Shown: piece by piece, positions 1-64,000 of the stretch | How the letters are laid out: each line of letters starts with the position of its first letter | How positions within the stretch are numbered: position 1 is the stretch's first letter | Assembly (NCBI RefSeq): GCF_045037415.1 | Contig: NZ_CP173438.1 | Direction: 5' to 3' (one strand) | DNA: 64,000 nucleotides | Source of the DNA: Escherichia coli | GTDB taxonomy: Bacteria; Pseudomonadota; Gammaproteobacteria; Enterobacterales; Enterobacteriaceae | Position numbers and translations under genes: made by a program | Notes under the pieces: generated by a model | Seen by the model: only the letters and a program-made list of their open reading frames with translations | What the model was told of the DNA's origin: nothing | The model's database searches: none

Positions 1-331
1 CAACCGTAAGAGCAATATCCTCGTTCTTCTGGTCGCGGCGTTTGATGTATTGCTGGTTTCTTTCCAGCTCATCCAGCAGCGCCAAGACGGTAGCCGGATT
101 GGCTGCAGCGATGAATTCAGCATTGGCCTGCTGTTCCATTTGGAAATCTTCATCGAAACCGCTTTCAGGATGCGCTCCTTCAATTCTGCAAATGGGAATA
201 TATCCAGCAGCCTCGCGATGAATTAGCGCATCATCACCATCAAATCGGCCCTCTCCATATTCGAGCGACCACTCACCACACGTTGCTTTCTCTGCCTTTT
301 CACGCAGTGCCTGATAGTCAATCTTGCTCAC
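1..331 (-). CDS. Ead/Ea22-like phage early protein, N-terminal part (gene continues beyond window start)
   Basis: Minus-strand ORF from GTG at 331 with GGAGG 7 nt upstream; translation VSKIDYQALREKAEKATCGEWSLEYGEG...NAEFIAAANPATVLALLDEL recalled as Ead/Ea22-like; no stop before window edge. Confidence 0.45.
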   Translation of the reverse strand, partial: MSKIDYQALREKAEKATCGEWSLEYGEGRFDGDDALIHREAAGYIPICRIEGAHPESGFDEDFQMEQQANAEFIAAANPATVLALLDELERNQQYIKRRDQKNEDIALTV

Positions 332-632
332 TGGTTGCCTCCTTTGCCGGGATTTCTAACTTTTGAGTGGTTGTATCAAATTCAAACAACTTAACCACGT
401 CATCAAACAGGACATAATCACCATCAGGATCTTCAGTCATATCTGCGCCACAATCCTGACCGCACGAGTCGCAACCATCCATATCAAGCTCGTATCGCTT
501 CAGGTTTGCGATATTTGATAAATTCAGCGCCAGTACAGCCAGGTCATAAACCTCTTCGGCAGTGACATCGCTGTTCAGTCCCATTTCATGGCGATATATG
601 ATTTTTTCTACTCGTTGTTTTGTGATCGTCAT
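318..632 (-). CDS. hypothetical phage protein with Cys-rich motif (CDSCGQDCG)
   Basis: ORF track 318..656; ATG at 632 (MTITKQR) preceded by GGAGTGAAG; TTG at 656 is a less likely start. Confidence 0.45.
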   Translation of the reverse strand: MTITKQRVEKIIYRHEMGLNSDVTAEEVYDLAVLALNLSNIANLKRYELDMDGCDSCGQDCGADMTEDPDGDYVLFDDVVKLFEFDTTTQKLEIPAKEATSEQD

Positions 633-903
633 TTTTCTCTTCACTCCGATATACAAGGATTACCACACCCCCTCTGCTGATTGCGCGAGCTGGATCCCCT
701 GGTTCCATGCCGTCAATTCCGAAGGCTTCGGAAAACGCATTCATTGCCTTCTGGCGTTCATCCTGCTTACGGCGTTTATTCCATTTTTTCAGGAACAACA
801 GCGACAGCCACCGTCCGCTGCAGAACACGATGTAAAAATAACCAAGGAGCGCCAGGCCGACATTCAGGGCCGTTTCTATGGTTAGTTGTGAGTCAGTTGC
901 CAT
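586..903 (-). CDS. hypothetical small membrane protein
   Basis: 105-aa ORF with one hydrophobic helix (LNVGLALLGYFYIVF) then basic tail; overlaps next gene by ~47 nt, so real extent uncertain. Confidence 0.3.
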   Translation of the reverse strand: MATDSQLTIETALNVGLALLGYFYIVFCSGRWLSLLFLKKWNKRRKQDERQKAMNAFSEAFGIDGMEPGDPARAISRGGVVILVYRSEEKNDDHKTTSRKNHISP

Positions 904-1141
904 TTCTTACCTGTTTAAGTAACTGGTTGAACATAACACTTAGGGGATTGCTGTATCCAAACGGCAGATTGTTTACGCAGTACAGAATCATTTTGTTTTT
1001 TTCTCCAGTTCGTACTATTAACCCATTCCACAATAACCGTGATAATTCATTACTGATAGAAGTTGCGCTTCTTCCAAGTGCGAGGGATATATCTTCTCTA
1101 CTGCAATCTGGATTTTCCTGGATATACTCGATAACGGTCAT
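893..1141 (-). CDS. hypothetical phage protein (possible winged-helix DNA binding)
   Basis: ORF track 893..1183; internal ATG at 1141 (MTVIEYIQENP) with AAGGGA upstream fits better than the overlapping 1183 start. Confidence 0.4.
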   Translation of the reverse strand: MTVIEYIQENPDCSREDISLALGRSATSISNELSRLLWNGLIVRTGEKNKMILYCVNNLPFGYSNPLSVMFNQLLKQVRNGN

Positions 1142-1151
1142 GTGGTCCCTT

Positions 1152-1733
1152 TTACTTAATATCTGTTTCGGATTGCATGCCATGAGTATTCATTTCGTTA
1201 ATAATTTCATCCAGAAGGATTTCAAGCCCTTCTCGACCCATATCTGAAAGAATGAAACCTTTATCAGGGGAAGTAGTGAGCATTTTCTGATAAAGAAACA
1301 GCGCTCTTCCCATTCCTTCAGCTTCGCCGTATTTTTGAATTAAATTCCATTCAATATACTGTTGTAAGGCAAATCGAATGGGGCCGGGATATATCGTCAT
1401 AAACCCATACATCCCGTTATATACCACGGCGTGTTCAGTTGTTCCGTGTTCATTCAGGATATCAATTGTGCCGTTCTTGTCTTCTTCTTCGTTGATGAAT
1501 GTCGTCACATACAACCATCGCCACTGAGCAACCTTCATCTCAACCGGAAGTTTACCCAGTAATCCTGCTTCGTCGGCTTGCGCCAGACACTGAAGGATAC
1601 GTAAACCTCGCACATTAGGAGTATCGAATTCTCCGGCATCCAGACGACGTATGGCGTCGTGATAATCAATCGTCATACTGCCAGTTCGTATACCATTGGC
1701 TGTTGCTTCAGCCTGGAATTCATCGTATTGCAT
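1152..1733 (-). CDS. hypothetical phage early protein (193 aa)
   Basis: Long ORF in co-directional early-left cluster; no family recognised. Confidence 0.5.
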   Translation of the reverse strand: MQYDEFQAEATANGIRTGSMTIDYHDAIRRLDAGEFDTPNVRGLRILQCLAQADEAGLLGKLPVEMKVAQWRWLYVTTFINEEEDKNGTIDILNEHGTTEHAVVYNGMYGFMTIYPGPIRFALQQYIEWNLIQKYGEAEGMGRALFLYQKMLTTSPDKGFILSDMGREGLEILLDEIINEMNTHGMQSETDIK

Positions 1734-1738
1734 GATAT

Positions 1739-1921
1739 TTATTCCTCATCTTCATCTGCTGGTGCAATAACGTCATATCCTGCCTTTTCTGCAATAAACA
1801 GGAATGTTGAAAGAGTTCCTACAAGTTCATCGTCATGAACATGGCGAATGAATATTACTTTCCCGTTTTTGATGGTCAGCAATACTCTGGTTTGTTCGTG
1901 TTCTGCTGTTTTCTGATGCAT
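1739..1921 (-). CDS. hypothetical small protein (60 aa)
   Basis: Short ORF packed 5 nt upstream of 1152..1733 on same strand. Confidence 0.35.
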   Translation of the reverse strand: MHQKTAEHEQTRVLLTIKNGKVIFIRHVHDDELVGTLSTFLFIAEKAGYDVIAPADEDEE

Positions 1922-2115
1922 TATTATCTCCCGTATGCTTTACGCAGAAATAAGCAGGCAATATGCATGTAATTTTCACCGTATTGTGCAATAAGGCAGG
2001 CGGTCTTGTGTGATGCCATATTCTTTATAAAAGTCACAATAAAGCCTCCTGTGGATTAAGGTTGTAACAATCCCCGGCGATAAAACCGCAATAAACGTTC
2101 AGGGCATATTTGTTG

Positions 2116-2481
2116 TTATTGCGCTAATTCTTTTTCGGCAGCAGCTTTTGTATACTCACATGCAAAATTCAGAATTTCGCTGCCGAGTGTTTTCGTTTCG
2201 TGATTACTGGACATATGTAATACCTGTGTTGCATGCAATAAATGATAAACATTTACCGCAAATGAATCAGGCTCCAGGCAAATGCCTTCGTAATTATCTT
2301 GCTGTGAGGTTGTTTCTGTCATTGCTCCTGAAGTGCATACGAGCCTGTTTTTGACAATTCTCTTTTCTCTAATCACTATATCGGCAACATCTATTGCCTT
2401 TACAACCTCCGGGAGAAGTTCCGGGTTTGTATAATCAAAGTCATCAACATGGAGAACAGTTATGTTTTCGAACTTTTTCAT
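2116..2481 (-). CDS. hypothetical phage early protein (121 aa)
   Basis: ORF in early-left operon; no family recognised. Confidence 0.45.
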   Translation of the reverse strand: MKKFENITVLHVDDFDYTNPELLPEVVKAIDVADIVIREKRIVKNRLVCTSGAMTETTSQQDNYEGICLEPDSFAVNVYHLLHATQVLHMSSNHETKTLGSEILNFACEYTKAAAEKELAQ

Positions 2482-2609
2482 GGTTTCCTCAGCTGACTTA
2501 TATGTTCTGCTATATAGCGAGTCTCAGAAGTGTTTTCATATTAAGACTGTTTCCGCAATGATTGATAAAAATGTTCGCATGTACCTTGAGGGGCGAAGCG
2601 GCGATTATG

Positions 2610-3113
2610 TCACCATTGGTATTGGTTCTTCCGTAGAAGAGCTTCGCGAGATAAGGGGCAAACTTGTTGAGATGCGTCATGGTGTTGCTGCTCCTCACTT
2701 TTTGGTTGCTCCGGAGGAGTAACCTCACCAGTTAACAGCCACATCGCATCGCAGCCAAGAATATTTGCCAGTGGGATAAGCATACTGATAGTTGGTTCAT
2801 ACTCTCCGCTCTCCCACTGGATGATAATTTCTTCATCGAGATCGAGCAGCCTGGCGAGTTCGGCGGTTGTTAAGCCGCAGGCTTCGCGTTGGGTGCGAAG
2901 ACGGTTGTTGATTGCAGAATTTTTGTTCTGTAAAAGCATTGCTGACGATAGCTTTCTGGATATGCTATTTGTCATATCCCATGCCAGTCCTGCGCATGAC
3001 TCTATATCGCTAGAGAGCGTAGCATCAGGTGTTGCTTTTGCTATTAGTGTAATGAGGCTGCCGAGGTTTTTCAGTTCTTCGAGACAGTCAAGAGTTGTAG
3101 CTTTATTGATCAT
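2610..3113 (-). CDS. HTH (XRE/Cro-C1-type) domain protein, first gene leftward of cI operator repeats
   Basis: 167-aa ORF; ATG at 3113 with GAGG 7 nt upstream; residues ~68-128 (LRTQREACGLTTAELARLLDLDEEIIIQWESGEYEPTISMLIPLANILGCD) look like a classic HTH_XRE fold. Confidence 0.55.
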   Translation of the reverse strand: MINKATTLDCLEELKNLGSLITLIAKATPDATLSSDIESCAGLAWDMTNSISRKLSSAMLLQNKNSAINNRLRTQREACGLTTAELARLLDLDEEIIIQWESGEYEPTISMLIPLANILGCDAMWLLTGEVTPPEQPKSEEQQHHDASQQVCPLSREALLRKNQYQW

Positions 3114-3139
3114 GAGATGATACCTCAGTTACGAACTTT

Positions 3140-3200
3140 GTTTTATGGTAACTAAGGTATCAAGGTGTGGCAAGTGATTTTTGATACTTTGGTTTCTTTT
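3140..3200. promoter_or_regulatory. candidate left operator/promoter (oL-like) repeats
   Basis: GATACTTTG half-site (3187-3195) and GGTATCAAGG (3151-3160) between cI stop and next leftward gene; same half-site recurs right of cI. Confidence 0.3.
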
Positions 3201-3216
3201 TGTGTTTTGTTTCTGG

Positions 3217-3873
3217 TCAGAAAATATCCCACCTGGCATCAACCACAACACCTACTATTTCGCAATCATTGTCCATTTCTATGATTGGATATTGTGGATT
3301 AAGGGGCTTTAGAAACGCCTTTCCCATGTCAGAAATATATTTTTTGAATGTTGCTTCATTGGTAGATTTTTTTCTGGCGATGACGTAACACCCTGAAAAA
3401 ACTTCTTTATCTGGGTTGACAAGGATCGACATTCCTTCAGGAAATGTTATTCCTACGGGCGAAGTCATTGAGTCTCCGTGCACTTCCAGCCAGAACCCCC
3501 TCTCACCAGCGTATTTTACAGAATGCCTCCAATTATCCTGATCATACATGTTGTAGTCATCACCAGAAGTTGCGAATAATCCTGCCTGAACCCAGTTAAT
3601 TACAGGGTAAGAGTGTGCTGTGTCTCTCTGTGGGCAGCTCTTAACATTATTTTCCCAATGCTTATCTTTTTCATCTCCGTTCTGAAGCCACTGCGGTGAA
3701 CACCGCAGTGCAGCTGCAACTTTAAAAAGGGTGTCACCGTTGAAACTTTTTGTAAGGCCTTGCTCGGCTTTACTGATTGCAACTCTGGTGATCCCAGCTT
3801 TTTTAGCCAACGCATCTTGTGTTAACCCAGCTTTTTGCCGTGCGTTGATGAGACGTTCACCTAAAGACTTCAT
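3217..3873 (-). CDS. cI: CI-type prophage repressor (HTH + LexA-like S24 autopeptidase domain)
   Basis: MKSLGERLINARQKAGLTQDALAKKAG HTH; Ala-Gly cleavage site (VQAGLF); GDSM serine and FKKY lysine; C-terminus FLKPLNPQYPII closely resembles lambda CI; GAGGAG RBS before ATG at 3873. Confidence 0.9.
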   Translation of the reverse strand: MKSLGERLINARQKAGLTQDALAKKAGITRVAISKAEQGLTKSFNGDTLFKVAAALRCSPQWLQNGDEKDKHWENNVKSCPQRDTAHSYPVINWVQAGLFATSGDDYNMYDQDNWRHSVKYAGERGFWLEVHGDSMTSPVGITFPEGMSILVNPDKEVFSGCYVIARKKSTNEATFKKYISDMGKAFLKPLNPQYPIIEMDNDCEIVGVVVDARWDIF

Positions 3874-3889
3874 TTTTCTTCTCCTCTCA

Positions 3890-3975
3890 TGGCTGTTGAT
3901 ACTAAAGTAACAGAATTTCTTGATACTTTGGATTCCTGTGGTTAACATCGTTGAATAACAAAGTATCTGGTGTGA
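3890..3975. promoter_or_regulatory. candidate right operator/promoter region (oR-like)
   Basis: Three copies of GATACT(A/T)(A/T)(A/T)G or its complement (3899-3907, 3923-3931, 3960-3968) in the divergent region between cI and the rightward genes. Confidence 0.35.
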
Positions 3976-3984
3976 GACTAAAGA

Positions 3985-4212
3985 ATGACCCTTTATGAAA
4001 TATTAAAAATTCAATTTAAAACCAATGCCGCTATTGGTCGCAGGTTCCCAAAGAAAGGAAGGCCTCGTGGCAGTCAAGGTGTTGGAAAGTGGAAAACGCG
4101 AGGTGTTCCGGAGGATGTTGCCATTCTTTGTCATCTGGATCCGAGCATTCCATATACACACCCAAGTCTAGCGAATACAGAAGATGACAAGCCCACAGGA
4201 GACCAACAATGA
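3985..4212 (+). CDS. small basic protein in the Cro position (not recognisably Cro)
   Basis: 75-aa ORF starting right after the operator repeats; very basic (GRRFPKKGRPRGSQGVGKWKTRG); no HTH recognised; stop overlaps next start. Confidence 0.3.
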   Translation: MTLYEILKIQFKTNAAIGRRFPKKGRPRGSQGVGKWKTRGVPEDVAILCHLDPSIPYTHPSLANTEDDKPTGDQQ

Positions 4213-4916
4213 ACACCGCAATTTTTAACGGCAAAGCATCCATGACCAGCGTTGAGATCGCAGAGCTGGTGGGAAGCCGACCAGATAGTGTTAAGAGAAC
4301 TATTGAAACACTGGCTAAAAAGGGAATCATCCAATTTCCACAGACTGTGGAAATTGAGAATAAACAATCACTTGGGCCTCGCCGATTTTCTAGCGCGTAT
4401 GTATTCGAAGGTGAACGAGGTAAGCGCGACAGCATCATTGTCGTCGCACAGCTCTGTCCTGAATTCACAGCTCGCCTGGTAGATCGCTGGCGCGAACTGG
4501 AAGAACAGATCCGTAAGCCAATGAGCGAAATCGAAATGGTTGCCGCGATGGCTCTTGAAGCCGTTCGCCAACAGAAACGGATCACTCAGGTGGAAGAAAA
4601 AGTCAGCCACGTTGCTGAAACAGTCGAGCAAATTAAAAAGGGCACTATTCGTGAGGGCTATGCCGGATATCGCCAACTGAAAGCAAAAACCGGTTTGTCA
4701 GATGATAAATGCCGCAATCTGGTGAACGCCTATCAAATTCCTACAGACACACATGAGTTCATGACGCCGGACGGATTGTTGTCACGTCGCGCAATTGTTG
4801 CTGTGGAACCGTTTATGGCTGCTTTTTATCGGGTTATGGAGGAAGCAGAACCGCGAGGGACTCGCTGGTATCACCCGAAAATGGGGTTATTTCAGGTTAT
4901 TGGTTGGCAGCGGTGA
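4209..4916 (+). CDS. phage regulatory protein, Rha-like N-terminal region
   Basis: 235-aa ORF; MTSVEIAELVGSRPDSVKRTIETLAKKG resembles the Rha-domain HTH pattern seen in the ORF at 5685. Confidence 0.45.
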   Translation: MNTAIFNGKASMTSVEIAELVGSRPDSVKRTIETLAKKGIIQFPQTVEIENKQSLGPRRFSSAYVFEGERGKRDSIIVVAQLCPEFTARLVDRWRELEEQIRKPMSEIEMVAAMALEAVRQQKRITQVEEKVSHVAETVEQIKKGTIREGYAGYRQLKAKTGLSDDKCRNLVNAYQIPTDTHEFMTPDGLLSRRAIVAVEPFMAAFYRVMEEAEPRGTRWYHPKMGLFQVIGWQR

Positions 4917-5024
4917 AAAAAAGCCGGGAGTAACCCGGCTCACTCAACATCAATAACGGGGAGCTGTTTCGCATAAAACGGCTCCGAAACATCCAAGAAC
5001 AGTTCTAAAGATATCAGCAGCTAT

Positions 5025-5688
5025 ATGATCATTTCAAGACCAAATATTGATTCTGCAATTTCGGGACGTTACACTGTCTCCGCACCTTATAAAGCGGGTG
5101 CCGGGATTGGCGTCCTGAAATTGTCAACGGCGATGTATGACGCGCCAGCGTCTTTTTTATCGTCCGCATTTGCTCACATCCAGATTATGGTGGGCTGGGC
5201 GGGGGCACCGAAAGGTGCGCCGGTTCTCCGTTGACGCCGGTTACGCCAACCCCGTCCAGTTCACCACCAGTGAAATTGGCGTTTCCGGTGGTGGAAGTTT
5301 TTCACTGTCAACGGAGGCTGCCATCATGGCTACTGTCCTAACTTCCCCATTCCTAAAAATCGAAGTCGTCAACGGCAAGGCCGTTATTTTCTCCCTGCAT
5401 GTTGCCTGCCATTTCAAGCGCATGCACCAGAACATCGTTGACAAAATCGAGTATCTGAACTGCTCACGCGAGTTTTTTACCCGCAATTTCATACCGGGTA
5501 CTTATCACATCTACGGTGACTCCCTGCGTGGTTATTACATCACCCTTGATGGTCTGATGATGCTTCAGCTTGGGTTAAGTCTGCGCACAATGCGGTACTA
5601 CGAGAGCTGTATTGAAGCATTCCATGAGGCTGAAACCGTCCAGGGTCACTCCGCGTTCCGTCGTAATCAACGGGAGGTGCACCTATGA
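5025..5688 (+). pseudogene. Rha-family paralog, copy A, frameshifted between N-terminal extension and Rha domain
   Basis: 5025..5234 and 5137..5688 are in different frames; together they parallel the single 283-aa ORF at 5685 (shared IDSAI.GRYT..APYKAGAG start, Rha-like VNGKAVIFSLHVACHFKRMHQNIVDKI body); net +1 indel ~5180-5235. Confidence 0.4.
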
Positions 5689-6536
5689 TCCGCCACCAGC
5701 ATATTGATTCTGCAATTCCGGGACGTTACACTGCTCAGGCACCTTATAAAGCGGGTGCCGGGCGTGGAAACCCGAAATTCAATATAGAGCACAACCGCGC
5801 TCATGCGGTTTTTTCGTGTCATGAGCATCGTTACACCCAAATTATGGTGGGGCGTGCAGGGCCAACTTCGGTTGGGCCGGGTTCTATGTTGACCGGTATT
5901 TCCACCCCTGTACGTCTCACCACCTATATGGTCGTGGAAAGCCTTGGTGGTGAGTTCATTGAATTCAACATAGGGGCTGTCACCATGACTACTCTCCCAA
6001 CCCAATCTCACCCTGAAATCACGATTATCAATGGTCGCGTTGTCACCACATCTCTTGCAGTAGCTAATTACTTTACTAAACGGCATGAGCGGGTTTTAGA
6101 TAGAATTAGAAACCTCGAATGTTCCGCTGAATTTACTGAACACAATTTTGTGTTAAGTGAATACACCGACGCATCAGGCCGCAAACTCCCTTGTTACCAA
6201 ATCACCCGCGACGGTTTTGCGTTTCTTGCCATGGGCTTCACTGGTAAACGTGCTGCCCAGTTCAAAGAGGCATACATCAACGCCTTTAACCTGATGGAGA
6301 AGAGTTTATCAGGTGCCGATGCGTCTGATATGTCAGCTGTCGCACGAAACGCCAGAGGCGTATACCTGCATTTGCGTGAAATCCATCAAATCTGGACAAG
6401 CCAGCTTTATCCAATGCTTAAGGCCGTTGAATCTCCGCTGGCTAGCAAACTGTACGACCGTGTTGGTGATGCTGTTTTTGGCGCTGCACTTGTTGATTCC
6501 AGGCTGAATGGTTCTGACAAGGAGGTTCGCCCATGA
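5685..6536 (+). CDS. phage regulatory protein Rha (copy B)
   Basis: INGRVVTTSLAVANYFTKRHERVLDRIRNLECSAEF...YQITRDGFAFLAMGFTGKRAAQFKEAYINAFNLME matches the Rha-domain pattern; GGAGGTG RBS before ATG; the ~100-aa N-terminal extension may not be coding. Confidence 0.65.
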   Translation: MIRHQHIDSAIPGRYTAQAPYKAGAGRGNPKFNIEHNRAHAVFSCHEHRYTQIMVGRAGPTSVGPGSMLTGISTPVRLTTYMVVESLGGEFIEFNIGAVTMTTLPTQSHPEITIINGRVVTTSLAVANYFTKRHERVLDRIRNLECSAEFTEHNFVLSEYTDASGRKLPCYQITRDGFAFLAMGFTGKRAAQFKEAYINAFNLMEKSLSGADASDMSAVARNARGVYLHLREIHQIWTSQLYPMLKAVESPLASKLYDRVGDAVFGAALVDSRLNGSDKEVRP

Positions 6537-6727
6537 TTAGTTACGAAATCATCATCTCCACTACGGAATACAGAAACGATGTATCAGTTCGCACGGATGT
6601 ATCTGTCTGGCACCGTCGCTATAAATCCAGAAAAACAGCGGAACTGAAAGCGGCAGAGATGTGTGAAACCATCTCAATGAAAGGTAGCCCGGTTAAATAC
6701 GTAACTACGGCGGAGGTGCGTCCATGA
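6533..6727 (+). CDS. hypothetical protein (64 aa)
   Basis: ATGA stop/start overlap with previous gene; part of tightly coupled rightward early operon. Confidence 0.4.
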   Translation: MISYEIIISTTEYRNDVSVRTDVSVWHRRYKSRKTAELKAAEMCETISMKGSPVKYVTTAEVRP

Positions 6728-6948
6728 TCCGCCACATCGTTAATTCCCTGTATCACCGATACAACCGTTGCCCCCGTGTGGGGCAGTGGTTCGCCACCAG
6801 CAACGGTCACGTTCTGCGGGTTTGCCTAGTCAACGCTGAAAGCCAGAAAGTCGTGTGCGAACTACAGGGGCGTAGCTACACCATCAGTTACCCTCTGGCG
6901 GTATTTCTGTCTGGAAAAATGTTTAAGCGTCTGGGAGGTGTGGCGTGA
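6724..6948 (+). CDS. hypothetical protein (74 aa)
   Basis: Start context GGAGGTGCGTCCATGATCCGCCAC repeats the junction in front of the 5685 ORF; overlaps neighbours by 4 nt. Confidence 0.4.
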   Translation: MIRHIVNSLYHRYNRCPRVGQWFATSNGHVLRVCLVNAESQKVVCELQGRSYTISYPLAVFLSGKMFKRLGGVA

Positions 6949-7244
6949 ACTGTTTTCAGTTTGTGTGCGGATGTGCTTTCGATAACCCGATTCAGCGCCT
7001 AATTATGTTGCGTGTTTTGATGTCGGGTTCTTCAGACGGTGAAGGCGAGAGAGTTATTGATCATCAGGTGCTTGCTGATTTCTGCTGTTGTTCTAAGCAA
7101 GCGATATTCAGGGAAACCCTGGCACTGGAAAGAGCTGGTTATCTTCATATCCGAAAAATTGCAACGCTTACTATTGATGCAAAAGCCAGACTACAACCTG
7201 CGCGTGGCTACACAATTCTCATGCCGCGGAAGGAGGTTGTATGA
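6945..7244 (+). CDS. hypothetical protein (99 aa), possible DNA-binding
   Basis: Translationally coupled ORF directly upstream of replication gene. Confidence 0.4.
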   Translation: MNCFQFVCGCAFDNPIQRLIMLRVLMSGSSDGEGERVIDHQVLADFCCCSKQAIFRETLALERAGYLHIRKIATLTIDAKARLQPARGYTILMPRKEVV

Positions 7245-8227
7245 GCCGTTACGCCCCCACACCGGAAGTTATGGCTATTGGTCAAATTAATATTTCCGGC
7301 AATGTTACACCTGCGAACTGGTGGAAATATATTCGACTACCCAGTGGGCGTCCGGATGCGACGGCTATCGCTCTGCTTTCAGAGATCGTTTACTGGTACC
7401 GCCCGACAGAGGTCAGGGATGAGCACACCGGAGCGTTGCTGGGATATCGCAAGCGTTTTCAGGGCGACAAACTGCAAAGAAGCTACCAGGCGTTTGCTGA
7501 GCAGTTTGGTTTCGGGAAAAGGGAAACCGCAGATGCGCTGAAGCGTCTGCGCGATGCAGGGTTTATTACTCTGGATTTACGCACGGTGGAAATGCTCGAT
7601 GGGGTGAAATGCAGCAATATTTTGTTTGTCGGGATCAACCCACAGGCAATTGCGGCCATCACCACACCTTCTTCTGTTTCGCCAGAAAGTAACAGCAATA
7701 ATGCAATCAGCGATACAGCTATTACGTTAAAACGGAACACCCCCCGACGTCATAACGGAACAGGGGATACGCCGAATGTTGATACAAATACAGAGATTAC
7801 TACAGAGATTACAACGGAGACTAAAAACACTATTGATGCATCCGCTGACGCGTCTGCGCGTTCTGCCCGACAGGAATATTCACCGGAATTTGAACAGGCC
7901 TGGCAGGAATATCCCAAACGTGCTGGTGGCAATTCCAAGTCAGCAGCCTTCAAAGCCTGGAAAGCCCGTATCAGGGAGGGAATAAAACCGGAGACCATGC
8001 TTGATGGCGTGAAGCGGTATGCCGCCTGGGTACGTGCTACAGGAAATACCGGCACACAGTTCGTGAAGCAGGCTGCGACGTTCTTTGGACCCGATCGTCA
8101 CTTCGAAGATTACTGGCAACAGCCAGCCGCTCACGGAGGTGGGCGACAGCGACAGGTCGATGTCCTGGCTGGCCTGGGAGCCATGTCTGACAAATTCGGT
8201 AAATCCAGTAACAAATTGACATTCTGA
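7241..8227 (+). CDS. phage replication initiation protein (O-like; conserved phage replication C-terminal domain)
   Basis: Position before DnaC-like gene; C-terminal EYSPEFEQAWQEYPKRAGGNSKSAAFKAWKARI...GTQFVKQAATFF recalled as a conserved phage replication-protein C-terminus; short direct repeats in mid-gene. Confidence 0.6.
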   Translation: MSRYAPTPEVMAIGQINISGNVTPANWWKYIRLPSGRPDATAIALLSEIVYWYRPTEVRDEHTGALLGYRKRFQGDKLQRSYQAFAEQFGFGKRETADALKRLRDAGFITLDLRTVEMLDGVKCSNILFVGINPQAIAAITTPSSVSPESNSNNAISDTAITLKRNTPRRHNGTGDTPNVDTNTEITTEITTETKNTIDASADASARSARQEYSPEFEQAWQEYPKRAGGNSKSAAFKAWKARIREGIKPETMLDGVKRYAAWVRATGNTGTQFVKQAATFFGPDRHFEDYWQQPAAHGGGRQRQVDVLAGLGAMSDKFGKSSNKLTF

Positions 8228-8228
8228 G

Positions 8229-9137
8229 GTGACAGCGATGATGACGATTGACCAACGTGAGAAACAAACAAGACTACAGGCGCGAATGGATGAGTTACGG
8301 GCAGAAATGGATGAGTTACGGGCAGAGATTGCATTTGCTCAGAAGGGCGAAAAGCCATGGCCTTATCGTTCCTGCCTGATGCGTGAAGGTCGCGGATATT
8401 GCGAAAAACACGGTAAATATCGTACGCATATACTGGTGTGGATCGATCGTAATGGCGAGGACAGAGAAAAAATTTCATGCTGCCCTGACTGCTTGATCGC
8501 TGAGGCCAGTGATTTGACCATGGAACTGTCGTCCCTCAAGGCGGAAGAACTGACTGATAACGCCGGAATTGCTCTGCGTTTTCGGGACTGCGAGTTTGAT
8601 AATTATCTGGAGGTTAATCCTGACGCAGCCAGAAATCTTGCGGCCTGTCGCCGCTATGCGGAGAACTGGCCAGATATGCTGGAGAACGGTACCAGTCTTG
8701 TTATGACCGGCAGTTGCGGTACCGGGAAAAATCATCTGGCGGTATCAATGGCAAAACACATCATCCGTAACTATCTGGCCAGTGTGGAGATCACCGACGT
8801 GATGCGCCTTACCCGGGCTGTGAAAAACTGCTGGCGGAATGACAGTGAAAAAACAGCGGATGACGTCATTGAGCATTATGCGTCACTGGATTTGCTGATT
8901 GTCGACGAAGTCGGCGTTCAGTTTGGCAGTGCGGCTGAAATGGCCATTTTGCAGGAAATTATCAATGCCCGGTATGAGGGTATTTTGCCAACTATCCTGA
9001 TCAGCAACCTTTCACCGGAAGAATTGTGGGCGTTCATCAGTCCCCGGATTGCCGACAGGATCACCGATGGCGGGCGCAACTGGTTGTCGTTTAACTGGCC
9101 CAGCTACCGTTCTCGTATCGGAGGTGTTGCCGCATGA
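8229..9137 (+). CDS. DnaC-like helicase loader (IstB-type AAA+ ATPase)
   Basis: Walker A GSCGTGKNHLA, Walker B LLIVDEVG, C-terminal FNWPSYRSR closely resembling E. coli DnaC. Confidence 0.85.
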   Translation: MTAMMTIDQREKQTRLQARMDELRAEMDELRAEIAFAQKGEKPWPYRSCLMREGRGYCEKHGKYRTHILVWIDRNGEDREKISCCPDCLIAEASDLTMELSSLKAEELTDNAGIALRFRDCEFDNYLEVNPDAARNLAACRRYAENWPDMLENGTSLVMTGSCGTGKNHLAVSMAKHIIRNYLASVEITDVMRLTRAVKNCWRNDSEKTADDVIEHYASLDLLIVDEVGVQFGSAAEMAILQEIINARYEGILPTILISNLSPEELWAFISPRIADRITDGGRNWLSFNWPSYRSRIGGVAA

Positions 9138-18009: not shown

Positions 18010-18039
18010 CCTGACTCTGGAAAAGTCAAAGGAGAAAGT

Positions 18040-18177
18040 GTGTTTGATTTTAGCAAACTGATTCGGGAGATTCGAGTGATGGCTGAAAAATTATCCACCT
18101 GGAAGTTCATTCTTATCTGGCTGGTGTTTGTGATTATGGCCTCCGGTTATTTCATCGGTCAGATACGCTGGTGGTGA
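18040..18177 (+). CDS. candidate small membrane peptide (45 aa)
   Basis: GTG at 18040 with GGAG 5 nt upstream; VFDFSKLIREIRVMAEKLSTWKFILIWLVFVIMASGYFIGQIRWW; stop abuts Rz ATG; not in ORF track (<60 aa). Confidence 0.3.
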   Translation: MFDFSKLIREIRVMAEKLSTWKFILIWLVFVIMASGYFIGQIRWW

Positions 18178-18178
18178 A

Positions 18179-18646
18179 ATGAACCGCGTACTGTGCGTGG
18201 TCATCATTGCCCTGCTGGTGGCCTGTGGTGCGCTTAGTCTGGGGCTGAATCATTACCGTGATAACGCCATAACCTACAAAGAGCAGCGCGATAAAAAAGT
18301 CAGTGAGCTGGAGCTGGCAAATGCAACCATTACTGATATGCAGCAGCGCCAGCGTGATGTTGCTGCACTTGATGCCAGATACTCGAGGGAATTAGCCGAT
18401 GCGAGAGCTGAAAATGAAACTCTTCGCGCTGACGTTGCCGCTGGTCACCGCAGCCTGCGGATCAACGCCACCTGTCCAGGTCCCGTGCGTGAAGCCACCG
18501 GCACCGCCCGCGTGGATAATGCAACCGGCCCCCAACTGGCAGACACCGTTACACGGGATTATTTCACCCTCAGAGAGCGGCTGATGACGATGCAGAAGCA
18601 ACTGGAAGGGGCACAGGACTATATCCGCACTCAGTGCCTGAAATAA
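18179..18646 (+). CDS. Rz: i-spanin Rz
   Basis: N-terminal TM anchor, coiled-coil periplasmic domain, close match to lambda Rz (AITYKEQRDKK...TRDYFTLRERL). Confidence 0.85.
   Translation: MNRVLCVVIIALLVACGALSLGLNHYRDNAITYKEQRDKKVSELELANATITDMQQRQRDVAALDARYSRELADARAENETLRADVAAGHRSLRINATCPGPVREATGTARVDNATGPQLADTVTRDYFTLRERLMTMQKQLEGAQDYIRTQCLK
18414..18584 (+). CDS. Rz1: o-spanin Rz1 (lipoprotein, embedded in Rz in +1 frame)
   Basis: MKLFALTLPLVTAAC lipobox, Pro-rich mature region, fully nested within Rz. Confidence 0.8.
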   Translation: MKLFALTLPLVTAACGSTPPVQVPCVKPPAPPAWIMQPAPNWQTPLHGIISPSESG

Positions 18647-19269
18647 GTTTTGCTGATGCGCGGTATTGTCGCCGTATCCCCGCATTAACAGAGACCGCAG
18701 CCCGACAGGGAGACTCCTCTGCGCGAGTGTGCGGGGATAATCAAAAACGATACACACCGGGGTTTACCGCGTTAACGGAGCGCGGCGTTGTCCCCTCATA
18801 GTCGCCTGTCCGGTGCGATGGTGGAAGAAGCCGGATGTTTATCACTATTAATTGATGACACAGAAATGGATTCATTGAATTTCAGCACGTTTTTGTATTC
18901 GTGTTATTGAACATCTGTTTATTTTACTTTTAACATATTGATAATAAAAAGAGCTGTAAATCTTTAGATGAGTCGATTTTGTCCGGGGAAGTTCAAATGG
19001 ATTTTATGCTGACGGTTTCTGGTGTGGTTATCCTGTCCATTGCTTATACTGCAGATAAATATGGCTGCCATTTGTTATCACGTATTGGCGCTTATTGTTC
19101 GTTGATGCTGATTTTCTCGTCGCTTTTTTTTGAGTAAGTTATATTAATTATAACAAATAATTTTCTGTGTTATTTTTTCAGGCTATCCCGTCAGAGGGGA
19201 AGCCTGTACTGCCAGGGAGCGAATGGAAAACTGATGTGTCCGGTAACTGCGTGTTCTGTGAACACCATG

Positions 19270-19455
19270 TTACTTAATTATGTAATTCATACCCGAACTC
19301 TCTGTTGACAGCCTTCTTCTGCAGGCTTCAATAACCCACGCTGAAAAGTTTCCTGAACCTTTCAGATCAAGAGCGATGTTAATTTGTTCAATCATCTGGT
19401 TTGGAAATCGGATGTTGCGGGTTGTTGTTCTGCGCGTTCTGTTCTTTGATGACAT
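19270..19455 (-). CDS. small putative ribbon-helix-helix DNA-binding protein
   Basis: 61 aa; basic N-terminus then RNIRFPNQMIEQINIALDL strand-helix pattern; GGGGA RBS; lies in the lambda-like right-end region near cos. Confidence 0.35.
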   Translation of the reverse strand: MSSKNRTRRTTTRNIRFPNQMIEQINIALDLKGSGNFSAWVIEACRRRLSTESSGMNYIIK

Positions 19456-19661
19456 AATGTTTCCCCATATTCAGTGTTGCTGATTTGTATTATCAGAAGT
19501 TGCTTTTACGTTAATTTGACGCAGATCAATTAATACGATACCTGCGTCATAATTGATTATTTCTCGTGGTTTGATGGCGTACACACATGTTGTGATAAAC
19601 CTTATATAGATGATAATCATTATCATTTCGTGGGTCCTTTCCGGCGATCCGACCGGTTACG

Positions 19662-19673
19662 GGGCGGCGACCT
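19662..19673. other. cos: cosN cohesive-end site, with cosB R sites to ~19830
   Basis: GGGCGGCGACCT followed by CGCGGGTTTTCGCTATTTATGAAAATTTT as recalled for lambda left end; R3-like CCGTTCTTCTTC and inverted pair AAAGGATCTGA / TCAGATCCTTT before Nu1. Confidence 0.8.
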
Positions 19674-19842
19674 CGCGGGTTTTCGCTATTTATGAAAATT
19701 TTTAGGGAAAAATCAGATCCGTTCTTCTTCTTTTTAACTGATTGATTATCAATAGAATTTTAAAAATATAAAAGGATCTGACAAAGGCTGTTTTTGTTAG
19801 AAAACGCCATTTTCAGATCCTTTCTGGTTCCCGGGGGAGTGT

Positions 19843-20391
19843 ATGAACGTCAATAAGAAAAAACTGGCCGATATTTTTGGCGTTGATGTCAGGACCATCA
19901 CCGCCTGGCAGAGTCAGGGGTTACCACTAGTTTCTGGTGGAGGGAAAGGGACTGAATCAGTTTTTGATACAACTGCTGCCATTCAGTGGTATGCGCAGAG
20001 GGAAGCTGATATTGAAAACGAAAAACTCCGTAAAGAGATCGAGGATTTGAGGGCTGCCAGCGAATCAGACCTTCAGCCCGGCACCATTGATTACGAACGT
20101 TACCGACTGACGAAGGCACAGGCCGATGCACAGGAGCTGAAAAATGCTCGTGAGGAAGGCCTTGTCCTCGAGACGGAGTTATTTACCTACATCTTTCAGC
20201 GAGTGGCACAGAATATATCAGGGATCCTTGTCCGTGTCCCTCAGACACTGCAGCGTAAATACCCTGATATATCACCCGTACATCTTGATGCTGTGAAAAC
20301 TGAAATCGCGAAAGCATCCGATGTGGCTTCTGAAGCCGGTGAGAATGTGCGCAGGTGGATTGATGATTTCAGACGAACTGAGGGCGGCTAA
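19843..20391 (+). CDS. nu1: terminase small subunit Nu1
   Basis: [28 protein letters not shown]...[46 protein letters not shown] closely matches lambda Nu1. Confidence 0.9.
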
Positions 20392-22291
20392 TTCTGCAGG
20401 AGCGATAGCAACCGGCCTCCTTGCGCTAAAAATTCCTGTCCCTCTGACGACAGTTCAGTGGGCAGATCGACATTATTACCTTCCGAAAGAGTCATCTTAC
20501 ACCCCGGGGCGGTGGGAAACACTGCCGTTTCAGGTTGCCATCATGAACAGCATGGGGAATGACCGGATCCGCACTGTTAATCTGATTAAATCTGCCCGTG
20601 TTGGTTATACAAAGATGTTGCTGGGAGTGGAGGCTTATTTTATTGAGCATAAATCACGCAACAGCCTTCTTTTCCAGCCCACGGATTCTGCTGCTGAAGA
20701 TTTTATGAAATCTCATGTGGAACCCACGATCAGGGATGTGCCGGTTTTACTCGATCTTGCACCGTGGTTTGGGCGTAAACATCGTGATAATACCCTCACG
20801 CTGAAACGTTTTTCATCGGGCGTGGGCTTCTGGTGCCTGGGCGGGGCTGCCGCTAAAAACTACCGTGAAAAATCCGTGGACGTGGTCTGCTATGACGAAC
20901 TTTCCTCGTTCGAACCGGATGTCGAAAAAGAGGGTTCGCCAACCCTGCTTGGGGATAAACGTATTGAGGGCTCTGTATGGCCCAAATCCATTCGCGGCTC
21001 GACGCCTAAAATCAAAGGCACCTGCCAGATCGAAAAAGCGGCCAACGAGTCGGCGCATTTCATGCGTTTTTATGTGCCCTGCCCACACTGTGGGGAGGAG
21101 CAGTATCTGAAATTTGGCGATGAATCCACGCCTTTTGGCCTTAAATGGGAGAAGGACAGCCCCGAAAGCGTTTTCTACCTCTGTGAACATCATGGCTGCG
21201 TGATCCATCAGTCTGAGCTTGACCAGAGCAACGGGCGGTGGATCTGTGAAAACACGGGGATGTGGACCCGTGACGGTCTGACGTTTTTCAGCGCCGCGGA
21301 TAATGAAATTCCGCCGCCGCGCTCCATCACGTTCCATATCTGGACGGCGTACAGTCCGTTCACCACCTGGGTACAGATAGTCTATGACTGGCTGGATGCA
21401 CTGAAAGATCCCAACGGCCTGAAAACCTTTGTGAACACCACGCTGGGCGAGACCTGGGAAGAGGCCGTGGGCGAAAAACTCGATCACCAGGTACTGATGG
21501 ATAAGGTCGTGCATTACACGGCGGCGGTGCCAGCCCGGGTGGTTTATCTGACGGCGGGCATTGACTCGCAGCGAAACCGTTTTGAGATGTATGTCTGGGG
21601 ATGGGCACCGGGAGAGGAAGCTTTTCTGGTGGATAAAATCATCATTATGGGCCGTCCCGATGAGGAAGAGACGCTGTTACGTGTGGATGCGGCGATCAAC
21701 AAAAAATACTGCCATGCAGACGGAACCGAAATGACCATTTCCCGTGTCTGCTGGGACACCGGGGGGATCGATGGTGAAATTGTCTATCAGAGGTCAAAAA
21801 AACACGGTGTTTTCCGGGTGCTGCCGGTAAAAGGCGCATCTGTCTATGGCAAGCCGGTGATCACCATGCCGAAAACCCGCAATCAGCGGGGCGTGTATCT
21901 GTGTGAAGTGGGGACGGACACCGCAAAAGAAATTCTCTATGCCCGTATGAAAGCCGATCCCACGCCTGCGGATGAAGCCACGTCGTATGCCATCCGTTTT
22001 CCTGATGATCCGGAGATTTTTTCGCAGACAGAGGCGCAGCAACTGGTCGCGGAAGAGCTTGTGGAGAAGTGGGAAAAAGGAAAGATGCGTCTGCTGTGGG
22101 ATAACAAAAAGCGGCGTAACGAAGCGCTGGACTGCCTGGTGTATGCCTATGCGGCATTACGTGTGTCCGTGCAACGCTGGCAGCTTGATCTGGCTGTACT
22201 GGCAAAATCCCGGGAAGAAGAGACGACCCGGCCAACCCTTAAAGAACTGGCAGCGAAGCTGTCCGGAGGAGTGAATGGTTACAGTCGCTGA
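20363..22291 (+). CDS. A: terminase large subunit A
   Basis: Lambda gpA-like throughout ([25 protein letters not shown]...); probable start MISDELR at 20363 overlapping Nu1 end. Confidence 0.9.
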
Positions 22292-22481
22292 ACTACAGGC
22301 GCTGCGTCAGGCGCGCCTTGATTTATTAACCGGTAAACGGGTGGTGTCTGTCCAGAAAGATGGTCGCAGAATTGAATATACGGCGGCTTCTCTGGATGAG
22401 CTTAACCGGGCGATCAATGATGCGGAGTCGGTACTGGGGACAACCCGACGTCGCCGTCGTCCGCTGGGAGTGAGGTTATGA
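22275..22481 (+). CDS. W: head-tail joining protein W
   Basis: LTGKRVVSVQKDGRRIEYTAASLDEL matches lambda gpW. Confidence 0.85.
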   Translation: MVTVAELQALRQARLDLLTGKRVVSVQKDGRRIEYTAASLDELNRAINDAESVLGTTRRRRRPLGVRL

Positions 22482-24070
22482 AACGAACGCCTGTCCTGAT
22501 TGATGTGAACGGCGTTCCGCTTCGTGAGAGTCTCAGCTACAACGGGAGCGGCGCAGGATTTGGCGGGCAAATGGCGGAGTGGTTGCCACCGGCGCAGAGT
22601 GCCGATGCGGCCCTGCTACCCGCGTTGCGTCTGGGGAATGCCCGGGCAGATGATCTGGTGCGCAATAACGGAATAGCGGCTAATGCGGTGGCTCTGCATA
22701 AGGATCACATTGTCGGGCATATGTTTCTGATCAGCTACCGTCCGAACTGGCGCTGGCTGGGGATGCGGGAGACCGCAGCAAAAAGCTTTGTCGATGAGGT
22801 GGAGGCGGCCTGGTCGGAATACGCCGAAGGGATGTTTGGTGAGATCGACGTGGAAGGAAAACGCACGTTCACGGAATTTATCCGTGAAGGTGTGGGCGTT
22901 CATGCGTTTAACGGCGAAATCTTTGTGCAGCCGGTCTGGGATACGGAAACCACGCAGTTATTCCGTACGCGTTTTAAAGCCGTGAGTCCGAAACGGGTGG
23001 ACACGCCTGGACACGGTATGGGGAACCGTTTTCTGCGGGCCGGTGTGGAGGTCGATCGATATGGCCGTGCCGTCGCGTACCATATTTGTGAGGACGATTT
23101 TCCGTTCTCTGGTAGTGGACGATGGGAACGGATCCCGCGTGAACTTCCCACCGGGCGTCCGGCCATGCTGCATATTTTCGAGCCGGTGGAGGACGGGCAG
23201 ACCCGTGGGGCTAATCAGTTTTACAGCGTCATGGAACGGCTGAAGATGCTCGATTCCCTGCAGGCAACACAGCTTCAGTCGGCCATAGTGAAGGCGATGT
23301 ATGCAGCGACGATTGAAAGTGAACTTGATACCGAAAAGGCCTTTGAATATATCGCCGGTGCGCCGCAGGGGCAGAAGGATAATCCGCTTATTAATATTCT
23401 GGATAAGTTCTCCACCTGGTATGACACGAATCACGTGACGCTGGGCGGTGTCAAAATTCCGCACCTTTTCCCCGGTGATGATCTGAAACTTCAGACCGCG
23501 CAGGATTCAGACAATGGATTTTCAGCGCTTGAACAGGCGCTGCTGCGGTATATCGCCGCCGGTCTTGGCGTTTCCTACGAACAGTTGTCCCGTGATTACT
23601 CGAAGGTCAGTTATTCAAGTGCCCGCGCCTCCGCCAATGAGTCGTGGCGCTATTTTATGGGGCGGCGAAAATTTATTGCGTCCCGGCTGGCCACGCAGAT
23701 GTTTTCCTGCTGGCTGGAAGAGGCACTTCTTCGGGGGATTATTCGTCCGCCACGGGCACGTTTTGATTTTTATCAGGCGCGATCAGCCTGGTCACGGGCT
23801 GAGTGGATTGGAGCCGGAAGAATGGCCATTGACGGGCTCAAGGAGGTTCAGGAATCAGTGATGCGCATTGAGGCCGGACTGAGCACGTATGAGAAAGAGC
23901 TGGCGCTGATGGGCGAGGATTATCAGGACATTTTCCGCCAGCAGGTCAGGGAATCTGCAGAGCGGGAAAAAGCCGGACTCTCACGTCCGGTGTGGATAGC
24001 GCAGGCGTATCAGCAGCAGATAGCGGAGAGTCGCAGGCCGGAAGAGGAGACAACACCACGTGAGACGTAA
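22478..24070 (+). CDS. B: portal protein B
   Basis: 530 aa; lambda gpB-like; gene order. Confidence 0.9.
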   Translation: MKRTPVLIDVNGVPLRESLSYNGSGAGFGGQMAEWLPPAQSADAALLPALRLGNARADDLVRNNGIAANAVALHKDHIVGHMFLISYRPNWRWLGMRETAAKSFVDEVEAAWSEYAEGMFGEIDVEGKRTFTEFIREGVGVHAFNGEIFVQPVWDTETTQLFRTRFKAVSPKRVDTPGHGMGNRFLRAGVEVDRYGRAVAYHICEDDFPFSGSGRWERIPRELPTGRPAMLHIFEPVEDGQTRGANQFYSVMERLKMLDSLQATQLQSAIVKAMYAATIESELDTEKAFEYIAGAPQGQKDNPLINILDKFSTWYDTNHVTLGGVKIPHLFPGDDLKLQTAQDSDNGFSALEQALLRYIAAGLGVSYEQLSRDYSKVSYSSARASANESWRYFMGRRKFIASRLATQMFSCWLEEALLRGIIRPPRARFDFYQARSAWSRAEWIGAGRMAIDGLKEVQESVMRIEAGLSTYEKELALMGEDYQDIFRQQVRESAEREKAGLSRPVWIAQAYQQQIAESRRPEEETTPRET

Positions 24071-25565
24071 TCTTTCACACATTATTGCCGCAGCATTCAA
24101 TGAACCGCTGCTTCTGGAGCCCGCCTATGCGCGGGTTTTCTTTTGCGCGCTCGGGCGCGAGATGGGGGCAGCAAGTCTTTCGGTACCACAACAGCAGGTA
24201 CAGCTTGATGCTCCCGGAATGCTGGCTGAAACGGACGAGTACATGGCCGGAGGTAAACGACCGGCCCGTGTTTACCGGGTGGTGAACGGTATTGCGGTAC
24301 TGCCGGTGAGCGGCACGCTGGTGCACCGGCTGGGGGGGATGCGGCCATTTTCCGGAATGACTGGCTATGACGGCATTGTCGCCTGTCTTCAGCAGGCAAT
24401 GGCAGATAGCCAGGTGCGGGGCATACTGCTGGACATTGACAGTCCGGGCGGGCAGGCCGCCGGCGCGTTTGACTGCGCTGACATGATTTACCGCCTCCGT
24501 CAGCAGAAGCCGGTCTGGGCACTGTGCAATGACACGGCCTGTTCTGCAGCCATGCTGCTGGCGTCGGCCTGCTCCCGACGGCTGGTTACCCAGACATCCC
24601 GTATCGGCTCCATTGGCGTGATGATGAGCCATGTCAGCTATGCCGGTCATCTGGCGCAGGCCGGTGTGGATATCACGCTGATTTATGCCGGGGCGCACAA
24701 GGTGGATGGCAATCAGTTTGAAGCGTTGCCGGCAGAGGTTCGCCAGGATATGCAGCAGCGGATTGATGCGGCGCACCGGATGTTTGCCGAAAAAGTGGCG
24801 ATGTATACCGGGTTGTCTGTGGATGCGGTCACGGGAACAGAGGCCGCCGTTTTTGAAGGTCAGTCCGGCATTGAGGCCGGGCTGGCGGATGAATTAATCA
24901 ATGCGTCGGATGCCATCAGTGTGATGGCCACGGCGCTGAACAGTAATGTCAGAGGAGGCACTATGCCGCAATTAACTGCAACGGAAGCCGCCGTGCAGGA
25001 GAACCAGCGAGTGATGGGGATCCTGACATGCCAGGAAGCGAAAGGACGTGAACAGCTTGCCACGATGCTGGCAGGGCAACAGGGCATGAGCGTTGAACAG
25101 GCCCGGGCGATTCTGGCCGCGGCGGCACCGCAGCAGCCGGTGGCATCCGCGCAGAGTGAAGCCGATCGCATTATGGCGTGTGAAGAAGCGAACGGTCGTG
25201 AACAACTGGCAGTAACGCTGGCGGCGATGCCGGAGATGACGGTGGAAAAAGCCCGCCCGATCCTGGCTGCTTCACCGCAGGCGAATGCCGGACCATCACT
25301 CCGTGATCAGATCATGGCCCTGGATGAGGCAAAAGGGGCTGAGGCGCAGGCTGAACAGCTGGCTGCCTGCCCGGGAATGACCGTGGAGAGCGCCCGGGCT
25401 GTGCTGGCTGCGGGATCAGGTAAGGCAGAACCGGTCTCTGCATCCACAACCGCCCTGTTTGAACATTTCATGGCGAACCATTCACCGGCTGCGGTCCAGG
25501 GGGGCGTGTCACAGGCGTCAGAAGACGGTGATGCGGACGTGAAAATGCTCATGGCCATGCCATGA
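24060..25565 (+). CDS. C: prohead protease/scaffold C (ClpP/S49-type), with Nu3-like scaffold region in C-terminal part
   Basis: N-terminus NEPLLLEPAYARVFFCALG like lambda gpC; C-terminal half has three ~35-aa tandem repeats. Confidence 0.85.
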   Translation: MRRNLSHIIAAAFNEPLLLEPAYARVFFCALGREMGAASLSVPQQQVQLDAPGMLAETDEYMAGGKRPARVYRVVNGIAVLPVSGTLVHRLGGMRPFSGMTGYDGIVACLQQAMADSQVRGILLDIDSPGGQAAGAFDCADMIYRLRQQKPVWALCNDTACSAAMLLASACSRRLVTQTSRIGSIGVMMSHVSYAGHLAQAGVDITLIYAGAHKVDGNQFEALPAEVRQDMQQRIDAAHRMFAEKVAMYTGLSVDAVTGTEAAVFEGQSGIEAGLADELINASDAISVMATALNSNVRGGTMPQLTATEAAVQENQRVMGILTCQEAKGREQLATMLAGQQGMSVEQARAILAAAAPQQPVASAQSEADRIMACEEANGREQLAVTLAAMPEMTVEKARPILAASPQANAGPSLRDQIMALDEAKGAEAQAEQLAACPGMTVESARAVLAAGSGKAEPVSASTTALFEHFMANHSPAAVQGGVSQASEDGDADVKMLMAMP

Positions 25566-25601
25566 AGTCAGTGCTGAACATCAATACGAGGTTTTAACAA
25601 T

Positions 25602-25949
25602 ATGGTGACGAAAACCATCACTGAACAGCGTGCGGAAGTACGTATTTTTGCCGGTAATGATCCGGCTCACACCGCCACAGGCAGCAGCGGGATTTCCTCG
25701 GCAACACCGGCACTGACACCCCTGATGCTGGATGGGGCCACCGGGAAACTGGTGGTCTGGGACGGACAGAAAGCCGGTAGTGCGGTTGGCATACTGGTAC
25801 TGCCGCTTGAAGGCACAGAGGCGGTGCTGACCTATTACAAGTCGGGGACCTTTGCGACGGAGGCAATCCGCTGGCCTGAAAGTGTGGATGAACACAAAAA
25901 GGCCAACGCCTTTACCGGCAGTGCCCTGAGTCACGCGGCGCTGCCGTAA
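25602..25949 (+). CDS. D: head decoration protein D
   Basis: DPAHTAT...TPLMLD...YKSGTF matches lambda gpD. Confidence 0.85.
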   Translation: MVTKTITEQRAEVRIFAGNDPAHTATGSSGISSATPALTPLMLDGATGKLVVWDGQKAGSAVGILVLPLEGTEAVLTYYKSGTFATEAIRWPESVDEHKKANAFTGSALSHAALP

Positions 25950-26006
25950 CACGTTATCAGGCCACCGCGTTGGCCTGACTGATTTCTTAATGAAAGGAAC
26001 TGATTT

Positions 26007-27035
26007 ATGGGATTGTTTACGACCCGCCAGTTACTCGGTTATACCGAACAAAAAGTTAAATTCCGTGCGCTGTTTCTGGAGCTGTTTTTCCGCCGTACGG
26101 TGAATTTCCACACCGAAGAGGTGATGCTGGACAAAATTACCGGAAAAACGCCGGTGGCGGCCTATGTCTCCCCGATCGTTGAAGGAAAAGTGCTTCGCCA
26201 TCGCGGTGGTGAAACCCGCGTGTTACGTCCGGGCTACGTCAAGCCCAAACACGAATTTAATTACCAGCAGGCGGTTGAGCGCCTTCCTGGTGAAGATCCG
26301 GCTCAGCTGAACGACCCGGCCTACCGTCGTCTGCGTATCATTACCGATAACCTCAAACAGGAAGAGCACGCCATTGTCCAGGTGGAAGAAATGCAGGCGG
26401 TGAATGCCGTGCTGTATGGCAAATACACCATGGAAGGGGAACAGTTTGACACGGTCGAGGTGGATTTCGGACGCTCTGAAGGAAATAACATTGAGCAGGC
26501 CGACGGTAAAAAATGGTCTGAGCAGGACCGTGATACGTTTGATCCGACGCATGATATTGACCTTTACTGCGATCAGGCCAGCGGTCTTGTAAATATTGCC
26601 ATTATGGACGGTACGGTCTGGCGTCTGCTGAATGGCTTTAAGCTGTTCCGCGAAAAACTGGATACCCGTCGCGGCTCAAATTCACAACTCGAAACGGCAG
26701 TGAAAGACCTGGGAGCGGTGGTGTCTTTCAAAGGGTATTACGGTGATCTGGCCATTGTGGTGGCGAAAACGTCTTATGTGGCAGACGACGGTACCGAAAA
26801 ACGTTATCTGCCGGTGGGCACACTGGTCCTGGGGAATACGGCAGCAGAGGGCATTCGTTGCTATGGTGCCATTCAGGATGCGCAGGCGTTGTCCGAAGGT
26901 GTGGTGGCCTCTTCCCGTTATCCGAAACACTGGCTGACTGTGGGCGATCCGGCCCGTGAATTCACCATGACGCAGTCCGCACCGCTGATGGTGCTGCCGG
27001 ATCCGGATGAGTTTGTGGTGGTGCAGGTGAAATAA
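26007..27035 (+). CDS. E: major capsid protein E
   Basis: 342 aa; PGYVKPKHE, DTRRGSNS.LETAVKDLG, GDPAREFTM.QSAPLM match lambda gpE. Confidence 0.9.
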   Translation: MGLFTTRQLLGYTEQKVKFRALFLELFFRRTVNFHTEEVMLDKITGKTPVAAYVSPIVEGKVLRHRGGETRVLRPGYVKPKHEFNYQQAVERLPGEDPAQLNDPAYRRLRIITDNLKQEEHAIVQVEEMQAVNAVLYGKYTMEGEQFDTVEVDFGRSEGNNIEQADGKKWSEQDRDTFDPTHDIDLYCDQASGLVNIAIMDGTVWRLLNGFKLFREKLDTRRGSNSQLETAVKDLGAVVSFKGYYGDLAIVVAKTSYVADDGTEKRYLPVGTLVLGNTAAEGIRCYGAIQDAQALSEGVVASSRYPKHWLTVGDPAREFTMTQSAPLMVLPDPDEFVVVQVK

Positions 27036-27086
27036 TCCGTGAGCGGGGGCGAAATGCCCCCGTGTCTTTTTTCACAGGAGGCTGAG

Positions 27087-27470
27087 ATGGCAACAAAAGA
27101 AGAAAATCTGAATCGTCTTCGTCAACTGGCTGGCCTGCTGGGGCGCGAGGCGGATATGTCGGGGAGTGCTGCGGATATTGCGCAACGTGTGTCTGAGTGG
27201 GAAGAGGAGCTTGCTGTTTCCCCGGAGGGCATTATGCACTCTGATGAGAGCGGGGCTGATCAAAATCACACAGACGATGGTGAGCAGTTGAACAACACGG
27301 ATGCTCCGGATGATGTTAAAGCCGTCCGGGTACGGAAGTGCCTGCAAGTAATGGGGTATTGCCCGGAGACAGGTCGTCCCGTTGAGCTGGCGTTACGGGG
27401 TATGCGTGTTCTGGTGCCATCATCACTGGCAACGGCCATGATACAGCACGGAACGGCTGAATATGCGTGA
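27087..27470 (+). CDS. FI: DNA packaging protein FI
   Basis: Position and size; AGGAGG RBS before ATG at 27087 (MATKEEN); ORF track begins at 27039. Confidence 0.7.
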   Translation: MATKEENLNRLRQLAGLLGREADMSGSAADIAQRVSEWEEELAVSPEGIMHSDESGADQNHTDDGEQLNNTDAPDDVKAVRVRKCLQVMGYCPETGRPVELALRGMRVLVPSSLATAMIQHGTAEYA

Positions 27471-27816
27471 TTTTCAGAATGCCTTTGATGCTGCCCTCGC
27501 CGGGGTAGACAGTACGATCGTTGAAGTGATGGGACTCTGTGCGCAGTTCACCTCGGGGGCACAGTGTGGCAGCGAAGTTCAGGGGGTTTTTGACGATCCG
27601 GAGTCGCTGGGGGTTGCCGGTGGCGGGGTCCGTATTGAAGGAAGCTGCCCGTCATTATTTGTGCGGACGGATACGGTTCGTGCCGTGCGGCGTGGTGACA
27701 CGCTGACCATTAATGGTGAGACATTCTGGGTGGATCGTGTTTCTCCGGATGACGGGGGCAGCTGTTATCTCTGGCTCAACCGTGGGCAACCACCCGCAGT
27801 TAACCGGCGACGATAA
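27463..27816 (+). CDS. FII: head-tail connector protein FII
   Basis: GVFDDPE...SLFVRTD.VR..RRGDTLTI....FWVDRVSPDDGGSC.LWL.RG.PPAVNRRR matches lambda FII. Confidence 0.85.
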   Translation: MRDFQNAFDAALAGVDSTIVEVMGLCAQFTSGAQCGSEVQGVFDDPESLGVAGGGVRIEGSCPSLFVRTDTVRAVRRGDTLTINGETFWVDRVSPDDGGSCYLWLNRGQPPAVNRRR

Positions 27817-27830
27817 ACGCAGGGTGAATT

Positions 27831-28406
27831 ATGGCGATAAAAGGGCTTGATCAGGCGATTGACAATCTGAGCCGGGTTCGTAAAAACGCCATTCCGGCTG
27901 CTTCTGCAATGACCATTAACCGCGTGGCCATAACGGCGATTAATCAGTCTTCGTCACAGGTTGCCCGGGAAACCAGGGTGAGACGGAAACTGGTAAAGGA
28001 ACGGTCCAGACTGAAACGGGCGACGGTCAGAAATCCGAATGCCAGAATTATCGTTAACCGCGGTGATCTCCCTGTGATTAAGCTGGGGATCAGAATGCTG
28101 GGGCGTCGTCCGAACAGCATACTCAAAGCCGGTCAGCATCGTTATCAGCGGGCATTTATCCAGCGATTAAATAATGGGCGCTGGCATGTTATGCAACGTC
28201 TTCCCCAGGCCAGATATGAGGAGGGCAATGACGACAAGGGAAGGAAAAAGCGTAATCGCCTTCCCATTCAGGTGGTGAAAATCCCGATGGCGGCCCCACT
28301 GAAACAGGCATTTGATGAGAATGTTGACCGTATCCGGCGTGAACGCCTGCCTAAAGAACTGGCATACGCGCTGAAACAACAACTGAGGATTGCGATAAAA
28401 CGATGA
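27831..28406 (+). CDS. Z: tail completion protein Z
   Basis: 191 aa; gene order and lambda gpZ-like sequence. Confidence 0.85.
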   Translation: MAIKGLDQAIDNLSRVRKNAIPAASAMTINRVAITAINQSSSQVARETRVRRKLVKERSRLKRATVRNPNARIIVNRGDLPVIKLGIRMLGRRPNSILKAGQHRYQRAFIQRLNNGRWHVMQRLPQARYEEGNDDKGRKKRNRLPIQVVKIPMAAPLKQAFDENVDRIRRERLPKELAYALKQQLRIAIKR

Positions 28407-28798
28407 AACACACTGACATTCGTGCCGCAGTGCTGGATGCACTCGAGCAGCATGAACACGGGGCGACGCTGTTTGATGGTCGCCCCGTTGTTTTTGACGA
28501 AGAGGATTTTCCTGCGATCGCGGTTTATCTGACGGATGCAGAGTATACCGGTGAAGAGCTGGATGCAGATACCTGGCGGGCCACGCTGCATATTGAGGTG
28601 TTTTTACCGGCACAGGTACCGGATTCAGAGCTTGATCAGTGGATGGAAAGCCGGATTTACCCGGCGATGACCGCGATCCCGGCACTGGCAGGACTGATTA
28701 CCACGATGGTTACGCAGGGCTATGAGTATCGTCGTGATGACGATATGGCGTTATGGAGTTCTGCAGATCTGACTTATTCCATTACATACGAGATGTGA
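28403..28798 (+). CDS. U: tail terminator protein U
   Basis: [38 protein letters not shown] near-identical to lambda gpU. Confidence 0.85.
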
Positions 28799-28805
28799 GG
28801 ACGAT

Positions 28806-29558
28806 ATGGCAACACCAAATCCCCTTGAGCCGGTAAAAGGTGCCGGTACCACTCTGTGGGTTTACAACGGCAAGGGTGATGCTTATGCAAACCCGTTGTC
28901 AGACGATGACTGGCAGCGACTGGCTAAGGTGAAGGATCTGACGCCGGGCGAGATGACGGCAGAATCCTACGATGATAACTACCTGGATGATGAAGACGCG
29001 GACTGGACCGCGACCGGGCAGGGGCAGAAATCTGCAGGTGATACCAGTTTTACGCTGGCCTGGAAACCGGGAGAGGAAGGCCAGAAAGGGCTTATAGGCT
29101 GGTTTGAAAGCGGCGATGTCCGGGCCTATAAAATCCGTTTTCCGAATGGCACGGTGGATGTGTTTCGTGGCTGGGTCAGCAGTATCGGTAAGGCCGTGAC
29201 GGCGAAAGAAGTGATCACCCGCACGGTGAAAGTCACTAACGTGGGTAAACCTTCTGTAGCGGAAGAACGCAGCAAAATTACGCCGGTCAGTGCGATTAAG
29301 GTGACGCCGACATCCGGTACGGTGGCAAAAGGGAAAACAACCACCCTGACGGTTTCTTTTGAGCCGGAAAGTGCAACCGACAAGACGTTCAGAGCGGTTT
29401 CCGCCGATCCGTCGAAAGCCACCATTAGTGTGAAAGATATGACAATTACGGTAAACGGCGTGGCGACAGGTAAGGTGCAGATCCCTGTGGTGAGCGGAAA
29501 TGGTCAGTTCGCCGCAGTGGCTGAAGTCACCGTTACTGAAGCGGGCGCTGCAGGGTAA
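28806..29558 (+). CDS. V: major tail protein V (with C-terminal Ig-like domain)
   Basis: [70 protein letters not shown] matches lambda gpV. Confidence 0.9.
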
Positions 29559-29571
29559 ACGGAGGTAATAC

Positions 29572-30003
29572 ATGTTTCTGAAAACAGAACAATTTGAATA
29601 TAACGGTGTGTCTGTCACGCTTTCCGAATTGTCTGCGCTGCAGCGTATCGAGCATCTTGCCCTCCTGAAACGGCGTGCAGAACAGGCAGAATCCTGCGGC
29701 AACCTGCAGGTAAGCGTGGAAGATCTCGTCAGAACCGGCGCGTTTCTGGTGGCGATGTCCCTGTGGCATAACCATCCACAGAAAACGCAGTCACCGTCAA
29801 TGAATGAGGCCGTGATGAAGATAGAGCAGGAAGTGCTCACCACCTGGCCTGCCGATGCCATTGCCCGGGCGGAAGACGTGGTGTTGTGCCTGTCCGGGAT
29901 GATCGAAGCTGTTCGTCCGGATACTGATATTACTGAAGTGGCGAAAAATAACACGCTGACTGATGATGATTTTTCTGCGGGAAAGTCTTCGACGGCGAGC
30001 TGA
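29572..30003 (+). CDS. G: tail assembly chaperone G
   Basis: 143 aa; ends just after slippery heptamer. Confidence 0.85.
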   Translation: MFLKTEQFEYNGVSVTLSELSALQRIEHLALLKRRAEQAESCGNLQVSVEDLVRTGAFLVAMSLWHNHPQKTQSPSMNEAVMKIEQEVLTTWPADAIARAEDVVLCLSGMIEAVRPDTDITEVAKNNTLTDDDFSAGKSSTAS

Positions 30004-30443
30004 ACTTTGCCCTCAGACTGGCGCGTGAGATGGGGAGACCCGACTGGCGCGCCATGCTTGCCGGGATGACATCCACCGAATATGCCGACTGGCACCGTTT
30101 TTACCGCACGCATTATTTTCAGGATACCCAGCTGGATATGCATTTTTCCGGGCTGACGTACGCTGTACTCAGCCTGTTTTTTTGCGATCCGGATATGCAT
30201 CCCTCTGATTTCAGTCTGCTTGTCCCCCGGCATGAGGAAGAGCAGGTGGAGAGGCCGGATGAGGACAAAATGCTGATGCAGAAAGCGGCAGGACTTGCCG
30301 GAGGCGTCCGGTTCGGTGGGGACGGAGGGCGCGATATTTTATCGTCTGCGGATGTGGCGGATGTCATGGTGGATGATGCCGCATTAATGATGGCTTCAGC
30401 GGGGATTCCGGGAGGTGTGAGATATGTCCCAGCCGGTTGGTGA
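29572..30443 (+). CDS. GT: tail assembly chaperone G-T fusion (programmed -1 ribosomal frameshift)
   Basis: Heptamer G GGA AAG at 29979-29985 in G frame; -1 shift continues into T ORF (..GKVFDGELNFALRLAREMGRPDWRAMLAGM..). Confidence 0.75.
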
Positions 30444-32997
30444 TCTTGTTATTGACCTGAGTCTGGATGCTGTCCGTTTCGATGAGCAGATGAGCCGGGT
30501 AAGGCGTCATTTTTCAGGTCTGGATACCGACGCCAGAAAAACCGCCAGTGCTGTTGAACAGGGCCTGAGCCGCCAGGCGCTGGCTGCACAAAAAGCCGGG
30601 ATTTCCGTCGGGCAGTATAAAGCGGCCATGCGAACCCTGCCCGCACAGTTTACGGATATCGCCACGCAGCTTGCAGGTGGTCAGAATCCCTGGCTGATCC
30701 TGCTGCAACAGGGCGGTCAGGTGAAGGACTCCTTCGGCGGGATGATCCCCATGTTCAGGGGGCTTGCCGGTGCGATCACCCTGCCGATGGTCGGGGTCAC
30801 CTCGCTGGCGGTGGCGACAGGTGCGCTGGTGTACGCCTGGTACCAGGGAGATTCCACGCTTTCAGCGTTTAATAAAACCCTGGTTCTTTCCGGTAATCAG
30901 TCCGGACTGACTGCCGATCGTATGCTGACTCTCTCAAGAGCCGGGCAGGCAGCAGGGCTGACGTTTAACCAGGCGAGAGAGTCACTGGCAGCCCTGGTGA
31001 ATGCCGGTGTGCGTGGTGGTGAACAGTTTGATGCCATCAACCAGAGTGTCGCGCGTTTTGCGTCTGCATCCGGTGTGGAGGTGGATAAAGTCGCTGAAGC
31101 CTTCGGGAAGCTGACCACTGACCCGACGTCGGGACTGATGGCGATGGCGCGCCAGTTCCGTAACGTGACGGCAGAGCAGATTGCGTATGTTGCACAGCTG
31201 CAGCGTTCCGGAGACGAGGCCGGGGCATTGCAGGCGGCGAACGATATCGCCACGAAAGGCTTTGATGAGCAGACCCGTCGCCTGAAAGAAAACATGGGAA
31301 CACTGGAGACCTGGGCGGATAAAACAGGGAAGGCATTCAAATCGATGTGGGATGCCATTCTGGATATCGGTCGTCCGGAATCCTCAGCGGATATGCTCGC
31401 CAGTGCGCAGAAGGCATTTGATGAGGCGGATAAAAAATGGCAGTGGTACCAGAGCCGGAGCCAGCGCCGCGGTAAAACCTCCTCTTTCCGGGCCAACCTT
31501 CAGGGCGCATGGGATGACCGGGAAAATGCCCGTCTGGGTCTGGCAGCGGCAACGCTGCAGTCGGATATGGAAAAAGCCGGTGAACTGGCGGCAAGGGACA
31601 GGGCTGAGCGTGAGTCGTCACAGCTGAAGTATACCGGAGAGGCGCAGAAGGCGTATGAGCGCCTGCTGACGCCACTGGAGAAATATACCGCCCGGCAGGA
31701 AGAGCTGAATAAGGCCCTGAAAGACGGGAAAATCCTGCAGGCGGATTACAACACGCTGATGGCGTCGGCAAAAAAGGATTATGAGTCGACGCAGAAAAAG
31801 CCGTCCGGTGTGAAGGTGTCTGCCGGTGAGCGCCAGGAAGACCAGGCGCATGCAGCCCTGCTGGCGCTTGAAACCGAGCTCAGGACGCTGGAAAAACACA
31901 GCGGTGTGAATGAGAAAATCAGCCAGCAGCGCCGGGATTTATGGGAAGCGGAAAATCAGTATGTGGTCCTGAAAGAGGCCGCCACGAAACGGCAGTTATC
32001 TGAGCAGGAAAAATCCCTGCTGGCCCATGAGAAAGAGACGCTGGAGTACAAACGCCAGCTGGCTGAGCTGGGCGACAAGATTGAACACCAGAAACGGCTG
32101 AATGAGCTGGCACAGCAGGCGGCGCGGTTTGAACAGCAGCAGAGCGCGAAGCAGGCGGCAATCAGCGCAAAAGCCCGCGGACTCACCGACCGTCAGGCGC
32201 AGCGGGAGTCGGAAGAGCAGCGCCTTCGTGAGGTGTACGGTGATAATCCGGCTGCGCTGGCGAAGGCCACATCTGCACTGAAGAACACCTGGTCTGCGGA
32301 GGAGCAGCTTCGTGGAAGCTGGATGGCCGGGATGAAGTCCGGCTGGGGCGAGTGGGCGGAAAGTGCGACGGACAGTTTTTCGCAGGTTAAAAACGCGGCC
32401 ACGCAGACCTTTGACGGTATTGCACAGAATATGGCAGCGATGCTGACCGGCAGCGAACAGAACTGGCGTGGTTTCACCCGTTCTGTGCTGTCCATGCTGA
32501 CAGAGATTTTTCTGAAGCAGGCGATGGTGGGGATAGTCGGGAGTATCGGCAGCGCCATTGGCGGGGCTGTTGGTGGCGGCGCATCCGCGTCAGGCGGTAC
32601 AGCCATTCAGGCTGCGGCGGCGAACTTCCATTTCGCGACCGGGGGATTTACGGGGACGGGGGGTAAATATGAACCTGCGGGGATTGTTCATCGCGGGGAG
32701 TTTGTCTTCACGAAGGAGGCGACCAGCCGGATTGGTGTCGGCAATCTGTACCGCCTGATGCGGGGCTATGCGGAAGGTGGTTATGTCGGCGGTGCCGGAA
32801 GTCCGGCGCAGATGCGGCGGGCGGAAGGCATTAATTTTAATCAGAACAATCACGTGGTGATTCAGAACGACGGCCCCAACGGGCGGGCAGGGCCGCAGCT
32901 GATGAAAGCGGTGTATGAGATGGCCCGCAAGGGGGCACAGGATGAACTCCGGCTGCAGTTGCGTGATGGCGGTATGTTATCAGGGAGCGGTGGATGA
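30424..32997 (+). CDS. H: tail tape measure protein H
   Basis: 857 aa, coiled-coil-rich, lambda gpH-like N- and C-termini. Confidence 0.9.
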   Translation: MSQPVGDLVIDLSLDAVRFDEQMSRVRRHFSGLDTDARKTASAVEQGLSRQALAAQKAGISVGQYKAAMRTLPAQFTDIATQLAGGQNPWLILLQQGGQVKDSFGGMIPMFRGLAGAITLPMVGVTSLAVATGALVYAWYQGDSTLSAFNKTLVLSGNQSGLTADRMLTLSRAGQAAGLTFNQARESLAALVNAGVRGGEQFDAINQSVARFASASGVEVDKVAEAFGKLTTDPTSGLMAMARQFRNVTAEQIAYVAQLQRSGDEAGALQAANDIATKGFDEQTRRLKENMGTLETWADKTGKAFKSMWDAILDIGRPESSADMLASAQKAFDEADKKWQWYQSRSQRRGKTSSFRANLQGAWDDRENARLGLAAATLQSDMEKAGELAARDRAERESSQLKYTGEAQKAYERLLTPLEKYTARQEELNKALKDGKILQADYNTLMASAKKDYESTQKKPSGVKVSAGERQEDQAHAALLALETELRTLEKHSGVNEKISQQRRDLWEAENQYVVLKEAATKRQLSEQEKSLLAHEKETLEYKRQLAELGDKIEHQKRLNELAQQAARFEQQQSAKQAAISAKARGLTDRQAQRESEEQRLREVYGDNPAALAKATSALKNTWSAEEQLRGSWMAGMKSGWGEWAESATDSFSQVKNAATQTFDGIAQNMAAMLTGSEQNWRGFTRSVLSMLTEIFLKQAMVGIVGSIGSAIGGAVGGGASASGGTAIQAAAANFHFATGGFTGTGGKYEPAGIVHRGEFVFTKEATSRIGVGNLYRLMRGYAEGGYVGGAGSPAQMRRAEGINFNQNNHVVIQNDGPNGRAGPQLMKAVYEMARKGAQDELRLQLRDGGMLSGSGG

Positions 32998-33323
32998 AAA
33001 CCTTTCGCTGGAAAGTGAAGCCGGATATGGAGGTGAACTCGCAGCCATCGGTGCGTGAAGTGCGTTTTGGTGACGGGTACTCACAGCGTATGGCGGCAGG
33101 GCTGAATGCTGACCTGAAAACATACAGGGTGACGCTTTCCGTGACCCGGGAGGAGGCCCGGCATCTGGAAGCGTTCCTGGCAGAGCACGGTGGCTGGAAG
33201 GCATTTTTGTGGAAGCCACCCTATGCATACCGGCAGATAAAGGTGACCTGTGCCGGGTGGTCTGCGCGGGTCGGGATGTTGCGCGTTGAGTTCAGCGCGG
33301 AGTTTAAGCAGGTGGTGAACTGA
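32994..33323 (+). CDS. M: tail tip protein M
   Basis: 109 aa, lambda gpM-like. Confidence 0.85.
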   Translation: MKTFRWKVKPDMEVNSQPSVREVRFGDGYSQRMAAGLNADLKTYRVTLSVTREEARHLEAFLAEHGGWKAFLWKPPYAYRQIKVTCAGWSARVGMLRVEFSAEFKQVVN

Positions 33324-34021
33324 TGCAGGATATTCGAGAAGAAAGTCTGAACGAGTCGGTTAAGTCAGAGCAGTCACCGCGGGTGGTACTCTGGGAAATC
33401 GACCTGACGGTACAGGGTGGTGAGCGGTATTTTTTCTGTAATGAGCTGAATGAAAAAGGGGAGCCGGTCACCTGGCAGGGGCGTAAGTATGAGGCATACC
33501 CGATTGACGGCAGCGGCTTTGAGATGAACGACCGGGGCAGCAGTGCCAGACCGTCGCTGACGGTGTCCAATCTGTTCGGTCTGGTCACCGGGATGGCGGA
33601 AGACCTGCAGAGTCTGGTGGGGGCCACGGTGGTCCGCCGCCGGGTGTATGCCCGTTTTCTGGATGCGGTGAATTTCGTTGCGGGCAATCCGGAGGCGGAC
33701 CCGGAGCAGGAGCTGAGTGACCGCTGGGTGGTGGAGCAGATGTCGCAGCTGACAGCCATGACGGCCTCGTTTGTGCTGGCTACACCGACCGAGACGGACG
33801 GGGCGCTGTTTCCCGGTCGCATCATGCTGGCGAACACCTGTATGTGGGATTACCGGGGAGATGAATGCGGGTATAACGGTCCTGCGGTGGCGGATGAGTT
33901 CGACAACCCCACCACGGATATCCGTAAGGACAGATGCAGCAAGTGCATGCGCGGGTGTGAACTGCGCAGGAATGTCGGCAATTTTGGCGGTTTCCTTTCC
34001 ATTAATAAACTTTCGCAGTAA
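33323..34021 (+). CDS. L: tail tip protein L
   Basis: 232 aa, lambda gpL-like including C-terminal Cys cluster. Confidence 0.85.
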   Translation: MQDIREESLNESVKSEQSPRVVLWEIDLTVQGGERYFFCNELNEKGEPVTWQGRKYEAYPIDGSGFEMNDRGSSARPSLTVSNLFGLVTGMAEDLQSLVGATVVRRRVYARFLDAVNFVAGNPEADPEQELSDRWVVEQMSQLTAMTASFVLATPTETDGALFPGRIMLANTCMWDYRGDECGYNGPAVADEFDNPTTDIRKDRCSKCMRGCELRRNVGNFGGFLSINKLSQ

Positions 34022-34031
34022 ATCCCGGTTT

Positions 34032-34775
34032 ATGACACAGACTGAATCAGCGATTCTGGCGCATGCCCGGCGGTGTGCGCCTGCGGAGTCGTGCGGCTTC
34101 GTGATAAGCACGCCGGAGGGGGAGTGGTATATCCCTTGTGTGAATATTTCTGCAGAGCCGGAGGCGTATTTTCGTATCGCACCGGAAGACTGGCTGCGGG
34201 CAGAGATGCAGGGGGAGATTGTGGCACTGGTCCACAGTCATCCCGGTGGGCTGCCCTGGCTGAGCGAGGCTGACCGGCGGCTGCAGATAAAAAGCGCACT
34301 GCCCTGGTGGCTGGTCTGCCGGGGTGACATTCACAAATTCCGCTGTGTGCCACATCTGACAGGACGGCGCTTTGAGCACGGGGTGACGGACTGTTACACG
34401 CTGTTCCGGGATGCTTATCATCTGGCGGGGACTGAAATGCCGGATTTTCATCGCGAGGATGACTGGTGGCGCAACGGTCAGAACCTTTACCTGGACAATA
34501 TGGCGGTCACCGGCTTTTACCGGGTGCCCCTGTCCTCTGCACAGGCGGGCGATATTCTGCTGTGCTGCTTTGGTGCTTCGGTACCGAACCATGCCGCCAT
34601 TTACTGCGGCAACGGTGAGCTGCTTCACCATCTGCCTGAACAACTGAGTAAACGGGAGAGGTATTCCGAAAAATGGCAACGACGAACGCATTCTGTCTGG
34701 CGTCACCGCCACTGGCACGCATCTGCCTTCACGGGGATTTACAACGATTTGGCCGCCGCCTCAGCCTGTATGTGA
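34032..34775 (+). CDS. K: tail tip assembly protein K (JAB/MPN + NlpC/P60 domains)
   Basis: HSHPGG metal-binding motif and Cys/His peptidase region; start MTQTESAIL; 3' end overlaps I. Confidence 0.8.
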   Translation: MTQTESAILAHARRCAPAESCGFVISTPEGEWYIPCVNISAEPEAYFRIAPEDWLRAEMQGEIVALVHSHPGGLPWLSEADRRLQIKSALPWWLVCRGDIHKFRCVPHLTGRRFEHGVTDCYTLFRDAYHLAGTEMPDFHREDDWWRNGQNLYLDNMAVTGFYRVPLSSAQAGDILLCCFGASVPNHAAIYCGNGELLHHLPEQLSKRERYSEKWQRRTHSVWRHRHWHASAFTGIYNDLAAASACM

Positions 34776-35353
34776 ACACGGCAGCGGAAGCCATCCGGGC
34801 GCTGTCGTTACAGGTGCCGGGCTTTCGCCGTCAGATGAACGAAGGCTGGTACCAGATACGTATTGCCGGTTATGACACGGCACCGGAGGCGGTGTACGCC
34901 CGTCTTCACGAACAGCTGGGTGAGGGAACGGTCATCCATATTGTGCCGCGACTGGCCGGGGCCGGAAAGGGTGGACTGCAGATTGTGCTGGGGGCGGCAG
35001 CCATCGTGGGCTCTTTCTTCACTGCCGGTGCCTCGATGGCGTTATGGGGTACAGCCCTGAGTGCCGGCGGTTTTTCTGCCACCACGATGCTGTTTTCACT
35101 GGGGGCCAGCATGATACTGGGCGGTGTGGCCCAGATGCTGGCCCCGAAGGCAAAAACACCGGAGTACAAAAGCACGGATAACGGTAAACAGAACACGTAC
35201 TTTTCCTCCCTGGATAACATGATTGCCCAGGGTAACCCGATGCCGGTGCCTTACGGGGAAATGCTGGTTGGCTCCCGCCGTATATCCCAGGACATCAGTA
35301 CCCGTGATGAAGGCGGGGGCGGAAAGGTCGTGGTTATCGGGCGGCAGGGGTAA
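34673..35353 (+). CDS. I: tail tip assembly protein I
   Basis: ARICLHGDLQRFGRR...VIHIVPR.AGA..GG.QIVLGAAAI.GSFFTAGA matches lambda gpI. Confidence 0.8.
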   Translation: MATTNAFCLASPPLARICLHGDLQRFGRRLSLYVNTAAEAIRALSLQVPGFRRQMNEGWYQIRIAGYDTAPEAVYARLHEQLGEGTVIHIVPRLAGAGKGGLQIVLGAAAIVGSFFTAGASMALWGTALSAGGFSATTMLFSLGASMILGGVAQMLAPKAKTPEYKSTDNGKQNTYFSSLDNMIAQGNPMPVPYGEMLVGSRRISQDISTRDEGGGGKVVVIGRQG

Positions 35354-35696
35354 AAAGAATAAAAAAATCCCGCAGTGATCGCGGACAGGAACTGCGGGAG
35401 AGTTACGAAGATTAAGTGTAAGGAATTATTCTTATATCACGACAAAAAAATTAACGCAGAGAAATTATACGCGCCACAGTCAGTTTGTGAAAATGTGAAG
35501 ATATTCAGAATTTTTATGCCATTACCGGTTTTAACCAACAGGATTATCGGTGGGCATGAAAGAAAACCCCGGTATCTGCTGATACCGGGGTTTCTCTTTA
35601 GCATGGCAGAAATGTGTTTCATGCTTTTCGGGCGAAGGATATCCGACTTCTGTACGGAATGGCAAGTGGCGGTTAATTTATTCAGGGGAAGGCTGT

Positions 35697-38600
35697 ATGG
35701 GAAAAGGTGGCGGTAAGGCACACACGCCTCGTGAGGCGAAGGATAATCTCAAATCCACGCAGATGATGAGTGTGATTGATGCGATTGGTGAGGGACCGAT
35801 AGAAGGTCCGGTGAAGGGACTGCAGAGTATTCTGGTGAACAAAACCCCACTGACGGACACGGACGGCAATCCCGTGATACACGGTGTGACGGCGGTCTGG
35901 CGCGCCGGGGAGCAGGAGCAGACACCACCGGAAGGCTTTGAGTCCTCCGGAGCTGAAACCGGACTGGGCGTGGAAGTGACGAAGGCAAAACCGGTGACGC
36001 GCACCATTACGTCCGCGAACATTGACCGCCTGCGGGTTACCTTCGGGGTGCAGTCACTGGTGGAGACCACCTCAAAGGGTGACCGTAACCCGGCATCCGT
36101 CCGCCTGCTGATTCAGTTACAGCGTAACGGTAACTGGGTGACAGAAAAGGACGTCACCATTAACGGCAAGACCACCTCACAGTTCCTGGCCTCGGTGATT
36201 CTGGATAATCTGCCTCCCCGGCCCTTTAACATCCGGATGGTCAGGGAGACGGCGGACAGCACCACGGACCAGCTGCAGAATAAGACGCTGTGGTCGTCAT
36301 ACACCGAAATCATCGATGTGAAACAGTGCTACCCGAACACGGCCATTGTGGGGCTGCAGGTGGATGCGGAGCAGTTCGGCGGCCAGCAGATGACGGTGAA
36401 CTACCATATCCGCGGTCGCATCATCCAGGTGCCGTCAAACTATGACCCGGAAAAACGCACGTACAGTGGTATCTGGGACGGCAGTCTGAAACCGGCATAC
36501 AGCAACAACCCGGCCTGGTGCCTGTGGGACATGCTGACTCACCCGCGCTACGGCATGGGAAAACGTCTGGGGCGGCGGATGTGGACAAGTGGGCGCTGTA
36601 TGCCATCGGGCAGTACTGCGACCAGACGGTCCCGGATGGTTTCGGGGGGACCGAGCCGCGGATGACCTTTAATGCGTACCTGGCACAACAGCGTAAGGCG
36701 TGGGACGTTCTCAGTGATTTCTGCTCTGCGATGCGCTGTATGCCGGTATGGAACGGTCAGACGCTGACGTTCGTTCAGGACCGCCCGTCGGATGTGGTGT
36801 GGCCGTACACCAACAGCGATGTGGTGGTGGATGATAACGGCGTGGGATTCCGCTACAGCTTCAGTGCCCTGAAGGACCGGCACACGGCGGTGGAGGTGAA
36901 TTACACCGACCCGCAGAACGGCTGGCAGACCTCCACGGAACTGGTGGAAGACCCGGAAGCCATACTGCGCTACGGACGCAACCTGCTGAAGATGGACGCG
37001 TTCGGCTGTACCAGCCGCGGTCAGGCCCACCGTGCCGGACTGTGGGTGATAAAGACCGAACTGCTGGAAACGCAGACGGTGGATTTCACGCTCGGGTTCT
37101 CAGGGGCTGCGGCACACACCCGGTGACATTATTGAAATCTGTGATAATGACTATGCCGGGACCCTGACCGGCGGACGTGTCCTGTCCATTGATGCTGCCA
37201 CCCGCACCCTGACGCTGGACCGTGAGGTTACCCTGCCGGAGACAGGTACATCGGCGGTGAACCTGATTAACGGCAGCGGTAAGCCGGTGAGTGTGGACAT
37301 CACCGCACACCCCGCGCCGGACCGGATACAGGTCAGTACCCTGCCTGATGGTGTGGAGACATACGGGGTGTGGGGACTCTCCCTGCCGTCACTGCGCCGT
37401 CGCCTGTTCCGCTGTGTCTCCATCCGGGAAAACACGGACGGCACCTTTGCCATCACGGCGGTGCAGCACGTACCGGAAAAAGAAGCCATCGTGGATAACG
37501 GTGCCCGCTTTGAGCCGCAGTCAGGTTCCCTGAACAGCGTCATCCCACCGGCAGTGCAGCACCTGACGGTGGAGGTGAGCGCAGCTGACGGCCAGTATCT
37601 GGCGCAGGCGAAATGGGACACGCCGCGGGTGGTGAAGGGTGTGTGCTTCAGTCTGCGCCTGACCAGTGGTAAGGGAACGGATGCCAGACTGGTGACCACC
37701 GCCATCACCGCAGACACGGAGCACCGTTTCAGCGGCCTGCCGCTCGGGGAATACACCCTGACGGTGCGGGCGATAAACAGCTATGGCCAGCAGGGTGAAC
37801 CTGCCACCACCACCTTCCGGATTACCGCACCGGCAGCACCGTCGCGGATTGAGCTGACGCCGGGCTATTTTCAGATAACCGCAACGCCACATCTTGCCGT
37901 TTATGACCCGACGGTACAGTTTGAGTTCTGGTTCTCGGAAAAGCGGATTGCGGATATCAGGCAGGTTGAAACCGCAGCCCGCTATCTTGGCTCGGCGCTG
38001 TACTGGATAGCTGCCAGTATCAATATCAAACCGGGCCATGATTATTATTTTTATATCCGCAGTGTGAATACTGTTGGCAAATCGGCATTCGTGGAGGCTG
38101 TCGGTCGGGCGAGCGATGATGCGGAAGGTTACCTGGATTTTTTCAAAGGAGAAATCGGGAAAACACATCTGGCCCAGGAGCTGTGGACGCAGATTGATAA
38201 CGGTCAGCTTGCGCCGGACCTGGCTGAAATCAGGACGTCCATTACGAATGTCAGCAATGAAATCACGCAGACCGTCAATAAAAAACTGGAAAATCAGAGT
38301 GCGGCAATCCAGCAGATACAGAAAGTTCAGGTTGATACAAATAATAACCTGAACAGCATGTGGGCCGTGAAACTGCAGCAGATGCAGGACGGACGCCTTT
38401 ATATTGCGGGTATCGGTGCCGGTATTGAGAATACGCCAGCAGGAATGCAGAGTCAGGTGCTGCTGGCGGCAGACAGGATTGCGATGATTAATCCTGCGAA
38501 TGGCAACACAAAGCCGATGTTTGTTGGTCAGGGCGATCAGATATTTATGAATGAAGTGTTCCTGAAATATCTGACGGCTCCCACCATTACCAGCGGCGGT

Positions 38601-39170
38601 AATCCTCCGGCATTTTCCCTGACACCGGACGGGCGGCTGACGGCGAAAAATGCCGATATCAGCGGTAACGTGAATGCGAACTCCGGGACGCTCAACAACG
38701 TCACGATTAACGAGAACTGTCGGGTTCTGGGAAAATTGTCCGCGAACCAGATTGAAGGCGATCTCGTTAAAACAGTGGGCAAAGCTTTCCCCCGGGACTC
38801 CCGTGCACCGGAGCGGTGGCCATCAGGAACCATTACCGTCAGGGTTTATGACGATCAGCCGTTTGACCGGCAGATTGTTATTCCGGCGGTGGCATTCAGC
38901 GGCGCTAAACATGAGAAAGAGCATACTGATATTTACTCCTCATGCCGTCTGATAGTGCGGAAAAACGGTGCTGAAATTTATAACCGTACCGCGCTGGATA
39001 ATACGCTGATTTACAGTGGTGTTATTGATATGCCTGCCGGTCACGGTCACATGACACTGGAGTTTTCGGTGTCAGCATGGCTGGTAAATAACTGGTATCC
39101 CACAGCAAGTATCAGCGATTTGCTGGTTGTGGTGATGAAGAAAGCCACTGCAGGCATCACGATTAGCTGA
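35697..39170 (+). pseudogene. J: tail tip fibre / host specificity protein J, interrupted by two frameshifts
   Basis: Three ORFs (35697..36665, 36518..37126, 37257..39170) together collinear with lambda J; first and third share a frame, middle segment is shifted; 1-nt loss in G-run 36569-36572, 1-nt gain at ~37097-37103. Confidence 0.8.
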
Positions 39171-39237
39171 ATTTTATAACCCAGATACGGGCGCCAGAAA
39201 TGGCGCCTTTTTTATTGCAGAAAAGCGAGAGGTAATT

Positions 39238-39837
39238 ATGCGTAAATTATGTGCTGTTATTTTGTCCGCAGTAGTCTGGCAGGTCGCCGCTGCTACGCCA
39301 GCGAGTGCAGCAGAACATCAGTCCACGCTGAGCGCGGGGTATCTCCATGCCTCGACGAACGTTCCCGGTAGTGATGATCTGAACGGGATTAACGTGAAAT
39401 ACCGTTATGAGTTTACGGACGCGCTGGGGCTGATTACGTCCTTCAGTTATGCCAATGCTGAGGATGAGCAAAAAACGCGCTACAGCGATACCCGCTGGCA
39501 TGAAGATTCCGTGCGTAACCGCTGGTTCAGCGTGATGGCGGGGCCGTCTGTACGCGTGAATGAATGGTTCAGCGCGTATGCGATGGCGGGTGTGGCTTAC
39601 AGCCGTGTGTCGACTTTCTCCGGGGATTATCTCCGCGTAACTGACAACAAGGGGAAAACGCACGATGTGCTGACCGGAAGTGATGACGGTCGCCACAGCA
39701 ACACGTCTCTGGCGTGGGGGGCTGGCGTGCAGTTTAACCCGACCGAATCCGTGACCATTGACCTTGCTTATGAAGGTTCCGGTAGTGGCGACTGGCGAAC
39801 GGATGCATTTATTGTTGGTATCGGATACCGTTTCTGA
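39238..39837 (+). CDS. lom: Lom/Ail-family outer membrane beta-barrel protein
   Basis: Signal peptide, alternating beta-strand pattern, C-terminal aromatic (GIGYRF); position after J as in lambda. Confidence 0.8.
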   Translation: MRKLCAVILSAVVWQVAAATPASAAEHQSTLSAGYLHASTNVPGSDDLNGINVKYRYEFTDALGLITSFSYANAEDEQKTRYSDTRWHEDSVRNRWFSVMAGPSVRVNEWFSAYAMAGVAYSRVSTFSGDYLRVTDNKGKTHDVLTGSDDGRHSNTSLAWGAGVQFNPTESVTIDLAYEGSGSGDWRTDAFIVGIGYRF

Positions 39838-39987
39838 CAACAGACGCCGATTTATCTTCTGTAAATATTGTTATGATACGCAGGTTCATCCACCTTATGG
39901 GGTGAACTGCGTTTGAGGAAACGTAAAGTTACACTGTCCTGAAGCCCGTGGCGTCACTGCTGCGGGCTTTTTTATTGGTGGAAAAGT

Positions 39988-42900
39988 ATGACAGTAAAAA
40001 TTTCTGGCGTGCTTAAAGATGGCACAGGAAAACCAGTACAGAACTGCACCATTGTGCTGAAGGCCAGACGAACCAGCAGCACGGTGGTGGTGAACACGGT
40101 GGCCTCTGAAAATCCGGATGAAGCCGGACGTTACAGCATGGATGTTGAGCATGGTCAGTACAGCGTCACCCTGCTGGTTGAAGGTTTTCCGCCTTCACAT
40201 GCCGGGACCATTACCGTCTATGAAGGTTCCAGACCAGGTACGCTGAATGATTTTCTCGGTGCCATGACGGAGGATGATGTCCGACCGGAGGCACTGCGCC
40301 GCTTTGAGCAGATGGTGGAAGAGGTGTCACGTAACGCCTCCGCGGTTGCACAGAATACGGCAGCCGCGAAAAAATCAGCCAGCGATGCCAGTGCATCAGC
40401 CAGCGAGGCGGCAACTCATGCAACCGATGCTGCAGCCTCAGCACGTGCCGCCAGCACGTCAGCCGGACAGGCCGCGTCGTCGGCTCAGTCAGCGTCTTCC
40501 AGCGCAGGAACGGCATCGACAAAGGCCCGTGAAGCAGCAAAAAGTGCTGCTGCTGCAGAGTCATCAAAAAGCGCGGCAGCTACCAGCGCCAGTGCCGCGA
40601 AAACGTCAGAAACGAATGCCGCAGCATCACAAAAATCGGCAGCCACTTCTGCATCCACAGCGACCACGAAGGCGTCAGAAGCTGCCACCTCGGCACGGGG
40701 TGCGGCGGCCTCAAAAGAGGCAGCGAAATCTTCAGAAACGAATGCATCATCAAGTGCCAGTAGTGCAGCTTCCTCGGCAACGGCGGCAGGAAATTCCGCG
40801 AAGGCGGCAAAAACGTCCGAGACGAACGCTAAGTCTTCTGAAACAGCAGCGGGACAGAGCGCCTCAGCTGCGGCAGGTTCAAAAACAGCGGCTGCATTAT
40901 CTGCCAGTGCCGCGTCAACAAGTGCCGGGCTGGCCTCAGCCAGTGCCACCGCCGCCGGAAAATCGGCAGAAAGCGCCGCATCATCCGCTTCAACAGCCAC
41001 AACGAAGGCTGGCAAAGCCACTGAGCAAGCCACTGCAGCAGCGAGGTCTGCTTCTGCAGCAAAAACCTCTGAAACAAATGCAAAGACTTCAGCAGACAAT
41101 GCTGCTTCCTCTAAGGCGGCAGCCGCATCGTCAGCCAGTTCAGCGGCGTCATCGGCATCATCTGCGTCTGCTTCAAAAGATGAGGCGACCAGACAAGCGT
41201 CAGCAGCGAAAGGTAGTGCCACGACAGCAACAACGAAAGCATCAGAGGCGGCAGGCAGTGCGACGGCTGCATCTCAGAGCAAAGTTGCTGCTGAATCCGC
41301 GGCAACGCGCGCTGAGATAGCGGCAAAACGGGCAGAGGATATTGCATCCGCCGTGGCGCTTGAGGATGCGAGCACGACGAAAAAGGGGATAGTACAGCTC
41401 AGTAGTGCGACTAACAGCACTTCCGAGTCACTGGCGGCAACACCAAAAGCCGTTAAGGCCGCGTATGACCTGGCTAGCGGGAAATACACCGCACAGGATG
41501 CAACGACAGCACAGAAAGGGATAATCCAGCTAAGCAGCGCGACCAACAGCACGTCTGAAACGCTGGCGGCAACGCCAAAGGCAGTAAAAGCAGCCAATGA
41601 CAATGCTGAGAAACGTCTGCAGAAAGATCAGAACGGTGCGGATATCCCTGGCAAAGACACCTTTACGAAAAATATTGGTGCCTGCCGTGCCTTCGGTGGG
41701 TCAGTAAGCACAACAACAGGAAACTGGACGACTGCACAGTTTATCGAGTGGCTGGATTCTCAGGGAGCATTTAACCATCCATACTGGATGTGCAAGGGTT
41801 CCTGGTCTTATGGCAATAATAAAATCATTACTGATACTGGCTGCGGTAATATTCATCTCGCCGGAGCTGTCATTGAAGTAATGGGGATAAAGTCAGCGAT
41901 GACGATCCGCATTACCACTCCGACCACATCCAGCGGTGGCGGAACAACCAACGCCCAGTTTACCTATATTAATCACGGAACAGATTATTCACCTGGCTGG
42001 CGAAGGGACTATAACTCCAGAAATAAGCCAACGGCATCAGAGATCGGGGCGCTACCGTCAGGTGGAACAGCAGTATCATCAGTTAATCTGGCTTCAAAAG
42101 GTCGGGTAGCCGCGCTGACAGACAATACGCAGGGGGCAGCAGGTCTTGAGTTATACGAGGTGTATAACAACGGATATCCAACAACGTATGGAAATATCAT
42201 TCACCTGAAAGGGATGACAGCCGTTGGCGAAGGTGAGTTACTCATCGGCTGGAGTGGTACAAGCGGTGCTCATGCTCCGGCATTTATTCGTTCACGACGG
42301 GATACGACCGACGCAAACTGGTCGCCGTGGGCGCAGCTTTACACCTCGGCTCATCCTCCTGCAGAGTTTTATCCAGTCGGTGCACCAATCCCGTGGCCAT
42401 CAGATACCGTTCCGTCTGGTTATGTCCTGATGCAGGGGCAGACTTTTGACAAATCTGCATACCCGAAACTTGCAGCCGCTTATCCGTCAGGCGTGATCCC
42501 TGATATGCGTGGCTGGACGATTAAGGGCAAACCTGCCAGTGGTCGGGCCGTATTGTCTCAGGAACAGGACGGCATTAAATCGCACACCCACAGCGCCAGC
42601 GCATCCAGTACGGATTTGGGGACGAAAACCACATCGTCGTTTGATTACGGCACTAAATCCACGAATAACATCGGGGCGCATACGCACAGTGTGAGCGGTA
42701 CAGCCGCAAGTGCCGGAAACCATACTCATAGTGTCACAGGCGCATCAGCAGTCAGCCAGTGGTCACAAAATGGGTCAGTACATAAGGTAGTGTCTGCGGC
42801 CAGTGTGAATACAAGTGCTGCAGGAGCGCACACTCATAGTGTCAGCGGCACAGCTGCATCTGCAGGTGCTCACGCACATACTGTCGGTATTGGTGCTCAT

Positions 42901-43014
42901 ACGCACTCGGTTGCGATTGGCTCACATGGACACACCATCACCGTTAACGCTGCTGGTAACGCGGAAAACACCGTCAAAAACATCGCATTTAACTATATTG
43001 TGAGGCTTGCATGA
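39988..43014 (+). CDS. stf: side tail fibre protein Stf (Ala/Ser-rich repeat shaft, His-box C-terminus)
   Basis: 1008 aa; N-terminus like lambda Stf; long low-complexity A/S/T-rich shaft; C-terminus with HTHS/HAHT repeats ending [18 protein letters not shown] as in lambda Stf. Confidence 0.85.
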
Positions 43015-43913
43015 TTACGCTCATTCTTTCTGCACCAGTAACCGAAATGGCTGAAGCATTTAAGCGGGTATTTGCAAATGCAGATAATGTGAATATTGTC
43101 GGAAAGCCATTTGAAACAATCAGAGAATTTGACTGCATGGTAAGTGCGGCAAATAGTTTCGGCCTGATGGATGGCGGTGTTGATGCCGCCATTACCACAT
43201 TCTTCGGTTCTCAGCTACAGGCCCGCGTTCAGAATCATATTCTTCGTGAATATCTCGGCGAGCAGCCTGTAGGTTCTGCATTTGTTATTGAAACGGGGCA
43301 TAATTATCACCCCTGGCTGGTACATGCGCCAACAATGCGTGTTCCGTTGACAATTGACGGAACAGACGCTGTATATAACGCAACTTGGGCAGCTCTACTT
43401 GCTATCTTTCAGCACAATAAAAACGCAACGACAGACAGGAAAATAAAGACGGTGGTATTCCCTGCAATGGGAGCCGGATGTGGTCAGGTGCCGTTTGAAA
43501 GCGTTGCCCGGCAGATGAAGCAGGCATGGGATAACTTTAATAAAAAAACAGAATCAATTAACTGGGAATACGCACAATCCCGCCAGTCGGCAGTATTTGG
43601 CACATATGCATACTGTCCGGGTAATTCTGTTTGCCGTTATGCGGATACTAAATATATTGGATGCGGCGATTATCGGACGTATTGCTCACGCTCCGGGCAG
43701 GTCTGTATTAACCCTGAACATCAGGCTGATGATGTACTGATACAACATCAGGCTAATAACCGGTTTCGCCCTGGTTCGCATATACACCGGATTAATCCAG
43801 AAAATCCTGTAGGTAATGTCATCTCTGGCGCACATAGCCACGGAAGTAGCATCGTTATTGGTGCTCACACCCATACGCTCAATAAACAATATTCTGTCTC
43901 TGATATTAAGTAG
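43011..43913 (+). CDS. macro-domain protein with tail-fibre-like His-box C-terminus
   Basis: ATGA overlap with stf; residues ~40-190 carry macro-domain blocks ([51 protein letters not shown]) by comparison with recalled E. coli YmdB; last ~45 aa ([18 protein letters not shown]) resemble fibre tips. Confidence 0.55.
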
Positions 43914-43915
43914 AG

Positions 43916-44506
43916 GTGAACATGGATTTCAGAATGAGTGAACAACCACGGACCATAACAATTTATAATCTGCTGGCCGGAACTAATGAATTTATTGGTG
44001 AAGGTGACGCATACATTCCGCCTCATACAGGTCTGCCAGCAAACAGTACCGATATTGCACCGCCAGATATTCCGGCTGGTTTCGTGGCTGTTTTCAACAG
44101 TGATGAGTCATCGTGGCATCTCGTTGAAGATCATCGGGGTAAAACGGTTTATGACGTGGCTTCCGGCGACGCGTTATTTATTTCTGAACTCGGCTCATTA
44201 CCGGAAAATGTCACCTGGTTATCCCCGGAAGGGGAGTTTCAGAAGTGGAACGGCACAGCCTGGGTGAAGGATACGGAAGCAGAAAAACTGTTCCGGATCC
44301 GGGAGGCGGAAGAAACAAAAAACAGCCTGATGCAGGTAGCCAGTGAGCATATAGCGCCGCTTCAGGATGCTGTGGATCTGGAGATCGCAACGGAGAAAGA
44401 AACCTTGTTGCTGGAAGCCTGGAAAAAGTATCGGGTGTTGCTGAACCGTGTTGATACATCAACTGCACCTGATATTGAGTGGCCTGCGGTCCCTGTTATG
44501 GAGTAA
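43916..44506 (+). CDS. tfa: tail fibre assembly chaperone Tfa
   Basis: 196 aa; Tfa-like N-terminal [30 protein letters not shown] and conserved C-terminus. Confidence 0.85.
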
Positions 44507-44618
44507 TCGTTTTGTGATATGCCGCAGCAACTTGTCATGGCAGGATACTGCGGCTGATTTGTGAATTTAAATAGTGTGTTTATTGCTTTATATATAAAGG
44601 ATTTAATGGATTACATAT

Positions 44619-45995
44619 CTATGATATCCCTGAAATGTCCTCTTCAAGCTCTTTTACTGATTTCGCAATTTTAAATTTAAATTTTCTCTCTATTTCACTA
44701 TTGCTAAGTTTTTTTTCATTCTCTTTCCCTATCCACATAGAAACAATTTCTCGTTTCTGAGATATATGTAGATTGTCAAAGTTAGGTATGTATTTAAAAG
44801 TCTCCGCTCTACCCCTGCGGAGTTCATAGAAAGTTTTAATCAAAGACTTTGGTTTTATTTCTGATGAAAGGCCGAATCGGCGGATAAGATTATTGATCGT
44901 ATGATTAACAGCTCGAAGTTGAGCTGTTGACGTTATTTGTGAGAAGTACGATACCCATCCCAATCGTTTACCTTCAAACACACATCCCGTAATTCTAAGA
45001 TTTAGTTTCCACTGACAATATGCAACAGCTCGTTCTTTATCGTGCTTATTTTTAGCTTGTAGTAGAGCGTGTCTATATGCAGTAAAAATTTTTGCTAAGG
45101 ATGACTCAAATCTAAGAATGCTCTCATGTTTTATCAATAATTCTCGATTTTTTATGTGGTAGCCCAAAAAGTTGAAACTTTCATCCAAGCTGCCTACTTT
45201 GGATTTTGAGTTCTCTTCATTTAATGGATGTGGGTTTAAATTTAATGATTGAAGCTTATCAATGATATGAGATGCAATTTTTGTTGCTTGATCTTTTTGC
45301 GTTAAAATAAGAATGTCATCAACGTATCGCATGTACCATATGTCATGCATTTTATTGATTTCATTGTCGAAATCAGATAGTGATATTTCAGCTAAAATGT
45401 TTGATATTGCTAACCCCTGAGGTACTCCTCTGGTATTATTAGGGACACCTTTGCTTCCTGTACTTCCACTTACAGTAGGCACGATTAATGATGATGTTAT
45501 TAACTGCCTAATTTCTTTTTTTCTAATCTTATTTTTTATTGCATTAAATATCAATTTATGTTCAATTGAAGGATAGAAACTTTTGAGATCTATTTTTGCA
45601 TATTCAGCATATAGATCGCTGTTTAATGCATTTTTCAATAAGTCAATTACTGTATGTGGTAGTTTTAATCTGGAGTTAGGATATATTTCTGTAAGGCATT
45701 CACAGAGAGCCCTAAGGGTAATTCTGTCCCTGGCAGTTGGTATGGAAATCTGTCTGGGGATAGAGTTAGCCCCTTTAGATATTAATTTTTCTTTATATGC
45801 TGTAAATTTATAATTTCCACAATTAACCTTTTCAAAAATAAAAGTGATCTCATTCTTTATTGTTAAATCAAGTTTTGATGGACGAATCCGATCTATGCCA
45901 ATCGCTCCTGATTCTTTGATTTTTTCATTGTATACTTTTAGAAGGTTTTTTTTCGAGAATGACTTTTTAAAAACTCTGCTTGCATTCATAGTCAA
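44619..45995 (-). CDS. reverse transcriptase (defence-associated / retron-like type), with C-terminal extension
   Basis: 458 aa; RT blocks RQISIPTARDRITLRAL, YAKIDLKSFYPSIEH, GVPQGLAISNILAEISL, catalytic YVDD (YMRYVDDILILT); AT-rich codon usage. Confidence 0.8.
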   Translation of the reverse strand: MTMNASRVFKKSFSKKNLLKVYNEKIKESGAIGIDRIRPSKLDLTIKNEITFIFEKVNCGNYKFTAYKEKLISKGANSIPRQISIPTARDRITLRALCECLTEIYPNSRLKLPHTVIDLLKNALNSDLYAEYAKIDLKSFYPSIEHKLIFNAIKNKIRKKEIRQLITSSLIVPTVSGSTGSKGVPNNTRGVPQGLAISNILAEISLSDFDNEINKMHDIWYMRYVDDILILTQKDQATKIASHIIDKLQSLNLNPHPLNEENSKSKVGSLDESFNFLGYHIKNRELLIKHESILRFESSLAKIFTAYRHALLQAKNKHDKERAVAYCQWKLNLRITGCVFEGKRLGWVSYFSQITSTAQLRAVNHTINNLIRRFGLSSEIKPKSLIKTFYELRRGRAETFKYIPNFDNLHISQKREIVSMWIGKENEKKLSNSEIERKFKFKIAKSVKELEEDISGIS

Positions 45996-46518
45996 TCCAA
46001 AGACATATTAATGGGAGGATATAAAGGCCGACAGTAATAAACATTCGACGTAATATCCATAATTTAACAATTATTTTTTCTTTTTGTGTGGGGAGTCTAG
46101 TCGTAAGTCCAACTTGAGTTACCCTTGAAACTTTATCATCTATGTCACGATGATTCTCAACCTCATTGAGCAAATTAAAATATTTTTCTTTCTGTTCAAG
46201 AGTTAACTGTTGGCCGTTATTAATATCAAAATAGAGTCTCTGTAGTGCAATATAATTCCTTCTCATGGCTATTGCTCGACCACGATAATCTAGGTTAGAT
46301 ACGATCAGAGAAATACCCAGTAGAGCCACTGAAAGTATTGCCGCAACGATATCTGTATTATCTCCTAGAAATTTTGGAAATCGTAACGTTATAATTGAAA
46401 GTACCGCACTCAATATAGCATACCAAACGAGGATAAATTGAGAGTGTTTTTCAAGCCATTCTAGTCTATGGTGCGCTTGAATACGGGCTTTATATGTAAA
46501 CCAAATATTTTCATGCAT
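45967..46518 (-). CDS. small membrane protein (two adjacent TM helices, SLATT-like), putative effector
   Basis: 183 aa from MHENIW (AAGGA RBS 6 nt upstream); helices FILVWYAILSAVLSIITLRF and IVAAILSVALLGISLIVSNL; overlaps RT start by 29 nt. Confidence 0.55.
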   Translation of the reverse strand: MHENIWFTYKARIQAHHRLEWLEKHSQFILVWYAILSAVLSIITLRFPKFLGDNTDIVAAILSVALLGISLIVSNLDYRGRAIAMRRNYIALQRLYFDINNGQQLTLEQKEKYFNLLNEVENHRDIDDKVSRVTQVGLTTRLPTQKEKIIVKLWILRRMFITVGLYILPLICLWIDYECKQSF

Positions 46519-46538
46519 AAAATATCCTTTTAAAAAGC

Positions 46539-46673
46539 GGAAGGGGCAGGATATATTGGAACCGTTGAACATCCTGCTCGGCAGGATCAGTGAGCATAAG
46601 CTCAACAGTAAAATATTACTGTTCATTATCAGAGCCGCCCTTGCATACGCAAGAGGAAAAAACTGCCCCATCC
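46539..46673 (-). ncRNA. candidate structured non-coding RNA upstream of the membrane-protein/RT operon
   Basis: Imperfect 12-nt inverted repeat GGAAGGGGCAGG (46539-46550) / ACTGCCCCATCC (46662-46673) enclosing four perfect hairpins (46571-46587, 46592-46603, 46606-46621, 46640-46653); strand assigned by operon context only. Confidence 0.35.
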
Positions 46674-46762
46674 TTTTGAATTATTACAATTTAATGATCT
46701 TAAAGTCAATACAAGTGAATTGTGTCCAGAGATGATGAACTAAATCACTCGTCAGCAAATTC

Positions 46763-46982
46763 CTAGGTATCTTTCAGAGTGTCCTGAACAAAAATTTTAA
46801 CTGAATCTTTATCGGCGGTGCGTGTAACAGAAAGGTCATCATTGCTGGTGGCTTTTACGATCACCTCTACATCTTCATAACGCTTACCGGTGCGTCGGGT
46901 TAATTCTTCCTTCTAACGCATCCACAGCGCTGTTTGGCAGTTTAGTCATTTTCTCTTTGGCTATGCAGATCTCAATACGCAT
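46763..46982 (-). pseudogene. dinI-like (DinI/MsgA family) gene with +1 frameshift
   Basis: [25 protein letters not shown] then frame change to [27 protein letters not shown]; extra A in GGAAGAATT relative to an in-frame reading. Confidence 0.65.
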
Positions 46983-46996
46983 AAAAGTCCCTCTAC

Positions 46997-47041
46997 ACTG
47001 TGTTTGTATACAGTATCATTTTTAACTGTATGGATAAACAG
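46997..47041. promoter_or_regulatory. two LexA (SOS) boxes upstream of dinI-like gene
   Basis: CTGTGTTTGTATACAG (46997-47012) and CTGTATGGATAAACAG (47026-47041), both CTGT-N8-ACAG. Confidence 0.6.
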
Positions 47042-47236
47042 TGTCAAGGGTGAAGGAAAGTGATTTTTTGGGGCATGCATGGGGCAAAAATATTTGTTGT
47101 GGGGCATTTTGGGGCATGATTGGAACACTTTGTTACATATGAACTTTGCCGATTTTTATATGACATGGAAATACAACGCTTTGATTCTTCTAAATAAAAA
47201 ACATGCTCTTGGGCGTTCTTTAGTGATTTTTAAAAA

Positions 47237-47340
47237 TTCCGTATCACGCAGTTAAAGTGGCGGGCATACTCTTCAAGGCTGGTGATCCCCAACCGCACCC
47301 ATTTAGGATGCGACCATTGTGGCAAACCGATGTAAATCAT
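47237..47340 (-). pseudogene. yecE: yecE 5' fragment truncated by prophage insertion (att junction ~47240)
   Basis: Minus-strand translation [32 protein letters not shown] matches E. coli YecE N-terminus, then diverges to an immediate stop. Confidence 0.75.
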
Positions 47341-47903
47341 AACGCGTGGAGGATCTCTTCAACGCTACGCACACGGGCGATGCGCGGGTAGATATGATTA
47401 ATGCTGTTATTGTGCTGCTCGGCGCTAGCGGCGCTACAGGCATCTTCGGCAATCACCAGATTAAAACCGAGTTCCCAGGCATTGCGGGCGGTGGATTCAA
47501 CACCGATATTGGTCGAGATCCCACATAACACTATTGTATCGATACCCCGGCGGCGCAACTGCAATTCCAGATCCGTACCGTAAAACGCACCCCATTGACG
47601 TTTGATGATTTCGATATCGCTGTCGGTTGCACCTAATGCTACAGGATGTTGCCACCAATTTTCGGGCAACACTTTAGCGGGGGAAGGGGCATCAACCGGC
47701 TGTTTTAATGCTTCAGCATAATCGGCAGACCAGCCAACACGCACCAGAAACACGGGCTGACCGCTCGCGCGAAATTTCGCCGCCAGCTTCCCGGCGCGAT
47801 TAACCACCTCATCGGCAGTATGTGGACCACCGGCAAAAGGCAAGATGCCTTCTTGTAAATCAATCACCACCAGCGCGGTGGTTTTAGCATTAAGTTCAAG
47901 CAT
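47337..47903 (-). CDS. yecD: isochorismatase-family hydrolase YecD
   Basis: 188-aa ORF recognised as E. coli YecD; stop overlaps yecE start (ATGA). Confidence 0.9.
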
Positions 47904-48212
47904 GATGACTCCTGATAAAACAAAATCGTGCCTCTCACCTTAATACGATGAGCCGATGGCGGAACGACAAATTTTGTTAATTTTTATGAGTTCGGGCAAC
48001 ACCTTTATAGCAAACTGGCGTAGAGTCTGATTTCAGGCCCGATATAAAGTGGTAACGAGGCGTTCCAGCGCGGGCCAGGCTCTTACGGTGCGGCAGAATT
48101 TCCAGTATAATAGCCGCCTTTTTTCATTCAGTTGTGACATACAGCTAACGCTGCGACTTGGTCACCTGCGCAGCAGGGGGCATCCGCCGGCAGCTAAGTT
48201 AAGGGATATCTC

Positions 48213-49985
48213 ATGCGTACAGAATATTGTGGACAGCTCCGTTTGTCCCACGTGGGGCAGCAGGTGACTCTGTGTGGTTGGGTCAACCGTCGTCGTGATC
48301 TTGGTAGCCTGATCTTCATCGATATGCGCGACCGCGAAGGTATCGTGCAGGTATTTTTCGATCCGGATCGTGCGGACGCGTTAAAGCTGGCCTCTGAACT
48401 GCGTAATGAGTTCTGCATTCAGGTCACGGGCACCGTACGTGCGCGTGACGAAAAAAATATTAACCGCGATATGGCGACTGGCGAAATCGAAGTACTGGCG
48501 TCCTCGCTGACTATCATCAACCGTGCAGATGTTCTGCCGCTTGACTCTAACCACGTCAACACCGAAGAAGCGCGTCTGAAATACCGCTACCTCGACCTGC
48601 GTCGCCCGGAAATGGCTCAGCGCCTGAAAACCCGCGCTAAAATCACCAGCCTGGTGCGCCGTTTTATGGATGACCACGGCTTCCTCGACATCGAAACTCC
48701 GATGCTGACCAAAGCCACGCCGGAAGGCGCGCGTGACTACCTGGTGCCTTCTCGTGTGCACAAAGGTAAATTCTACGCACTGCCGCAATCCCCACAGTTG
48801 TTCAAACAGCTGCTGATGATGTCCGGCTTTGACCGCTACTATCAGATCGTTAAATGCTTCCGTGACGAAGACCTGCGTGCTGACCGTCAGCCTGAATTTA
48901 CTCAGATCGATGTGGAAACTTCTTTCATGACCGCGCCGCAAGTGCGTGAAGTGATGGAAGCGCTGGTGCGTCATCTGTGGCTGGAAGTGAAGGGCGTGGA
49001 TCTGGGCGATTTCCCGGTAATGACCTTTGCAGAAGCAGAACGCCGTTATGGTTCTGATAAACCAGATCTACGTAACCCGATGGAACTGACCGACGTTGCC
49101 GATCTGCTGAAATCTGTTGAGTTTGCAGTATTTGCAGGTCCGGCGAACGATCCGAAAGGCCGTGTTGCCGCTCTGCGTGTTCCGGGCGGCGCATCGTTGA
49201 CCCGTAAGCAGATCGACGAATACGGTAACTTCGTTAAAATCTACGGCGCGAAAGGTCTGGCTTACATCAAAGTTAACGAACGCGCGAAAGGTCTGGAAGG
49301 TATCAACAGCCCGGTAGCGAAGTTCCTTAATGCAGAAATCATCGAAGCCATCCTGGAGCGTACTGGCGCGCAAGATGGCGATATGATTTTCTTCGGTGCC
49401 GACAACAAGAAAATTGTTGCCGACGCGATGGGCTCACTGCGCCTGAAAGTGGGTAAAGACCTTGGTCTGACCGACGAAAGCAAATGGGCACCGCTGTGGG
49501 TTATCGACTTCCCGATGTTTGAAGACGACGGTGAAGGCGGCCTGACAGCAATGCACCATCCGTTCACCTCACCGAAAGACATGACGGCAGCAGAACTGAA
49601 AGCTGCACCGGAAAATGCGGTGGCTAACGCTTACGATATGGTCATCAATGGTTACGAAGTGGGCGGTGGTTCTGTGCGTATCCATAATGGTGATATGCAG
49701 CAGACGGTGTTTGGTATTCTGGGTATCAACGAAGAGGAACAGCGCGAGAAATTCGGCTTCCTGCTCGACGCCCTGAAATACGGTACTCCGCCGCACGCAG
49801 GTCTGGCATTCGGTCTTGACCGTCTGACCATGCTGCTGACCGGCACCGACAATATCCGTGACGTTATCGCCTTCCCGAAAACCACGGCGGCGGCGTGTCT
49901 GATGACTGAAGCACCGAGCTTTGCTAACCCGACTGCACTGGCTGAGCTGAGCATTCAGGTTGTGAAGAAGGCTGAGAATAACTGA
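48213..49985 (+). CDS. aspS: aspartate--tRNA ligase
   Basis: 590 aa, E. coli AspS sequence ([24 protein letters not shown]...). Confidence 0.95.
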
Positions 49986-49986
49986 T

Positions 49987-50430
49987 ATGGCTTATAAGCG
50001 TCCCGTTTCGATCTTAGTGGTCATCTACGCACAAGATACGAAACGGGTGCTGATGTTGCAGCGGCGTGACGATCCCGATTTCTGGCAGTCGGTAACCGGC
50101 AGCGTGGAAGAGGGTGAAACCGCGCCGCAAGCTGCCATGCGCGAAGTAAAGGAAGAGGTCACCATTGATGTTGTCGCTGAACAACTGACCTTAATTGACT
50201 GTCAGCGCACGGTAGAGTTTGAAATTTTTTCACATTTACGTCATCGCTATGCGCCGGGCGTGACGCGTAATACGGAATCATGGTTCTGTCTTGCGCTCCC
50301 GCACGAGCGCCAGATCGTTTTCACTGAACATCTGGCTTACAAGTGGCTTGATGCGCCTGCTGCGGCGGCGCTCACTAAGTCCTGGAGCAACCGGCAGGCG
50401 ATTGAACAGTTTGTAATTAACGCTGCCTGA
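49987..50430 (+). CDS. nudB: dihydroneopterin triphosphate diphosphatase (Nudix)
   Basis: Nudix box [21 protein letters not shown]; E. coli NudB sequence. Confidence 0.9.
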
Positions 50431-50458
50431 ACAGGCAGGGCTATCTGGAGATATTTTT

Positions 50459-51199
50459 ATGGCAGGTCATAGTAAATGGGCCAACACCAGACATCGTAAA
50501 GCTGCGCAGGATGCTAAGCGCGGTAAAATCTTCACTAAAATCATTCGTGAGCTGGTAACCGCGGCTAAGCTGGGCGGTGGTGATCCGGACGCTAATCCGC
50601 GTCTGCGTGCAGCAATTGATAAAGCACTGTCTAACAACATGACCCGTGACACTCTGAACCGCGCAATTGCACGAGGTGTGGGCGGTGATGATGATGCAAA
50701 CATGGAAACCATCATCTACGAAGGTTACGGTCCTGGCGGCACGGCAATCATGATTGAATGTCTGTCTGACAACCGCAACCGTACCGTTGCTGAAGTGCGT
50801 CATGCATTCAGCAAATGTGGCGGTAACCTCGGTACTGATGGTTCCGTAGCTTATCTGTTCAGCAAAAAAGGCGTGATCTCCTTCGAGAAAGGCGATGAAG
50901 ACACCATCATGGAAGCAGCCCTGGAAGCCGGTGCTGAAGACGTTGTGACCTATGATGACGGCGCGATTGATGTCTACACTGCATGGGAAGAAATGGGCAA
51001 AGTACGCGACGCTCTGGAAGCGGCAGGTCTGAAAGCAGACAGCGCGGAAGTTTCCATGATCCCGTCCACCAAAGCTGATATGGATGCAGAAACCGCACCG
51101 AAACTGATGCGTCTGATCGATATGCTGGAAGATTGCGACGACGTGCAGGAAGTTTACCATAACGGTGAAATCTCTGATGAGGTTGCAGCGACTCTCTGA
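50459..51199 (+). CDS. yebC: YebC/PmpR-family transcriptional regulator
   Basis: [27 protein letters not shown]... E. coli YebC. Confidence 0.9.

Positions 51200-64000: not shown

Follow-up and report, generated by a model that had tools for sequence, protein, structure and literature searches.

Two IsrK–C4-type antisense-RNA modules probably lie in tandem upstream of Rha-domain putative antirepressor genes in an Escherichia coli prophage

Two consecutive units in a prophage of Escherichia coli each begin with a similar leader and end in a Rha-domain coding region, which raises the question of whether the leader extends a protein at its N-terminus or acts as a regulatory RNA, a choice that a preliminary description of the locus left undecided. 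The whole stretch of DNA analysed here, referred to as the window, is 64,000 nucleotides long (contig NZ_CP173438.1), and the parts of the locus described below, from 4209 to 6735, lie on its + strand. The near-identical 5′ segment reported for both units is present as a 79-nt segment at 85% identity (5044–5122 and 5701–5779, with a start-to-start spacing of 657 nt), and there is a second repeat block at 71% identity (5176–5223 and 5833–5880). Copy B forms, as had been described, a single 283-aa frame (5685–6536), and in copy A the leader frame (5025–5234) indeed differs from the Rha frame (ATG at 5326, stop at 5688); RefSeq names copy A 'ash family protein, frameshifted'. The repeat units are far beyond chance, and the Rfam E-values across the whole 64-kb window were 1e-14 to 1e-10. 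Our answer, held with high confidence, is that the units are two complete tandem IsrK–C4 antisense-RNA modules, each governing a Rha-domain putative antirepressor.

Each unit has a promoter-like site, composed in unit A (5047–5075) of a −35 hexamer TTGATT (5047–5052), a 17-nt spacer and a −10 hexamer TACACT (5070–5075) with a predicted start at G5082, and in unit B (5704–5732), on the same basis, of TTGATT (5704–5709), a 17-nt spacer and TACACT (5727–5732) with a predicted start at G5739. As read from the sequence, these sites match 8 of 12 consensus positions; a promoter scan in which 9 of 12 were required did not list them, and they were retained on comparative grounds only. The hexamers are kept at 17-nt spacing in divergent relatives (TTGACA-17-CACACT and TTGATC-17-TATGCT), PisrK of Salmonella Gifsy-1 has the same geometry (TTGACA-17-TATATT, 6 nt to +1), and position 1 of the Rfam isrK model falls at 5082 in unit A, matching the predicted start. 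From the conserved hexamers and the PisrK geometry we infer that IsrK is transcribed from a promoter of its own, starting at model position 1.

The IsrK small RNAs (c4-a1b1 element plus terminator) were matched at 5082–5158 in unit A and 5739–5815 in unit B, with 62.2 and 61.6 bits, respectively, against a gathering score of 50 (RF01394). In both, two hairpins at the 5′ end, the second with a1 in its loop, are followed closely by b1 and then by an intrinsic terminator; the GCACC...GGTGC hairpin singled out in the preliminary description corresponds to the first helix of the isrK model, and the short GC stems with T-runs mentioned there are the terminator-like sites. The parts are a1 TTGGCGT (5107–5113), b1 TGTCAACGG (5122–5130) and a terminator stem at 5139–5152 followed by T6 in IsrK-A, and a1 GTGGAAA (5764–5770), b1 TCAATATAGAGC (5779–5790) and a stem at 5793–5810 followed by T4 in IsrK-B. 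Among related units, 6 of the 13 pairs in the IsrK stems showed compensatory changes, as did 6/6 pairs of hairpin 1. The Rfam c4-a1b1 model (RF03163) matched at 5069–5121 and 5726–5778, overlapping isrK, but stayed below its gathering score of 46.7 in both units (23.9 and 23.6 bits, E about 0.005); P1 and Gifsy-1 pass this threshold, and in relatives with matches the c4-a1b1 and isrK models overlap on one element.

The C4 antisense RNAs were matched at 5183–5271 (C4-A, 77.7 bits) and 5840–5927 (C4-B, 82.4 bits), both over model positions 1–87 with a gathering score of 45 (RF01695), and the IsrK and C4 matches are full-length in both units. C4 forms a long outer helix around two hairpins and is backed by covariation: over 32 sequences, both sides had changed in 13 of the 27 pairs, and broken cells were nearly absent. 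C4-A carries the b′ loop TCTCCGTTGACG (5225–5236) and a′ ACGCCAA (5243–5249), and C4-B carries b′ TTCTATGTTGA (5882–5892) and a′ TTTCCAC (5899–5905). A third C4-like site, suggested by a regular expression at 27561–27910, was supported by neither Rfam nor an nhmmer profile.

The corresponding target regions lie at 5276–5317 in unit A, with a2 TTGGCGT (5276–5282) and b2 TGTCAACGGAGG (5306–5317) covering the Shine-Dalgarno GGAGG 8 nt before the ATG at 5326, and at 5934–5975 in unit B, with a2 GTGGAAA (5934–5940) and b2 TCAACATAGGG (5965–5975) over the Shine-Dalgarno region 10 nt before the ATG at 5985. Pairing was assessed by an ungapped complementarity search restricted to the unpaired C4 segments, which replaced whole-C4 versus whole-target RNA duplex folding; the latter forced full-length duplexes and gave no discrimination. 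In unit A, a′–a2 forms 7 Watson-Crick pairs and b′–b2 forms 12 pairs (10 Watson-Crick, 2 G-U), and in unit B the corresponding numbers are 7 Watson-Crick pairs and 11 pairs (9 Watson-Crick). Toward IsrK, a′–a1 gives 7 Watson-Crick pairs in each unit, and b′–b1 gives 9 bp in unit A and 12 bp in unit B. The a sequences are unrelated between the units (TTGGCGT in A and GTGGAAA in B) and the b sequences differ (GTCAACGGAG in A and TCAACATAGG in B). The same logic extends to relatives. Among 100 related units, 98 have all four pairings intact, a′ and b′ each fitting both of their targets; the set comprises 7 a-types and 9 b-types, found in 19 combinations, and the sequences vary in concert at the three sites.

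A known system of this kind is the immI region of phages P1 and P7, which consists of a1 b1, c4, a2 b2, icd and ant (ant1/ant2). C4 of P1 is excised from a longer transcript by RNase P. The order of the units equals that of the annotated P1 record (a1, b1, c4, a2, b2, icd) with closely similar spacing, the promoter comes first and b2 lies over the ribosome-binding site, as in P1/P7. Unlike P1 immI, the units lack icd and a P1-type ant and have a Rha-domain ORF in the icd position; they have an intrinsic terminator after b1 (the IsrK form); and they are embedded, in two copies, in a lambdoid early operon, inside an open frame that is absent from P1.

By analogy with these systems, a constitutive-looking sigma-70 promoter would drive transcription from G5082 in unit A or G5739 in unit B, and, as in Gifsy-1, most transcripts would end at the intrinsic terminator to give an IsrK RNA of ~77 nt with a1 and b1. 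Read-through transcripts would carry C4, possibly to be cut out as in P1, and its unpaired a′ and b′, whose complementarity is given above, would pair with a2 and b2 just downstream. With b2 over the Shine-Dalgarno of the Rha ORF, translation would be blocked if repression works as in P1, and IsrK, through its a1/b1 sequences, may compete for C4, whether as the free RNA or within the mRNA, and so turn translation on, as in Gifsy-1 and as proposed for P1. Different P1/P7 phages have different a/b sequences, which gives heteroimmunity, and the units likewise differ in a/b; since their a sequences are unrelated and their b sequences different, the units should act as orthogonal switches, like heteroimmune P1/P7.

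The Gifsy-1 isrK-orf45-anrP region also resembles the units, having the same Rfam families (isrK, c4-a1b1 and C4), in the same order, with the same promoter geometry. Its experimental mechanism has been described (Hershko-Shalev et al. 2016; PMC4825925), including an IsrK terminator with read-through, translation of orf45 across C4 and the authors' own remark that the nucleotides of orf45 are conserved and its amino acids are not (PMC4825925). The AUG of orf45 is the C4 AUG, and it corresponds to the conserved AUG of C4-B at 5844–5846. In Gifsy-1, the ORF from this AUG reaches the start of the antirepressor gene, where its stop overlaps the anrP ATG (ATGA), whereas the unit B frame extends for 141 nt and then passes in phase into the Rha ORF, and the unit A frame stops after 15 codons, at 5232. 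Gifsy-1 also differs from the units in that a stop codon immediately precedes the C4 AUG and leaves its IsrK outside any ORF, in being a single module beside a Q-like gene rather than two modules as in the window, and in its AnrP, which has no homology to AntA or AntB. The part of the frame that begins at the C4 AUG corresponds to the translated orf45, here fused in frame to the Rha ORF.

The reading of the leader as RNA meets a frame that has been annotated as protein. The 283-aa extended open frame (Phage_ASH plus Phage_pRha) is one protein in database annotation, and its first 100 codons are the DNA of the promoter-like site, IsrK and C4. One explanation, which we regard as very improbable, is that the leader is a true N-terminal Phage_ASH domain of an Ash–Rha regulator, intact in copy B and reduced to a frameshifted pseudogene in copy A, the RNA matches being incidental. 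It can point to a Pfam Phage_ASH (PF10554) match over residues 15–111 (E 3.4e-9), to PHROGs 821, 995, 3960 and 6928, which include the leader translation, to a good Shine-Dalgarno and ATG start of the extended ORF that overlaps the upstream stop, and to the place of Phage_ASH among the 'Bro network' domains listed in the literature. The frame itself is open to a striking degree, being stop-free and in phase with the Rha ORF in 50/52 unique relatives and having no stop site where the other two frames have 31 distinct ones, although relatedness and recombination among units inflate these open-frame counts; indels of the leader in relatives are multiples of three or compensated.

The evolution of the leader, however, is not that of a protein. 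Diversity among relatives is flat across the codon positions of the leader, with no third-position excess, whereas the adjacent Rha coding region has one (0.255/0.187/0.407 by codon position), and a compensated −1/−2 frameshift alters the peptide but leaves the nucleotides of the C4 stem as they were. AlphaFold2, run on the 283-aa ORF with a 32-sequence alignment, gave a mean pLDDT of 21–33 per 10-residue block over residues 1–100 and values below 50 through residue 106, with 80–92 over the antB part. Promoter-like and terminator-like sites lie inside the supposed domain, its stems covary, three distant sites co-vary with the C4 loops, and a conserved Shine-Dalgarno and ATG mark the precise point where the Rha domain begins. 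The same RNAs occur without any long frame in P1, Gifsy-1 and a Yersinia phage. When the leader peptide was searched against proteins, all that came back were short or partial 'ash family' proteins; in-frame extensions further upstream in L081, cdtI and a Stx1 phage gave no Pfam domain and only weak PHROG matches, which leaves the case for a real upstream protein domain neither stronger nor weaker. Phage_ASH here shows no evidence of a folded or amino-acid-constrained domain, and only the openness of the frame is conserved.

Of the two options first considered for the leader, the regulatory RNA has stood and can be named (promoter-like site, IsrK, C4, and a2/b2 over the ribosome-binding site), and the protein extension has not. 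The preliminary description had associated a plain protein domain with codon-level conservation and an absence of structural covariation; what was found is that the stems covary and the frame is open, with no codon-level third-position pattern, and such a comparison fails to separate the alternatives because both signals are present. Its corollary, that copy A is a plain pseudogene, was rejected, as the RNA parts and the 120-aa Rha ORF of unit A are intact and only the long frame is broken. The long leader frame is open in relatives, with no trace of selection on its amino acids; since an open frame is not expected of a purely non-coding leader, an explanation must allow for translation across the RNA genes.

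We tentatively consider, as a possibility that falls somewhat short of even, that the leader has a dual use, encoding the IsrK–C4 riboregulator and also being translated into a spacer under no constraint. On early-operon transcripts, ribosomes arriving by coupling to the upstream gene would read through the sRNA genes, and this might suppress the IsrK terminator and Rho-dependent polarity, so that the downstream ant and replication genes are expressed during lytic growth; transcription from the internal promoter would give RNAs that are untranslated up to the C4 AUG and regulated by the module's own RNAs. A frame that is kept open and restored without amino-acid constraint is consistent with this, as is the ATGA-coupled start of the extended ORF, which lies ~20 nt upstream of the −35 hexamer. 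The units lie within an almost gap-free + strand operon with a cro-like gene on one side and replication genes on the other, and the stand-alone modules of P1 and Gifsy-1 are not open across the leader. In a sample of unique modules anchored only on C4, the C4-AUG frame was fused to the downstream gene in 39/59, and 36 of these 39 were also open for at least 150 nt upstream, and translation across C4 has the experimental precedent of orf45. Upstream of the C4 AUG, however, translation is a prediction from the sequence, first-position units, unit A included, start at an ATG without a Shine-Dalgarno and are yet open in relatives, and the broken frame of unit A is tolerated in 90 complete genomes.

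This break is due to one extra T, within 5223–5226, in the b′ loop of C4-A (GTTCTCC versus GTCTCC in relatives), a base absent from 51/51 other unique related units. The insertion cuts the upstream frame to 15 codons; the RNAs of unit A are probably still produced, but translational activation of antA may have been lost.

The genes presumed to be controlled are antA, a 120-aa Rha-domain ORF (5326–5688; Pfam Phage_pRha, PF09669, E 9.8e-7; PHROG 995 E 1.6e-55), a form that recurs in several other phages, and antB, a 183-aa Rha-domain ORF (5985–6536; Phage_pRha E 1.8e-30, PHROG 821 E 2e-105). AntB, scored on the 283-aa ORF, passed NCBIfam TIGR02681 with 100 bits against a cut-off of 45.95, and the AntA frame fell below it with 36.3 bits; the two are paralogs at 35% identity (E 4e-20). 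Both are putative antirepressors, a term based on family names only. Homology to Gifsy-1 AnrP (STM2616) was ruled out by BLASTP, with E values of 3.5 and 0.29 for AntB and AntA, respectively; neither is homologous to P1 Icd, and neither Pfam nor PHROGs gave an Icd-like or P1 Ant family for the ORF after b2. A third Rha-like gene had been proposed at 4209–4916, outside the repeat. It is named 'Rha family transcriptional regulator' in RefSeq and is better described as a Roi-like DNA-binding gene (PHROG 63 'anti-repressor Ant', E 3e-46); its likeness to Rha is distant (Phage_pRha E 1.2e-4), and there is no BLASTP similarity to the copy-B protein. Downstream of antB lies the hypothetical gene orf64 (6533–6727; PHROG 7046), which accompanies the B-type cassette and follows a single unit in PhiR49_2. 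A LexA-family repressor of the same prophage is encoded at 3217–3948. The E. coli that carry this prophage are widespread and human-associated, and some of the strains are labelled O25b:H4-ST131.

How the two units came to stand side by side is suggested by their boundaries. The junction GGAGGTGCnnCnATGATCCGCCAC occurs at 5673–5696 and 6712–6735 at 88% identity, as noted earlier except that the second copy begins at 6712 rather than 6711, and a weaker copy (71%) occurs at 6521–6544. The first copy consists of the Shine-Dalgarno GGAGGT, the ATG at 5685 overlapping the antA stop (ATGA) and MIRH codons, and the second consists of a Shine-Dalgarno and the ATG at 6724 of orf74 (MIRH...). A role as a site-specific recombination site is without support, and the junction represents a Shine-Dalgarno, an overlapping stop and start and first codons common to different downstream genes. 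Some relatives have unit A alone with an orf74 homolog directly after it (L003), and others have a single unit followed by orf64 and orf74 (L002). The arrangement in the window is the sum of these two, joined at the shared SD-ATGATCCGCCAC junction, which both single-unit relatives have, and this supports the cassette exchange that had been suspected. Homologous recombination between two phages carrying alternative cassettes at the same place is the most likely origin of the tandem, as judged from these arrangements, and the exchange point would be the common gene boundary SD-ATGATCCGCCAC.

An origin by recombination could also have left a decaying duplication without present function, its repeats being leftovers of prophage recombination. 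We think this quite unlikely. The extra base of unit A was unseen in the other units sampled, and the tandem is confined to 90/5426 complete E. coli genomes and is near-identical among the matches listed, as decay would allow, but both units keep full-length Rfam matches, terminator-like sites, matched a/b triads and intact Rha ORFs. Moreover, arrays of 2–3 units recur in 18/80 loci, in varied combinations, and their members differ in specificity in 18/19 arrays.

The IsrK–C4 module as such is a known kind of system, represented in P1/P7, P4 and Gifsy-1; the arrays and the in-frame embedding are what is noteworthy here. The equivalence of IsrK–C4 and the immunity system of satellite phage P4 has already been published, seqA and CI RNA of P4 being structural homologs of IsrK and C4 according to the literature description (PMC3632133), in which the leader is processed to an RNA that pairs both upstream and downstream of its own sequence. 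The outcome in P4 (seqA, CI RNA, seqC) is premature transcription termination of the replication operon and not antirepressor control. The c4-a1b1 motif was described in the supplement of PMC2864571. The literature searched, whose coverage was incomplete and which is weak evidence on this point, contained no description of tandem IsrK–C4 arrays or of Phage_ASH as the IsrK–C4 RNA region.

Genome pipelines, Pfam and PHROGs call this region protein, under the names 'ash family protein', 'frameshifted', 'peptidase' and a 283-aa 'Rha family regulator'; the mis-annotated region is a promoter-like site and two small-RNA genes, and the Rha protein itself most likely begins at the internal ATG that is under antisense-RNA control. 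In this clade, the DNA matched by Pfam Phage_ASH is that of the IsrK and C4 RNA genes. More broadly, a large clade of lambdoid prophages may carry IsrK–C4 in frame inside a translated ORF whose frame is selected to be open and whose amino acids are ignored, a proposal that we put forward with less than even confidence. If it is true, Phage_ASH would be the conceptual translation of two sRNA genes, and the required translation across sRNA genes would be an unusual overlap of coding and RNA function. Arrays of 2–3 orthogonal a/b specificities would likewise form a combinatorial set of RNA-gated antirepressors, and with two putative antirepressors gated independently, both the induction of the prophage and its cross-talk with co-resident prophages could be affected. 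At least 19 a/b pairing combinations occur naturally in the family, with decoy and target sites matched in each; the family is a clean case of co-evolution among three RNA sites and might be drawn on for orthogonal RNA switches.

An Rfam scan of the whole window at curated thresholds (50 bits for isrK and 45 bits for the C4 antisense RNA) yielded full-length matches to both families in the leader, the DNA 5' of the Rha ORF, of each tandem unit: isrK at 5082-5158 in unit A and 5739-5815 in unit B (62.2 and 61.6 bits, respectively), and C4 at 5183-5271 and 5840-5927 (77.7 and 82.4 bits, respectively). A TACACT hexamer ends 6 bases before each isrK match, with TTGATT 17 nt 5' of it; divergent relatives retain promoter-like hexamers at equal spacing, and the geometry equals that of the experimentally studied isrK promoter of Gifsy-1. 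Downstream of C4, each unit has a Shine-Dalgarno followed by the start codon (ATG 5326 and ATG 5985, respectively) of an ORF with a Phage_pRha domain, antA (120 aa) and antB (183 aa), whose products are putative antirepressors, so called from the naming of the family. All descriptive points of the preliminary description were borne out, including the tandem repeat (79 nt, 85% identity, spacing 657 nt), the junction repeat (5673-5696 and 6712-6735), the terminator-like hairpin in both units, the single 283-aa frame of copy B and the frame break of copy A.

The unpaired C4 segments, a' and b', were taken from the Rfam structure and scanned for complementarity. The b' loop of unit A (5225-5236) can form 12 bp with 5306-5317, including the GGAGG Shine-Dalgarno, and 9 bp with 5122-5130 within IsrK, and its a' segment (ACGCCAA) is complementary to TTGGCGT at 5276-5282 and 5107-5113. 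For unit B, b' (5882-5892) can form 11 bp with 5965-5975, over the Shine-Dalgarno region, and 12 bp with 5779-5790, and a' (TTTCCAC) is complementary to GTGGAAA at 5934-5940 and 5764-5770. The predicted antisense logic is present in both units, with pairing sequences that differ between them. Pairings between units A and B were shorter than those within a unit, with one exception: the a' region of C4-B is complementary over 9 bp to 5290-5298 of unit A (GGTGGAAGT, after C4), a candidate site for one-way cross-talk between units A and B. A GGTGGTG motif at 5286-5296 and 5945-5953, 3' of the a2 target site and conserved in all units, has the sequence of the 5' strand in the outer helix of C4. An alternative structure in which it pairs with CACCACC, the 3' strand, is thus possible and may correspond to the two Gifsy-1 conformers.

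Eighty viral loci were fetched using the AntB protein as the sole query, blind to the leader, and reference phages were added. By nhmmer profile and Rfam, 58 of the 80 loci had a single C4 copy, 14 had two, and 4 had three, and every copy in this sample was no more than 1.5 kb from the AntB homolog. Among the 100 units, 7 a-types and 9 b-types were distinguished, combined in 19 ways; in 98 units, a' matched a1 in IsrK and a2 5' of the Rha ORF (6-8 bp), and b' matched b1 (9-12 bp) and b2 (10-13 bp). Such co-variation at three sites argues strongly, from sequence, that the pairings are functional. Both sides had changed in 13 of 27 C4 stem pairs and 6 of 13 IsrK stem pairs; the comparative units are mutually related and recombining, so these counts overstate independence. 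The viral contigs L019 (495-2292) and L082 (47-1447) each carry three consecutive IsrK-C4-Rha units. Array members differed in specificity in 18 of 19 arrays. In the exception, L019, adjacent units seem to have undergone gene conversion: the IsrK and C4 of its third unit equal those of the second and its b2 site is of a different type, which suggests conversion between array members that would deprive the third Rha gene of a cognate b'.

Weinberg et al. 2010 (PMC2864571) reported the C4 family together with the c4-a1b1 motif, in which a1 lies in the second of two hairpins and b1 immediately 3' of it. Barquist et al. 2013 (PMC3632133) equated IsrK with seqA, and C4 with CI RNA, of phage P4 and already noted IsrK-C4 systems in lambdoid prophages. 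The Gifsy-1 mechanism was worked out by Hershko-Shalev et al. 2016 (PMC4825925): a fraction of isrK transcripts passes the terminator, a 45-codon ORF (orf45) is translated and is required for antirepressor translation, and the long transcript is acted on in trans by short IsrK. Because such systems have already been described, the window module is of a known kind. The annotated order in the phage P1 record (a1, b1, c4, a2, b2) is that of the units, with closely similar spacing, and the Rha ORF occupies the position of icd. The functions given to the module are all predictions that draw on its sequence and on experiments in P1 and Gifsy-1.

The C4 b' loop of copy A reads GTTCTCC, versus GTCTCC or GTTTCC in other units of that b-type, and the extra base was absent from the 51 other unique units. 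It shifts the long frame and leaves a C4-AUG frame of 15 codons. Copy A retains intact RNA elements, a and b triads, and 120-aa ORF, 120 aa being the normal length of the AntA-type Rha subtype in other phages. Upstream translation is needed for antirepressor activation in Gifsy-1; by analogy, if it also activates the Rha ORF here, AntA may be poorly inducible, with IsrK-A and C4-A still made.

The window represents an E. coli lambdoid prophage. Its segment 4900-6960 (2,061 bases) is 100% identical to a region of strain A1.S1.126 and, among 5,426 complete E. coli genomes, is found at a coverage of at least 80% in 90, some labelled O25b:H4-ST131. The local gene order runs from a minus-strand LexA-family repressor gene (leftmost) through a small gene in the cro position (3985-4212) and a Roi-like gene (4209-4916), then units A and B, to orf64, orf74, and then replication genes on the right; start-to-stop overlaps occur nearly everywhere among the plus-strand genes here. 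In an Stx2d phage (L003), the Roi-like gene is followed by unit A and directly by an orf74 homolog, and in PhiR49_2 (L002) by a single unit, orf64, and orf74. The window has the L003 arrangement up to ATGATCCGCCAC and the L002 arrangement from its unit onward. The junction consists of a Shine-Dalgarno, an overlapping stop/start (ATGA), and first codons (MIRH) common to different downstream genes, and homologous exchange at conserved gene boundaries would explain the cassette behaviour; comparison of the junction and cassettes gave no sign of a dedicated recombinase. Exchange may also occur within the near-invariant promoter-like segment and within the C4 stems.

Two side observations were made in the window. 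On the minus strand, a promoter-like TTGAAA-18-TATCTT (5037 to 5008), a hairpin, and an intrinsic terminator (GAGCCGGGTTACTCCCGGC plus T7, 4941 to 4914) would together give a candidate RNA of ~85 nt within 4914-5037, with its 3' end antisense to the very end of the Roi-like gene; this RNA resembles lambda OOP RNA in position, has a fold z-score of -3.5, and had no Rfam match. On the plus strand, 44265-44463 is a full-length match to Rfam IS009 (RF02111; 218.5 bits, E 2.6e-53).

The leader had been proposed to be either an N-terminal protein extension or a regulatory RNA; the matches to RNA families upheld the latter, but the answer is not a simple either/or, since the frame is also conserved open. 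The Rha-ORF frame was stop-free across the whole ~290-nt leader in 50 of 52 unique units, and the other two frames held 18 and 13 distinct stop sites. Assuming equal odds per frame, the chance of 0 of 31 stop sites falling in one given frame is ~(2/3)^31, a rough figure because the sites are partly non-independent. In 51 of 52 units, 138 or 141 nt separate the C4 AUG from the Rha AUG, and leader indels were of 3 nt or a compensated -1/-2 pair. The latter, found in units of four viral loci (L011, e.g., 1359-1470, L031, L041, and L080), combines a -1 deletion in the C4 a' segment with a -2 deletion right after C4 that restores the frame; the peptide is altered (TGFS-PLYVSPP vs TGISTPVRLTT), and this stretch, which forms the 3' strand of the outer helix of C4, keeps its nucleotides. 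The leader thus shows no coding signature, and nucleotide diversity by codon position was likewise flat in every leader segment; the values in the adjoining Rha coding region were 0.255/0.187/0.407. AlphaFold2 (32-sequence alignment) gave a mean pLDDT of 21-33 per 10-residue block over residues 1-100, <50 through residue 106, and 80-92 in the Rha domain. The leader translation was matched by Pfam Phage_ASH and several PHROGs; these families therefore correspond, in this clade, to translated IsrK-C4 DNA. The leader-containing open frame of some phages reaches 230 to 1,130 nt or more farther upstream (L093 883-2031, which is phage cdtI orf44; L081 70-2061; L004 2321-3343) and is annotated as 'proteins' of 340-664 aa with RNA genes mid-way; no Pfam domain was found in these three extensions.

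The half of the frame from the C4 AUG onward fits, by analogy, the known biology of orf45, which in the Gifsy-1 sequence starts at the conserved C4 AUG and has a stop overlapping the anrP start codon. Whereas orf45 ends on the antirepressor start codon, the C4-AUG frame here is fused in frame to the Rha ORF. The upstream half, spanning the spacer, IsrK, and the promoter-like site back to an SD-ATG overlapping the stop of the preceding gene, is unexplained by published work; the long frame of the window module is missing from P1, Gifsy-1, and a Yersinia phage. A second sample (59 unique modules) was drawn with the C4 outer stem as its sole anchor; the C4-AUG frame was fused to the downstream gene in 39, and in 36 of these it also stayed open over 150 nt or more upstream. 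We infer that modules embedded in operons may depend on translation across the leader, possibly because ribosomes carried through the IsrK terminator would prevent polarity on early transcripts.

What the first reader, a model, noticed from the sequence alone, without database searches (positions are those of the whole stretch)
36560..37110. Host-specificity gene J carries two opposite 1-nt frameshifts 530 nt apart
J is collinear with lambda J but split into three ORFs. A 1-nt loss in a G-run (36569-36572; GGGG where five G are needed to read LGAADVDKW) shifts the frame. A 1-nt gain near 37097-37103 restores it. The conserved protein sequence is therefore intact in all three pieces, but linear translation stops at 36665. 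Either two real inactivating mutations (prophage decay) or two homopolymer sequencing errors.
Basis: seen in the sequence. Interest (0 to 1): 0.45.

Follow-up and report, generated by a model that had tools for sequence, protein, structure and literature searches.

The report
One real frameshift, one sequencing artefact
The prophage tail-tip gene J does carry the two opposite 1-nt shifts, but the lost G is a real inherited inactivating mutation already annotated in many E. coli ST131 genomes, while the extra T is almost certainly a base-calling error at a methylated GGTCTC site, so the finding is ordinary.

Summary
J (35697-39170, +) differs from an intact allele (strain R8) by G4 instead of G5 at 36569-36572 and by one extra T at 37097. 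Translation stops at 36665.

The two shifts have different origins.

- **The G loss is real.** The exact G4 sequence is in 43 complete RefSeq genomes, where PGAP marks J as frameshifted. Its truncated 322-aa product is recorded on 93 contigs. With the extra T removed, the window's J is identical to that of FDAARGOS_1265.
- **The extra T is an artefact.** It turns GGTCTC into GGTTCTC. GGTCTC/GAGACC is the Eco31I-type (EcoMI) site, fully methylated in ST131. Against FDAARGOS_1265 over 49.9 kb the window has only two indels, and both are this same change (5224 and 37097). Chance of that is about 2e-6. Four unrelated assemblies carry the same insertion at the same J site plus further errors at other GAGACC/GGTCTC sites. 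At least 44 other assemblies, including EC958 and JJ1886, have a single T.

The true allele is most likely a J pseudogene with one frameshift. This is already known and of low interest, apart from a practical warning that Eco31I-motif errors create false frameshifts in ST131 assemblies.

The parts
35697..39170 (+). gpJ (lambda TipJ-type tail-tip / host-specificity gene), a pseudogene
   Evidence: The repaired or intact allele matches NF049904 lambda_TipJ over 1-1157 at 2362 bits. It lies in lambda-like order after the L, C40-peptidase and tail-assembly genes and before lom and the tail fibre gene. PGAP labels it 'gpJ ... frameshifted' in relatives.
36569..36572 (+). G4 run where the intact allele has G5: a real -1 frameshift after codon G292
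   Evidence: Alignment. The exact 61-mer is in 43 RefSeq complete genomes. The G5 version of the same local haplotype is in 429 records. The truncated 322-aa product is on 93 contigs and the downstream 835-aa ORF on 63 contigs.
36663..36665 (+). Premature stop codon (TGA) reached in the shifted frame, after 30 out-of-frame residues
   Evidence: the frame-0 ORF 35697-36665 is 322 aa.
37095..37101 (+). GGTTCTC, an Eco31I/EcoMI site GGTCTC with one extra T (37097 or 37098): most likely a base-calling or consensus artefact
   Evidence: single T in AZ146, R8 and FDAARGOS_1265. (motif statistics). (same insertion in four other assemblies that also show other Eco31I-motif errors). (single T in at least 44 assemblies, including EC958 and JJ1886). 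(motif methylated in ST131).
36573..37096 (+). Stretch of J whose native reading frame is offset by one base from the J start, between the two shifts. It lies inside ORF 36518-37126.
   Evidence: the translation reads AADVDKWALYAIG...TVDFTLG, the native J sequence.
37098..39170 (+). C-terminal part of J. It is back in the start frame in the window only because of the extra T. In the lineage allele (G4 plus single T) it continues the shifted frame as one 883-codon ORF.
5222..5228 (+). Second GGTCTC->GGTTCTC insertion, which frameshifts the ash-family gene (about 5025-5688). It is the same artefact class and supports the reading of 37097.
   Evidence: Only 1 of 117 records shares it, and that record is the error-rich assembly A1.S1.126.

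Best explanation
The window comes from a lambdoid prophage of an E. coli ST131-type chromosome. Its tail-tip gene J carries one genuine, vertically inherited 1-nt deletion (G5->G4 at 36569-36572). This deletion ends translation at 36665, after 292 native and 30 out-of-frame residues, so J is a pseudogene and the prophage cannot supply its own tail tip. The second shift, an extra T at 37097, is not a mutation. It is a consensus error at a GGTCTC/GAGACC site, which the ST131 Eco31I-type system (M1/M2.EcoMI) methylates as m5C on one strand and m6A on the other. Errors of this kind are typical of nanopore-derived assemblies. The true sequence of the strain is therefore most likely G4 plus a single T, as in FDAARGOS_1265 and about 40 other genomes. 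What is shown: both differences, their distribution among genomes, and the association with the motif. What is inferred: that the window's assembly derives from methylation-sensitive long reads, and that loss of J makes the prophage defective for tail formation.
For: G4 is real:
- The exact 61-mer is in 43 complete genomes from many laboratories, hosts and countries.
- PGAP marks J as 'frameshifted' in AZ146 and FDAARGOS_1265.
- With the T removed, the window's J equals FDAARGOS_1265's J exactly.
- The 322-aa truncated product is on 93 contigs and the 835-aa downstream ORF on 63 contigs, from NCBI, ENA and Logan.
- G5 is the widespread intact state, found in 429 records.

The T is an artefact:
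- Window vs FDAARGOS_1265 over 49,864 nt shows 2 SNPs and 2 indels. Both indels are GGTCTC->GGTTCTC.
- There are only 13 Eco31I sites in 64 kb, so the chance of both indels landing in them is about 2e-6.
- No RefSeq complete genome has the window's J exactly.
- The TT allele at the J site occurs in only 19 records, representing 4 sources: the Esc series, 446/447, UID2309220027 and A1.S1.126.
- Each of those sources has further errors at other GAGACC/GGTCTC sites relative to EC958. Esc28 has 3 of 4 differences there, A1.S1.126 has 6 of 10 events (plus Dam, Dcm and homopolymer errors), 447 has 2 of 2, and UID has 2 of 4.
- A1.S1.126 has TT in both J paralogs and also at 5224.
- GAG(m6A)CC is 100% methylated in ST131 EC958 (PMC4659465).
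- Methylation-induced nanopore consensus errors are documented (PMC11610573, PMC11610603).
- The window-specific middle ORF product is absent from a collection of 15 billion proteins.
Against: - The sequencing technology of the window's source is unknown and no reads are available.
- The published descriptions of methylation-induced errors that I read concern mainly substitutions, not 1-nt insertions.
- I found no paper naming GGTCTC as an error motif.
- The window lacks the GATC/CCWGG errors seen in A1.S1.126, so its error rate is much lower.
- The window and A1.S1.126 share both T insertions. In principle that could reflect common descent rather than a common artefact.
- I did not verify that the window's strain carries the EcoMI system, which lies outside the window.
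Confidence: 0.87

Rival explanations
1. Both shifts are real. After the G loss inactivated J, a second, neutral 1-nt insertion accumulated in the dead gene, as progressive prophage decay.
For: J is already a pseudogene in this lineage, so a second indel would be neutral. The window and A1.S1.126 share TT at 37097 and at 5224, which could be read as shared ancestry.
Against: - Both window-private indels fall in the same 6-nt methylated motif and are the same change.
- The identical insertion appears in the paralogous J of strains that lack this prophage, and those strains show other Eco31I-motif errors.
- A1.S1.126 is visibly error-rich at Dam, Dcm and Eco31I motifs.
- None of the other G4 complete genomes has TT.
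Confidence: 0.05
2. Both shifts are sequencing errors and the strain has an intact 1157-aa J.
For: G5 is a homopolymer, a classic site of error. Intact G5 alleles exist on an otherwise identical J background in R8 and Ec-U4.
Against: G4 is found in 43 complete genomes. These include assemblies that are free of Eco31I-motif errors across this region (AZ146, FDAARGOS_1265). Its products are recorded on 93 and 63 contigs from several sources. Strains from one study differ from each other: R3, R12, S8 and S13 have G4 while R8 has G5.
Confidence: 0.04
3. The extra T was copied into this J by gene conversion, or by assembly mis-phasing, from the 99.8%-identical J of a second prophage next to ompW, which carries G5 plus TT.
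For: A second J paralog exists that differs by only 5 SNPs. In L005-L008 it carries TT. The nearest distinguishing sites lie about 530 nt on either side. The two prophages do recombine, as inversions show.
Against: In at least 44 assemblies, including EC958 (J intact, WP_000514710.1), JJ1886, THO-003 and p4A, the paralog has a single T. The TT in the paralog is therefore the same artefact and there was no real donor. This idea also does not explain the identical insertion at 5224, which has no paralog (one place per record).
Confidence: 0.02
4. The G4 site is a recoding or phase-variable site. A -1 ribosomal slip on G_GGG, or slipped-strand G4/G5 switching, would restore J expression.
For: A -1 slip on CUG-GGG-C would restore the exact native sequence (read directly from the sequence). 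G4 and G5 both occur on otherwise identical J backgrounds.
Against: There is no X_XXY_YYZ heptamer. The ancestral and widespread state is an ordinary in-frame G5. A run of 4-5 G is too short for typical contingency loci. Only two lengths are seen.
Confidence: 0.02

Closest known systems
Frameshifted gpJ pseudogene annotated in RefSeq ST131 genomes (for example BE932_RS04790 in Ecol_AZ146 and I6J95_RS10625 in FDAARGOS_1265)
   Same: Same prophage, same insertion site next to yecD/aspS, same G4 allele. The sequence is identical to the window's J once the extra T is removed.
   Different: Those records have a single T at the GGTCTC site and so only one frameshift (3473 nt).
Bacteriophage lambda gpJ / NCBIfam NF049904 lambda_TipJ
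   Same: The intact allele gives a full-length match (1-1157 vs profile 1-1163, 2362 bits). Gene order is lambda-like: L, K-like C40 peptidase, I, J, lom, stf.
   Different: The gene is inactivated here. Other phage J proteins sampled in the phage collection are 78-84% identical. Lambda itself was not compared directly.
Methylation-induced errors in nanopore bacterial assemblies (Lohde et al. 2024, PMC11610573; Liu et al. 2024, PMC11610603)
   Same: The errors are tied to strain-specific methylation motifs, recur at the same positions in independent assemblies, and are absent from other assemblies of the same lineage.
   Different: Those papers describe mainly purine/purine or pyrimidine/pyrimidine substitutions. 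Here the change at this site is a 1-nt insertion in the Eco31I motif. GAGACC->GAAACC substitutions also occur in the related assemblies. The technology behind the window is not known.
Eco31I-type IIS R-M system EcoMI of ST131 (Forde et al. 2015, PMC4659465)
   Same: Its recognition site GGTCTC/GAGACC is exactly the sequence hit by both window-private insertions.
   Different: The system itself lies outside the window on GI-leuX. Its presence in the source strain is inferred, not shown.

Membership tests
lambda TipJ (gpJ) tail-tip protein | Full-length match to NF049904 above its curated cut-off | tested here: met
   2362 bits against a cut-off of 1950, residues 1-1157, for the intact R8 allele. 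That allele differs from the window only at the two indels.
lambda TipJ (gpJ) tail-tip protein | Lambda-like tail gene order around it (M/L/K/I upstream, lom and side tail fibre downstream) | tested here: met
   Annotations of identical loci.
Frameshift pseudogene (real inactivating mutation) | Indel relative to intact orthologues, leading to a premature stop | tested here: met
   G5->G4 with a stop at 36663-36665.
Frameshift pseudogene (real inactivating mutation) | Indel reproduced in independent assemblies of the lineage | tested here: met
   For G4: 43 complete genomes and 93 contigs. For the extra T this feature is not met. It appears only in assemblies that carry other motif errors.
Methylation-motif consensus error | The change lies inside a motif known to be methylated in the lineage | tested here: met
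   GGTCTC is the EcoMI site, 100% m6A-methylated in EC958. Both window-private indels lie in it.
Methylation-motif consensus error | Recurrence at this and other instances of the motif in unrelated assemblies, and absence from most assemblies of the same lineage | tested here: met
Methylation-motif consensus error | Strand-biased or ambiguous base calls in the raw reads, which disappear in PCR/WGA or short-read data | not testable with these tools
   No reads are available for the window's source.
Programmed ribosomal frameshift | Slippery heptamer with the shifted arrangement conserved among relatives | tested here: not met
   The site reads CUG GGG CGG, which is not an X_XXY_YYZ heptamer. 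Relatives overwhelmingly have the unshifted G5 in-frame gene.
Phase-variable homopolymer (contingency locus) | Long tract with many length variants among close relatives | tested here: not met
   Only G4 and G5 are seen, and the tract is just 4-5 nt.

The most novel reading that the evidence does not exclude
The GGTCTC->GGTTCTC insertions are genuine and arise recurrently. In that case Eco31I/EcoMI sites in ST131 would be mutational hot spots, for example through nicking or repair at hemi-modified type IIS sites. The same 1-nt insertion would then have arisen independently in at least five lineages and in two paralogous J genes.
Probability: 0.03. Interest if true: 0.55.

Novelty: already known. 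Interest (0 to 1): 0.1.

Why it matters
Biologically it matters little. A J pseudogene in a resident ST131 prophage is ordinary prophage decay and is already flagged by PGAP. The practical value is for assembly quality. Several public ST131 assemblies carry false frameshifts and substitutions at Eco31I (GGTCTC/GAGACC) sites, including in J of two prophages and in an ash-family gene. These errors can be mistaken for pseudogenisation, inflate SNP or cgMLST distances, and mislead scans for frameshifts. Masking this motif, or polishing with methylation-free data, would remove them.

Tried and rejected
1. **Gene conversion or mis-phasing from the paralogous J of the ompW prophage.** This looked attractive, because the paralog showed G5 plus TT. 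I rejected it when one search showed that at least 44 assemblies have a single T in that paralog, and searches showed the TT-bearing assemblies have other Eco31I-motif errors.

2. **My first reading of A1.S1.126.** I initially took its prophage-A J to have a single T, which would have argued against a systematic error. One search showed it actually has TT. Its one gap relative to the window is a C5->C4 error at 38789.

3. **The 14-bp and T7/T6 differences from Ecol_AZ146.** I considered these as signs of window errors. Searches show the window has the common state and AZ146 is the odd one out.

4. **A literature search for GGTCTC as a named nanopore error motif.** It found nothing relevant.

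5. **Exact look-ups of the window-specific middle ORF with three alternative starts.** They found nothing. This supports the artefact reading but is not decisive, because gene callers may choose other starts.

6. **Not attempted:** checking for the EcoMI genes in the source strain (they lie outside the window), and identifying the source assembly.

Full report
**Observation**

The ORF map shows J broken into three pieces: 35697-36665 (frame 0, 322 aa), 36518-37126 (frame 2, 202 aa) and 37257-39170 (frame 0). Translations of these pieces carry continuous J-like sequence.

A megablast of 35697-39170 against 5,426 complete E. coli genomes found near-identical J genes, mostly in O25b:H4-ST131 strains. 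No record matched the window exactly.

I aligned the window with a frameshifted relative (Ecol_AZ146) and an intact one (strain R8, WP_112032103.1). The window differs from the intact allele at exactly two positions:
- one G missing from the run at 36569-36572;
- one extra T at 37097 (GGGTTCTCAG vs GGGTCTCAG).

Repairing both gives an uninterrupted 1157-aa ORF. That ORF is a full-length lambda_TipJ (NF049904, 2362 bits, cut-off 1950).

**The G loss is real**

- AZ146 and 27 other top hits share G4.
- The exact 61-mer around G4 occurs in 43 complete genomes from many countries, hosts and laboratories.
- The G5 version of the same local haplotype occurs in 429 records and is clearly the ancestral, intact state.
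- PGAP annotates J as 'frameshifted' in AZ146 and FDAARGOS_1265.
- With the extra T removed, the window's J is byte-identical to that of FDAARGOS_1265.
- In a collection of 15 billion proteins, the 322-aa truncated product is on 93 contigs. The 835-aa ORF downstream of the shift (G4 plus single T) is on 63 contigs. Sources are NCBI, ENA and Logan.

The consequence is 292 native residues, then 30 out-of-frame residues, then a stop at 36663-36665.

**The extra T is an artefact**

Comparing the whole window with AZ146 gave 3 SNPs and 4 indels. Follow-up showed that the 14-bp and T7 differences are peculiarities of AZ146, not of the window.

Against FDAARGOS_1265, 49,864 aligned bases differ by only 2 SNPs and 2 indels. 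Both indels are the same change, GGTCTC->GGTTCTC. One is at 5224, in an ash-family gene. The other is at 37097, in J. The region holds only 13 GGTCTC/GAGACC sites. Even with a generous estimate, the chance that two random insertions both land in them is about 2e-6.

GGTCTC/GAGACC is the site of the Eco31I-type R-M system EcoMI of ST131. In strain EC958, 100% of GAGACC adenines are m6A-methylated, and m5C is predicted on the other strand (Forde et al. 2015, PMC4659465).

The TT allele at the J site occurs in 19 records, which represent four sources:
- a clonal 'Esc' series;
- strains 446 and 447;
- UID2309220027;
- A1.S1.126.

In most of these it lies in a second, 99.8%-identical J belonging to a prophage next to ompW. 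That paralog has a single T in at least 44 other assemblies, including EC958 (where J is intact), JJ1886, JJ1887, the AR_ and Ecol_ series, THO-003 and p4A.

Each TT-bearing assembly also shows further differences from EC958 concentrated at other Eco31I sites:

| Assembly | Region compared | Differences at Eco31I sites | Other differences |
|---|---|---|---|
| Esc28 | 46.8 kb | 3 of 4 | 1 unexplained substitution |
| A1.S1.126 | 46.2 kb | 6 of 10 events | 1 GATC, 1 CCWGG, 2 homopolymer |
| 447 | 7 kb | 2 of 2 | none |
| UID2309220027 | 7 kb | 2 of 4 | 1 homopolymer, 1 substitution |

A1.S1.126 carries TT in both J paralogs and at 5224. It also has further GGTCTC->GGTTCTC and GAGACC->GAGAACC changes where the window is clean.

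This is the signature of methylation-induced consensus errors described for nanopore assemblies (PMC11610573, PMC11610603). The window-specific middle ORF product is not in the large protein collection.

**Mechanism and consequence**

The strain most likely carries G4 plus a single T. That is a J pseudogene with one frameshift, in a prophage integrated beside yecD/aspS.

From established lambda biology, gpJ is the tail-tip and host-range protein required for tail assembly. A product truncated at residue 292 should therefore leave this prophage unable to make infectious particles on its own. This step is inferred, not shown.

The paralogous J of the ompW prophage differs by only two residues (C650R, T710A). 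It is intact in EC958, so complementation in trans is conceivable but untested.

**Rivals**

- **Two real mutations.** This cannot explain the motif coincidence or the recurrence in strains that lack this prophage.
- **Two errors.** This contradicts the breadth of support for G4.
- **Gene conversion from the paralog.** There is no genuine TT donor.
- **Recoding or phase variation at the G run.** There is no slippery heptamer, no conservation of the shifted state, and no range of tract lengths.

**Limits**

I could not see reads, identify the source assembly or its technology, or confirm that the EcoMI genes are present in the source strain. The literature I read describes mainly substitutions rather than insertions at methylated motifs. 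No paper I found names GGTCTC as an error motif.

**Verdict**

One shift is a known, annotated inactivating frameshift. The other is a sequencing artefact. Interest is low, apart from the practical warning about Eco31I-motif errors in ST131 assemblies.

Noticed in passing
window 5222-5228 (ash-family gene, about 5025-5688, +): A second GGTCTC->GGTTCTC insertion frameshifts the ash-family gene. 116 of 117 records have a single T. Only the error-rich assembly A1.S1.126 shares the insertion, and PGAP calls its ash gene 'frameshifted'.
   Followed up: yes
window 15562 (inside the DUF6645 pseudogene, about 15126-16562): The window has a private T (ACGTGTGG) where AZ146, FDAARGOS_1265 and A1.S1.126 all have C (ACGCGTGG). 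I cannot tell whether this is a real SNP or a C->T call at a modified cytosine.
   Followed up: no
L010 (A1.S1.126, 3891000-3940900); also for SCAID WND1-2021, R3 and the AVS strains: In several ST131 genomes this prophage's J and the lom/tail-fibre junction lie about 0.5 Mb apart or in opposite orientation. In A1.S1.126, J-lom is followed by a different tail-fibre region next to trpA and an ompW fragment. This suggests large inversions by recombination between the two near-identical J-lom segments of the yecD and ompW prophages.
   Followed up: partly
window 44619-46518 (-) and 43011-43913 (+): Prophage cargo at the right end, annotated in identical relatives. A reverse-transcriptase-domain gene overlaps a SLATT-domain gene, which looks like a retron or other RT-based defence system. 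A macro-domain protein is encoded between the tail fibre gene and the tail fibre assembly gene.
   Followed up: no
window 11220-14078: A DNA cytosine methyltransferase gene (11220-12260, +) sits beside a convergent pair of genes on the minus strand: a HEPN-like nuclease (12229-12918) and a DUF262 protein (12921-14078). This looks like a defence island inside the prophage.
   Followed up: no
window 22279 and 39967: Ecol_AZ146 has a private 14-bp tandem duplication (TACAGTCGCTGAAC) at the terminase/head-tail-joining overlap, and T7 instead of T6 upstream of the tail fibre gene. The window has the common state at both sites (222 and 53 records respectively).
   Followed up: yes
window 38789 (CCCCC in TTTCCCCCGGG, inside J): A1.S1.126 (both J paralogs) and UID2309220027 read C4 here, another recurrent assembly error inside J. 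The window has C5, like the reference genomes.
   Followed up: partly
window about 46763-46982: Identical relatives annotate a DinI-like gene at the prophage/chromosome junction as 'frameshifted'. This may be another decayed gene of the same prophage.
   Followed up: no

Follow-up and report, generated by a model that had tools for sequence, protein, structure and literature searches.

The window analysed in this work is a 64,000-nt stretch of Escherichia coli DNA (NCBI RefSeq assembly GCF_045037415.1, contig NZ_CP173438.1), in which the side tail fibre gene stf (1008 aa) occupies positions 39988-43014 of the + strand, as identified from the ORF list, Pfam and a RefSeq CDS identical to it ('prophage tail fiber N-terminal domain-containing protein'). 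The host context of the gene is an E. coli ST131 prophage. Local gene order is J C-terminus, lom (Ail_Lom), stf and tfa (Caudo_TAP), as expected for a lambda-type Stf, with one departure: a macro-domain gene is inserted downstream of stf, ahead of tfa. A PADLOC search with the macro-domain protein returned no match, and nothing specific was found in the literature on macro domains in tail-fibre cassettes. Pfam domains in the protein are phage_tail_N (aa 1-134, E = 5.6e-70), two copies of Phage_fiber_2, Collar and Phage_fiber. Judged by its sequence, the product is a lambda-type side tail fibre (Stf; PF08400 family); homology to lambda agrees with an earlier note on this DNA, which had named the gene stf and the repetitive tract within it the shaft. 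By analogy with lambda, the protein would form a trimer on the tail tip and speed adsorption. In the identical RefSeq prophage, which represents the lineage of this strain, gpJ is annotated as frameshifted, and the prophage may be defective and this Stf never assembled.

The features of stf all lie on the + strand. The putative collar/anchor domain StfN (aa 1-91) and linker (aa 92-101) at 39988-40290 were assigned by homology to Ur-lambda gpStf, using PDB 9e7m, the domain limits given in PMC12617516 and colinearity with lambda orf-401; in a PDB sequence search, the 9e7m chain 'Tail fiber protein' (Ur-lambda) matched Stf aa 1-94 with E = 3e-47. Two canonical hydrophobic heptads (40285-40326) open a predicted coiled coil and are followed by an Ala/Ser/Thr heptad tract of ~49 heptads (aa 114-457; 40327-41358). 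Distal to the tract, and outside it, lie two 44-aa Phage_fiber_2 repeats at 41363-41601, seen as a 132-nt direct repeat (74% identical) and as two copies of PF03406 (aa ~465-546, E = 8.7e-36; a repeat of ~42 aa bearing the family motif). These are followed by a domain (aa 539-722; 41602-42153) that resembles tail fibre protein S of phage Mu, identified from PDB 8ju3 (E = 1.6e-85 overall and 6.9e-69 for the alignment of the Mu-S-like domain), and by a T4 gp37-like receptor-binding tip with HxH repeats (aa 794-1008; 42367-43011), identified from PDB 2xgf (E = 1.3e-86).

Heptad repeat of the shaft tract

Limits of the tract were set as a single-register Viterbi segment of a heptad-tracking model, which refined the ~40330-41350 of the earlier note, and are backed by periodicity, column composition, AF2 helices and lambda homology. 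Ala, Ser and Thr together make up 66-78% of residues in each 50-aa block from aa 151 to 450 and 54% in aa 101-150, compared to 11-52% outside the tract (~0.2-0.3 as a fraction in globular parts, 0.42-0.52 in flanking repeat regions). One heptad register, with the consensus A-[TS]-S-A-[ST]-A-A, is held without a break across 344 aa, and at fixed heptad phases Ala fills 47 of 48 positions (the last consensus position), Ala 35 of 48 and Ser 37 of 48. In the heptad stack, L/F and V/V at aa 100-113 occupy the same two phases that Ala holds downstream. Residue-identity autocorrelation gave z = 6.5-10.8 at all lags divisible by 7 as far as lag 119 and stayed at chance level or lower at nearly all others, and Fourier analysis gave peaks at exactly 7.0 and 3.5 residues. 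The internal periodicity that the earlier note had proposed to look for is therefore strong; its description of the tract as degenerate, low-complexity repeats holds as to repetitiveness and fails as to shapeless degeneracy, the repeat being register-perfect. Among the long tracts of the StfN family, 45 of 56 likewise hold one register. A super-repeat of 77 aa (11 heptads), to which the lag with the strongest autocorrelation pointed, was considered and rejected: identity at that lag, 0.468, scarcely exceeds the value of the best-scoring lag after heptads were shuffled (0.447 +/- 0.013), and the four units of 77 aa are only 38-56% identical to one another.

The repeat belongs to the protein and not to the DNA. 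Tandem Repeats Finder (TRF), run on 39500-43500, found no 21-nt array and just two small ones (12-nt and 9-nt). Periodicity of 21 nt in the DNA (z = 6.2) is wholly accounted for by the protein repeat. The longest exact direct repeat in the tract is 14 nt (12.4 +/- 1.4 in codon shuffles), and mean unit-to-unit DNA identity is 0.436, at the level expected under synonymous-codon resampling (0.437 +/- 0.005), so the tract gives no sign of slippage-prone DNA.

The tract as a predicted coiled-coil rod

The tract very probably makes up the proximal rod of the side tail fibre, which would be a trimer of lambda type. Its counterpart in the Ur-lambda Stf trimer is the 'proximal coiled-coil domain', a feature described in 2025 and thus already known; gpStf there comprises StfN (1-91), a linker (92-101) and a proximal coiled coil (102-393) (PMC12617516). 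Ur-lambda gpStf (774 aa, lambda orf-401 plus orf-314) has in common with this Stf the N-terminal collar domain, the J-lom-stf-tfa position and a T4-gp37-like C-terminal tip. It differs in that this Stf adds a second Phage_fiber_2 repeat and carries the Mu-S-like domain in place of lambda's middle part, and in the macro-domain gene between stf and tfa here. From homology to the Ur-lambda cryo-EM, cryo-ET and AlphaFold3 model we infer that three parallel chains would wind into an alpha-helical coiled coil, the core of which would be nearly all Ala (positions a and d being the 35-of-48 and 47-of-48 columns, respectively), with serine beside the core and the two canonical hydrophobic heptads at the N-terminal start. 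At ~0.15 nm for each of 344 residues, such a rod would act as a stiff spacer of ~50 nm, keeping the distal Mu-S-like and T4-gp37-like receptor-binding parts apart from the N-terminal collar domain, which would clamp the fibre to the tail tip.

An AF2 single-chain model predicts helix across aa 95-475, with pLDDT mostly 70-90. The model bends back on itself, an artefact of single-chain folding, and a Foldseek search with it against the PDB gave no match, an outcome to be expected of a long helix that doubles back in this manner. In the PDB sequence search no solved structure covered the tract; matches were confined to aa 1-94 and the distal domains, apart from a marginal hit on the T7 gp17 shaft (7boz, E = 0.0075).

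Ala in place of Leu or Ile is atypical for the core of a stable coiled coil. Here the a/d core phases carry Ala and not Leu, Ile or Val, canonical hydrophobics being limited to the first two heptads. Alanine-zipper trimers, e.g. the E. coli Braun lipoprotein Lpp-56, are parallel three-stranded coiled coils with small core residues, and a core filled chiefly by Ala is compatible with this type. Lpp-56 and the T7 gp17 shaft serve as analogies only, with no demonstrated homology, and the present tract is far longer than either (~49 heptads) and almost exclusively Ala at both core positions. On a more speculative reading, a core made wholly of alanine might lend the rod unusual mechanical behaviour.

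The extreme Ala/Ser/Thr composition and the near absence of large hydrophobics from core positions, together with the low pTM of the AF2 monomer model (0.26) and some low-confidence stretches in it, could also be read as marks of an intrinsically disordered, low-complexity flexible tether. We regard this as very unlikely, because a linker would leave unexplained how 344 residues come to keep an exact 7.0/3.5 period and an unvarying column of Ala. Single-register tracts in 45 of the 56 family members argue against it as well, as do AF2 helix throughout and the observation of the homologous lambda region as a rod-like trimeric coiled coil in cryo-EM and cryo-ET (PMC12617516). Read as the proximal rod, the stf tract is an ordinary feature that leaves the current view of side tail fibres unchanged and is of modest practical value.

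Length variation and mosaic breakpoints

The length of the shaft varies between homologues, as the earlier note had thought possible. For comparison to lambda, the sequence was taken from NC_001416; a family representative of 774 aa (P0147) had been considered as a stand-in for lambda and was dropped, as its C-terminal tip differs from lambda's. In global alignment, lambda orf-401 is colinear with this Stf at aa 1-303 and 409-499, over the same heptads, and the intervening 105 aa (aa 304-408; 40897-41211, + strand) have no counterpart in lambda, which is shorter by this one in-register gap of exactly 15 heptads (15 x 7). The 105-aa segment is present in 23 phage records, including Cyrano and CMS-2020a, with at least 80% of it in 21; its carriers are a subset of lambdoid phages plus two phages of ~108 kb. 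Across the StfN family, tract length ranges from 0 to 344 aa, and candidate length classes of ~33, 34 and 49 heptads, with approximate tract ends, are seen among family representatives. The 344-aa tract also occurs in four StfN/PF08400 family representatives, and StfR of the E. coli K-12 Rac prophage falls in the same length class.

Among 120 clusters of close homologues, 81 match the length of this protein exactly and 39 depart from it (span 274-347 aa). In-register indels in this set were of -70 and -28 aa; with the lambda gap, in-register changes amount to -4, -10 and -15 heptads. The small change in length seen most often falls at a 9-nt mini-array (TCATCGGCG x 3.2; 41140-41168, + strand, found by TRF) that encodes ASS-ASS-ASS: at query aa 387, 12 clusters lack 3 aa and 3 clusters have 3 aa more. 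One Phage_fiber_2 copy is absent (-44 aa) in 18 of the 120, and a third indel hot spot lies in the distal tip at aa ~915-941 (+8, +16 and +6 aa). Indels that are not multiples of 7 (-3, +3, +/-1, -6, -24 and others) occur in 34 of the 120 close homologues, so either a strict register is dispensable or those copies are decaying.

Nearly identical and moderately diverged copies are stable in length. At least 40 ST131-type genomes are 100% identical over the 3027 nt, these being the top-ranked among 69 records that reach >=99% identity to the stf query and 53 that do so to the tract query, in a ranking that places full-length perfect matches first; copy number does not differ among these 40 best-ranked genomes. 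No gap occurs in the alignments of six phages (86-94% identity) or of K-12 stfR, which is 88.9% identical across nt 1-1270 of the tract-region query. Among the matches listed (60 of 11,890 places in 5,426 E. coli genomes), full-length matches to this length class, drawn from a set of ~3,600 genomes, were gapless.

Breaks in homology cluster in the tract and at its edges. Of 43 family representatives, 35 lose colinearity with this Stf between aa 100 and 349, and sampled alignments to genomes and phages frequently end near aa 117, 185, 280, 438 and ~492. StfR and the PF08400 family carry distal receptor-binding modules unlike those of this Stf, identity ending at ~aa 490. The ~108-kb phages Cyrano and CMS-2020a have a tail fibre 'S-like' protein that shares aa 185-489 of this Stf at 84-88% DNA identity, i.e. 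the central heptad tract and the first fibre repeat, and differs from it in the N-terminal attachment region and distal parts. Because that match starts within the tract, it is direct evidence of a crossover inside it.

The differences in length accordingly seem to stem from recombination among diverged alleles of prophages, with rare in-frame indels, and not from a hypermutable array. At least 80% of the tract region is carried by 3,567 of 5,426 E. coli genomes. With tract DNA kept at ~85-94% identity in the prophages of most E. coli genomes, the tract may serve as a homologous crossover zone, and crossovers there would join different distal receptor-binding modules to one tail-attachment domain. 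Since the heptads of such a rod would be equivalent, whole units could be gained or lost with neither end disturbed. About 2/3 of complete E. coli genomes carry the tract region at >=85% identity, which makes it a plausible shared crossover zone for host-range modules. N-terminal parts of lambda Stf are functional when joined to foreign C-terminal parts (PMC11338833), and lambda-based delivery vehicles already use Stf chimeras; for work of this kind, the heptad register and the natural junctions (~aa 117, 185, 280, 303/408, 438 and 492) mark splice points, and fibres could be extended by 7-residue steps.

Shaft length might also be a selected, quantised trait, with heptad number tuned to the reach of the tip through O-antigen or capsule, or relative to the central fibre J, and with synonymous codons scrambled by selection against internal deletion of a 1-kb repeat. 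We consider this doubtful. On another reading, the tract would be a VNTR or contingency-type locus, a tandem repeat of DNA made hypermutable in copy number by frequent slippage or unequal crossing-over within the gene. Homologues do differ in length, and changes of +/-3 aa do recur at the ASS mini-array, but such a locus is hard to reconcile with the missing 21-nt array, with exact repeats no longer than 14 nt and unit identity at the synonymous-resampling level, with at least 40 ST131 genomes the same in length and sequence, or with gapless copies at 86-94% identity and 81 of 120 clusters of equal length, and its probability is very low. In unit-to-unit DNA identity, and in copy number among the 40 best-ranked genomes, the tract does not have the properties of a hypervariable VNTR. 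Of the earlier suggestion that the array is recombination-prone, the recombination part thus stands, in the concentration of mosaic breakpoints in and at the edges of the tract, and a slippage-prone DNA does not.

Reading frames overlapping the tract

Long ORFs other than stf overlap the tract on both strands, as the earlier note had observed, with lengths of 348 aa on the + strand and 245, 118, 109, 84, 78 and 76 aa on the - strand. From the ORF list and stop counts, the 348-aa ORF (40274-41320, + strand) lies in the +1 frame and is Pro/Arg/Gln-rich, and the 245-aa antisense ORF (40485-41222, - strand) is the counterpart of lambda orf206b and phi458 Orf45; both were classed as spurious. Stops between 40330 and 41350 number 0 in the stf frame, 1 in +1, 12 in +2, 3 and 3 in two antisense frames and 29 in the codon-aligned antisense frame, meaning that four frames are open and two closed, and not all six open as had been claimed. 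The alternative frames are open because of the GCN/TCN/ACN codon composition: codon shuffles predict 1.7-1.9 stops in the +1 frame (1 seen) and ~2 in the 245-aa antisense frame (3 seen). Of nucleotide differences between homologues, 70-75% affect third codon positions in the stf frame, and in the 348-aa ORF most substitutions hit codon position 2 of that ORF.

A real overlapping gene, such as the 245-aa antisense ORF, was weighed in light of these counts. That ORF is open in lambda, in phi458 and in 6 of 6 compared phages, and antisense wobble positions coincide with stf wobble, so the position-3 bias does not exclude an antisense gene; its stops are nevertheless at expectation, and its predicted product is an A/D/E/F/V low-complexity string. 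In a first test, transversions were scarcer at sites with two-fold degeneracy in antisense (P = 0.02), but the deficit tracks the neighbouring base (0 transversions at the 28 sites that precede AC/AG codons, four-fold degenerate when read in antisense) and vanished after sites were split by the following base, on which basis antisense selection was rejected. In another antisense frame, 10.3 stops were expected and 3 seen; this deficit reflects avoidance of CT|A codon junctions and is just as strong in distal, non-repetitive stf sequence (10.6 expected, 3 seen). By stop counts and substitution tests, antisense frames in the tract thus show no constraint beyond composition, and it is almost certain that none of these ORFs is a gene.

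The long alternative ORFs are artefacts, and they constitute an annotation trap. Homologous antisense ORFs are annotated as genes in two phage records (lambda orf206b and phi458 Orf45), and long ORFs of both strands have entered public records, sometimes replacing stf; the stf frame should mask such calls.

Heptad register of the Stf rod

The side tail fibre gene stf (39988-43014, plus strand, 1008 aa) lies in the order C-terminal part of J, lom, stf, a 300-aa macro-domain ORF and tfa, and its sequence recurs with 100% identity in a prophage on the chromosome of E. coli ST131 strains (e.g. THO-003). The exact allele is present in RefSeq, where the CDS is named 'prophage tail fiber N-terminal domain-containing protein'. 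Pfam matches comprised phage_tail_N (aa 1-134, E = 5.6e-70), two Phage_fiber_2 repeats (~aa 465-546), a Collar domain (aa 798-845) and HxH 'Phage_fiber' repeats near the C-terminus. Judged by comparison with solved structures in the PDB, Stf is a mosaic, with matches to an Ur-lambda tail fibre chain (9e7m; aa 1-94, E = 3e-47), phage Mu tail fibre S (8ju3, 5yvq; aa 491-722) and the T4 gp37 tip (2xgf; aa 794-1008, E = 1.3e-86); none of the solved structures searched with Stf spans aa 114-457.

That interval (nt 40327-41358) forms an Ala/Ser/Thr-rich tract, in which the combined share of these residues is 66-78% per 50-aa block over aa 151-450 and 54% in aa 101-150, versus 11-52% elsewhere, in line with the tract position proposed in the earlier note. 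The tract is more than a compositional bias and has a true heptad periodicity. Residue-identity autocorrelation exceeded shuffles by 6.5-10.8 SD at each multiple of 7, to lag 119, and was at chance level or lower at nearly all other lags, and Ala gave Fourier peaks at exactly 3.5 and 7.0 residues. Stacked in sevens, the sequence has the consensus A-[TS]-S-A-[ST]-A-A, with fixed phases occupied by Ala in 47/48 and 35/48 heptads and by Ser in 37/48. The two heptads just N-terminal of the tract carry Leu/Phe and Val/Val in its two Ala phases, which marks these as core positions a and d. A heptad-tracking Viterbi model returned a single unbroken register over aa 114-457 (344 residues, ~49 heptads).

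Lambda orf-401 and the query are colinear at query aa 1-303 and 409-499, and the sole difference over the aligned part is an additional 105 residues (exactly 15 heptads) in the query, aa 304-408. By this alignment, the tract is the homologue of the lambda proximal coiled coil, extended in register. Coiled-coil geometry gives ~0.15 nm per residue, so that the 344 residues here correspond to roughly 50 nm and the 239 of the lambda tract to ~35 nm. An AF2 model of one chain (aa 93-560) was helical over aa 95-475 (pLDDT mostly 70-90), with helices folding back onto one another, an artefact to be expected when one chain of a trimer is modelled; Ur-lambda gpStf is a trimer with StfN at residues 1-91, a linker at 92-101 and the proximal coiled coil at 102-393, twelve StfN copies build the collar at the gpV-gpM junction, and AlphaFold3 on full-length gpStf met the same fold-back problem (Yu et al. 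2025, PMC12617516). The gene for the central tail fibre, gpJ, is annotated in RefSeq as a frameshifted pseudogene (positions 1712-5184 of the identical prophage locus, L001; window ~35699-39171), only a 637-aa C-terminal J ORF being present (37257-39170); the prophage may be defective, so that the fibre encoded by this allele may at present not be built into particles.

Repetition in protein, not DNA, and length variation

Tract DNA showed a 21-nt periodicity (z = 6.2 versus codon shuffles). Mean pairwise identity of the 21-nt units was 0.436, versus 0.437 +/- 0.005 when the same protein was encoded with random synonymous codons, and the longest exact direct repeat was 14 nt, versus 12.4 +/- 1.4 in shuffles. 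The full sets of four Ala and six Ser codons occur in the tract. The repetition thus follows from the protein sequence, and the gene lacks long identical stretches at which slippage, or homologous recombination within it, could occur. The earlier note's description of a repeat array was right as to the repetition and missed the tract's two defining points, an exact heptad register and the absence of a DNA-level repeat. Scrambled codon usage may guard the rod against deletion.

The best 40 E. coli genome matches were 100% identical across 3027 nt, six phages at 86-94% identity aligned to stf nt 1-1482 without gaps, the alignment of K-12 stfR was likewise gap-free (88.9%), and 81 of 120 close protein clusters had exactly the present tract length. 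These data agree with the tract not being a DNA repeat prone to slippage. Separately, a 63-nt patch at 41058-41121 (aa 358-378) carries 21-24 differences from each of the six otherwise 86-94% identical phages, a density two to ten times that of neighbouring windows, and may be a small gene-conversion patch within the tract.

Length variation among homologues, anticipated in the earlier note, was found in the other 39 clusters (274-347 aa). Two large deletions were in register (-70 and -28 aa), and out-of-register indels were -3 (12 clusters), +3 (5 clusters), +/-1, +/-2, -6, -12, -24 and -34, the -3/+3 changes falling mainly at a small 9-nt (ASS)n array (41140-41168). Outside the tract, indels in the 120 clusters gathered in two other repeat regions, Phage_fiber_2 (one 44-aa copy lost in 18 clusters) and the C-terminal HxH repeats, with only two in the remaining ~450 residues. 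Among the best 150 of 708 StfN family representatives (E <= 0.001), the tract spanned 0-344 aa, placing the present gene at the upper extreme; the median was 133 aa in the 82 representatives at least 400 aa long, and one register was kept in 45 of 56 tracts with at least 100 heptad residues. The number of heptads may be both quantised and tuned as a trait.

Reading frames overlapping the tract

The outline of the earlier note stands, except for its statement that all six frames are open: over 40330-41350, stop counts were 0 in the stf frame, 1 and 12 in the +1 and +2 frames, 3 and 3 in two antisense frames and 29 in the codon-aligned antisense frame. Long alternative ORFs do exist as strings, of 348 aa on the plus strand (40274-41320) and of 245 (40485-41222), 118, 109, 84, 78 and 76 aa on the minus strand. 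Counterparts are annotated as genes in lambda (orf206b; L010, NC_001416, 1248-1868) and phi458 (Orf44-46; L008, OP434518.1, 3937-5408), where Orf45 is a 738-nt minus-strand 'hypothetical protein' and the real stf is uncalled across the tract; such labels on phantom ORFs are annotation errors worth flagging.

Stop counts in four of the five alternative frames were reproduced by codon shuffles and protein-preserving synonymous permutations. The fifth, antisense, had 3 stops versus 10.3 +/- 2.5 expected, a deficit rejected as a tract-specific signal because the underlying avoidance of CT/A codon junctions is equally strong in non-repetitive distal stf (3 versus 10.6). Across stf (39988-43011) and the J C-terminus (37257-39167), NCT/A junctions (out-of-frame CTA) fell three- to four-fold short of the number expected under synonymous permutation (tract, 3 versus 10.3; distal stf, as above; J, 1 versus 3.7), other T/A junctions were not depleted, and CTAG was absent from the tract; this rarity probably reflects general E. 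coli CTA/CTAG avoidance.

In the gap-free six-phage alignment, 70-75% of tract nucleotide differences fell at stf codon position 3. The 245-aa antisense frame was tested separately, since it shares wobble positions with stf. Transversions appeared scarcer at sites two-fold degenerate in that frame (P = 0.02), and antisense selection was rejected, the deficit being accounted for by the base that comes next: 0/28 transversions were seen at sites preceding AC and AG codons, which are four-fold degenerate in antisense.

Probable recombination at the rod, and the adjoining genes

Of the 5,426 complete E. coli genomes searched, 3,567 carried the tract region, often in multiple copies, at megablast sensitivity (an identity of about 85% or more) and with >= 80% of the 1301-nt query covered. 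In a breakpoint map drawn from the phage and lambda alignments and from 60 sampled rows of this genome search, which is indicative and not exhaustive, alignments ended recurrently at ~aa 117 (tract start), aa 185 (first match of the ~108-kb phages Cyrano and CMS-2020a), aa 280 (PhiR70_1, mEp460 and others), aa 303/408 (lambda junctions), aa 438 and ~aa 492 (within the first fibre repeat). Colinear identity to the query stopped within aa 100-349 in 35 of 43 StfN-sharing family representatives, although some of the breaks may reflect in-register indels and not an exchange of modules. From these alignment ends, the rod appears to behave as a seam where modules for attachment and for receptor binding re-assort. 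Mosaic exchange of fibre segments among lambdoid, Mu-like and T4-like phages is described in the older tail-fibre literature, and precedent is already known for every element here, including the Stf family and domain scheme, the lambda proximal coiled coil and phantom ORFs. A seam at the rod is consistent with the Stf chimeras that have been engineered and function in practice (lambda-P2, -K1F, -K5 and -KL106; PMC11338833).

The macro-domain ORF (43011-43913, plus strand; Pfam Macro at aa 44-169, E = 5.9e-19) lies exactly between stf and tfa and overlaps stf by an ATGA stop/start. In five related lambdoid phages tfa directly follows stf; the order tail fibre, macro, tfa recurs in Gifsy-1 (lambdoid) and Salmonella phage SEN5 (P2-like), which suggests that the macro gene moves as part of the distal fibre cassette. 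Its C-terminus bears GAHxH motifs resembling the iron-binding HxH repeats of a gp37-type tip, a motif-level likeness only (BLASTP E = 7e-4). PADLOC gave no match for the protein and no literature on the gene was found; possible roles are those of a fibre accessory, a chaperone or a moron.

At the prophage end, adjoining yecD and aspS, a reverse transcriptase is encoded on the strand opposite stf (44619-45995, minus) and matches the PADLOC model RT_UG17 (DRT class, E = 8.4e-159). RefSeq pairs this enzyme with a SLATT-domain protein, whose gene lies upstream on the minus strand (L001 11980-12531), and the pair looks like anti-phage defence cargo.

Follow-up and report, generated by a model that had tools for sequence, protein, structure and literature searches.

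The window (the whole stretch of 64,000 nucleotides that was analysed) holds a lambda-like Escherichia coli prophage, in which a gene for a protein of 300 amino acids lies between the side tail fibre gene stf and the tail fibre assembly gene tfa (Table 1). The open reading frame and the overlap of its ATG with the stf stop codon, both given in the initial annotation, were confirmed from the sequence; the start of tfa, which had been placed at GTG 43916, is an ATG six nucleotides further on. Pfam Caudo_TAP_N/Caudo_TAP matches were obtained for the orthologous tfa neighbours. The J gene of this prophage is frameshifted, and a defence island with a GC content of 31–37% lies downstream of the operon. 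The gene between stf and tfa is already in the databases: RefSeq names its family ‘macro domain-containing protein’, and PHROG 2613 contains the family with its function listed as unknown. We found no specific paper on a macro protein of the fibre locus, and the paper on phages SEN4 and SEN5 contains no proteomics.

Table 1. Genes, protein segments and junctions at the fibre locus of the prophage
Feature	Positions	Strand	Details
stf, side tail fibre	39988..43014	+	1008 aa; from the ORF list; C-terminal ~200 aa form a receptor-binding tip of T4 gp37 type
Coupling junction stf/macro	43002..43014	+	GAGG, Shine-Dalgarno-like, at 43002-43005 within the last stf codons, then ATGA at 43011-43014
Macrodomain-tail gene	43011..43913	+	300 aa; identical to RefSeq WP_000631346.1
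Macro2-type (Ymx7-like) macrodomain, residues 1-200	43011..43610	+	Pfam, AlphaFold2, Foldseek, profile
Cys-rich segment, residues 201-241	43611..43733	+	AYCPx4-5C...YIGxGDYRTYCxxSGxxCIxxxHQxDD
His-box tail, residues 242-300	43734..43910	+	GSHIH 43773-43787; GAHSH 43827-43841; GAHTH 43860-43874
GAGGTG Shine-Dalgarno and tfa ATG	43913..43924	+	From the sequence; ATG (43922) 8 nt past the macro stop TAG (43911-43913)
tfa, tail fibre assembly protein	43922..44506	+	Lambda Tfa / TfaQ family, Caudo_TAP

Both ends of the macro gene are coupling junctions. At the upstream end, the macro ATG (43011–43013) overlaps the stf TGA (43012–43014), and the junction GTGAGGCTnGC(A/G)TGA is kept in 78 of 78 viral-contig loci and in seven other loci (85 in total), which bears out the translational coupling to stf that had been proposed. 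At the downstream end, tfa begins before the macro gene has ended in five of the seven loci compared, its ATG overlapping as ATGA in Erwinia, Citrobacter and Enterobacter and over 11 nt in SEN4 and Gifsy-1. The layout of the ATGA junction shows a gene set up to be translated from the late stf–tfa message by termination-reinitiation. A fusion of Stf and the macro protein through a −1 frameshift was also considered and was rejected, given a conserved TAA seven codons 5′ of the ATG in the macro frame and no slippery heptamer between the two. As the initial annotation had claimed, the gene is an insertion between stf and tfa: against two E. coli loci that lack the macro gene, the cassette of ~0.9 kb aligns as a clean indel precisely at the stf stop/tfa start (macro-less GCATAATGGCATTCAGAATG versus GCATGATTACG...(0.9 kb)...GTAGAGGTGAACATGGATTTCAGAATG with the cassette). 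Its flanks are near-identical to those of the macro-less Esc17 locus, the fibre tip being 99% and Tfa 95% identical in amino acids with or without the cassette, and no allele-specific co-adaptation is visible. Promoter and terminator sites that could belong to the macro gene alone occur at or below shuffle expectation and none brackets it, and its GC content is 44–48%, close to the 50% of the adjoining end of stf and the 44–48% of the start of tfa, and unlike that of the downstream defence island. The gene thus lacks the marks of a moron, which would bring a promoter and terminator of its own and a base composition that stands out, and it has a coupling junction on either side. The macro gene is an optional third cistron of a T4-gp37-type fibre-tip/Tfa cassette.

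The order of a fibre gene ending in ...VRLA and its stop codon, the macro gene and tfa was found in every tail-bearing member examined (85 loci), including 78 of 78 viral contigs. The arrangement is carried by lambdoid (the window, Gifsy-1), P2-like (Chuche, SEN4), Mu-like (Enterobacter) and other myovirus-type prophages (Erwinia, Citrobacter), with hosts that include E. coli (ST131 and O157 among them), Salmonella (Gifsy-1), Citrobacter, Enterobacter and Erwinia. The cassette is dispensable and rare, with 130 copies against ~13,600 places where an stf end meets tfa in 5,426 E. coli genomes. This rarity, the frameshifted J gene of the window's prophage and a few truncated or frameshifted alleles (L080, L095 and P0022) would fit a recombination relic, an inert passenger open reading frame, as the initial annotation had allowed; we reject this as very improbable, since 75 of the 78 viral-contig copies are intact (~96%), each of the three parts of the protein has dN/dS below 1, indicating purifying selection, and the three-part architecture with its junctions has persisted in Escherichia, Salmonella, Erwinia, Citrobacter and Enterobacter, with synonymous divergence at saturation.

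The first of the three parts is a macrodomain. Pfam Macro (PF01661) matches residues 44–169 over the whole model (1–118 of 118, E = 1.1e-18), and Macro_2 gives a weak match (E = 5.9e-4). The domain assigned initially at residues ~40–190 is therefore real, but extends over residues ~1–200, where the AlphaFold2 model of the full protein has pLDDT >90 and, with Foldseek, displays the three-layer alpha/beta/alpha macro fold. Foldseek returned 201 PDB matches at E ≤ 0.001, mostly macrodomains and designs on the TTHA0132 macro scaffold. The top match was 1NJR, the yeast Macro2-type ADP-ribose-1''-monophosphatase Ymx7 (YMR087W) (E = 4e-11 over 201 columns, rmsd 2.9; runner-up 2e-7), and the family profile also placed 1NJR first (E = 9.6e-18; runner-up 2.3e-11), in a match spanning nearly the whole domain with its N-terminal beta-alpha-beta extension. 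Judged by profile and predicted fold, the closest characterised relative is thus Macro2-type Ymx7 and not YmdB/MacroD. YmdB, with which the protein had been compared at first, is a poorer guide, as its structures rank ~33rd by fold and the NCBIfam MacroD/YmdB-type equivalog models stay below their cut-offs (200–315 bits), at best with 51.9 bits against a cut-off of 246, and with 21–34 bits against 200–271 for the YmdB-type models.

The macro protein and Ymx7 have the signatures VS(A/P)(A/G)NS(F/Y)G...GG(V/F)D and PG/A(L/M)(G/C)(T/A)G in common at only ~20% identity overall, and Ymx7 is a free eukaryotic enzyme with neither a Cys-rich segment nor a His-box tail and no viral link. The predicted pocket consists of N48, D58, H105 and the loop G154–G158, and in the profile alignment the first three fall on Ymx7 N80, D90 and H145, which are said to have been given a catalytic role by Kumaran and colleagues in 2005. 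Signature and pocket residues are invariant in 22 of 22 tail-bearing members, from which we infer that the macrodomain binds ADP-ribose or a derivative of it. The macro core is the most conserved piece of the protein, with 69–96% identity across genera and dN/dS of 0.08–0.20. Ymx7, the sole Macro2-type enzyme studied, lacks de-MARylating activity (PMC6397177).

Phage macrodomains of another kind have a demonstrated role in counter-defence, AdfM/Tk.4 neutralising DarTG2 (10.1101/2025.11.20.689424; PMC13309987). AdfM (T4 Tk.4; PhiKZ gp104 / PhiPA3 gp108) and DarG are macrodomains and distant fold relatives of our protein (DarG 5M3I: Foldseek E = 3.8e-6, profile E = 7e-4; T4-like Tk.4: E = 5.8e-5), but they form a different clade (DarG2-like, with an N/K catalytic pair) and are free, soluble and made early. 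By PADLOC and profile, the macro protein falls outside the DarG/AdfM-type DNA ADP-ribosylglycohydrolases; PADLOC matched it to no family at E ≤ 0.001, DarG-type models included. Because PhiPA3 has the DarG2-like AdfM (gp108) as well as gp271, a relative of the protein described here, the two macro types are not redundant. Such stand-alone relatives of ~200 amino acids, which occur in phages and in cells (PHROG 14717, P0121, phiRSL1 ORF054, Noxifer gp281 and PhiPA3 gp271) share 30–63% identity in the macro core and identical signature residues, and have no C-terminal tail. Four tail-less phage homologues are located among non-structural genes; in P0121, which is 63% identical, the gene sits between ParB/methyltransferase genes. 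The labels ‘tail protein’ and ‘tail assembly-like’ on jumbo-phage and Rhizobium-phage homologues were considered as evidence for a virion protein and rejected, as these genes stand in non-structural neighbourhoods and encode no tail; annotation of the enterobacterial genes was probably transferred to them.

The main rival to the explanation that we favour below takes the protein as a free cytoplasmic counter-defence enzyme or sponge that removes ADP-ribose marks, or destroys or sequesters ADP-ribose-derived signals, with a tail that merely oligomerises and a fibre operon that provides late expression and hitch-hiking on the tailed-phage cassette most prone to recombination. We regard this as rather unlikely, though a serious contender: the fully conserved pocket, the close tail-less homologues in accessory or early phage regions beside ParB/methyltransferase genes, the experimental precedent of phage macrodomains as anti-DarT factors, the optional and rare occurrence of the cassette, as for accessory anti-defence genes, and the lack of co-adaptation in fibre and Tfa all agree with it. 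It is weakened by the negative PADLOC result and by the non-redundancy of the macro types in PhiPA3, and it leaves unexplained why the Cys-rich segment and His-box tail are found only on fibre-operon copies, and likewise the resemblance between the tail and the neighbouring fibre's needle.

In a set of 50,697 phage genomes, the Cys-rich segment is confined to these macro proteins and one relic, and the tail to the same macro subfamily plus a relic in SEN34. Four cysteines of the segment (C202, C208, C225 and C232) are conserved in family alignments; its AlphaFold2 pLDDT is 65–74, with a hairpin at residues 211–225, and its dN/dS is 0.13–0.52. The His-box segment at the C-terminus, as first described, is well founded: it has three G[AST]HxH motifs within 59 residues (255–259, 273–277 and 284–288), a count that did not arise once when the tail was shuffled 100,000 times, and one to four His boxes are present in 76 of 78 relatives. 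The tail evolves fast and under the weakest constraint of the three parts (dN/dS 0.23–0.48), with decayed boxes in common alleles (IGTPTHT, GAYNHG, PNSHGNH). Residues 239–300 are disordered in the AlphaFold2 monomer, and a model of three tails joined by GS linkers reached a pLDDT of 31.

In the needle of T4 gp37, the GxHxH motif coordinates Fe2+ along the three-fold axis. The fibre upstream of the macro gene carries a true homologue of this needle, judging from a profile of five such fibre ends that matched the T4 gp37 tip (PDB 2XGF) at E = 3.6e-84 with the very C-terminus included. Between the macro-protein tail and the needle, the GxHxH motif is common over ~30 residues. BLASTP against the upstream Stf placed the tail boxes, weakly, on the His boxes of Stf (E = 0.002, 16 of 42 identical); hhalign of the two families gave 72% probability and E = 3e-5 over 30 columns, with the tail boxes falling on the final three in the needle; and phmmer of the tail against the PDB found no match at E ≤ 10. 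The likeness of tail and fibre is therefore genuine as far as the repeated motif goes, but the tail does not reproduce the end of a fibre; its origin as a duplicated 3′ end of stf was rejected on the same comparisons. The initial view of an enzyme domain grafted onto an alternative fibre C-terminus was accordingly right about the short GxHxH motif and overstated beyond it, as the collar, the head domain and the NYIVRLA end of a gp37-type tip are absent from the 300-residue protein, though present in the upstream Stf, and the Cys-rich segment intervenes.

The position of the gene invites comparison with T4 gp38 and lambda Tfa: like theirs, it directly follows a fibre gene of gp37 type, to which it is translationally coupled, but the protein has no sequence or domain similarity to them (no Pfam or PHROG match to the Caudo_TAP domains of Tfa/gp38), has an enzyme fold and is followed by a genuine tfa. 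T2-type gp38 is located on the fibre tip. A role of this kind, as a virion-displayed accessory adhesin or surface enzyme at the fibre tip that binds or cleaves a ribose-phosphate surface glycan and alters host range, would suit a gene in the place of adhesin/chaperone genes, a tail that evolves as fast as receptor-recognition modules do and a module that moves among lambdoid, P2-like, Mu-like and other myovirus-type tails. We nevertheless think it improbable, as the would-be binding part is the most conserved piece (dN/dS ~0.1), unlike in adhesins, and its pocket residues recur in intracellular ADP-ribose enzymes from bacteria to eukaryotes; we also know of no ADP-ribose-like surface receptor in enterobacteria. 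Decidedly improbable, in our estimate, is a part in fibre assembly or quality control, in which the protein would act beside Tfa as another chaperone and its macro fold would be a scaffold without ADP-ribose chemistry. Its co-translation with fibre and Tfa and the possibility that the His boxes template or cap the needle speak for such a part, but identical fibre tips and Tfa work without the macro protein in thousands of prophages, and a pure scaffold would not hold every pocket residue invariant.

We tentatively favour, at somewhat less than an even chance, a late-made, metal-zippered oligomer associated with the fibre or Tfa that would display a hydrolase or binder of ADP-ribose derivatives, probably for counter-defence. 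The product consists of a macrodomain of the Macro2 type, in which the ADP-ribose pocket is intact, a connector rich in cysteine, which probably also binds metal, and a GxHxH His-box tail. The tail may oligomerise, most likely as a trimer and probably aided by the co-translated Tfa chaperone, and would thereby hold the macrodomains at the complex in which fibre and Tfa assemble, or on the fibre once complete. In that place, the macrodomain would bind or hydrolyse a compound substituted on the 1'' carbon of ADP-ribose; candidate substrates are ADP-ribose-1''-phosphate, an ADP-ribosyl adduct and an ADP-ribose-derived immune signal, and the likeliest biological role would be counter-defence. A virion-associated enzyme and a counter-defence reverser of ADP-ribosylation had both been suggested in the initial annotation, and either may apply. 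In favour of our reading are the membership of the gene in the stf–tfa operon, the place of every tail-bearing copy examined between fibre gene and tfa while four tail-less homologues sit among non-structural genes, the likeness of the tail to the fibre needle, the conserved pocket and two precedents for counter-defence. One is AdfM/Tk.4; the other comes from Pseudomonas phages, in which sensitivity to type II Thoeris depends on a side tail fibre together with its chaperone, and in this defence a macrodomain reads the signal His-ADPR (10.64898/2026.06.04.730250). Points against it are the rare, dispensable cassette, the lack of fibre/Tfa co-adaptation, the decay of the boxes, the weak constraint on the tail, its disorder in the monomer model, the low pLDDT of the three-tail model and the missing de-MARylating activity of Ymx7. 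Late expression is also poor timing against early-acting defences.

A more specific and quite unlikely version is a ‘trigger-linked antidote’. If the fibre-tip/chaperone complex is sensed by some TIR- or ADP-ribose-based defences, a macrodomain tethered there by the His-box metal zipper could destroy or sequester a 1''-substituted ADP-ribose signal (e.g. His-ADPR or gcADPR), or remove an ADP-ribosyl mark, where it is made. As the macrodomain would be tethered to the trigger complex, both would move together when fibre cassettes recombine between phages.

The known phage counter-defence macrodomains are free early proteins, and this subfamily is built otherwise: an ancient ADP-ribose enzyme has been joined to a fibre-like His-box tail and, through translational coupling, made part of the cassette that is most mobile in tailed phages. 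Tethering to the fibre or its chaperone, if true, would mean that cargo can be fixed to a gp37-type fibre in a new manner, which is useful for engineering, and would connect fibre sensing with ADP-ribose-based immunity in a way that can be tested. If the protein is instead a cytoplasmic enzyme, it would still be an uncharacterised Macro2-type anti-defence candidate.

The tail region of the lambda-like prophage runs in the order J, lom, stf, macro ORF and tfa, followed by a reverse transcriptase/SLATT pair and the chromosomal genes yecD and aspS (see table). The macro ATG overlaps the stf TGA as ATGA, with a GAGG tetramer within the final stf codons 5 nt 5' of it, and after an 8-nt gap tfa begins behind a GAGGTG Shine-Dalgarno sequence. 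Aligned against two E. coli loci in which stf is directly followed by tfa, the additional 0.9 kb forms a clean cassette exactly at the stop/start junction, and its flanks are near-identical to those of the macro-less Esc17 locus (protein identity 99% for the fibre tip and 95% for Tfa). Complete E. coli genomes (5,426) hold the stf-end/tfa module at ~13,600 places; 127 of them carry the cassette, in 130 copies altogether, 22 of which lie on ~100-kb plasmids, and its gene is always annotated as 'macro domain-containing protein'. The ORF, its overlap, the clean insertion and these genome counts thus confirm the initial annotation's factual observation of an ORF placed between stf and tfa.

Features of the prophage tail region and adjoining genes (positions in the window)
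Feature	Position	Strand	Remarks
J (tail tip)	35697..39170	+	split into three ORFs: 35697..36665, 36518..37126, 37257..39170
stf	39988..43014		
Repetitive part of stf	40300..41450	+	~380 residues of Ala/Ser/Thr-rich low complexity, then a ~35-aa unit (...[32 protein letters not shown]...) present twice; long spurious ORFs on opposite strand and in other frames
ATGA overlap	43011-43014		stf TGA/macro ATG
Macro ORF	43011..43913	+	300 codons
tfa	43922..44506		ATG at 43922
Rfam RF02111 'IS009' match	44265..44463	+	218 bits (gathering score 117); wholly within tfa coding sequence
Reverse transcriptase, class UG17	44619..45995	-	PADLOC RT_UG17, E 8e-159
SLATT-domain membrane protein	45967..46671	-	RTasSLATT, E 2e-57; overlaps adjoining reverse transcriptase

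In the RefSeq genome with 100% identity, J carries the annotation 'frameshifted'; the prophage here is thus probably a defective copy, though stf-macro-tfa is intact. Directly after tfa, at the end of the prophage, an island of 31-37% GC carries the UG17 reverse transcriptase and the SLATT protein, which together make up a DRT-type defence pair. Elsewhere, the four listed plasmids among those bearing 22 of the 130 cassette copies (97-124 kb) are probably phage-plasmids; on E. coli plasmid p1 (NZ_CP195943.1, ~101 kb; L013 5158..7493), IS26 has removed all but the last 31 codons of the fibre gene, and the macro gene and tfa behind it are still intact. Phage Chuche (L001 4860..4900) differs from window 43890..43913 by a 1-nt indel (TAAT in place of TAT). 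Its macro protein ends in ...LNKQ, seven codons before the end of the window protein, whose last seven residues (YSVSDIK) therefore look dispensable.

Residues 1-200 are a macrodomain, with a match to Pfam PF01661 (E 1.1e-18) and an AlphaFold2 (AF2) pLDDT >90. YmdB is not the nearest relative: YmdB/MacroD-type models score far under their curated cut-offs, and yeast Ymx7 (1NJR) comes out as the closest solved structure whether ranked by fold (E 4e-11, 201 columns, rmsd 2.9) or by family profile (E 9.6e-18, almost the whole domain). Counted along the profile alignment, N48, D58 and H105 correspond to Ymx7 N80, D90 and H145, which Kumaran et al. (2005) are said to have identified as its catalytic residues. 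All 22 tail-bearing relatives compared keep these three and every other family signature unchanged, and conservation shows an intact putative ADP-ribose pocket. The core family is large: its 2,360 representative clusters are for the most part stand-alone proteins of ~200 aa, and it includes eukaryotic fusions as well. Ymx7, the only Macro2-type enzyme that has been studied, is an ADP-ribose-1''-phosphate phosphatase, reportedly without de-MARylating activity (PMC6397177).

The following residues, 201-241, contain four conserved cysteines (CX4-5C...CX6C), are modelled by AF2 as a hairpin with moderate confidence and, across 50,697 phage genomes, are limited to this macro subfamily. A lone remnant in Salmonella phage SEN34 (L012 4001..4183), adjoining an O-acetyltransferase gene, covers query residues 184-244 at 61% identity, which are the macro core end and the Cys-rich segment; the rest of the macrodomain and the His boxes are absent, and it looks like a decayed cassette copy. 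Residues 242-300, disordered in the AF2 monomer model, hold three G[AST]HxH boxes, a count reached by 0 of 100,000 shuffles; the tails of relatives have one to four and are very different in length and sequence.

Upstream of this macro gene, and of all its relatives, the fibre has a true T4 gp37-type tip at its end: five such ends, combined in a profile, match PDB 2XGF (E 3.6e-84) down to the final residues [11 protein letters not shown]. In 2XGF, HxH motifs from the three chains reportedly coordinate iron along the needle axis (Bartual et al. 2010). The macro-tail profile matches the fibre needle at its last three His boxes (72% probability, E 3e-5, 30 columns) and plain BLASTP of tail against fibre gives E 0.002; the resemblance is real but restricted to the repeated motif. 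The gp37-type tip has a collar, a head and the fibre C-terminus, whereas the macro tail has none of the three and is therefore not an alternative fibre end, so that only the His-box part of the proposed fibre-tip likeness stands.

A search for the same macro-fibre arrangement recovered the order fibre (...VRLA stop), ATGA, macro-tail and Tfa in lambdoid Gifsy-1 (STM2588.1n, with Pfam Macro already annotated), the P2-like phages Chuche and SEN4/5, a Mu-like Enterobacter prophage and myovirus-type Erwinia and Citrobacter prophages. The junction GTGAGGCTnGC(A/G)TGA is common to all 78 of 78 usable viral-contig loci; a tfa can be recognised downstream in 75, the macro ORF is intact in 75 and at least one His box is kept in 76. 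Four tail-less homologues (P0121, phiRSL1 ORF054, P106B gp77 and Noxifer gp281) lie among non-structural genes. Three are labelled 'tail protein' (P0121 is unannotated), but their neighbourhoods lend this no support, and we take the labels as probably carried over from enterobacterial genes. The closest, P0121 (63% identical; L007 2104..5487, a metagenomic phage contig), has a ParB_N gene and a 460-aa methyltransferase gene on one side and a 239-aa gene of no assigned function on the other. Further downstream come another ParB_N gene and a terminase of lambda type, and these surroundings resemble an anti-defence or DNA-modification region. Tail presence tracks residence in a gp37-type fibre operon, and the fibre-like tail is specific to this fibre/Tfa location.

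Compared pair by pair, the macro part has a dN/dS of 0.08-0.20, against 0.13-0.52 in the Cys segment and 0.23-0.48 in the His-box tail; all three are translated and under selection, the tail most loosely, and a relic is highly improbable. From the gene arrangement, the macro gene shares a transcript with the fibre and Tfa genes and is translationally coupled to them. A moron was rejected in favour of an operon member, since no promoter or terminator belonging to the macro gene was found above chance and its GC (44-48%) is near the 50% of the fibre end beside it, unlike the downstream island (31-37%). A frameshift fusion to Stf is excluded: an in-frame TAA is conserved seven codons 5' of the ATG, and the stretch between them has no slippery site.

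Databases already listed the gene family, as 'macro domain-containing protein' in RefSeq (WP_000631346.1), as PHROG 2613 with the label 'unknown function', and in the annotation of Gifsy-1. In the searchable literature we found no description of its architecture, strict gp37-type fibre operon linkage or function; what is newly described is a Macro2-type macrodomain with a fibre-like tail, built into a fibre cassette.

Our tentative model is a tail-oligomerised, fibre/Tfa-associated macrodomain, probably serving counter-defence. The tail would oligomerise through metal-bound His boxes, perhaps with the Cys cluster too and probably assisted by Tfa; this would bring the macrodomains to the fibre/Tfa complex, and they may act on a 1''-substituted ADP-ribose compound. 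Several points speak against such tethering: few loci carry the cassette and it is dispensable, fibre and Tfa are the same with or without it, single His boxes decay in common alleles and AF2, run on linker-joined tails, gave no oligomer signal. Of the rivals, a free cytoplasmic counter-defence enzyme, its tail merely oligomerising the macrodomain, is somewhat unlikely, a displayed adhesin or surface enzyme improbable and an assembly factor slightly more improbable still. As to the counter-defence role, the phage macrodomains AdfM/Tk.4 neutralise DarTG2 (10.1101/2025.11.20.689424; PMC13309987), and a 2026 preprint shows that a side tail fibre together with its chaperone sets phage sensitivity to type II Thoeris, in which a macrodomain reads the signal His-ADPR (10.64898/2026.06.04.730250). 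This precedent and the fibre/chaperone-determined sensitivity make a fibre-linked macrodomain an attractive candidate antidote, and on our analysis its biological role would most likely be counter-defence.

Follow-up and report, generated by a model that had tools for sequence, protein, structure and literature searches.

We are highly confident, taking the two statements jointly, that the window (the 64,000-nucleotide stretch of Escherichia coli contig NZ_CP173438.1, assembly GCF_045037415.1, that was analysed) holds a complete DRT10 anti-phage system, of family UG17, SLATT-then-RT arrangement and subtype A of Pseudomonadota, and that a lambdoid prophage carries this cassette as a moron at its right end. 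DRT10 has already been published, and the present instance does not represent a new type of system. Current interest in DRT10 comes from its bacterial reverse transcriptase (RT), which carries out telomerase-style repeat addition, and from the proposal that it is an evolutionary relative of telomerase. The full tripartite cassette is recognisable from raw sequence. The template of the commonest E. coli allele, which is that of the window, differs from the template that has been studied, and this leads to a simple, testable prediction of the product.

The combination of a UG17 RT, a SLATT protein and a non-coding RNA (ncRNA) was described as DRT10 by Tang et al. 2025 (bioRxiv 10.1101/2025.10.16.682844, October 2025), with a 137-nt ncRNA, priming by S456 and the A-B-A' mechanism; defence was lost in YVAA, delta-SLATT and ncRNA mutants. 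DRT10 is also the subject of Sanchez-Nieto et al. 2026 (bioRxiv 10.64898/2026.04.29.721553, April 2026), who report subtypes, a role of SbcB and an SSB-like trigger. Between them the two preprints report phage defence for three E. coli homologues and for E3659, that is, for other alleles, and they conflict on the cDNA, which falls on infection in one and rises in the other. An earlier sequence-only reading of the window had proposed a defence system in which an RT is combined with a structured RNA and a small two-TM effector; the proposal holds, and the named type is DRT10.

Layout and Genomic Context

The cassette lies in an AT-rich block at ~44400-47200 with a GC content of 0.31-0.40, both flanks having 0.45-0.55, which agrees with the earlier description of an AT-richer block of ~2 kb at the right end of the prophage. 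The order on the minus strand is promoter, structured RNA, SLATT_5 gene and overlapping RT gene, and the features are as follows.

46680-46709, minus strand: putative sigma-70-like promoter of the ncRNA (consensus scan, 10/12 matches plus TG extension)
46537-46673, minus strand: DRT10 ncRNA, 137 nt (fold, covariation, covariance model, published numbering)
46673-46663 paired with 46549-46539, minus strand: basal stem SL1
46655-46638, minus strand: SL2
46623-46604, minus strand: SL3
46603-46592, minus strand: SL4
46587-46571, minus strand: SL5
46570-46550, minus strand: template loop
46555-46567, minus strand: A-B-A' template motif, RNA nt 107-119, the same positions as in the published Eco_3_DRT10
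45967-46518, minus strand: SLATT_5 membrane effector gene, 183 aa (RefSeq WP_000545005.1; profile matches)
44619-45989, minus strand: UG17 (DRT10) RT gene, 456 aa (RefSeq WP_029701056.1; PADLOC RT_UG17)
45326-45315, minus strand: RT YVDD, Y222-V-D-D225
44624-44622, minus strand: codon of RT Ser456, the C-terminal residue
44621-44619, minus strand: RT stop codon

A copy at ≥90% identity is present in 187 of 5,426 complete E. coli genomes, with a median of one copy per genome and a maximum of two, nearly all genomes having one. The cassette was at a prophage end in all loci inspected. Together with a dinI-like gene it makes up a 2.5-kb block that different lambdoid prophages, integrated at three chromosomal sites, have at their right end, and many unrelated isolates carry the allele of the window at 100% identity. 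The cassette was seen in prophages and chromosomes only; GenBank phage genomes (INPHARED) contained neither a DNA match to the RNA plus promoter nor any relative of the RT exceeding 25% identity. The prophage of the window is decaying, since its dinI-like neighbour gene is frameshifted, as is J in an identical strain record. The tfa gene contains a match to IS009 (Rfam 15, 44000-47400).

The Reverse Transcriptase

The RT matched the PADLOC profile RT_UG17 over its full length (all 429 profile positions, 1-429; 527 bits, 8.4e-159). The next-best model was Drt3a with 128 bits, and Drt9 scored 64 bits. Assignment to DRT9 (UG28) was rejected on the latter score and on the lack of a U-tract. The sequence-only reading had described an RT of 458 aa at 44619-45995. 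That open reading frame is present, but its TTG start at 45995 was rejected: RefSeq and 20 homologues begin at an ATG two codons further on (45989), which gives 456 aa. The RT and SLATT genes therefore overlap as described, by 23 nt rather than 29 nt.

The catalytic YVDD, already pointed out in that reading, and the C-terminal Ser456 show no variation among 21 homologues with identities as low as 59%, and Ser456 is the predicted priming residue. Pfam RVT_1 spans only residues 79-281 of the RT, leaving a C-terminal region of ~175 aa. The extension of ~170 aa noted earlier is thus real; the unknown role then attached to it gives way to a published one, the carriage of the priming serine. An AF2 model of the RT (pLDDT 85.9) could be matched over its full length to the folds of G2L4, SenDRT9 and group II intron RTs, and the predicted fold is closer to DRT9, G2L4 and group II intron RTs than to retron RTs. 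Searches of the PDB by sequence and by fold returned no DRT10 structure, the nearest entries being G2L4, SenDRT9 and group II intron RTs.

These matches bear on the possibility that the gene encodes a degenerate or domesticated group II intron RT/maturase, or another mobile-element RT, with no role in defence and with the neighbouring gene and the hairpins incidental. TIGR04416 does match the RT (1.4e-40), group II intron and G2L4 RTs are among the best PDB sequence and fold matches, and a faint GIIM match was seen (E = 0.13). However, the TIGR04416 score of 139.5 bits is far under the curated cut-off of 300, so that the grouping with group II introns which the sequence-only reading had named as counting against it was not found. 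Rfam detected no intron RNA domains in 44000-47400, and the occurrence of about one copy per genome, at prophage ends in the loci inspected, is not intron-like. Moreover, the RT gene overlaps the SLATT gene, and RT, SLATT gene and covarying RNA are co-conserved across bacterial orders. We give this explanation virtually no chance of being correct and retain the assignment to DRT10.

The SLATT Membrane Protein

The 183-aa protein matched PADLOC RTasSLATT (2.8e-57), NCBIfam SLATT_5 (133.6 bits, cut-off 60) and Pfam SLATT_5 (2.7e-28). Hydropathy analysis gave the two adjacent TM helices (~28-48 and ~56-76) that had been recognised before, and a third hydrophobic segment near the C terminus (~153-175) that had gone unmentioned. 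Of 40 homologous loci, nearly all preserve the SLATT-then-RT order. A 234-aa in-frame ORF that extends the SLATT gene 5' through the RNA was rejected as coding because its 5' portion lacks conservation at the protein level and covaries in the manner of an RNA.

Promoter and Non-coding RNA

The putative promoter at 46709-46680 consists of TTGACT, an 18-nt spacing and a TG-extended AATAAT, the -10 hexamer ending 7 nt 5' of the predicted RNA start. The region is without variation across five E. coli alleles and probably serves as the promoter of the ncRNA.

The fold of the RNA comprises a basal stem of 10 pairs, interrupted by one mismatch, and four perfect hairpins of 7, 8, 4 and 7 bp, corresponding to the imperfect bounding repeat and four perfect hairpins observed previously. 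Its folding energy of -54.2 kcal/mol (z = -5.67; 0/200 shuffles as stable) is far beyond chance. Additional pairs between template loop and junction in the minimum-energy structure were disregarded because they are absent from the centroid and consensus structures. In an alignment of 16 homologues, compensatory changes occur at 17 of 35 consensus pairs and support all five helices; consensus pairing is found in 96.8% of cells, as against ~50% in slid controls. The covariance model built for this RNA (R1) has one match in the whole window, at the ncRNA (117.9 bits), and also matches loci outside the training set, 5' of SLATT genes, in Acidovorax, Variovorax, Paraburkholderia and Burkholderia. 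Differences between homologues in this region include compensatory base changes and indels whose lengths are not divisible by three. The segment is therefore a conserved structured RNA and not coding sequence, as the sequence-only reading had suggested; its bounds, formerly 46539-46673 (135 nt), become 46537-46673 (137 nt) by the covariance model and the published numbering. Rfam 15, searched in E-value mode over 44000-47400, had no family matching the RNA, IS009 being the sole gathering-level match, and the DRT10 ncRNA is thus without a family in Rfam 15.

The RNA also bears on a second alternative, in which it would be the msr-msd of an Ec48-like retron, the RT would make branched msDNA from a guanosine 2'-OH and the two-TM protein would be the effector. 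The three-part layout is superficially similar, some homologues are named 'retron-type reverse transcriptase' in databases, and retron RTs occur among the weaker fold matches. Against this, the effector gene separates the RNA from the RT, the RNA comprises four short hairpins without a long msd stem (whose absence had been remarked on earlier), and its region has no match to an Rfam family, retron or other. At the level of the protein, NCBIfam retron_St85 scored 62.9 bits against a cut-off of 235, UG17 scored 527 bits, no retron model was among the best 25 PADLOC matches of the RT, and the invariant C-terminal serine fits protein priming. A retron is extremely improbable. Of the earlier likening to 'retron-type and other' defence RT systems, the second part stands and the retron comparison is an analogy only.

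Template Motif and Predicted Repeat Product

The template loop of the DRT10 RNA contains the motif A = CAAC (nt 107-110), B = GGUUC (nt 111-115) and A' = CAAU (nt 116-119), where Eco_3_DRT10 has CAAU-GAUUC-CAAU. The positions coincide exactly with the Eco_3_DRT10 numbering of U110, C116, A117 and U119. From the template CAAC-GGUUC-CAAU, the cDNA of the window allele is predicted to consist of tandem 5'-GAACCGTTG-3' repeats. A direct repeat of at least 4 nt is present in 24 of 26 distinct homologous loops (8.3 ± 2.3 in shuffles), and A-B-A' is kept as a repeat while its letters vary by lineage (CAA, UAA, AUAU, UACU).

In the sampled sequences of this E. coli lineage there are only two template alleles, CAACGGUUC and CAAUGAUUC. 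The former, that of the window, is the commoner: of the 17 loci fitting the flanking pattern, 14 have it and the other 3 have the tested allele CAAUGAUUC. The published template, CAAUGAUUC-CAAU, is carried by the E. coli allele L004. The two alleles differ by two coupled changes, and CAACGGUUC also creates a second repeat in the loop, GUUC..GUUC, with a period of 8. This repeat could provide an alternative period-8 register, CGTTGAAC, if the 5' boundary were leaky.

A and A' of the window differ at their fourth base (C and U, respectively); three of four bases match, and a G-U wobble is possible at the fourth. This mismatch, or the template allele itself, might block processive repeat addition and leave a DRT10-family locus that is inactive or altered here, a reading that could also draw on the decay of the prophage and on truncated RT copies of the same allele in other strains. 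We consider it very unlikely: both ORFs and the catalytic and priming residues are intact, CAACGGUUC is the commoner allele, 100% identity is kept in many unrelated isolates, and three bases of A-A' homology suffice, changes at position 4 being tolerated (Tang et al. 2025, bioRxiv 10.1101/2025.10.16.682844).

A functional natural polymorphism of the template, with alleles differing in specificity or in product (9-nt versus mixed 8/9-nt repeats), is a speculative idea that we think unlikely to be correct. Allele differences would matter if the sequence or periodicity of the repeat is recognised by the SLATT effector or by a phage counter-measure, and in that case a telomerase-like template would have been reprogrammed in nature.

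Proposed Mechanism

By homology with the close E. coli homologues, the 137-nt RNA would be made from its own promoter and then bound by the RT, and DNA synthesis would be primed by the hydroxyl of the C-terminal Ser456. The RT would copy the 9 nt C107-C115 and halt where hairpin SL5 marks the template boundary. The newly made DNA, ending in ..GTTG at its 3' end, could then unpair and re-anneal on the downstream CAAU through three Watson-Crick pairs and one G-U wobble. Repeated cycles would yield a long single-stranded (GAACCGTTG)n covalently joined to the RT. Defence would require the SLATT membrane protein as effector. Its activity is presumably controlled by how much repeat DNA is present or in what form, and this DNA may in turn be modulated by host exonuclease I (SbcB) and by SSB-like proteins of the phage. 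The presumed outcome is abortive infection.

Comparison with Known Systems

The closest counterpart is Eco_3_DRT10 of Tang et al. 2025. It shares with the window the order ncRNA, SLATT gene and overlapping RT gene, a 137-nt ncRNA with a basal stem, four hairpins and A-B-A' at nt 107-119, an RT of 456 aa with YVDD and a terminal Ser456, and an E. coli prophage context, in which an integrase adjoins some copies. The two differ in template, CAAUGAUUC there and CAACGGUUC here, and the repeat predicted here is therefore GAACCGTTG and not GAATCATTG as in Eco_3_DRT10. The accession of Eco_3_DRT10 was not found in the text of the Tang et al. supplement, the plasmid tables being outside it. We describe the window locus as a close allele of the tested system because the Eco_3_DRT10 template also occurs in an E. 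coli variant with 95% (RT) and 89% (SLATT) identity to the proteins of the window; the 137-nt RNAs have 7 differences. Table S1 of Tang et al. includes this 95% allele and also lists the identical SLATT protein and N-terminally truncated, identical copies of the RT, flagged as ncRNA-associated.

The UG17-A DRT10 of Escherichia sp. E3659 (bioRxiv 10.64898/2026.04.29.721553) has the same family and SLATT-then-RT arrangement, together with an independently expressed ncRNA, an essential basal stem, tandem-repeat cDNA and SbcB dependence; the last was noted earlier for a UG17 plus SLATT prophage locus of E. coli H120 (PMC9226505). It belongs to a different lineage, with an RT of ~445 aa and a SLATT protein of ~186 aa (published coordinates). 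Its genes share a single nucleotide whereas those of the window overlap by 23 nt, its ncRNA is of 143 nt with six predicted stem-loops as against 137 nt, and its repeat is of 7 nt (AGTAATA), with a pair of ACU triplets flanking the template.

DRT9 (UG28) and DRT3 (UG3+UG8) likewise pair class 2 UG RTs with a structured ncRNA whose short template is copied iteratively. DRT9 is protein-primed, and SenDRT9 is among the top full-length fold matches of the window RT, but DRT9 makes poly-dA from a poly-U template whereas the template loop of the window has no U-tract. DRT3 differs in having two RTs and an ACACAC template. Retrons with two-TM effectors (Ec48-type) resemble DRT10 in that a small membrane effector accompanies an RT and its ncRNA in abortive-infection-type defence, and differ from it in RT clade, RNA architecture, gene order and their branched msDNA product.

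Telomerase (TERT plus telomerase RNA) offers an analogy in its short template, downstream alignment segment and repeat-addition processivity, and its structured 5' template-boundary element may be likened to SL5. Tang et al. place TERT near the class 2 UG RTs (bioRxiv 10.1101/2025.10.16.682844). Telomerase is primed by chromosome ends and serves genome maintenance, whereas DRT10 is protein-primed and serves defence.

Organization of the cassette

The feature at the prophage right end is real, and the system is DRT10, which is already published, its mechanism having been studied in close E. coli homologues. The sequence-only reading was right: a defence reverse transcriptase (RT) system, not a typical retron, in which the RT is accompanied by a structured RNA and a membrane effector. 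The components are as follows.

44619-46709, minus strand: whole feature
ATG 45989 to 44619, minus strand: RT gene, 456 aa, overlapping the upstream gene by 23 nt
45326-45315, minus strand: YVDD motif in the RT gene
45967-46518, minus strand: SLATT gene, 183 aa
46537-46673, minus strand: ncRNA, from fold and covariance model
Ending 7 nt upstream of 46673, minus strand: putative promoter-like site (TTGACT, 18 nt, TG-AATAAT)
46763-46982, minus strand: dinI-like gene, frameshifted in the window prophage
47013-46998 and 47041-47026: two putative LexA-box-like sites (CTG-N10-CAG) ahead of the dinI-like gene

The block has a GC content of 0.31-0.40 against 0.45-0.55 in the flanks, as expected of the AT-rich island originally noticed. 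The RT reading frame and its overlap with the upstream gene are both present, at 456 rather than 458 aa and 23 rather than 29 nt. A start at TTG 45995, giving the 458-aa frame, was rejected because RefSeq and all aligned homologues begin at ATG 45989. Fold and covariation confirm the structured RNA, with bounds of 46537-46673 instead of 46539-46673. A U-run follows its basal stem, just ahead of the SLATT ribosome-binding site.

Reverse transcriptase and SLATT protein

In a profile search against RT families, as proposed from the sequence alone, the RT matched the entire PADLOC RT_UG17 profile (8.4e-159, 527 bits); the runners-up were Drt3a (128 bits), generic RT and UG4. The RT fell far under the NCBIfam curated cut-offs for group II intron RT (139.5 bits, cut-off 300), Drt3a (112.7, 200), Drt2 (74.7, 390) and retron St85 (62.9, 235), the last bearing out that this is not a typical retron. 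Pfam RVT_1 spans only residues 79-281, and the RT therefore has a C-terminal region of ~175 aa, in agreement with the long extension first described. The last residue, Ser456, and the YVDD motif are invariant among 21 homologues with identity down to 59%. An AF2 model of the RT (mean pLDDT 85.9) had its top full-length fold matches in G2L4 RT, SenDRT9 RT and group II intron RTs, with retron RTs lower. Sequence and fold searches of the PDB copy found no DRT10 structure.

The 183-aa protein has the two adjacent hydrophobic helices reported earlier and a third hydrophobic segment close to the C-terminus. The SLATT-domain check proposed from the sequence alone was positive: the protein matched the PADLOC RT-associated SLATT model (2.8e-57), NCBIfam SLATT_5 (133.6 bits, cut-off 60) and Pfam SLATT_5.

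Structure and conservation of the ncRNA

The ncRNA folds as a 10-pair basal stem (SL1) with one mismatch around four perfect hairpins (SL2-SL5), with an energy of -54.2 kcal/mol (z = -5.67; none of 200 shuffles folded as well). In nearly all of 40 homologous loci, taken from representative genomes, an ORF ends where the RT begins, and the region 5' of SLATT could be aligned between Enterobacterales, Pseudomonas and one Rhodocyclales genome. The RNAalifold consensus comprises the basal stem and four hairpins, with compensatory double changes in 17 of its 35 pairs. Pairing is possible in 96.8% of alignment cells, compared with 50-55% when the 3' partners were slid by 1-3 columns in the same alignment; these control structures had 5-7 compensatory pairs against 17. 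On four of five measures, none of 500 shuffles matched the observed values. A covariance model built from the alignment gave a single match in the 64-kb window, at 46537-46673 on the minus strand (117.9 bits). Loci outside its training set also gave matches where the RNA was expected, in Acidovorax (1.7e-12), Variovorax (2.4e-9), and Paraburkholderia and Burkholderia (about 5e-8).

Distribution and prophage setting

A copy at least 90% identical over the whole 2.2 kb is carried by 187 of 5,426 complete E. coli genomes, always on the chromosome; 74 copies are at least 99% identical. In inspected loci the cassette follows tail-fibre or tail-fibre-assembly genes and precedes a dinI-like gene at a lambdoid prophage end. 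The carrier prophages are integrated at yecD/aspS (the window and an identical strain), dusA (beside the integrase) and prfC. The block common to otherwise different prophage ends, 44521-47048 (2.5 kb), consists of the DRT10 cassette and the dinI-like gene, which is intact in the dusA and prfC prophages. DinI is a RecA modulator. In the dusA prophage of E. coli K71-77 (locus L005, 5589-7430) the neighbour of the DRT10 block is rrrD, a truncated lysozyme gene, instead of tail genes; the cassette has thus persisted in a prophage remnant that has undergone heavy deletion.

The window prophage has other features of note. A 385-aa protein (12921-14078, minus strand) matches PADLOC NsnA (5.6e-46) and PD-T4-2_A (4.3e-27), and RefSeq names its homologue 'nucleoid-associated protein'. 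Its downstream 229-aa partner (within 12229-14078, minus strand) had no match, and the pair adjoins a cytosine methyltransferase gene (11220-12260, plus strand; MTase_II, 1.6e-87). Together these genes are probably a second defence moron of the same prophage. Between the tail fibre and tfa lies a 300-aa ORF (43011-43913, plus strand; phrog_2613, function unknown), annotated by RefSeq as a macro domain-containing protein, with GAHxH-type repeats at its C-terminus like those of the tail-fibre C-terminus; a macro domain inside a tail-fibre module is unusual. The tail-fibre assembly gene contains an Rfam IS009 match (44265-44463, plus strand; 218.5 bits, gathering score 117), a family that looks to be built on conserved prophage tfa sequence.

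Comparison with published DRT10 systems

Mestre et al. 2022 (PMC9226505) predicted that UG17 together with SLATT forms a defence system, and cite an RT and SLATT locus of E. coli H120 that renders sbcB essential. Tang et al. (bioRxiv 10.1101/2025.10.16.682844) gave the name DRT10 and reported anti-phage defence by three E. coli operons, requiring the RT active site, SLATT and the 137-nt ncRNA upstream of SLATT. According to the same work, the RT uses its own Ser456 as the primer for tandem-repeat single-stranded DNA, and the A-B-A' motif located in the loop that follows SL5 programmes repeat addition. Both the window's SLATT protein and its RT appear in their Table S1, the SLATT as an identical sequence and the RT as N-terminally truncated but otherwise identical copies; the table marks the ncRNA as present. 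Sanchez-Nieto et al. (bioRxiv 10.64898/2026.04.29.721553) defined subtypes A-C and described an Escherichia sp. homologue with an independently transcribed ncRNA, 7-nt repeats, SbcB control and an SSB-like phage trigger.

With nt 1 of the ncRNA at 46673, the loop after SL5 is G104-UUCAACGGUUCCAAUAUAUC, in which A is CAAC (nt 107-110), B is GGUUC (nt 111-115) and A' is CAAU (nt 116-119). These occupy exactly the positions published for the tested system Eco_3_DRT10 (U110, C116, A117, U119; Tang et al., bioRxiv 10.1101/2025.10.16.682844). The published template, CAAUGAUUC-CAAU, was found in one E. coli allele, that of strain MS20654 (locus L004), whose RT and SLATT are 95% and 89% identical to those of the window. 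The two ncRNAs differ at 7 of 137 positions, two of them within the template: position 110 is C in the window and U in MS20654, and position 112 is G and A, respectively. When any three bases were allowed in the middle of the flanking pattern, 17 loci matched: 14 with the window's template, three with the published one and none with another variant.

The predicted product of the window allele is (GAACCGTTG)n. After copying up to C107, the cDNA end GTTG would pair with CAAU through three Watson-Crick pairs and one G-U wobble. The repeat is retained across lineages with changed sequence (UCAA..UCAA, UUAA..UUAA, AUAU..AUAU, UACUU..UACUU), and a direct repeat of 4 nt or more is seen in 24 of 26 distinct loops, compared with 8.3 ± 2.3 after shuffling of the loops. 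In the window allele there is a further direct repeat, GUUC(AACG)GUUC (46570-46559, minus strand), whose period of 8 is a caveat to the period-9 reading; it overlaps the period-9 CAA..CAA repeat and does not occur in the published CAAUGAUUC allele.

Relative to the known systems this is no new kind; what is particular to the window copy is a natural template allele predicting a different 9-nt repeat, a modest, testable point.

Follow-up and report, generated by a model that had tools for sequence, protein, structure and literature searches.

A close described counterpart of the locus analyzed here is found in phage VT1-Sakai (Sp15, AP000400), in which the dinI gene H0001 is likewise of the 82-aa DinI homologue type and shows ~84% DNA identity. 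In both cases dinI is the last phage gene before att, is preceded by the same promoter layout with both LexA boxes, and stands beside a homologous P arm containing TGGGRCA repeats. One of the two boxes is annotated in the VT1-Sakai record, together with a "promoter of H0001 and H0002". VT1-Sakai differs in that its dinI is intact and the phage integrates in yehV. In addition, a YkgJ-like gene follows dinI in VT1-Sakai, whereas this place is taken by a DRT10 cassette at the present locus.

[quoted passage not shown] 2011, PMC3121763). The Gifsy operons follow the replication genes, contain a single LexA box and carry an antirepressor as cargo that is needed for induction. In contrast, the prophage described here encodes a CI-like repressor of the LexA/S24 family, as annotated in an identical genome, and has no antirepressor downstream of dinI. 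The chromosomal DinI of E. coli (1GHH) belongs to the same fold family; intact phage alleles align with it over residues 1–81 and share its C-terminal TWESAD(D/E)WFV motif. The phage alleles nevertheless fall under the NCBIfam equivalog cut-off, and the copy studied here is truncated and devoid of the C-terminal helix.

Integration into yecE is also on record for Stx phages and further lambdoid phages, with a 21-bp att (Nakamura et al. 2021, PMC8112680). The present prophage occupies the identical position in the gene, and its attR core CACGCAGTTAAAGTGGCGG agrees with the published att region. Rightward of CAGTTAA, however, the attP half is diverged (CATGACGGGTAT), and the identity between attL and attR in this lysogen is therefore only 7 bp. 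Finally, the neighboring cassette has the same UG17 reverse transcriptase, SLATT_5 protein and upstream ncRNA as published DRT10/UG17 systems (PMC12632851; bioRxiv 10.64898/2026.04.29.721553).

The analysis covered a 64,000-nucleotide stretch of E. coli DNA (NZ_CP173438.1), henceforth referred to as the window, and focused on positions 46,763 to 47,340. This interval is very probably the int-distal (attR) end of a now-defective lambda-like prophage conservatively inserted in yecE. With equally high confidence, the best joint explanation comprises the yecE junction, a phage P arm, an SOS promoter, and a dead dinI inherited as a block with DRT10. The features are listed in Table 1; the four elements named in an earlier note made from the sequence of the window (yecE, junction, dinI-like pseudogene and LexA boxes) lay at or within ~10 bp of the coordinates given there.

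Table 1 Features of the yecE–prophage junction and the adjacent phage DNA (window positions).
Feature	Position	Strand	Basis
yecD, isochorismatase-family hydrolase, intact host gene	47337..47903	-	ORF list, RefSeq on identical DNA, K-12 arrangement
yecE 5' fragment, 32 codons identical to K-12 YecE	47245..47340	-	ORF comparison; PGAP partial pseudogene
att overlap (crossover) CAGTTAA, 7 bp	47249..47255	.	Three-way attB/attL/attR alignment and rebuilt attB
Five direct TGGGRCA(T) repeats, candidate integrase arm sites of the attP P arm	47069..47126	+	Motif scan, conservation
Predicted sigma-70-like dinI promoter: -35 TTGACA 47047-47042, -10 TAAAAA/AAAAAT 47024-47018	47018..47047	-	Consensus scan
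Distal LexA box CACTGTTTATCCATACAGTT, filling the -35/-10 spacer	47024..47043	-	21.1 bits
Proximal LexA box TACTGTATACAAACACAGTG, over the expected transcription start	46996..47015	-	21.7 bits
Mosaic (recombination) breakpoint, ~15 bp around the dinI start	46972..46986	.	Difference lists from alignment
dinI-like pseudogene	46741..46982	-	Alignments to intact alleles, Pfam DinI, PGAP "frameshifted"
Predicted DRT10 ncRNA, ~46673-46532, with promoter-like site TTGACT-18-AATAAT 46709-46680	46532..46709	-	Fold, promoter scan
DRT10 protein genes: SLATT 46518-45967; UG17 reverse transcriptase 45995/45989-44619	44619..46518	-	PADLOC, NCBIfam

A 1-kb query across the interval was found at 100% identity in 51 complete genomes, several of which are labelled O25b:H4-ST131. 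RefSeq annotation of the identical DNA gives, from right to left, yecD, a partial "hypothetical protein", a "DinI-like family protein, frameshifted", a SLATT-domain protein and a reverse transcriptase, with tail-fibre genes further left. The partial "hypothetical protein" overlaps the yecD stop and is a partial pseudogene, namely the yecE fragment, in PGAP. A lambdoid prophage of ~51 kb is annotated in the identical genome NZ_AP022525.1. The J gene (gpJ) of this prophage is annotated as frameshifted, and because this comes on top of the lost DinI function, the whole prophage looks defective.

All components are of kinds already described, and the observation is correct but ordinary. The pseudogene and yecE fragment calls are known from PGAP, the SOS-boxed dinI beside att from the VT1-Sakai and mEp460 records, LexA-controlled phage dinI operons since 2011, the yecE att site since 2021 and DRT10 since 2025–26. 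Taken alone, the interval is of little importance beyond being a cleanly resolved example of a prophage junction.

Integration junction in yecE and the phage arm

The ATG of yecE (47340-47338) overlaps the yecD stop as ATGA, the same arrangement as in K-12. The open reading frame starting there (47340..47230) encodes 32 residues identical to the first 32 of K-12 YecE, as the earlier note had claimed, followed by phage-derived IRNF and a stop at 47230. A prophage–host junction had also been proposed at ~47240. The junction is real, while its position is corrected by alignment, which puts the exchange at 47249-47255, in codon 31 of yecE. In the three-way alignment, host attB reads CCTCCAC(G/A)CAGTTAAAGTGGCGGGCAT (K-12 versus host lineage at the variable base), the window junction reads CCGTATCACGCAGTTAAAGTGGCGGGCAT, and the int-side junction reads CCTCCACACAGTTAACATGACGGGTAT. 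G47248 is phage-specific, while A47256-G47257 and all bases to the right are host. The only bases common to both junctions between G47248 and the host-specific A47256 and G47257 are CAGTTAA. The 21-bp yecE att described for Stx phages (PMC8112680) contains this segment.

The opposite junction, which the earlier note had suggested looking for, was found ~3.7 kb to the left of window position 1 in NZ_AP022525.1. RefSeq annotation of this identical genome places int, xis and the 3' part of yecE together at that end of the prophage, outside the window. The attB sequence was rebuilt from the host DNA that flanks the left and the window junction, with A placed at the variable base (409 nt). In many genomes, uninterrupted yecE agreed with the rebuilt sequence at all 409 bases; integration was therefore conservative, and strand exchange was confined to the 7-bp CAGTTAA. 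The comparison with an uninterrupted yecE, likewise suggested at the outset, thus yielded the att core, and the two junctions behave as an attL/attR pair that shares this core and restores intact attB without loss or gain. The 7-bp overlap is flanked by the attB dyad CCAC-N9-GTGG, and the arrangement would be the expected substrate of a lambda-type tyrosine integrase. The uninterrupted yecE site was present in 4,903 of 5,425 genomes, being interrupted or absent in about one in ten.

Only one junction is visible in the window, and the yecE fragment could on that view be a local duplication or rearrangement instead of an integration junction. This explanation is extremely improbable. The missing 3' part of yecE adjoins int and xis at the far end of the ~51-kb prophage in the identical genome, and the joined host flanks give intact yecE exactly. 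The locus is accordingly no duplication of an intact yecE, which the earlier note had named as a refutation, and an integration junction is the preferred reading.

Two further candidates were considered and set aside. K-12 has a different synonymous base next to CAGTTAA (G, versus A in the host lineage), and a crossover at "CAC" was derived from this difference; it was rejected, as the attB rebuilt with A is an exact match to the empty sites of related strains. A replacement yecE 5' end supplied by the prophage at the other junction was judged unlikely. PGAP calls a 256-aa DUF72 CDS at the int-side junction, but the first 30 host codons are missing and no canonical start codon precedes the Val32 GTG in this frame.

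The phage arm next to the junction contains exact copies of TGGGGCA at 47069, 47080, 47100 and 47110 and a degenerate fifth copy at ~47120. Over the whole window, the motif shows no enrichment (8 copies versus 11 expected), and four copies within 48 bp form a clear cluster. The five conserved TGGGRCA repeats lie 130–185 bp from the att core. They are conserved in yecE phages (90–95% identity), in P-EibC (79%) and also in the homologous arm of the yehV-integrating VT1-Sakai. At the int-proximal junction, the 3' end of int contains similar TGGGGCAT / TGGGACAT motifs as part of the other arm. The repeats are putative integrase arm-type binding sites, and their assignment to Int rather than to Xis or another factor is suggested by their likeness to lambda. 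Together with the 7-bp exchange segment, these putative arm repeats define the att site of the yecE-integrating phage type.

Predicted promoter and LexA boxes upstream of dinI

The consensus scan gave 10 of 12 matches for the predicted promoter, and the records of mEp460 and VT1-Sakai annotate a promoter at the equivalent position. Read along the coding strand, the elements are TTGACA, the distal box as spacer, TAAAAAT, the proximal box, GAGGGA, 5 nt and ATG. Two CTGT-N8-ACAG SOS boxes before dinI had been reported in the earlier note, and both were confirmed as exact matches. This pattern occurs three times in 64 kb versus 0.73 expected, and two of the three copies immediately precede the dinI ATG, at a distance of 28 bp from each other. 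The VT1-Sakai equivalent of the proximal box is annotated as a "putative SOS box".

The boxes were scored with a LexA weight matrix built from 22 E. coli operators, among which ruvAB alone was verified in the window. The matrix recovers this genuine ruvAB operator at 52565-52584, where the window has exactly the sequence used for the matrix. With scores of 21.7 and 21.1 bits, the proximal and distal boxes are the second and third best in the window and compare with 19.3 bits for the ruvAB operator. Relative to the promoter core, itself a consensus prediction, the spacer accommodates the distal box, and the proximal box follows right after the -10 element. LexA bound to both operators would keep the promoter shut until RecA-stimulated LexA cleavage.

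The same elements were compared in nine phages (the window prophage, IAI39, IHE3034, O177:H21, MZ1211, UTAK-4, P-EibC, VT1-Sakai and mEp460). All nine keep the TTGACA -35 element, both boxes (16–25 bits) and the same distance to the ATG. Upon alignment of the five most diverged promoters, the positions of the CTGT and CAG half-sites were invariant and the internal spacer was variable, which is the footprint expected of an operator. On sequence grounds, the double operator is genuine, and it characterizes this family of phage modules rather than the window copy in particular.

The dinI-like pseudogene and its mosaic origin

As the opening gene of the predicted SOS unit, dinI has its ATG at 46982, preceded by a Shine-Dalgarno sequence, GAGGGA, at 46993-46988. 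The earlier note described a DinI-family gene with a +1 frameshift. The family assignment and the insertion at 46913 both hold, but the gene carries four lesions and not one; the three lesions beyond the frameshift were absent from that note. The first is the 1-nt insertion (G on the coding strand), by which TTA-AAG-GAA becomes TTAGAAGGAA and which leads to a TAA at 46886-46884 after 32 residues. Two nonsense codons follow, TGG>TAG at 46765-46763 and TGG>TGA at 46747-46745. Finally, 8 bp are deleted between 46742 and 46741, so that the final dinI codons and the stop are gone.

With one base removed, the repaired translation matches Pfam PF06183 (DinI) with E=2.1e-10. Intact relatives encode 82 aa and align end to end with E. 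coli DinI (PDB 1GHH; E=4e-13). An intact relative also matches NCBIfam PRK10597 (E=2e-20), with a score of 73 bits that is below the 111-bit equivalog cut-off. In the window copy there is no uninterrupted frame of ~80 aa with the C-terminal acidic helix (TWESADxWFV), and judged by its lesions it is a pseudogene of the DinI family.

The substitution pattern of the repaired window allele differs from that of intact alleles. Pairs of intact alleles show 4–13 synonymous versus 0–8 nonsynonymous codon differences, the latter mostly 0–3; MZ1211 and mEp460, for example, differ by 8 and 0. The repaired window allele shows 5–9 synonymous and 11–12 nonsynonymous differences, in addition to 2 stops, when compared with MZ1211, IHE3034, O177, VT1 and mEp460, and 15 nonsynonymous differences when compared with UTAK-4. 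The intact dinI family is therefore under purifying selection, while the window lineage has long been free of it, and with its four disabling lesions the window dinI is an old pseudogene. The insertion, the two nonsense codons, the 8-bp deletion and the nonsynonymous excess bear out the earlier opinion that this copy is inactive.

An exact 80-nt stretch around the insertion was found in 74 of 5,426 complete genomes, at several chromosomal positions. The genomes with the exact dead allele include the Sanger-era IAI39, in which the prophage is at prfC. Assembly errors are most often single-base indels, and the frameshift might on that account be an artifact of sequencing or assembly, or a phase-variable site prone to slippage, in a gene that is really intact. 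The chance of this is minimal, given that the exact allele recurs in 74 independent complete genomes including IAI39, that the inserted G lies outside any homopolymer run (TTA-G-AAGG), and that three further lesions and a nonsynonymous excess accompany it. Since the allele is no sequencing error, resequencing, which the earlier note had recommended, is unnecessary.

Contact with RecA has been attributed to the C-terminal helix of DinI by Voloshin et al. 2001, as cited in PMC3121763. By homology with E. coli DinI, an intact phage DinI would bind RecA filaments via the acidic C-terminal helix TWESADEWFV. DNA damage would release a burst of DinI and downstream cargo in intact phages, as in the Gifsy dinI-antirepressor operons (PMC3121763) and in VT1-Sakai with its annotated promoter shared by H0001 and H0002. 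In the window copy, the promoter and ribosome-binding site are intact by sequence and only a 32-residue fragment can be made. The two nonsense codons and the 8-bp deletion destroy the C-terminal helix, and since the fragment lacks the helix that contacts RecA, DinI function is lost. With the Shine-Dalgarno sequence and ATG in place, the N-terminal peptide would still be made on SOS induction, and this peptide, or a restart product from GTG 46864, could retain a DinI-like function or have gained a new one. Such a role is very unlikely: both fragments lack the TWESADEWFV helix that is conserved with E. coli DinI, and the substitution pattern points to relaxed constraint. Loss of DinI function is thus the favored interpretation.

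Modulation of induction by phage DinI is unproven. Non-polar dinI deletions had no significant effect on the induction of Gifsy prophages (PMC3121763). The present locus shows that phage dinI can be lost without loss of the surrounding module, in agreement with earlier reports that dinI is dispensable for induction.

The pseudogene is part of a mosaic. Between 47060 and 46972, no difference separates the sequence from yecE phages of the MZ1211 type, in which dinI is intact. On the left side, the IAI39 prophage at prfC, with the same pseudogene and DRT10 cassette, matches at every base from 46986 down to 46490, where the aligned stretch ends. This switch of identity at the dinI start means that recombination joined a yecE-type arm and promoter to a block consisting of the pseudogene and the DNA downstream. 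As indicated by these identities, the dead allele was not born in the window lysogen but arrived as one block with DRT10. Homologous recombination within the conserved dinI start region brought in this block. The conserved dinI and promoter segment evidently serves lambdoid phages as a recombination linker through which cargo such as DRT10 passes from one to another.

The DRT10 cassette and its possible link to the SOS promoter

In the window, the cassette directly follows the dinI pseudogene on the same strand. Its two proteins were recognized by PADLOC (RT_UG17, E=8e-159; RTasSLATT, E=2e-57), the SLATT protein matches NCBIfam SLATT_5, and a YVDD motif is present in the translation of the reverse transcriptase ORF. 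An element of ~140 nt in the 244-bp gap upstream of SLATT is predicted to fold into a basal stem enclosing four stem-loops (z=-4.2). The published DRT10 ncRNA is likewise located upstream of SLATT, and the description of its fold agrees (PMC12632851; bioRxiv 10.64898/2026.04.29.721553). A scan of 46300-47400 against Rfam, which holds no DRT10 ncRNA family, returned nothing at E≤1, and no curated RNA family accounts for the region. The exact SLATT sequence and the C-terminus of the reverse transcriptase are present in the DRT10 homologue table of PMC12632851. By its predicted components, namely a UG17 reverse transcriptase, SLATT_5 and a structured upstream ncRNA, the cassette is a DRT10 defense system. 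The cassette abutting the pseudogene on the same strand was absent from the earlier note, and it lies outside the interval treated there.

The cassette was found in ~187 complete genomes at an identity of at least 94%. A DinI-like gene lies beside it in every inspected locus and in every listed match that reaches the dinI end. Its contexts were taken from bacterial genomes only, and no match to the cassette was obtained among 50,697 phage records. In the intact-dinI alleles of IHE3034 and O177:H21, the cassette begins directly after the dinI stop.

This arrangement raises the question of whether the SOS promoter feeds DRT10. In that case the promoter would be no relic of a dead gene but a LexA-gated upstream promoter reading through the pseudogene into the ncRNA-SLATT-RT cassette upon SOS induction. 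Several observations are consistent with such read-through. The promoter, pseudogene, ncRNA, SLATT and reverse transcriptase genes are all on the minus strand, and no intrinsic terminator is predicted on this strand from 47047 to 44400. The cassette starts immediately past the dinI stop in intact alleles, the same arrangement recurs at three different att sites (yecE, prfC and dusA), and both operators are still high-scoring in IAI39, an older lineage of the pseudogene. In addition, the Gifsy phages and VT1-Sakai have SOS operons that start with dinI and carry their cargo downstream of it.

These observations are weakened by others. The cassette has its own promoter-like site, and the published DRT10 ncRNA is independently transcribed (bioRxiv 10.64898/2026.04.29.721553). 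As all ~187 copies are at least 94% identical, the adjacency to dinI may reflect a single insertion event rather than independent evidence. The window promoter came by recombination from a phage with intact dinI, so its integrity needs no selection. Finally, the pseudogene RNA would stay untranslated over ~200 nt, which could lead to Rho-dependent polarity. SOS-induced read-through from the orphaned promoter into DRT10 is therefore a tentative proposal that is more probably wrong than right by a good margin.

If read-through were to occur, DRT10 expression would increase or change in response to DNA damage or induction of the prophage. This would be a regulatory input undescribed for DRT10, a system of telomerase-like UG17 reverse transcriptase, ncRNA and SLATT pore protein. 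It counts against read-through that SOS, LexA and dinI are unmentioned in two DRT10 accounts, PMC12632851 and bioRxiv 10.64898/2026.04.29.721553; the placement of DRT10 directly behind a LexA-boxed dinI is undiscussed there. For studies of DRT10 in its native context, the relevant feature is a predicted LexA-controlled promoter ~270 bp upstream of the ncRNA.

DRT10 cassette and recombination joint at dinI

The recombination joint is the conserved start and promoter of dinI (window 46972-46986). To the right of this interval the window is identical to yecE phages carrying an intact dinI, and to the left it is identical to the IAI39 prfC prophage, which has the same dinI pseudogene and DRT10 cassette. 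The dinI-DRT10 block was found at the att sites yecE, prfC and dusA.

In the DRT10 system, a promoter-like site and a structured ncRNA of ~140 nt accompany the SLATT_5 protein and a YVDD-bearing UG17 reverse transcriptase. The SLATT sequence in the window is an exact entry in the DRT10 homologue list of PMC12632851. Because the 234-aa "SLATT" ORF returned by the ORF finder (start 46671) runs over the ncRNA, the true SLATT start is probably 46518. The cassette was present in 0 of 50,697 deposited phage genomes and in prophages of ~187 complete E. coli genomes; it may be carried for the most part by prophages that are defective, or by ones that have simply never been isolated as phage.

Integration junction and VT1-Sakai attP arms

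The left, int-side junction of the prophage lies in L002, a locus ~3.7 kb left of window position 1. There, the phage half of attP (L002 4959-5002) encodes a diverged yecE-like stretch (NTRHVNCV versus ARHFNCV in the host) through which the yecE reading frame continues without a stop as far as the 3' end of int; PGAP annotates a DUF72 protein of 256 aa here, with ATT as its non-canonical start codon. The crossover is only ~18 bp from the int stop, and putative arm-type motifs are located inside int. VT1-Sakai, which is integrated in yehV, has attP arms that are homologous to the yecE-type arm at window 47050-47260, and the homology extends even to its core (L005, the VT1-Sakai locus, 2741-3040; TCACGCGCGTAACGTGACAGG versus TCACGCAGTTAAAGTGGCGGG, respectively). 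This homology suggests that the two phages have related integrases with a shifted target.

Other prophage genes and LexA-matrix matches

Tail tip gene J is broken into several ORFs and is frameshifted according to the PGAP annotation of identical DNA. The prophage probably cannot form infectious particles unaided. The macro-domain ORF, located between the side tail fibre and tail fibre assembly genes, had no match in a PADLOC search; it may act in anti-defence or be a moron gene. A second defence-like island was observed in the nin/Q region.

Positions of features in the window
Feature	Position	Strand	Remarks
Defence-like island	11220-14078
C5 cytosine methyltransferase	11220-12260	+	faces the DUF262 and HEPN-like genes
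DUF262 protein and HEPN-like nuclease	12229-14078	-	DUF262 protein NsnA / PD-T4-2_A-like, E=6e-46
LexA-matrix match	14688-14707		TACTGTAAAAATATCCAGTT, 24.6 bits
Tail tip gene J	~35699-39171	+
Macro-domain ORF	43011-43913	+	300 aa; ADP-ribose-binding or hydrolase-like
DRT10 defence system	44619-46709	-	complete; directly downstream of dinI pseudogene
ruvAB LexA operator	52565-52584		CGCTGGATATCTATCCAGCA

The LexA matrix was built from 22 E. coli operators, and the canonical LexA operator upstream of ruvA was its internal positive control. The top matrix score of the whole window belonged to a candidate operator within the opening codons of an ORF (14680..) for a truncated phage DNA methyltransferase.
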